A DNA stretch of 24,000 nucleotides from Coleofasciculaceae cyanobacterium (lineage in GTDB: Bacteria > Cyanobacteriota > Cyanobacteriia > Cyanobacteriales > Coleofasciculaceae): contig DATNPH010000003.1 in NCBI GenBank assembly GCA_036703315.1, positions 8,141-32,140 of the forward strand, read 5' to 3'. The position numbers and the translations under genes were made by a program. Below the pieces are notes generated by a model. The model worked only from the letters and a program-made list of their open reading frames with translations. It ran no database searches and had not been told where the DNA came from. This document shows positions 1 to 24,000 of this stretch, in pieces. How positions within the stretch are numbered: position 1 is the first letter of the stretch; every line of letters begins with the position of its first letter.

Positions 1-20
1 GGGAGATCCCCCCAACCCCC

Positions 21-228
21 CTTAAAAAGGGGGGCTTAATTAATGAAGAAATTGCGTTTCACAGGAATAGGCGATCGCCTGTTACTTAAACGCTGGCATG
101 AATCCTAATTCTCTCTACTTAAAAAGGGGGGCTTAATTAATCAGGAATTTGCGTTTCACATCAATAGACGATCGCCCTTTACTTAAGCTCTAGCTTGAAT
201 CTTAATTCTCCCCCCTTAAAAAGGGGGG
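21..228. repeat. 97-bp tandem repeat with two full units (21-117, 118-214) and a partial third; each unit opens with CTTAAAAAGGGGGG
   Basis: By hand alignment, units 1 and 2 are identical at 81 of 97 positions with no gaps. The unit start recurs at 21, 118 and 215. Each unit has a central HIP1-like core (GGCGATCGCC / GACGATCGCC). The block is bounded by inverted GATCCCCCCAA (5-15) and TTGGGGGGGATC (229-240). Confidence 0.85.
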
Positions 229-240
229 TTGGGGGGGATC
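205..240. repeat. Left inverted-repeat arm flanking the DUF559 gene (ATTCTCCCCCCTT ... GGGGGGGATC)
   Basis: 205-217 ATTCTCCCCCCTT is the exact reverse complement of 653-665. 231-240 GGGGGGGATC is the exact reverse complement of 614-623. The arm contains the hairpin CCCCCC-TTAAAAA-GGGGGG (210-228). Confidence 0.85.
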
Positions 241-611
241 ATCTCCTGAATACACTGACACACCCCCTCCCACTCCTTCAACACCTCATCATTACTAAAT
301 CTCACTACCTTCAACCCATAGCCTTCTAAAACTTGCGTTCTTTCGCTGTCATAATCTTTGCCCTCACTCGTAAAGTGGCTCTCTCCATCAACTTCTATTA
401 CTAACTTCAAGCTGGCGCAGTAAAAGTCAACAATAAAGTTATCAATAGGCTTTTGCCTCAAAACTCGAAATGGAAAATCTTTTAGATAGCCGTACCACAG
501 TTTTCTCTCTGGTGCTGTCATGTTCTTACGCATTTCCTTTGCCTTCTCTACGAGTTTTGGGTTATAGGGAAGGTGAAAGTCAGTCACTATTAAATCTTTC
601 TTGCTAGGCAT
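216..611 (-). CDS. DUF559 / Vsr-like (very-short-patch-repair fold) endonuclease domain protein
   Basis: The ORF track frame is 216..683. I place the start at the internal ATG (609-611, M25), because the upstream 24 codons are encoded by repeat sequence. The motif run LPYNPKL..A...R.NMT..E..LW...L......F.RQ.PI..FIVDFYC....L.IEVDG..H......YD..R...L...G..V.RF.N..V is the DUF559 signature as I recall it. The last 8 codons (IPPNPPF, stop) come from the C6/G6 hairpin repeat. Confidence 0.8.
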   Translation of the reverse strand: MPSKKDLIVTDFHLPYNPKLVEKAKEMRKNMTAPERKLWYGYLKDFPFRVLRQKPIDNFIVDFYCASLKLVIEVDGESHFTSEGKDYDSERTQVLEGYGLKVVRFSNDEVLKEWEGVCQCIQEMIPPNPPF

Positions 612-613
612 AC

Positions 614-665
614 GATCCCCCCCAGCCTCCTCACTAAAGCTCCGGCTTAAAAAAGGGGGGAGAAT
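614..665. repeat. Right inverted-repeat arm flanking the DUF559 gene (GATCCCCCCC ... AAGGGGGGAGAAT)
   Basis: See the 205-240 arm. The inner 10-nt and outer 13-nt arms both pair perfectly in nested order around the gene. Confidence 0.85.
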
Positions 666-675
666 ATAATTCGCA

Positions 676-885
676 TCACTCAATGTCTTCAGGCAATTCT
701 TTAATAGGAAGCCCTGCCTGCTCCATCAGTTCAACTAACTTCCTCACCTGCGCCATAGAAAGCTGAAGCCATTGATGTTTGCCGCTCTCGTATCTGCCGA
801 TCATATTGCGCGATAAACCCAAAGCATTAGCAAACTCTTCCTGAGTCATCCCCAGGCGATCGCGGACTTGCTTTAAAGTTGGCAC
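676..885 (-). CDS. XRE-family helix-turn-helix transcriptional regulator (69 aa, GTG start)
   Basis: LGMTQEEFANALGLSRNMIGRYESG is a textbook XRE/Cro-type HTH. The gene lies directly upstream of, and on the same strand as, the DUF559 gene. Confidence 0.8.
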   Translation of the reverse strand: MPTLKQVRDRLGMTQEEFANALGLSRNMIGRYESGKHQWLQLSMAQVRKLVELMEQAGLPIKELPEDIE

Positions 886-954
886 GTTGGGGTTGAAATT
901 TGAATCCTGGATGAAAAAGCGATTCTCACATCTTGCCGCATTCTCAGGAAGCGA

Positions 955-1200
955 CCAAACCCGCCCGGAGTTTAAACTCCGGGCTCATAGCTCAAGTCCA
1001 CTCAAGTGGACTGAATCCTTGTAGAGTCAGCATTTAGTCCTCTTTAGAAGACTTTCGTTATGAGCCTGCGAATTAATTCGCTTTTCGGGTGAGCAGGTAG
1101 ATGCAAGATGTCAGGTTCGCTAATCCTGAAATGCGATAGCGATAGCCAAGTGTTAGCGAGTCTTCTCCCAAGGGGAGACGCCAAGGGCGAACCTGCGACT
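955..1200. repeat. Cluster of intergenic hairpin/dispersed-repeat-like sequences
   Basis: There is a perfect 22-bp palindrome GCCCGGAGTTTAAACTCCGGGC (963-984) and a hairpin AGTCCAC-TCAA-GTGGACT (995-1012). The following sequence resembles the short dispersed repeats common in filamentous cyanobacteria. Copy number cannot be checked from this window. Confidence 0.45.
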
Positions 1201-1339
1201 CCTGCCCAATGCCCGACGATATGTATTAGCCCGATTTGTGAATCGACAAGATGCTGGCGACCACAAGCGATATCTCAGCCGATTCATGCCTGCCGCCGAA
1301 TTTGAAGGGATTTTTGACGCGCCTATCGATGAACTATCC

Positions 1340-2662
1340 TCAATCTTTCAGAGTGAATTCTGATTCGTCACTTCCCAGCGCCTGCCCTGCTAACCAAGCT
1401 GTTGTCCAGGCACTCTGAAAGTTAAACCCACCCGTAACGCCATCAATATCCAAGATTTCCCCAGCAAAGTAAAGACCTGGAACTAAGCGACTCTCCATTG
1501 TCTTGAAATCCACTTCTTTTAAACTAACGCCGCCGCAGGTAACAAATTCTTCCTTGAACACACCCTTCCCTTTAATTAAGTAGCGTCCCTGAGTAAGTTC
1601 TTGGACTAACTGATTTAAGGCTTTTTTCGATACTTCCGCCCAGCGTTCTTCTGCACCAATGCCAACCGTGTTGACTAGACTCATCCAAAGACGCTTGGGT
1701 ACAGCAACTGGGCAACTGGTCGTGATTTGGCGTCGGGGTAGTTGGGACTTGACCGCCGATAGCAGTTGGCGTAGATTATCCTGGCTTTGCTGAGGAAGCC
1801 AATTGATGAGTAAGGGCGTGTGGTAGTGCTGCTCGTGCAGGAATCTTGCTCCCCAGGCAGAAAGCTTGAGGACGGCAGGACCACTAACTCCCCAGTGGGT
1901 GATTAGTAATGATCCAGTTTGCTCCTTGAGTGTAGGCGGTGCCTCCGGTAATCGCAGGCGGACTTCATTGACACTCACTCCTGCTAAATCTTGCAAACGG
2001 GAGTCTGGGATATCAAAGGTAAATAGGGAAGGAACAGCCGGTTCGACGGTGTGACCCAAGTCTTTTACCCAGTGGTAGCCTTGAGGGTTGCTGCCACTGG
2101 ACAGGAGGAGGCGATCGCATTTCAAAATCTCACCCGTCTTCAACTCAATCTCAAACCCCCCTTTGGATTCCCCCCCTTGGTAAGGGGGGGCTAGGGGAGG
2201 GCGTCGCTTGACGGACTTTACTGCCGTACCTGTGCGAAGTCTTACCCCAGCGTCTTCAGCTGCCTTAATCAGGCAATCTACAATCGTTTCAGAATTATCC
2301 GTAACCGGAAACATCCGCCCATCTGCCTCTGTTTTCAGCTGAACGCCGTGAGACTCAAACCAGGCAACTGTATCCTTGGGTTGAAAGCGACTGAAAGCAC
2401 CCCGTAAGGCTTTACCCCCTCTGGGGTAGTATTGCACCAATAACGCAGGGTCAAAGCAGGCATGAGTAACGTTGCAGCGTCCACCACCAGAAATACGAAC
2501 TTTAGATAAGGGTTGACGCCCAGCTTCTAATAAAGTGACTCGTGTATGGGGATGAGCAGCAGCACAAGTAATTGCTCCGAAAAATCCGGCAGCACCCCCA
2601 CCAATCACTACAACATTTAAAGGCTTGAAAACCAAGAAAGCACCACAGAAAAAGAGTAACAA
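1340..2662 (-). CDS. HI0933-family (BaiN-like) NAD(P)/FAD-dependent oxidoreductase
   Basis: It has an N-terminal dinucleotide fold VVVIGGGAAGFFGAI, the family motif RISGGGRCNVTHA, and a C-terminal FAGEILDIDGVTGGFNFQSAW. The track start is a TTG at 2660-2662, 4 nt after the rubredoxin stop. The exact start is uncertain. Confidence 0.85.
   Translation of the reverse strand: MLLFFCGAFLVFKPLNVVVIGGGAAGFFGAITCAAAHPHTRVTLLEAGRQPLSKVRISGGGRCNVTHACFDPALLVQYYPRGGKALRGAFSRFQPKDTVAWFESHGVQLKTEADGRMFPVTDNSETIVDCLIKAAEDAGVRLRTGTAVKSVKRRPPLAPPYQGGESKGGFEIELKTGEILKCDRLLLSSGSNPQGYHWVKDLGHTVEPAVPSLFTFDIPDSRLQDLAGVSVNEVRLRLPEAPPTLKEQTGSLLITHWGVSGPAVLKLSAWGARFLHEQHYHTPLLINWLPQQSQDNLRQLLSAVKSQLPRRQITTSCPVAVPKRLWMSLVNTVGIGAEERWAEVSKKALNQLVQELTQGRYLIKGKGVFKEEFVTCGGVSLKEVDFKTMESRLVPGLYFAGEILDIDGVTGGFNFQSAWTTAWLAGQALGSDESEFTLKD
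2156..2200. repeat. C-run/G-run hairpin repeat embedded in frame in the flavoprotein CDS (encodes PPLAPPYQGGESKGG)
   Basis: CCCCCCTT-GGT-AAGGGGGG (2171-2189) is a perfect 8-bp stem. It has the same C6-TT..AA-G6 architecture as the hairpins at 16-34 and 210-228. Confidence 0.7.
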
Positions 2663-2665
2663 TCT

Positions 2666-2824
2666 CTATTCTGGTTCAAAATCTGATTTCGTCGCACCAC
2701 ACACAGGGCACACCCAATCGTCAGGAATTTCTTCAAAGGGAGTTCCTGGTTGTATTCCTGAATCTGGGTCGCCTTCCTCTGGGTCATAGACGTAGCCGCA
2801 AAGCGTACAAACGTATTTCTGCAT
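2666..2824 (-). CDS. Rubredoxin (52 aa), absent from the supplied ORF track because it is under 60 aa
   Basis: Hand translation of the minus strand gives [52 protein letters not shown] then a stop. It carries both iron-binding knuckles (CxxCG and CPxCG) and the conserved Y/W/F core. Confidence 0.95.
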
Positions 2825-2882
2825 TTTTGTTCTCTAAATGCCTTTTTTACAATATTGCTTTACTCAAGAAATATAGCGGTTC

Positions 2883-5852
2883 TTAGTTGCTCAAGGGCAA
2901 TATTACAGTAAATGTCGTGCCTTTCCCAGCTTCACTTTCAACGCTAATCTCTCCCTTGTGTAAGTCCAGGCACTGTTTAACAATGGCTAGACCCAATCCT
3001 GTTCCCTGAATCGTGCCGACATTAGTAGCGCGATGGAAGGAGTTAAATAAGCGAGGTTGGTCTTCAGGGGGGATACCGATTCCTTGGTCTTGAATTTGGA
3101 AGATTGCACTGTCATCAACGTAGGTGAGGTTAAACTCGACAGTGCTGTCGCTAGGAGAATATTTGATAGCATTCGAGAGTAAATTAGTAAGAATTTGCCG
3201 CAGCAATTTTTCATCCATGCTGGTTGGGATGCTTTGGCGCTGACAAGTCAAAACAATTGTGTTCGGGTTTTCGGTAGTTAGTTGCAACTCTTCTACCAAA
3301 TTGCGACAAAATTCCACTAAATCTAATGGCGCTGGGTTGAATTCCAATTTGCCAGCTTCTGCTTTCCCAAGGATTAGGATGTCATCCAACATCTGAGTCA
3401 TGCGATCAACAGCTGTTTGAATGCGATCAAAATGAGTTTGTTGTTTTTCCTGTGACCAGCGATCGCGGTAACGTTCCAATAATTCGGTGGACGATTGGAT
3501 TGTCGTTAGTGGAGTGCGGAACTCATGGGAAGTCATGGAAACAAATTGAGACTTAAGTTCACCCAGTTCCCTTTCTTTTTGGAGCGTTTTGTAAATTTCT
3601 TCCTCCACCTGCTTACGGGAGGTAATGTCTTCGGCAAGGCCAGCAACACGGTAGACTTGTCCTTGCGTATTCTGTACTGGAAAGCCGCGATCGCGTATCC
3701 AACGCATTGACCCGTCAGGTCGCACAATCCGATACTCCTTGTCGTACTCTGCTTGAACCTGTTTCTCAATGGCAGCTTCGATGCGATCGCGATCCTCTGG
3801 ATGAATAGCGTCCAGCCAAGAGCGTGGCTGTTCATACAAACTTTCGCGGGTACGACCCCACATCTGCTCATACGCTGGACTGACGTAGATAATCTCAGAG
3901 GAGTCAAAAGAACTCATCCAGAAAACTTTATTGATATTTTCTGCTAACTGGCGGAAGCGCTCTTCGCTCTCCCGCAAAGCATCTTCTGCTTGTTTGCGCA
4001 GTGTAACGTCACGCCATGCCGCTGTAAAACCGTCGTCTAGTTTGGTAACGCGGATATCGAAGGCTCTGGTTAGTCGCTCTTGACCAAAAACATCCTCATA
4101 GAACAGGTCTTCTTTTATGAGTGAATTATCCGTTTCTACGACTTGGCAGTATTCGTCAAACAGCCCTGTTCCCCGATGGTTGGGGAGCAATTCACAAAGG
4201 CTTTTGCCAATCATCTCCTCCTTGGTCATCCGGTTATTTTCACAAGCGGCGGCATTGACATACTCGACTTTGAAGTCGATGATTTTGCCGGAGTGATCGC
4301 GTACTGCCGAGTAAATGCCAAAACAATCCAGCATATTTTCAACTGAAGTTCGGAAACGTTGTTCGCTCAATCGAATCTCTACTTCCGCCTGTTTAGAGGT
4401 AGTAATGTCACGGGCGATCGCTAGTACGGTTTCTGTAGAACCATCTGCCCCAAATTCCGGTACATGGCGGCTCTGGTAATACTTTAGTCCGTTGGGTGTT
4501 AATAAATTGAACTCAATTTGTTGTTCGCTGTCGGTTTGAAAAACTGTTTGTAGGGATTCGCCCCAGAAAGATGCCAATTCACTCGGCATCCCTAGCTCAT
4601 GATGCGTTTTGCCAATAAATTCTCTAGCTGGTAAACCAGTAGCGAGTTCAATGGCAGGGTTGACATAGACATGACGCAGTTCCCGGTCAAAGCGTGTAAT
4701 GATATCGGGGGCATTTTCAACCAGTGCTTTGAATTCTTGTTCGCGTCGGTGCAGCGTTGCCTCGGCTCTGGCGCGTAGGGCAACCTCAACAAGGAGTATC
4801 TCATTGAGCTGTTCTAGCTCAGCCGTGCGCTCTCTGACTCGATTTTCTAGCTGTTCATTCAATCGTTGCAGGACTTCTTCTGCCTGCTTGCGATCGCTGA
4901 TGTCCAGAGTCACTCCATCCACAACTACATCACCATTGTCCATCTGAAAATATCGGGCACTATCATGAAACCATTTCACCTGACCGGATGGGGTTATCAC
5001 CCGAAACTCATGCTCGACAGGCTCAAGCGTCTGATATTTCTGTGTTAAGACTTGATCGAACTGCCCTCGGTCGTCTGGATGGATTATTGTGAGCAATCGT
5101 TCTGGCTGGGCCATCACTTCATTTGGCTCTAAGCCAGTCAGTTCCCGAAAACCGACATTGATATAGGGTAAGGACATTGTGCCGTCAGGATGCAGCACTG
5201 CCCGATAGACAGTGCCTGGAATATTAGTGGCAATGCCAGACAAACGCTGTTCATTCTCGCGTAGTGCCATCTCGGCTTGTTTGTCAGCCGTGATGTTCAA
5301 TGTGCTGCCAACGACACGCACCGCCTTCCCCTTTGTATTTCTGACAATCAGTCCTTTATCCAAAACATACAGGTACTGATTGTTTTTGTGACGAACCTGA
5401 TATTCAATGGCAAAATCACTTCGGTTTGATAGGGCCTCTGAAACTTCGTTGCGGACGCGCTGCCGGTCATCCGGATGGATGCGCTCTGTCCACCATTCAG
5501 GGGTACATTCAGCTTCTTCAGGACGATAGCCTAAAACCTCAACCAGACCTTGTGTCCTGTCAACCGTATGTGTGTCGATATTCCAGTCGAAAATAATACA
5601 ACCCACAGCACTGGTAGCAAGCTGAAAATACGCGCTTGCTTGCCGCAGCTCTAATTCCATCTGCTGTAGTTTCTCAATGGTATTGCTCAGTTCCTGGAAG
5701 GCTTGCGCTATTATTTCCTGCGGTTGTTGCTCTAAAGGTAATTGATCAGCACTCTGTTGCAGTTGAGCCAGGCGTTGCTGCATATACTGTATCTGTTCTT
5801 GCCACTCATTGAAGTTCAGACTATTCATTCTTTTACTCTCTTCCCACTGCAA
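2883..5852 (-). CDS. Multi-PAS sensor histidine kinase (coiled-coil N-terminus, about five PAS/PAC modules, HisKA, HATPase_c)
   Basis: Each of the five modules ends in D(I/V)T..K(Q)AE, and three of them carry a PAS-like IHPDDR/IHPEDR signature. The H-box is SHEFRTPLTTI. The N box is LLSNAIKYS, and the G boxes are DQGIGIP and GTGLGLAIV. No transmembrane segment is evident, so it is probably cytoplasmic. Confidence 0.9.
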   Translation of the reverse strand: MQWEESKRMNSLNFNEWQEQIQYMQQRLAQLQQSADQLPLEQQPQEIIAQAFQELSNTIEKLQQMELELRQASAYFQLATSAVGCIIFDWNIDTHTVDRTQGLVEVLGYRPEEAECTPEWWTERIHPDDRQRVRNEVSEALSNRSDFAIEYQVRHKNNQYLYVLDKGLIVRNTKGKAVRVVGSTLNITADKQAEMALRENEQRLSGIATNIPGTVYRAVLHPDGTMSLPYINVGFRELTGLEPNEVMAQPERLLTIIHPDDRGQFDQVLTQKYQTLEPVEHEFRVITPSGQVKWFHDSARYFQMDNGDVVVDGVTLDISDRKQAEEVLQRLNEQLENRVRERTAELEQLNEILLVEVALRARAEATLHRREQEFKALVENAPDIITRFDRELRHVYVNPAIELATGLPAREFIGKTHHELGMPSELASFWGESLQTVFQTDSEQQIEFNLLTPNGLKYYQSRHVPEFGADGSTETVLAIARDITTSKQAEVEIRLSEQRFRTSVENMLDCFGIYSAVRDHSGKIIDFKVEYVNAAACENNRMTKEEMIGKSLCELLPNHRGTGLFDEYCQVVETDNSLIKEDLFYEDVFGQERLTRAFDIRVTKLDDGFTAAWRDVTLRKQAEDALRESEERFRQLAENINKVFWMSSFDSSEIIYVSPAYEQMWGRTRESLYEQPRSWLDAIHPEDRDRIEAAIEKQVQAEYDKEYRIVRPDGSMRWIRDRGFPVQNTQGQVYRVAGLAEDITSRKQVEEEIYKTLQKERELGELKSQFVSMTSHEFRTPLTTIQSSTELLERYRDRWSQEKQQTHFDRIQTAVDRMTQMLDDILILGKAEAGKLEFNPAPLDLVEFCRNLVEELQLTTENPNTIVLTCQRQSIPTSMDEKLLRQILTNLLSNAIKYSPSDSTVEFNLTYVDDSAIFQIQDQGIGIPPEDQPRLFNSFHRATNVGTIQGTGLGLAIVKQCLDLHKGEISVESEAGKGTTFTVILPLSN

Positions 5853-6349
5853 GATTATTACTGCAAGGCTTCTCCCAATTCACAATCCGCAGTTTCTCCT
5901 TTGTCGGTATTGTTAGAGCGAGAAAGGCTCAAGTGCTTTCTTTTAATATTTCTAATATTTCTGCCACTATAGCTTTGGGCTTTTTCTAGTTTGACGTTAA
6001 TAACACAACTTGGCTTGCACAAGAGCGATCGCGCCTTGCCAACTTGAAGACAATTGTAAAGTCACAGCCTAGTTGGAGTCTTCTCTCCAACTAAATAAGC
6101 CTCCAGAACGAGCATCCTAAAGACTTATCATTATTAGGTATTAGGGTTTTTTGTGTTTATTAAAAACCTAACCCTCTATAAAGAGAGAGTTGGGGGAGAG
6201 GTGACAACAGCCTCAGTGGTAGGTTACTTAACGACGCTCTGATACTAAGTCGTTCCTAAAATCGATTGTTAAATATACTTAAAAATAATTGACGAAATAA
6301 GTGTTATTTATTACTCATTAATTATCAGAAGTTTTCTAATAGGCTCGAC

Positions 6350-6553
6350 TCAATAACGTCGCGTTCTCTGAACGCCATAAGCCAGTCCTGTGCCAATTGA
6401 GAGCAAAATTAATATGAAAATCACAGCACCCGGAAGAGCAGTAAATCCAGGAATTCCAAAACCTCGAAGCACATAGACAAGAATAGTGATTGCAAAGGTA
6501 ATGGCAAAAGCGTAAGTAACTATTTGAGATTCAGATGGGGGAGATGGAGTCAC
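6350..6553 (-). CDS. Small two-TM membrane protein (67 aa), paralog of the next gene
   Basis: It has two hydrophobic helices. The motif VLRG.G...P..VI..I.L..IG.G...G......RR(Y/W) at the C-terminus is shared with ORF 6673..6891. Confidence 0.6.
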   Translation of the reverse strand: MTPSPPSESQIVTYAFAITFAITILVYVLRGFGIPGFTALPGAVIFILILLSIGTGLAYGVQRTRRY

Positions 6554-6672
6554 GGATTAAGTAATTCAAAATTTCAAAATGGAAAACTTAATTAACAGTA
6601 ACCAGTTTTTCAGTAATCAATTTTTTGGATAGAATGTGGCTGGTCGCCGCATATAGATAAAGGCACAACAGG

Positions 6673-6891
6673 TTACCAGCGCCTCATACTTCTAAGACCG
6701 CCCAAGATACCTGCACCAATCGTAAAGAGCACGATCGCCCAAATCACATACTCCGGAATTTGCTGAAGAACACCTGTCCCCCTAAGCACCACAATAATGG
6801 CAGTAATTACCAACGCTATGCCAGCAATATACAAAAGGATTGCTGTCGTTTGACTAGGAGGTCGTCGATTGGGGGGCGGTATGACAAACAT
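6673..6891 (-). CDS. Small two-TM membrane protein (72 aa), paralog of 6350..6553
   Basis: It has the same architecture and shared motif as 6350..6553. Confidence 0.6.
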   Translation of the reverse strand: MFVIPPPNRRPPSQTTAILLYIAGIALVITAIIVVLRGTGVLQQIPEYVIWAIVLFTIGAGILGGLRSMRRW

Positions 6892-6937
6892 CGCTGCTCT
6901 TGATGATTAAACAATCACGGCACCTATTCTCACACAA

Positions 6938-7020
6938 GAAGCCGTTAACAACTCAGCAGGTGAGCGATTGAAGGTAAGCTGTTCATTTTCGACATCCACA
7001 AAGATAGTGTCGCCATCAAG
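6938..7020 (-). pseudogene. Relic copy of the clpB 3' end (C-terminal 26 codons), no start codon
   Basis: 6941-7017 aligns without gaps to 7609-7685 (the real clpB 3' end) at 64 of 77 nt by hand count. Minus-strand translation gives [26 protein letters not shown], against Clp[27 protein letters not shown] (21 of 26 identical). An in-frame stop lies just upstream. Confidence 0.8.
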
Positions 7021-7040
7021 GAGCTTTTCTCACCACGCTC

Positions 7041-7454
7041 TTATCGGTAAGGGCCACCTACTAGCATAATCAAGACTAACATGCTTAACCAAAGTGCAAA
7101 GACCAAGTATATGATCAGGGCAAGGAGATTCAGCAATACCCCAACTGTACTCAAAACCCAGTTACGTTTGTTTCTAAATGCTTTGAATGCCTTGACAATA
7201 GCCGCGATATCTAGCACAAGAGTAGCGATCGCAGCCAGCCACCACCCACAGACTGATGACACGAGTGATTGCCACTCCAGCCAGACATGGGTGATTATAA
7301 GCAACCAAGCCACCATTAGCAGGCAGCCGCCTATCAGTTCTACAATTAAGCATTTCTTACCGCGTTTTGCCTGCCTGTAGTGGATAATGCTGAGTGTGGC
7401 AATTACCAACCCGTGCAACCCAGGCAATGCAGCTATTATTTGCAGGTCATTCAA
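7041..7454 (-). CDS. Hypothetical integral membrane protein (137 aa, about 4 TM)
   Basis: It is a long ORF with four hydrophobic segments and a TTG start in the track (start uncertain). I recognise no family. It sits between the intact clpB end and the clpB relic. Confidence 0.55.
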   Translation of the reverse strand: MNDLQIIAALPGLHGLVIATLSIIHYRQAKRGKKCLIVELIGGCLLMVAWLLIITHVWLEWQSLVSSVCGWWLAAIATLVLDIAAIVKAFKAFRNKRNWVLSTVGVLLNLLALIIYLVFALWLSMLVLIMLVGGPYR

Positions 7455-7535
7455 GGTCAGTGCAAGCGAGTTGTCACCCCTGCCGACATTAAGTTGGCTT
7501 TTTTAAAGTAACACAATGCTGTGCTGGGTTTTGAA

Positions 7536-7570
7536 TCAAAAAAACAGGCTGCGCTGCGGCGCAACCTGTT
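7536..7570 (-). terminator. Rho-independent terminator of clpB
   Basis: The minus strand reads AACAGGTTGCGC-CGCA-GCGCAGCCTGTT, a 12-bp stem with one mismatch, followed directly by TTTTTTT. It begins 26 nt after the clpB stop. Confidence 0.8.
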
Positions 7571-7595
7571 GCAGAGCGAGCATTTAGCGTTTAAA

Positions 7596-10223
<2,628 letters not shown>

Positions 10224-10574
10224 GTTGGGTCGTCGTTTACTCTTTAATACATAATTTCTGTAACTATAGTCATTCTAAAAAGTCGTACAACATCCCCTGG
10301 ATCGGTGTTCACGTATTCTGGCGGGGTATTGCCGTCCTTTTCTCTTGTTAGGCAGACAACTTCTGCAATGATGCTCCTATGCCATTGATAAACGTCTACG
10401 CAGACTTACCGCATGTGTTTTACCGCCTCAGTGCGGATGAGTGGAAGCGCGATCGCGCGGCTGGATAGCACAACCAGAGGAATGAAGCCGTGAACGGTGC
10501 TATTACGCTGAGCTAAGCTACTGACTTGTCCAGTATTCGTGCAGTCTCACTAGACCTCCTGCATGAATCATGAA

Positions 10575-10680
10575 ATGCCCCCTAAATCCCCCCATTCTAG
10601 GGGACTATAATTCTTATTCCCCGCAGAATTGGGGTGTAGAGAAAACTCAAGATTATTGCTCCCCTCCTTGGAGGCAAGGT
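10575..10680. repeat. Short C-run/G-run dispersed-repeat-like sequence in the clpB-uppP intergenic region
   Basis: CCCCCTAAATCCCCCCATTCTAGGGGACT ... CCCCGCAGAATTGGGG is the typical palindromic cyanobacterial repeat style. It is called on appearance only. Confidence 0.4.
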
Positions 10681-10802
10681 TAGTTAATTAACCTTGTAAT
10701 TTTTCCTGGTGACCTTGTTAATCTATTGAAACTTAGGCTAGGCTGCGGCAAACGAGGAGCATCAAGGTGTCATTACAACTCACAGTATACGAGAGTTAAC
10801 AG

Positions 10803-11744
10803 ATGAACTTCTTGGGATTAAACCTAGATCTGTCAGTAAGCCTGCGATGGACTGATGTCATGAGTGCGTGGAGTGCTTTGGTTGCAGCGACAGATGCTCA
10901 GGCGGTTAACGCATCTTCTGAGGTTAGTCCACTGCAAAGCCTTCTCGAAGCGAGCGTGTTAGGTCTCGTGCAGGGAATCACTGAGTTCTTGCCGATCAGC
11001 AGTACAGCGCATCTGCTGGTCTTCACTAAAGTCCTAGGCTGGGAAGCCTTGGGACAAAAGTATTTTGTAGACGCCATTCAATTCGGCAGCGTCATCGCCG
11101 TGGTGTGGTATTTCTGGTCAGACATTCGCCAGATTTTGACTGGAGGATGGGTAGCCTTGCGCCAGCGAGCTTGGGAGCGGGACGAGTGGAAAGTCTTAGT
11201 AGGAATCGCGGTTGGAACGGTTCCCTCATTGGTTGGCGGTTTTCTGCTTAAAGATAAGCTACCAGAGAGTATGGCAATCATTGCCACTTTGTCAATCGTC
11301 ATGGCATTACTGCTGGGACTGGCAGAGCAGATTGGCAGTCGTAAGCGTGGCTTTGATTCCCTCCAGATTAAGGACGGTATCCTGGTTGGGCTAGGTCAAA
11401 TGTTTGCCCTATTTCCAGGTGTGTCGCGGTCTGGCTCAACGTTAACAACATCATTATTCTTGGGACTGGAGCGGCAAACAGCAGCAAAGTTTTCTTTTTT
11501 GCTGGGTCTCCCCACATTGACTATTGCCACTTTGTACCAAGCGAGAAAAGCGTTTGGCAACACCGACATGCTGCTCCCCCTGCTGGTAGGGATTGTCTCA
11601 ACCTTCATCTTCTCTTACTTATCAATTGCTTGGCTGCTGCGCTATTTGCAGCGTCAGAACACTTGGATCTTCGTCTGGTATCGGCTGGCGTTCGGGGTGA
11701 CGATTCTAGCAGCGATCGCCACAGGCTGGCTGAGGAACAATTGA
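10803..11744 (+). CDS. uppP: Undecaprenyl-diphosphate phosphatase (UppP/BacA)
   Basis: It has the signature GITEFLPISSTAHL and a later PGVSRSGSTL motif, and is polytopic. The true start may be the ATG at 10860 rather than 10803. Confidence 0.9.
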   Translation: MNFLGLNLDLSVSLRWTDVMSAWSALVAATDAQAVNASSEVSPLQSLLEASVLGLVQGITEFLPISSTAHLLVFTKVLGWEALGQKYFVDAIQFGSVIAVVWYFWSDIRQILTGGWVALRQRAWERDEWKVLVGIAVGTVPSLVGGFLLKDKLPESMAIIATLSIVMALLLGLAEQIGSRKRGFDSLQIKDGILVGLGQMFALFPGVSRSGSTLTTSLFLGLERQTAAKFSFLLGLPTLTIATLYQARKAFGNTDMLLPLLVGIVSTFIFSYLSIAWLLRYLQRQNTWIFVWYRLAFGVTILAAIATGWLRNN

Positions 11745-11844
11745 GAAGAAGTTTAGCTATTAATTCAAGTTACTAGTACTACAGCCGCTGAAATCCAAAT
11801 AATCTGCTCTACAAATTATGCAGATTGTATTGGAGAGTAAGGGC

Positions 11845-12831
11845 CTAAAAATTCTCTCCATCAAAATGAATCAGATGATCTGGAGCCTCGGCAATCCAGA
11901 CTTCCGTTTCCCAAGCAATATCTGGAGCAAACTGACGGAAAGTATTACGGTCAAGAAAGGCCGTGACAAAAATAATATCAGCCCTACATTGATCAGTTAG
12001 CTTTTTTAGTTCCAAAAGACGTACAGGAGAAATTGGACCTGAACTATGAACAGCCTCTATGAGGTAGAGCCAATTTCTCTGTTCTGAGTAAGCTATTATA
12101 TCCGGCAATTCACCATAAGACAGCTCAAAAAATCGAAGTGCCTCAAGTCGCTCTTTTTCCAAGTGAAGGAATTTGTTAGCGGTATCACCTACATTCAGCA
12201 CCTCTGCACCATAGCCATAGCGAGGGAGAAATTCCTCGATAACAGCTTTTTGCAATTCATTGTGCTTGCCAGGGCTTAACTCAGAAGTTTTACCAGAAGG
12301 AAAATTAACAGGGATTAAATTCAAGTCTCGCTTACCTGAAAGCTGCTCTTCTAGCGTTACTTTGCTTGCTAAGAACTCTTCAACATCAGCTTTCCAGCTA
12401 CTTGATCCGAAAGCCCTAATCAAAGCAGCATAGTCTGGACTTAATGCAAAAGCTCTTGTCCCATCATTGCGAGCTGCATTAGGATTTGCCGAACTTGCAA
12501 TAATGATTCCTGCTAGGACTATTAATTTTAAATCTTTTCTGCGTATATCATCATAAGAGCTTTCAGATATTTTTTCATTAAAATGGCTGTTCCAGTATCT
12601 AATAATATCTCTAGTTCTAAGAGCATGAGAAGTACCAACCTTTGCCCAATCAGTTTTCGTTTTGACATTGGCTACAGCTAAGAAAGCCATAGCTACCCTT
12701 TCCATTCGCCGTTTACTCATCCCTTCAACAGGTATACCAAACTTAGAAAGAATATATAAAGCTTCATTAATAAGCCTTTGCAGTTGCTTTGGCTTATCGG
12801 ACTCGGTAATATACTGGGGTAGCTCAGGCAT
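11845..12831 (-). CDS. Type II restriction endonuclease, BsuBI/PstI-family-like (328 aa)
   Basis: It lies 10 nt downstream of a C5 methyltransferase on the same strand. The C-terminal block LPDIIAYSEQRNWLYLIEAVHSSGPISP.R..EL......C.A..IFVTAF.DR.TFR.F..DIAWETEVWIAE.PDHLIHF matches my memory of the BsuBI/PstI catalytic domain. The size matches PstI and BsuBI (about 320 aa). The assignment rests on memory, not a search. Confidence 0.65.
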   Translation of the reverse strand: MPELPQYITESDKPKQLQRLINEALYILSKFGIPVEGMSKRRMERVAMAFLAVANVKTKTDWAKVGTSHALRTRDIIRYWNSHFNEKISESSYDDIRRKDLKLIVLAGIIIASSANPNAARNDGTRAFALSPDYAALIRAFGSSSWKADVEEFLASKVTLEEQLSGKRDLNLIPVNFPSGKTSELSPGKHNELQKAVIEEFLPRYGYGAEVLNVGDTANKFLHLEKERLEALRFFELSYGELPDIIAYSEQRNWLYLIEAVHSSGPISPVRLLELKKLTDQCRADIIFVTAFLDRNTFRQFAPDIAWETEVWIAEAPDHLIHFDGENF

Positions 12832-12840
12832 TGATATTAC

Positions 12841-13854
12841 TTAAAAAGGTAATGATAGCTGCAACGGTAAGCTGTTGCTTACTATCTCACTAGCTGATAA
12901 ACGTTTAGTTGATTGCAAATAGTTCCGGACAACTCCAGCTAAATGAAATGCAAATAGTGGTGAAACTGCATTACCCACTTGATTTAAGCAACTTGTTTCT
13001 GTTCCTACGAATTCAAACCAATCTGGAAAACTTTGCAGCCGTGCTGCTTCTCTCAAAACCAGACGCCGCCGCCGTCCATCAGGAAGTTTAATCCGGTGCA
13101 TATCGCCAGTGGCACCCGCCAGGTTCCTACAGGTTAAAGTTCGAGCGGGTTTATCTAGATGAAGATCGCGAGGACGTTTGCACAAAGAAGCTTTTTCATA
13201 CTTGGCTACATACTTATCCATACTAGGTGTCAGAAATTTTGATTCAGGAGGAGCTTGAAAAGCTAGCTCTCCTAATGCTTCACCTACACTAATTTTTCTC
13301 TCTAGTAAATTTGGAAAACTAAAGTGTCCTTTGTGACCCACGACAATAATACGCTCACGATTTTGAGGAACACCAAAGTCAACAGCATTTAATAACTTAA
13401 CCTCGATGACATAACCCAATGCCTGAAGCGCTTGAGTAATTTCATCTAAATACCACTTGTTTCGATAAAGCAGACCGCGAACATTCTCAAAAAACCAAAT
13501 TTCAGGACGAAGTCTCTCTACAGCACTGATGAAAATTGGGAAACCATCCCGTGAATCTCTTAAACCGTTTTGCTTCCCACCTACACTAAAAGGCTGACAG
13601 GGTGGACCACCAATCAGTACAGGTGCAGCAGGTAACTCTGTTTCTGTAGTCAACACTAGCTGAGTACACTTACCTTTTAAGTTTTTTCTATAAGTGGCAC
13701 AGGAATCAGCATCCATTTCAAAGCCATGCGTCTCAAACCCCTGTGCCTCAAACCCCAGTGATAAACCACCGCATCCGACAAAAAGATCTACTACCAGTGG
13801 ACTGCGAGATGGCGCAGGTTTAAGGACTTGGTTGATTTTGTCAACGTAGTTCAT
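12841..13854 (-). CDS. DNA (cytosine-5)-methyltransferase (337 aa)
   Basis: The canonical motifs occur in order: I DLFVGCGGLSLGF, IV GGPPCQPFS, VI FENVRGL, VIII QNRERIIVV, X GNAVSPL. Confidence 0.95.
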   Translation of the reverse strand: MNYVDKINQVLKPAPSRSPLVVDLFVGCGGLSLGFEAQGFETHGFEMDADSCATYRKNLKGKCTQLVLTTETELPAAPVLIGGPPCQPFSVGGKQNGLRDSRDGFPIFISAVERLRPEIWFFENVRGLLYRNKWYLDEITQALQALGYVIEVKLLNAVDFGVPQNRERIIVVGHKGHFSFPNLLERKISVGEALGELAFQAPPESKFLTPSMDKYVAKYEKASLCKRPRDLHLDKPARTLTCRNLAGATGDMHRIKLPDGRRRRLVLREAARLQSFPDWFEFVGTETSCLNQVGNAVSPLFAFHLAGVVRNYLQSTKRLSASEIVSNSLPLQLSLPF

Positions 13855-14020
13855 GTTTAGCCCTAGGGCGGTCGATACTCCTGTTCATGATAAAGCTCTA
13901 CCCCAAGCAGATGTCTTATTGGTTTGTACTTAGTAGCCCCTACTAGGTGTTATCCTAGTGTTGCCTGTGTCACTCTGAGAGCTAACCTCAGAGTGTTTTC
14001 TTAAGATATTAAGGTAGCTT

Positions 14021-14227
14021 ATGAATAGACCCATCACTAATAAAGATGACTTGGAGATACTGATAGATGAGCTAGGACTCAAAACAGTCCTAGCCACAAT
14101 CGCTACTATCTGCCAAGAAAAAGCCGACAAAGCCAAGGTGACCAACGGTTACTACTCCGACCCATGCAGGAATTTCATGCAGGCAGGAGCCAGCATTAGG
14201 GCAGTACTTAGGCGAATTGAGTGCTGA
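14021..14227 (+). CDS. Hypothetical small protein (68 aa)
   Basis: This ORF is divergent from the methyltransferase, with an AAGG 9 nt upstream of its ATG. I recognise no motif, and coding status is uncertain. Confidence 0.4.
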   Translation: MNRPITNKDDLEILIDELGLKTVLATIATICQEKADKAKVTNGYYSDPCRNFMQAGASIRAVLRRIEC

Positions 14228-14341
14228 TATTTGAAGACATCGACGGGACTAAGTAACCCCTACAAAGTCCTGAAACAAAGACTCTGAGCAGGATAAAGCC
14301 TACTCAGGGTATTCTTATGGGGTGTCTAAGTCCTAGTTCAG

Positions 14342-14518
14342 ATGCCTATTGATCGCGAGAAGAATAAGCAACTCAAGGTAACTATACCTAATGACCTCCA
14401 CAGAAAGCTCAAGATCATATCCGAGAGAATAGGTATTCCTATGGCTCAGATGCTCCTACAGTCAGCTGTAGAGAAGTATAGAGAGGAGCTGAAGGAACTG
14501 GACAAAGAAGAAGAATAG
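14342..14518 (+). CDS. Ribbon-helix-helix (CopG/Arc/MetJ-like) DNA-binding protein (58 aa), not in the ORF track
   Basis: Hand translation gives MPIDREKNKQLKVTIPNDLHRKLKIISERIGIPMAQMLLQSAVEKYREELKELDKEEE then a stop. It shows the beta-strand (LKVTIP), helix, G-x-(S/P), helix layout typical of RHH repressors and antitoxins. Confidence 0.65.
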   Translation: MPIDREKNKQLKVTIPNDLHRKLKIISERIGIPMAQMLLQSAVEKYREELKELDKEEE

Positions 14519-14629
14519 GCGTGATTTGGCTCGTATAACCTTTATTGGCTGTAGGAGTATTGTTATATCAGAATAGGGCTTTCAGCTTTTACTTCGTAAA
14601 TCCTCTTATGCCATGTTCTAGATTCTGTT

Positions 14630-15751
14630 ATGGCTAAATATCAATTTTCTCCAATACAAAGAATGGCTATTTGGAAAGCACATAAAGAAAAATGTGCTTA
14701 TTGTGGTGAACTTATACCTTTTAATGATTTAGAGATTGACCACATCTTACCTGAAAGTCTTCTAGACAATCCTGAAAAATTAGAGAAAATCAAACTTGAA
14801 TATGGGTTGGGTTCAGAGTTTGATATTAACAATTACTCTAATTGGCTTCCGAGTTGCAGTAGTTGTAATAATCGTAAGAGAAATAGACCTTTTTCAGAAA
14901 GCTCCACTCGTTTTTATAGAGAAATGGTGGCTAGACCAAAGTATGAAGAAATAAAAAGGATTGAGCAAAATCTCGAAACAAAAATGAAAAAAGAAGGTTT
15001 TTTAACAAAAAGTCAGGCAATTCCGCTTATTGAAGAATATATTAAAGACTTTGTAGTGAATAACCTGATTATTTCACCAGCTACAAAAAGGCGCGATCAA
15101 TGGATTAATGAATACCTATCAAAAGCAGTTCAAACAATTGCCGAAAAAGCCACTCCTTCTGTAGTTGAAAATTTGTCCAATAATGAATTCTTTCTTACAG
15201 TTGTTATACAAGCAACTTCAATAGCACTTCGTAACCATCAAAAAGAAAAACTTAAAGCTTTAAGAAATGTAATTGTTAATTCAATACTTTCAACTTCAGT
15301 CGATGATGATATAAAGCTACTGTTCCTTGACCTAGTTGATGAGTTAAAAATTTCGCAATTGTGTTTATTGTATATGCTTGACGAACCGAGTAATTATAGA
15401 GATAAAGAAGCTATTTCAAAAAATCTAGAAGGTAATAAATACTTATATAGTCAATTCCTGAAACAATTGATAAACAAAGGACTGATATCTTTTGAATCTT
15501 TTTCTAAAGAGATTGAAGAAGCTGTAGGACAATTAGAAAATAACTATAATGCATCTAAACATGGGCGGTATGATTTATTTTCAGTACAATACTTTTCCAA
15601 GGAGAAAACGAGAGACAGCATGAAAGTAATAGAAGAAACAGAAAAAAATGTAGATTTAGCAGTAGTGCTTATAAAAGAGAATAAAAGTTGCACAACAGAG
15701 TTTGGCAGTCTATTTATTCAATTCATTAAATCTCCCCTTGGAGACAGCTAG
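14630..15751 (+). CDS. HNH nuclease domain protein with an uncharacterised helical C-terminal domain of about 270 aa (373 aa)
   Basis: The N-terminal HNH/zinc motif is C-AY-C-G ... LEIDHILPES ... NYSNWLPSCSSCNNRK (CxxC ... DH ... N ... CxxC-N-x-K). The remainder is K/E/N-rich, predicted helical, with no motif I can assign. It is the most AT-rich gene in the window. Confidence 0.8.
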   Translation: MAKYQFSPIQRMAIWKAHKEKCAYCGELIPFNDLEIDHILPESLLDNPEKLEKIKLEYGLGSEFDINNYSNWLPSCSSCNNRKRNRPFSESSTRFYREMVARPKYEEIKRIEQNLETKMKKEGFLTKSQAIPLIEEYIKDFVVNNLIISPATKRRDQWINEYLSKAVQTIAEKATPSVVENLSNNEFFLTVVIQATSIALRNHQKEKLKALRNVIVNSILSTSVDDDIKLLFLDLVDELKISQLCLLYMLDEPSNYRDKEAISKNLEGNKYLYSQFLKQLINKGLISFESFSKEIEEAVGQLENNYNASKHGRYDLFSVQYFSKEKTRDSMKVIEETEKNVDLAVVLIKENKSCTTEFGSLFIQFIKSPLGDS

Positions 15752-15789
15752 AAATACCAAGCCGTAGAGGAAATCATGATATTCAGCGG

Positions 15790-15831
15790 TTCTCCTGCTT
15801 CATAACGCGCAAGAAGTTCTCTAGCATTCAT
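15790..15831 (-). pseudogene. Truncated N-terminus of a pentapeptide-repeat protein gene (14 codons)
   Basis: The minus strand reads MNARELLARYEAGE. This matches the stereotyped cyanobacterial pentapeptide-repeat N-terminus (M..xELLxRYxAGERDFSG...). It then diverges (PLNIMISSTAWYF, stop) exactly where the AT-rich block begins. Confidence 0.5.
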
Positions 15832-16045
15832 ATTCCTGTATTGGTCAGTTTTGGTAAATCAGACTAATCCCAAACTAACACCCTAATGCAAGGTTGGGAT
15901 TTATGGTCTAAGCTCACTTCCGTTGCGCGTTAGCGATGCTTGCTTGCCCCAAGAACCGCTCTAATCAACCAGAGGTTTCTGACAAGGAAGGAGCGATCGC
16001 ACCTGTACCCCATGAGAAAATTAGATTAACAACCGCCAAACAGCC

Positions 16046-16609
16046 ATGATGCCTGCATCGGTTAAACCCCTCACCCTTGAAGAATTTCTCAAGCTTCCTT
16101 ATATCGAGGAATCTCCTGCATGGGAGTACATTAATGGGGATGCGATGCAAAAGCCGATGCCAAAAACTAGGCACTCTATCTTACAAAAGCGGCTACTCGC
16201 TGTCATCGATAGTCACACGGAGGACTATACGGCACTTCCTGAACTTCGTTGTACATTTGGGGGGCGTTCTGTTGTGCCTGATGTTGCAGTGGTGGCATGG
16301 AACCGAATTCCGTTGGATGAGGAGGGAGAGCCAGAAGACAATTTTGTCCAACCCCCAGATTGGACAATTGAGATTCTCTCACCCGAACAGAATGCTAACC
16401 GGGTTATTGACAACATCCTGCATTGTCTGCGACATGGCTGTCAGTTAGGGTGCCTCATCGATCCGGACGATCGCTCTATCCTTACATTTAGACCCAAGCA
16501 AGAACCTGAAGTATATAGAGGAAACGATCGCTTGCAACTTCTTGAAGGAATCGAGTTAGAGTTAACGGCAGATCAAGTTTTTGGGTGGTTGAAGATTGGT
16601 AGAAGTTGA
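16046..16609 (+). CDS. Uma2-family (DUF820) putative endonuclease
   Basis: It has the typical pattern LTLEEFLKLP......EYINGDAMQKPMP...HS..Q..L...I........ELRC.F....VVPDVAV........PPDWTIEILSP, the PD-(D/E)xK-like core of the cyanobacterial Uma2 family. Confidence 0.85.
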   Translation: MMPASVKPLTLEEFLKLPYIEESPAWEYINGDAMQKPMPKTRHSILQKRLLAVIDSHTEDYTALPELRCTFGGRSVVPDVAVVAWNRIPLDEEGEPEDNFVQPPDWTIEILSPEQNANRVIDNILHCLRHGCQLGCLIDPDDRSILTFRPKQEPEVYRGNDRLQLLEGIELELTADQVFGWLKIGRS

Positions 16610-16795
16610 TTAGACCAATGTGTACATAGCAATGCGATCGCTCTCATGTGTTTTGCCTACTCTAAAAAAGACTAGCTGCTAAGCCTAATACTTTCAGATA
16701 AGCGAATCACTATCAGGGGATAGAGGACACTGAATCTTTGCTGTTTATAGAGTAGGTGTAGGTTAATCAGAAACTATAGAAGTCAACCGAAACTT

Positions 16796-17590
16796 ATGGC
16801 AGTACAAGGCAGAGAACGTTCATACACCGACCAAGTGAGTGAAGCGATCGCTACAGCAACTCAAATGGCTGCTACTGTGGCTAAGTTGGCTTCTGGCGTA
16901 GCGCACATTGCTGCTGATGAGATTACAGGTACTACTACGGTTGTCGGGAAAACAGTTGTACCTGCGGCTCAGCAATTTGTGGAGCAGGGAACCGAAACTG
17001 TAGGCAAATTCGTCACTCCCATCGCTGAGAATCCGCTAATTAAGTTTGGTGCAAAACTTCCAGGCATCAACGTGCTATTGGCTGCGCTTGGTCAGGTTGA
17101 TGTGGAGAAGGCTCACAGTGAGGTAGACAAGTTACGACAGCAATACCCTCTAGAAACACCTGAACAACTTGCTCACCGAATTATTGTCGATACCGCTCTG
17201 AAAGCTGGAGGGATTGGACTACTGACTAACTTTGTGCCTCCTTTGGCGCTAACACTATTTGCGATCGATATAGCGGCGGTTACAGCACTCCAAGCCGAGA
17301 TGGTCTATCGTATTGCTGCTGCTTATGGATTTTCACTGAAAGACTCAACGCGACGAGGCGAAGTTCTAGCAATTTTCGGATTATCTCTAGGAGGTTCCGG
17401 AGTCCTCAAAGGTGGACTGAGCATTGTGGAACTCCTGCCTGTAATCGGTGCGGTGGTTGGAGCGTCTTCTAACGCGGCTCTACTTTACTCAGTAGGATAC
17501 GTTGCCTGCCGATTCTATGAGGCAAAGAAAAACTCTGCTAGGCAAGCAGATGCAAGTAGCTTTTGGACTAATCCCAACTCCCAGAACTAA
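16796..17590 (+). CDS. EcsC-like / DUF697-like protein (264 aa)
   Basis: The C-terminal half PPLALTLFAIDIAAVTALQAEMVYRIAAAYGFSLKD....EVLAIFG, plus glycine-rich hydrophobic segments, resembles the EcsC family as I recall it. This is a tentative family call. Confidence 0.5.
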   Translation: MAVQGRERSYTDQVSEAIATATQMAATVAKLASGVAHIAADEITGTTTVVGKTVVPAAQQFVEQGTETVGKFVTPIAENPLIKFGAKLPGINVLLAALGQVDVEKAHSEVDKLRQQYPLETPEQLAHRIIVDTALKAGGIGLLTNFVPPLALTLFAIDIAAVTALQAEMVYRIAAAYGFSLKDSTRRGEVLAIFGLSLGGSGVLKGGLSIVELLPVIGAVVGASSNAALLYSVGYVACRFYEAKKNSARQADASSFWTNPNSQN

Positions 17591-17599
17591 TTTCCAGAA

Positions 17600-17915
17600 G
17601 ATTGAAGAAGACAGAGGGCAGAAGAAGGAAGGCAGAAGGGGGGATTGTTTCCCCCACTCACTCCCAGCCACTGAATACCTTCAGTGGGGGATTGTAACCC
17701 TTGATCCAAATCCTTCGCCAGAAGCCTTTCTTGTTCAATAGACTTCTTGCAAAAGTCCATAAACCCCACTCCCCGCAAGCCGGAAGGGTAAAAAGGCTTG
17801 TTCCCTCCCCGTTGGCCTACTGGGTTCGTTGCTCAACCCAGCCTAACCGTGAGTTCCAGCAGTTTTCAGGTTCGTGTACCACAGGGTAAGGGCGCAAGGC
17901 CTTGTGCCCCTACAA
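17600..17915. repeat. Cluster of short hairpin/dispersed-repeat-like sequences
   Basis: The hairpins are GGGGGA-TTGTT-TCCCCC (about 17638-17654), CCACTGAA-TACC-TTCAGTGG (about 17668-17687) and GGGCGCAAGGCCTTGTGCCC (about 17889-17908). There is also a TTGCTCAACCCAGCCTAAC-type motif. The track ORFs here are probably artefacts of the repeats. Confidence 0.45.
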
Positions 17916-18005
17916 CTCCTGCAAGAGCACCGAGTTGAAAAATCCTATCAGTTGGGTCTTTGCATCGGTGTGTTCATTTGCTAGCTCTCCAATTAGTGTG
18001 TCTGC

Positions 18006-19016
18006 CTAAACCATTTCCTGATTCAGCAATGCCCCACCACAACTAGAACCACAACCTGCTGTACAACCATAACAGTAGGAAGCTGTACGAATCTCATCAA
18101 TTAAGTCTAAAGTTCCAGCTTCCAATAGCTTAGCAACCGTCAGTTTTTGCCCAGAGTGAGACTTGGCTTCAATATTTTCCATCTGGTTAAAGTCACAGTC
18201 GTAGACATTTCCCAGATAGTCAATCGACAGTTCATCACGGCACATCAAATGCTCCACCGTACTCGCGTTGAAATTAGCCTCTAAAAACTTCAGGTAAGGA
18301 GCGTATAACTTAGTCCGTTGTAAATGAAACTTACTTCTACCAACGGGCAAATTTGTGATCGTAAACAACTGATTGAAGTCAATATCAAAATGTTCTTTGA
18401 GGAACACTTTGTAATCCTGTTCTAACTTTGTCTGATCAGGAGTTAAGGAAAATTTTTCCGTAAGGGGGAGTTGAGGATTGTACACCAAATCCAGAACTAA
18501 ATCAGAATTTCTCCCATACCCCAATTGATTTAGCCATTGGATTGCACGGATTGAGTCATTATAAACACCTCTACCGCGCATTTTATCTACATTGTCTTCT
18601 AAATAGCAGGGCAGAGATGCCACAACTTTTAACTGGTTCTTGGCGAAGTATTCTGGTAGCTCCTCAAACCCAGGCTCAAAATAAATCGTCAAGTTTGACC
18701 GAACAATCACTTGCTTACCCGTTTCCCGCGCTGCCTCTACCAATGGCTTAAATCCATAGTTCATTTCCGGTGCGCCACCCGTAAGGTCAACAATCTTAAT
18801 CTGGGGAAACTTATAAATTAGCTCAATTAGTTGCTCACAAACCTCTGGTGAAAGTTCTTCCGTCCGTTTCGGACTAGCTTCCACATGACAGTGAGTACAG
18901 GCTAAATTGCAGCGCTTACCCAAATTAATTTGTAAGACTGTGATTTTATTTTTAGTTAATGGTACCTTCAGTTTTTTTCTAAAAGGTGTTGCTGGTAATA
19001 GTTCTTGCTGAATCAT
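18006..19016 (-). CDS. arsS: Arsenosugar biosynthesis radical SAM protein ArsS
   Basis: It has the radical-SAM cluster motif CNLACTHCH and the characteristic C-terminal cysteine-rich tail SYCYGCTAGCGSSCGGAL. It lies immediately downstream of arsM. Confidence 0.85.
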   Translation of the reverse strand: MIQQELLPATPFRKKLKVPLTKNKITVLQINLGKRCNLACTHCHVEASPKRTEELSPEVCEQLIELIYKFPQIKIVDLTGGAPEMNYGFKPLVEAARETGKQVIVRSNLTIYFEPGFEELPEYFAKNQLKVVASLPCYLEDNVDKMRGRGVYNDSIRAIQWLNQLGYGRNSDLVLDLVYNPQLPLTEKFSLTPDQTKLEQDYKVFLKEHFDIDFNQLFTITNLPVGRSKFHLQRTKLYAPYLKFLEANFNASTVEHLMCRDELSIDYLGNVYDCDFNQMENIEAKSHSGQKLTVAKLLEAGTLDLIDEIRTASYCYGCTAGCGSSCGGALLNQEMV

Positions 19017-19064
19017 CTTTCTGAAACTTTTGGTATTTTGTCGCTTGAGCTGATTGGGATACGC

Positions 19065-20033
19065 TTAACAGCAACCGCCACCCGTATAGTGCCAAGTTGA
19101 ATCTGTAATTAAGATTTCTCTCGGAACTGATGTGGCTAGATTATGGGCTGTCTTGTCACAAACAGCAGCTGGTACACCCCGCTGGAGAACATGTCCTGCT
19201 GAGTCATCAAAGACCTCTTGGGAACCCGTATAAATCGCTGTCTTGCCAGTAAAAATACAAGCTCCATCCTCGGGAATTGCGACTTTGAAGGAAACAGAAT
19301 CAAGACTTTCTAGCAGTAGAGGCTCGTCTAGACCATAACTTTGGCAATCCAGAAGTCGATAAGGGCGTTTGGCACGGATTTCCACTTGACCAAAACCAGC
19401 GTCTACGAGATGTTGGACATAGGCTTCGTAGGTGAGGGCACCGGATAAGCACATTGCCCGCAACCGTTCATCTTGACGCAAATGCAATGGAATAGGACGA
19501 GTCGCGATCGGGTCACTCATCAGTAGGCGTCCACCTGGTTTTAACACCCGGAAGGCTTCTTGAAGAGCCTTCGTTAGGTCAGCCGGTTCAAAAATGTTAA
19601 ACAAACAATTTTGAGCGACAACATCCACAGAGGCATCTGGTACTGGCAGGGTGAAGGCATCCCCTTCCCGAATCTCAACAAAACATGGGTCAAACCAGGG
19701 ATTTTCTTTGGCGGCGATTTCTAGGTTACGGGTAGCGGCTGCACGCATAGCCTGCACTGGCTCGATCGCGATAACCCCTCCAGGACGCCTGGAAAAATAA
19801 GCAAATTGCAAAGCTTCTAAACCACCGCCAACACCCACATACAGCACAATCGGCTCGTTAGTGAGTTCGGCTGGATGAACAGTACTCCCACAGCCATAGT
19901 TCATTTGCTGCATTTCGTGGGGAATTTTGAGTCCTGGCAGTTGCAGAGGACTGCTTTGGACACAACACAACCCAACTTGTGGTGTTTCGGCTACTTCCGT
20001 GTAAAATTTCGCAGTTGTTTCGAGATAGCTCAT
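19065..20033 (-). CDS. arsM: Arsenite S-adenosylmethionine methyltransferase ArsM
   Basis: It has the SAM-binding motif VLYVGVGGGLE, an N-terminal conserved cysteine pair (GLCCVQ) and NYGCG. It is paired with arsS as in the described cyanobacterial arsenosugar locus. Confidence 0.75.
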   Translation of the reverse strand: MSYLETTAKFYTEVAETPQVGLCCVQSSPLQLPGLKIPHEMQQMNYGCGSTVHPAELTNEPIVLYVGVGGGLEALQFAYFSRRPGGVIAIEPVQAMRAAATRNLEIAAKENPWFDPCFVEIREGDAFTLPVPDASVDVVAQNCLFNIFEPADLTKALQEAFRVLKPGGRLLMSDPIATRPIPLHLRQDERLRAMCLSGALTYEAYVQHLVDAGFGQVEIRAKRPYRLLDCQSYGLDEPLLLESLDSVSFKVAIPEDGACIFTGKTAIYTGSQEVFDDSAGHVLQRGVPAAVCDKTAHNLATSVPREILITDSTWHYTGGGCC

Positions 20034-20633
20034 CTGAATTTTTTGGTTGGCAAGGGGTTAAACGCTACAGAAACCAGGAGGTAGAGGCTGCGTTTTGATA
20101 GGCTACACATCGATCCCTCAAAGCTTTAATATTACTTAACAACTGCTTGTCCGACTCTAATTGCAGATTTATTTTGGATTTTATGAGAGGCGATCGCCTT
20201 AGTTACTCGCTCTCACACCCACTCATCTTTGAGCAAATTTCAATATATTCTCAAAGCTCAAATTCTTGTATGAGGAGGTATTGGGCGATTTTGAGAAAGA
20301 AGCCAACGCCTTGTTTAGCAGGGAGTAAACCTATTTGAAACCCAGATCCGAAGCTGGCACTAAAGTTATCGGAGAGTTAGCTAAGGGGCGATCGCTAATC
20401 TAGCAAGGTCAGTAGTAGCAACTCAATGTAGGGGCTCATACCATAACAAGTCTATTGCAAAGTAGATATTGTATTCTAATGACTCGGCATCAGGCATCTG
20501 GCAACTACTGGCACTTTGCTGCGCTAGGTACTTCAATACCGAAAATCTGGTTGCTATGATGAGAGCTTATTTCAATTAACCAAGTTGGTTATCACTCGCC
20601 AATTATCTGTGTGCATTCTACTAGGAGCTTCAT

Positions 20634-21899
20634 ATGCAAACACTCAAACCTGCATCCAAACAGAGACATATCGTTTTGACATCTCATCCGGGTGATTCCG
20701 GATCAAAGCGTCTAAAGATCCATTGGGGTGCAAGCGACCCAATACAACGAGGACCGGTTGTGGGAACCTTAGCCAACTCAGCCCATCGCAATGTTATTGG
20801 TACTCACTCAGGATCGTATTCTGTCTATCGGGCTTTGGCGGTTGCAAGTGGAGCACTCCAGGCTAACCACCGTGCTGATCTTACCAACACAGCTCCCATT
20901 GTCGCCATTGGTCCTCATCCCAGTTGGGCTGACGCTGATAAAATCGTCTCACTCGATCCCTTTGGCGGAGTAGTGGGTGAAGCTTACGCTGATTTGTATG
21001 AGCAGGGATACGATATTCGACCCACAATTGCCGTCACTAAAGCTCACATTAATATGCCAGAACTACAGGAGGCTGTAGTGAAAGGGCGATTGTCAATTGA
21101 CGGTCAAATCCTCAAAACTGCCACCAGTTTAGTCGTAACTAAAGTTGCCATTGACCCAGTATGGTATCTACCGGGAATTGCCAAGCGACTCAAGGTTAAG
21201 GAAAGTGACCTCCGCCGTGCCCTGTTTCAGCAAACGGGTGGAATGTACCCGGAGTTGATCACACGTCCGGATTTACAGGTGTTTTTACCGCCCATTGGTG
21301 GCATCACCGTTTATATTATTGGCGAGGTTGCGGCGATTACAGACCCCAATCGGCACCTTGCTGTACGGGTACATGACGAATGCAACGGTTCGGATGTCTT
21401 TGGTTCGGATATTTGTACCTGTCGTCCTTATCTAGCGCATGGTCTTGAGGTCTGTGTTCAGACAGCACAACAAGGCGGTGCTGGTATCCTAGTTTACTGC
21501 CGGAAAGAAGGTCGAGCTTTAGGCGAGGTGACAAAATTCTTGGTCTACAATGCTCGCAAACGTCAAGAAGGAGGCGATAGCGCCGATGCCTACTTCAACC
21601 GCACTGAGTGTGTGGCAGGTGTACAAGATATGCGCTTTCAAGAACTGATGCCCGATGTACTGCATTGGTTGGGGATTACGCGGATTGACCGTTTCGTCTC
21701 CATGAGCGATATGAAACACAACGCCATTGTTAACTCTGGTATCGAAATTATCCAGCGCATCGAGATTCCAGAAGAGTTGATTCCTGCTGATGCCATGGTG
21801 GAAATCGCCGCCAAGCAAGCAGCAGGTTACTACACGAAAAACACAGTACCGGATAGTGTTACCCTTGCTGCCATTAAAGGACGTGGTTTAGCAGATTAG
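20634..21899 (+). CDS. URC1-like GTP cyclohydrolase II family protein (421 aa)
   Basis: The C-terminal GCH-II-like domain has the zinc motif HDECNGSDVFGSDICTCRPYL. The protein is much longer than RibA and has an extra N-terminal domain. AGGAG lies 7 nt upstream of the ATG. It is clustered with DUF1688 and upp. Confidence 0.75.
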   Translation: MQTLKPASKQRHIVLTSHPGDSGSKRLKIHWGASDPIQRGPVVGTLANSAHRNVIGTHSGSYSVYRALAVASGALQANHRADLTNTAPIVAIGPHPSWADADKIVSLDPFGGVVGEAYADLYEQGYDIRPTIAVTKAHINMPELQEAVVKGRLSIDGQILKTATSLVVTKVAIDPVWYLPGIAKRLKVKESDLRRALFQQTGGMYPELITRPDLQVFLPPIGGITVYIIGEVAAITDPNRHLAVRVHDECNGSDVFGSDICTCRPYLAHGLEVCVQTAQQGGAGILVYCRKEGRALGEVTKFLVYNARKRQEGGDSADAYFNRTECVAGVQDMRFQELMPDVLHWLGITRIDRFVSMSDMKHNAIVNSGIEIIQRIEIPEELIPADAMVEIAAKQAAGYYTKNTVPDSVTLAAIKGRGLAD

Positions 21900-22005
21900 A
21901 ACGGGATTAGGAATTGGGAAGAAGACGCGGAGAGTTTTTCTTCAAATTCTCCGTGTCCTCACTCTCTAGTTTCGGGACAGCACCCTCTACCAAAAGGAAG
22001 CCGCC

Positions 22006-23349
22006 TTGAATAATCTTGAACAGCAAGCGATCTGCTCTGATGAGCAGCGTTCTGCTATTGCTTACTTGAAAACTCCAGCAGCGATTCGAGAGCGATGTGA
22101 TCGGCTTTTTTCTTTAGGATGTAATGACCAGTTAAATTACTTTCGCTGCAACTTAACCCAGCTAGAGTCGGTTGCTCACTACGTCATTGAGGTAATGCGC
22201 GACGAGTACCCCGATTTGAATATTCCTTTTCATAGTCGTTGGCGACATTTTGAAGTTGGGAACATCCCGCGTATTGCAGAACTAGAGCAGCACTTGGCAG
22301 AACTCACCCCAATCCAAAAAGCGCAAACAAAGTTTGACCTAGCAATTGTCAGTGTCCTACTTGATGCGGGTGCAGGTGCTGATTGGCAGTATCACGAACA
22401 GGAAACAGGACTTGTGTTTAGCCGTTCTGAAGGCTTAGCTGTAGCCAGTTTCCGAATGTTTTGCCAGGGTGCTTTTTCTAGTGATCCGCAACACCCTTTG
22501 CAAGCCGATGCTCAAGGACTTCAATCATTAACAGTACAGAGACTAGCGCAAGGATTCCAGGTAAGCGAGGCGAATTCCCTCCTTGGTGTAGAAGGTAGAC
22601 TGGAACTACTCCAGCGCTTGGGGCGATCGCTCGTAGCTTTACCTCAGTTGTTTGGTGATACTAATCCACGTCCAGGCAATCTAGTAAATCACTTACTGGG
22701 TTTGGGAGTGGGGAATGGCAACACGGGACAAAGAGGACAAGCAAGAGAATTGACTTCCAAGGAGTCTCCCTCATCTTCCCACTCACCACTCCCCACTCAA
22801 TTAGCTGCCAGTACCGTACTGAGTGCCGTCTTAGAGGGATTAGGAAATATCTGGCCAGGACGATTAGCGATCGCCGGCGTCAATTTAGGTGATGTTTGGC
22901 TTCATCCTGCCCTCAAAGGCGATCATCCCAGCGATCAGTATGTACCGTTTCACAAACTCTCTCAGTGGCTAACTTATTCCCTATTAGAGCCACTGCAAGA
23001 ACTGGGTTTGGAGATTACTGGACTAGACGAGTTGACAGGATTGCCAGAGTATCGTAATGGCGGCTTGTGCTTGGATTTTGGGCTTTTAGAAGTCAAAGAT
23101 GCTGCTGTGTTACAGGAGCGTCACCTACCAGGATCTGAGGTGATCGTCGAGTGGCGATCGCTCACAGTCAGTTTGTTAGACAGGATTGCGGCAACTATCC
23201 GACAACGACTGAACCTGAGTAATGCCCAGTTGCCACTAGTAAAAGTTTTACAAGGAGGAACCTGGACAGCAGGACGACGAATTGCTGCCCAGTTGAGAGA
23301 AGACGGTGTTCCCCCAATTCAGATCGAGAGTGATGGCACGGTGTTTTAA
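22006..23349 (+). CDS. URC4/urg3-family protein (DUF1688), 447 aa, TTG start in the track
   Basis: The assignment rests on size, the FHSRWRHF motif as I recall it for DUF1688, and the conserved gene neighbourhood (URC1-like upstream, upp downstream). It contains a probable 31-codon repeat insertion. Confidence 0.65.
   Translation: MNNLEQQAICSDEQRSAIAYLKTPAAIRERCDRLFSLGCNDQLNYFRCNLTQLESVAHYVIEVMRDEYPDLNIPFHSRWRHFEVGNIPRIAELEQHLAELTPIQKAQTKFDLAIVSVLLDAGAGADWQYHEQETGLVFSRSEGLAVASFRMFCQGAFSSDPQHPLQADAQGLQSLTVQRLAQGFQVSEANSLLGVEGRLELLQRLGRSLVALPQLFGDTNPRPGNLVNHLLGLGVGNGNTGQRGQARELTSKESPSSSHSPLPTQLAASTVLSAVLEGLGNIWPGRLAIAGVNLGDVWLHPALKGDHPSDQYVPFHKLSQWLTYSLLEPLQELGLEITGLDELTGLPEYRNGGLCLDFGLLEVKDAAVLQERHLPGSEVIVEWRSLTVSLLDRIAATIRQRLNLSNAQLPLVKVLQGGTWTAGRRIAAQLREDGVPPIQIESDGTVF
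22706..22798. repeat. 93-bp element bounded by inverted repeats, embedded in frame in the DUF1688 CDS
   Basis: GAGTGGGGAATGG (22706-22718) matches the reverse complement of CCACTCCCCACTC (22786-22798) at 12 of 13 nt. The length is 93 nt, or 31 codons. It encodes the low-complexity peptide GVGNGNTGQRGQARELTSKESPSSSHSPLPT. Confidence 0.6.
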
Positions 23350-23364
23350 GAGGAGTTATTGTCT

Positions 23365-24000
23365 ATGGCGGCTCAAGTTACGGTAATCGACCACCCTTTT
23401 GTGCAACACAAGTTGACGCTGATGCGTCAGGTTGACACTAGCACAGCAAAATTCCGCCAGCTCTTAAAAGAGGTTGGGATGTTGTTGGCCTACGAGGTGA
23501 CACGCGACTTGCCGCTGAAGTATGAACCAATTAAGACACCAGTAGCCCCCATGATGGCTCCGATGCTTGGCCCAGACAAGAAGATGGTGGTTGTCTCAAT
23601 TATGCGTGCGGGACAGGGACTTTTAGACGGAATTCTGGAACTAATGCCCTCAGCCCGTGTGGGGCATATCGGATTATACCGTGACCCCACCACCTATATG
23701 GCTATTGAGTATTACTTCAAACTTCCCCATGACACTGAGCAGCGAGATATCTTGGTAGTCGATCCGATGTTGGCAACTGGCAACTCAGCCATTGCTGCCA
23801 TTGACCGAATTAAGGAAGTTGGTCCAAGGTCAATGAAGTTTTTGTGCTTATTGGCAGCACCAGAGGGAATCAAGCACTTTCATGAGCAGCACCCGGATGT
23901 ACCGATTTACACGGCGGCTATTGATGAAGGACTAGATGAATACGGGTACATTGTTCCTGGTTTGGGTGATGCAGGCGATCGCCTCTATGGAACTAAGTAA
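23365..24000 (+). CDS. upp: Uracil phosphoribosyltransferase
   Basis: Supporting motifs are [12 protein letters not shown], the PRPP loop [12 protein letters not shown] and the C-terminal [18 protein letters not shown] prefer the ATG at 23365 (AGGAG 9 nt upstream) over the track's TTG at 23359. The stop codon is the last triplet of the window. Confidence 0.95.

Follow-up and report, generated by a model that had tools for sequence, protein, structure and literature searches.

A candidate anti-mobile-element nuclease with an HNH module and a widespread helical domain at a Coleofasciculaceae defence hot spot

The window, a 24,000-nt stretch of the genome of a Coleofasciculaceae cyanobacterium, encodes a 58-aa ribbon-helix-helix (RHH) protein and, 111 nt further downstream on the same strand, a 373-aa protein with an N-terminal HNH nuclease motif. 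An earlier note had read the two genes as one undescribed, toxin-antitoxin-like or defence module. Do they belong together, and what could be the role of the HNH protein? The gene arrangement itself was as described (Table 1). The RHH gene, said to be missing from the ORF track, proved to be a real ORF that is called and annotated publicly under HEY9631811.1.

The locus and its surroundings

The RHH and HNH genes had been placed beside a type II restriction-modification (R-M) system, within an AT-rich block devoid of HIP1 sites, and our analysis bore this out. The R-M operon encodes a BsuBI/PstI-family restriction endonuclease (REase) and a C5 cytosine methyltransferase (MTase). HIP1 (GCGATCGC) is absent from 11712 to 15993, and this 4281-nt gap is the longest of the window (Poisson P ~0.004 at the HIP1 rate of the window outside the gap). 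The GC content of the HNH gene is 0.314, whereas that of the remaining window is 0.474. The low-GC block is an acquired island composed of the R-M operon, a 68-aa ORF with the RHH gene, and the HNH gene. An Rfam scan of positions 13800-16100 returned no real match.

Table 1. Features of the locus in window coordinates.
Feature	Position	Strand	Basis or remark
Low-GC block without HIP1 sites	11713-15992		HIP1 positions and GC
Type II R-M operon	11845-13854	-	Left of the RHH and HNH genes
BsuBI/PstI-family REase	11845-12831	-	Pfam BsuBI_PstI_RE, E=2e-60; PADLOC REase_II
C5 cytosine MTase	12841-13854	-	Pfam DNA_methylase, E=1e-56; PADLOC MTase_II
Left edge of the 68-aa ORF-RHH unit	13928-13997		Homologous copies of the unit elsewhere begin at 13928
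Conserved 68-aa ORF	14021-14227	+	NCBI HEY9631810.1; commonly precedes the RHH gene
Second, diverged copy of the upstream element	14247-14341		Local alignment of 13920-14020 with 14240-14341
58-aa Arc-like RHH protein	14342-14518	+	ORF; NCBI HEY9631811.1 ('hypothetical protein')
RHH-HNH spacer, 111 nt	14519-14629	+	Multi-locus alignment
373-aa HNH protein	14630-15751	+	ORF; NCBI HEY9631812.1; low-GC cargo
HNH (beta-beta-alpha-metal) nuclease module, aa 1-100	14630-14929	+	Pfam HNH/HNH_5/HNH_4
Helical linker and conserved N-terminal subdomain, aa 101-222	14930-15295	+	Allele alignment; AF2
Hypervariable C-terminal subdomain, aa 223-373	15296-15748	+	Allele alignment
Uma2-family endonuclease	16046-16609	+	Pfam Uma2, E=8e-32; PADLOC candidate PDC-S03, E=4e-10

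The suspected anti-phage setting was substantiated by comparison with sister Coleofasciculaceae strains. Since these strains keep R-M systems, CBASS (cyclase E=3e-126, 2TM effector E=1e-86), an OLD/AriA-like ATPase and a PD-DExK nuclease in the same chromosomal slot, the slot of the HNH gene is a real defence hot spot. It is bounded by clpB/uppP and by the Uma2 gene, its conserved right flank (88-95% identity across loci). The locus documents such a hot spot in the mat-forming Coleofasciculaceae, among which few defence systems have been characterised.

Two modules in the HNH protein

The N-terminal module carries the residues C22xxC25, D37-H38, N67/N71 and C76xxC79-N80, and the clean HNH motif noticed at first sight was corroborated. 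The protein scored 30.1 bits with Pfam HNH (PF01844, cut-off 21.4, aa 22-44) and 22.3 bits with HNH_4 (cut-off 22), which gives it the HNH superfamily signature, and it matched PHROG HNH proteins at E=2e-14. C22, D37, H38, N67, N71, C76, C79 and N80, the catalytic residues among them, are invariant in 20/20 alleles, while C25 is replaced by Arg in three (P0006, P0008 and P0016). The AF2 model of this part (pLDDT ~90) shows strands at 35-38 and 72-75 and a helix at 77-83, that is, the beta-beta-alpha fold. The best Foldseek matches to it are viral and phage HNH proteins (probability 1.0, E>0.01); the HNH domains of Cas9 and Cap5 also appeared (probability 0.9-0.97, E>0.1).

Residues 101-373 (hereafter the C domain) are rich in L, K, E, S, I and N, and were predicted to be all-helical (mean pLDDT 85, above 90 for a long helix at 131-173). 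The ~270 C-terminal residues had been judged helical and could not be placed in any family, and the searches agreed: the C domain had no significant match in Pfam, NCBIfam or PADLOC, a PDB sequence-profile search returned chance matches only (the FAS death domain ranked first, E=0.009), and Foldseek with the full-length and C-domain models against PDB and BFVD left it unmatched (E>0.5, TM<0.3). When Pfam, NCBIfam, PADLOC and PHROG were scanned with the protein and its stand-alone relatives, only HNH matches and PHROGs of unknown function were obtained.

Judging from sequence similarity, the C domain groups with solitary proteins of 215-290 aa that make up a large, unnamed family, with 3218 matches to stand-alone proteins. 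Homology extends over the full length (aa ~130-373; 43% identity over 246 aa to P0029, E=2e-52), profile matches range from E=1e-88 to 1e-10, and the members share the motifs PxxKRxxxW, RNHQxEKLxALxNxxxNS and a C-terminal GxxFxxFI, with H, K, N, N and S as family-wide invariant positions. The family corresponds to PHROG 26838/11520 (for PHROG 26838, E=1e-5 with the window protein and down to 8e-15 with relatives) and is possibly the same as Pfam PF28206. Its distribution is patchy over bacterial and archaeal phyla and includes plasmids, prophages and 11 IMG/VR viral contigs; in a Pseudomonas phage it is a single gene in opposite orientation.

Most of these relatives lack any nuclease domain, and the HNH module for its part recurs elsewhere fused to Trypsin_2, TPR and other C-termini. 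The 373-aa protein therefore joins two separately mobile modules. In 27 other genomes, the C-domain relatives stand alone, and no partner is conserved beside them. Among the genome loci gathered from a 7-sequence alignment, a census of 96 ORFs around 23 stand-alone genes revealed no recurrent neighbour: Eco57I-type MTases occurred twice and a BsuBI/PstI REase once, and the remainder were housekeeping genes. R-M genes lie within three genes of the C-domain gene in 2/23 loci (L026 and L034), and a close stand-alone relative immediately follows a DUF1156/DUF499(HEPN) operon (L007). As most neighbours are housekeeping genes, enrichment of the wider family in defence islands was not demonstrated. 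Of the two associations expected among homologues, a defence setting was thus found for the slot of the HNH gene itself, but not demonstrated for the wider family, and adjacency to an RHH gene was confined to this one syntenic locus.

At syntenic loci of near-identical strains, the HNH protein is far less conserved than its neighbours, with 51-61% amino acid identity between alleles against 88-100% for the RHH, MTase and Uma2 proteins (RHH 98-100%, MTase 88-92%; the 68-aa ORF shows 84-88%). The variation is concentrated in aa 223-373. Mean pairwise identity is 80% for aa 101-222, which bear the family motifs in the form SPATKRRDxW and RNHQxEKLxALRNxxxNS, and 43% (minimum 14%) for aa 223-373. 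The latter part splits into two or more allele classes, with 14-20% identity to one another, and the window allele is just 40-46% identical to members of its own class. Homology at the DNA level ends at window position 15345 in the comparison with L001 and at 15283 with L002. The presence of the gene is itself polymorphic: it is fragmented in L052 and deleted in L058, and in L054 an IS with TnpB follows or displaces it. Based solely on the arrangement of helices and strands and on the motifs YxxxLxDLxxKGLI and TTxLGxxFIxFI, aa 223-373 can be read as a putative winged-helix-like unit into which a helical hairpin is inserted. This subdomain is likely to be the specificity determinant, although the hypervariability of the gene could also be explained by a selfish nuclease or by relaxed selection.

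Possible functions of the HNH protein

The 373-aa protein matches no named system, as the earlier note had supposed; PADLOC, Pfam and NCBIfam assign only its HNH region. The PADLOC match to Septu PtuB (E ~5e-6) is confined to that region, and no PtuA-type ATPase lies beside the gene. Nor does the window contain a SAVED or CD-NTase partner, as would be expected for CBASS Cap5. PtuB and Cap5 are likewise portable HNH effectors joined to varied non-catalytic domains; here, however, the non-catalytic part is a helical domain outside assigned families.

A vague resemblance to Abi-alpha had also been noticed. Abi-alpha (Abiα, EF2833; DUF4393/PF14337) is a prophage-encoded single-gene abortive-infection protein of 272 aa (PMC6356687), and DUF4393 genes undergo allelic variation via programmed inversions (PMC9881135). 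It is similar in size to the stand-alone C-domain proteins, and both are helical, solitary and found on prophages or plasmids of Gram-positive and Gram-negative taxa. HMM searches did not reproduce the resemblance: at E<=0.1-1, PF14337 was matched by the protein of the window no more than by any of 16 stand-alone relatives searched, all being without a hit, and the precomputed Pfam columns of 84 C-domain relatives contained no PF14337. PDB entry 3H35, reported to be similar to Abiα, did not appear in the Foldseek lists for the full-length or C-domain models. In contrast to the programmed-inversion loci, the window has no inverted silent cassettes: neither tblastn with the other alleles nor a search for inverted repeats detected silent C-terminal cassettes or a shufflon.

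With a probability of roughly one half, judged from sequence-based evidence, we propose that the HNH gene, carried as low-GC cargo of the Coleofasciculaceae hot spot, encodes a solitary defence nuclease directed against mobile elements. The N-terminal zinc-containing HNH module would be the effector, the conserved N-terminal half of the C domain would probably couple to it or control it, and the hypervariable C-terminal half would probably recognise foreign DNA or a component of a phage as its trigger or target, upon which the HNH module would cut DNA. The RHH protein, an Arc-like repressor from a separate portable unit, would at most set transcription into the cargo. Because no relative of known function is detectable for the C domain, its sensor role is purely a proposal; the defence function and the regulation by the RHH protein are likewise proposals. 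The HNH gene is a credible new defence-gene candidate. Should it have no immune role, this would be an ordinary hypothetical HNH protein.

A broader and more tentative proposal is that the C domain is the hallmark of a novel and very widespread class of immunity proteins, each encoded by a single gene, of an abortive-infection or restriction-like type and with an exchangeable specificity cassette. Such a class would span bacteria, archaea, plasmids and prophages. Subdomains of the aa 223-373 type would be the cassette. The effector, under the control of the conserved N-terminal half, would either be intrinsic, as the short N-terminal peptide found in stand-alone forms, or fused, as with HNH. 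If this is true, the cyanobacterial fusion would reveal the logic of the family. Provided that the proposed defence role holds, the locus would be a handle on a family of thousands of members with no assigned function: its HNH module offers an obvious read-out, DNA cleavage, and the natural alleles of near-identical strains are a ready-made series of specificity swaps.

Alternatively, the protein could be a modification-dependent (type IV-like) or sequence-specific REase, in which the C-terminal subdomain binds DNA, the HNH module cuts it and no phage protein has to be sensed. The architecture, a nuclease followed by a putative DNA-binding helical domain, agrees with this idea, and the allelic diversity resembles specificity-domain swapping. 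The type IV enzymes McrA and GmrSD are also solitary HNH-type nucleases in defence islands beside R-M systems, as is the protein described here; some alleles were automatically named McrA by JGI, with faint GmrSD_C matches, and a GmrSD_N gene lies downstream of another copy of the RHH unit. Here, however, the HNH module is N-terminal, and Pfam, NCBIfam and PADLOC recognised no SRA, McrB-N or other known modified-base reader and no DUF262 (GmrSD_N). An active-looking C5 MTase adjoins the gene in most strains, which constrains any 5mC-dependent activity. Moreover, the stand-alone C-domain proteins have neither a nuclease domain nor a conserved nuclease neighbour, indicating that the C domain does more than target a fused nuclease. 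We consider this explanation unlikely.

The protein could also be a free-standing homing or selfish endonuclease similar to I-HmuI, which would spread by cutting empty alleles. It has the same order of an N-terminal HNH, a helical linker and a putative DNA-binding C-terminus, its fold is most similar to phage HNH proteins, its gene is low in GC, and the presence/absence polymorphism occurs at a fixed site. The gene, however, lies outside any intron, intein or phage genome, in a chromosomal defence hot spot; many unrelated defence cargos occupy this slot, and the C-domain family is mostly nuclease-free. With a single homing site to recognise, such extreme diversity of the putative DNA-binding part would not be expected, and we regard homing as improbable.

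The RHH gene as part of a portable unit

The assignment of the 58-aa protein relies on a barely passing match to Pfam RHH_3 (21.7 bits, cut-off 21.6) and on a match to the PHROG 'Arc-like repressor' (E=2.2e-8). Since RHH proteins often serve as antitoxins, the proposed two-gene module would be a type II toxin-antitoxin pair, with the HNH protein as the toxin and the RHH protein as both antitoxin and autorepressor. Indeed, an RHH gene lies upstream on the same strand at every locus with the complete HNH fusion, it outlasts the loss of the HNH gene while the reverse was never seen, and one member of its cluster is named HicB-family antitoxin in UniRef. All these co-occurrences, however, derive from one syntenic locus in one cyanobacterial family and amount to a single evolutionary event. 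The search for RHH homologues covered close relatives (at least 75% identity). Relatives of the C domain and of the HNH module occur elsewhere with no RHH partner.

The RHH gene together with the 68-aa ORF forms a separate portable unit of 590 nt (window 13928-14512). No HNH gene accompanies the two genes in five or more other contexts. At ~80% DNA identity, the unit lies beside mutL, beside an integrase/AAA_25 element and upstream of other cargo, either GmrSD-like (GmrSD_N) or PD-DExK, each time without the HNH gene; the loci with an RHH gene and no HNH gene are L051, L054, L058 and L062-L067. A binding pair should co-vary, but the RHH protein is nearly constant where the HNH protein diverges, and the two genes are set apart by the 111-nt gap and by their GC content (0.42 and 0.31, respectively). 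Unlike RHH antitoxins, the window RHH neither co-varies nor co-travels with the putative effector gene, and its most constant companion is the 68-aa ORF. The RHH protein is thus not HNH-specific and probably not a dedicated antitoxin. The claim of a two-gene module was not supported, and a toxin-antitoxin pair is disfavoured as very improbable.

Also disfavoured, and hardly probable at all, is the reading of the HNH protein as the REase, or a nicking or repair partner, cognate to the adjacent C5 MTase, with the RHH protein as controller (C) protein. The RHH-HNH arrangement recalls C-R operons, in which a nuclease gene is preceded by a small gene for a DNA-binding protein, and the HNH gene lies beside the same C5 MTase, divergently in the window, L001 and L050 and convergently in L004-L006 and L045-L048; but the window MTase shares an operon with its own BsuBI/PstI-family REase, the HNH gene of L002 and L003 is intact but lacks an MTase within 6 kb, L051 has the MTase without the HNH gene, and the nuclease specificity does not track the MTase, since MTases of 88-92% identity adjoin both C-terminal allele classes.

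A small portable RHH unit that precedes varying nuclease cargo is therefore seen here. The 111-nt spacer is conserved where the HNH gene follows and replaced elsewhere; its folding is unremarkable (z=-1.3) and it belongs to no Rfam family. A scan for sigma-70 promoters found sites to be rarer than chance, with none in intergenic regions. The segment 13928-13997 is a candidate promoter/operator: it contains two palindromes, CTTAGTAG..CTACTAGG and CACTCTGAG..CTCAGAGTG, its RNA/DNA fold has z=-3.9, and a terminator-like scan match lies at 13971-13995. The diverged second copy of this element includes a palindrome at 14284-14307. As with Arc/CopG proteins, an RHH signature is thus combined with palindromes, here upstream of both the RHH gene and the 68-aa ORF. 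The ~38 nt preceding the RHH start codon contain one variable base across all loci.

The 68-aa ORF, which the earlier note did not mention, had no family match in Pfam, NCBIfam, PADLOC or PHROG. It is missing from L002, L003, L050 and L056, and in L002 and L003 it was deleted between the two copies of the upstream element.

The island locus and the modules of the 373-aa protein

The window belongs to the MAG of a Coleofasciculaceae cyanobacterium (NCBI proteins HEY9631808-813; JGI contig Ga0334951_000006). We found the two ORFs of the earlier note, encoding the ribbon-helix-helix (RHH) protein and the HNH protein, at the coordinates it had given, and a conserved 68-aa ORF that it had not listed. 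The surroundings, described there as an AT-rich block devoid of HIP1 sites beside a restriction-modification (R-M) system, were confirmed: the GC content of the HNH gene is 0.314, versus 0.474 outside the island, the HIP1-free gap is the longest in the window, and a restriction endonuclease (REase) and methyltransferase (MTase) operon adjoins on the left. The MTases that partner PstI and BsuBI are N6-adenine enzymes, and in one related locus (L034) an REase of this family adjoins an Eco57I-type (N6) MTase; the pairing with a C5 MTase in the window may be an unusual R-M combination.

Features of the island, modules of the 373-aa protein and cargo of related loci (window positions unless a locus is named)
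Feature	Location	Size	Remarks
HIP1-free gap	11712-15993	4281 nt	
BsuBI/PstI-family REase and C5 MTase	11845-13854		one operon, directly to the left; slot cargo in the window
Portable unit	13928-14512	~590 nt	palindromic leader, 68-aa ORF, second diverged leader copy, RHH ORF
First direct repeat	13920-14020		before 68-aa ORF
Conserved 68-aa ORF	14021-14227	68 aa	upstream of RHH gene
Second direct repeat	14240-14341		before RHH ORF
RHH ORF	14342-14518	58 aa	
HNH/C-dom ORF	14630-15751	373 aa	111-nt gap after RHH ORF
HNH module	residues 1-~130		recurs before many other C-termini (HMMER relatives)
C-dom	residues ~130-373		recurs as stand-alone proteins of 215-290 aa
10-bp inverted repeat	15803-15812 / 15923-15932		perfect; flanks the 11-bp inverted repeat
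11-bp inverted repeat	15866-15901		14-nt loop, then TTTAT
49-nt segment	15953-16001	49 nt	includes a HIP1 site; downstream of HNH gene
49-nt segment, counterpart	L001 5223-5271	49 nt	between MTase and 68-aa ORF
Uma2 gene			right of HNH gene
MTase alone	sister strains		slot cargo; opposite position
HEPN/DUF4145-like protein	sister strains		slot cargo
PD-(D/E)xK proteins	sister strains		slot cargo
CBASS pair	L048 3885-5430		slot cargo; CD-NTase cyclase E=3e-126, 2TM/Cap15-type effector E=1e-86
OLD/AriA/PtuA-like ATPase	L046 9999-12014	671 aa	slot cargo
RHH and PD-DExK genes	L051 1662-4327		
Trypsin_2 and C-dom genes	L019 7093-8630		Paceibacterota MAG
Split clpB and split C5 MTase	L004 1832-4477; 7517-8520		476+396 aa; 192+151 aa

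An exhaustive HMMER search retrieved 3218 relatives of the 373-aa protein and revealed it as a fusion of two modules, each of which also occurs separately. The N-terminal HNH proposed earlier has a clear Pfam signature; the other C-termini behind this module include Trypsin_2 and long TPR arrays, and one relative carries it as a tandem duplication (P0040, 528 aa, with a similar linker after each copy). The module resembles the HNH modules of Septu PtuB, Cap5 and Cas9, but the window locus lacks the partners that define those systems. Catalytic residues are invariant among the HNH/C-dom alleles. In three alleles (P0006, P0008 and P0016 in protein alignment A5), Arg replaces C25, the second Cys of the first CxxC (CAYRDE/CAYRGE), with no other zinc or catalytic residue changed; such alleles may have three-Cys zinc sites or be partly disabled.

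The helical C-terminal part (C-dom) had been called unassignable, and indeed the protein beyond the HNH gave no significant match in Pfam, NCBIfam or PADLOC. AlphaFold2 models were confident (mean pLDDT 85) and predicted an all-helical C-dom joined to the HNH domain by a 43-residue helix. The conserved N-terminal half of C-dom carries the motifs SPATKRRDxW and RNHQxEKLxALRNxxxNS, whose invariant H, K, N, N and S would lie on one helical face. The helix/strand pattern of the C-terminal half and its motifs YxxxLxDLxxKGLI ... TTxLGxxFIxFI suggest a winged helix into which a helical hairpin is inserted, a reading that no search confirmed. Stand-alone C-dom proteins start with a short Gly-rich segment in place of the nuclease, and two of them (P0195, P0198) have a precomputed Pfam match to PF28206, which may be a recent model for the family.

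The unnamed C-dom family is large and spans a very wide phylogenetic range. Scanning GTDB genomes with a pattern gave 27 loci, in Cyanobacteriota, Acidobacteriota, Proteobacteria, Bacillota, Chloroflexota, Planctomycetota, Patescibacteria and Bacteroidota and, among archaea, in methanogens, Methanoperedens and one Asgard archaeon. Members occur on plasmids of Planktothrix, Bacillus cereus (pBc10987), Hymenobacter and Vibrio and on 11 IMG/VR viral contigs, match PHROGs 26838 and 11520 (both of unknown function), and in a Pseudomonas phage form a lone gene in opposite orientation between early genes and the recombinase. In a census of 96 neighbouring ORFs the C-dom genes were solitary, with no recurrent partner; neighbours were mostly housekeeping families, with R-M genes close by in a few cases. 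One close relative (43% identity) lies directly 3' of a DUF1156/DUF499(HEPN) operon, and another C-dom gene follows an Xre-type HTH gene. HNH, Trypsin_2 and C-dom were seen in several pairwise combinations: Trypsin_2 is fused to the HNH module in P0066, and in L019 a Trypsin_2 protease gene precedes a stand-alone C-dom gene by 90 nt. Stand-alone C-dom proteins recall Abi-alpha (DUF4393; PMC6356687) in being of similar size, helical, solitary and carried on prophages; Abi-alpha/DUF4393 gave no HMM match to them, and we regard the likeness as a lead only.

Allelic diversity within a chromosomal defence hot spot

Every full-length HNH/C-dom fusion placed on a contig occupies the same chromosomal slot in related Coleofasciculaceae, between clpB/uppP and Uma2. 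The remaining content of the slot differs from strain to strain, and both the CBASS pair and the OLD/AriA/PtuA-like ATPase lie a few kb from the HNH gene. The slot is a defence hot spot, and the defence-island context suggested for the window is thus borne out by its cargo in sister strains. The split ORFs in L004 reflect either frameshift assembly errors or pseudogenisation.

Between strains, the HNH/C-dom products share 51-61% identity, versus 88-100% for the RHH, MTase, REase and Uma2 proteins. Mean pairwise identity among alleles is 71% in the HNH domain, 80% in the middle region and 43% (down to 14%) over aa 223-373, where the alleles fall into at least two classes and show mosaic patterns. 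DNA homology to some alleles breaks off abruptly within the gene. Some strains have the gene in fragments (L052) or have lost it, down to Uma2 (L058); in others a TnpB element (L054) or a PD-DExK gene (L051) stands in its place downstream of RHH. A shufflon was rejected as the source of this diversity: the window contains no silent cassettes or invertible repeats, and the diversity therefore lies at the population level. In L051, 50 nt separate the identical RHH gene from the gene of a 206-aa PD-DExK protein (PADLOC cas-associated PD_DExK, E=8e-48). Behind it lie a 220-aa PD-(D/E)xK-like protein and, after that, a 318-aa protein that weakly resembles the region of the conserved C-dom motif (30% over 69 aa, E=4e-5).

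The RHH gene and its portable unit

The assignment of the 58-aa protein as RHH stands: it passes the Pfam RHH_3 threshold only just and matches the PHROG 'Arc-like repressor' with E=2.2e-8. It is near-invariant across strains, and its gene has a GC content of 0.42, unlike the HNH gene. Copies of the unit to which it belongs, with ~80% DNA identity, occur in unrelated settings (L062-L066): beside mutL, after an integrase and AAA_25 gene, and upstream of a GmrSD_N gene. Homology stops at the RHH stop codon in every such setting. RHH is therefore one component of a small portable unit of its own, which precedes varying cargo. RHH does lie upstream in every locus with the fusion, but all of these are one syntenic site, so that the co-occurrence is a single event. 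The proposed two-gene module was accordingly not upheld; the HNH protein has no dedicated partner in RHH.

The ~38 nt 5' of the RHH start are near-invariant (one variable base), even in loci where all sequence further upstream differs. The leader folds far better than shuffles (z=-3.9), and its two perfect 9-bp palindromes are plausible operators; RHH may well repress transcription into the downstream cargo. The unit is self-contained, and it might in itself form a very small regulatory or addiction module of two genes, or mark a cargo-slot boundary. The sequences before the 68-aa ORF and before RHH are diverged direct repeats of a single element (CTWAGTARCCCCTAC...ACTCTGAG...). L002 and L003 lack the 68-aa ORF and have their junction between the two repeat copies, which looks like deletion through recombination between them; the ORF is also absent from L050 and L056.

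Explanations and flanking sequence elements

The best-supported reading, with a probability of about 0.5, is a solitary defence nuclease with an RHH regulator of independent origin. The HNH domain would be its portable effector and C-dom a recognition or control module with a fast-evolving specificity part in its C-terminal half, and the RHH unit would act upstream as regulator. A close variant, a type IV-like enzyme reading DNA directly, we consider unlikely, and a selfish homing endonuclease is possible at still longer odds. A toxin-antitoxin pair of RHH and HNH is disfavoured as improbable, since RHH is found independently of the HNH gene, does not co-vary with its product, and the two genes differ in composition. 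Least credible is an HNH protein acting as cognate R-M partner of the C5 MTase, which already has its own REase in the operon: intact HNH genes without the MTase and the converse both exist, and near-identical MTases adjoin C-terminal alleles sharing just 14-20% identity.

As a new variant of single-gene nuclease immunity the 373-aa gene is a good candidate, though unproven. Candidate defence genes abound; near-identical flanks around extreme allelic diversity, together with the breadth of C-dom, make this one more useful than most.

The 49-nt segment in the window and its L001 counterpart share 82% identity and may represent a recurrent junction sequence between cargo modules. The 11-bp inverted repeat (AATCCCAAACT/AGGTTGGGATT) lies ~115 nt past the HNH stop codon and may be the terminator of the HNH gene.
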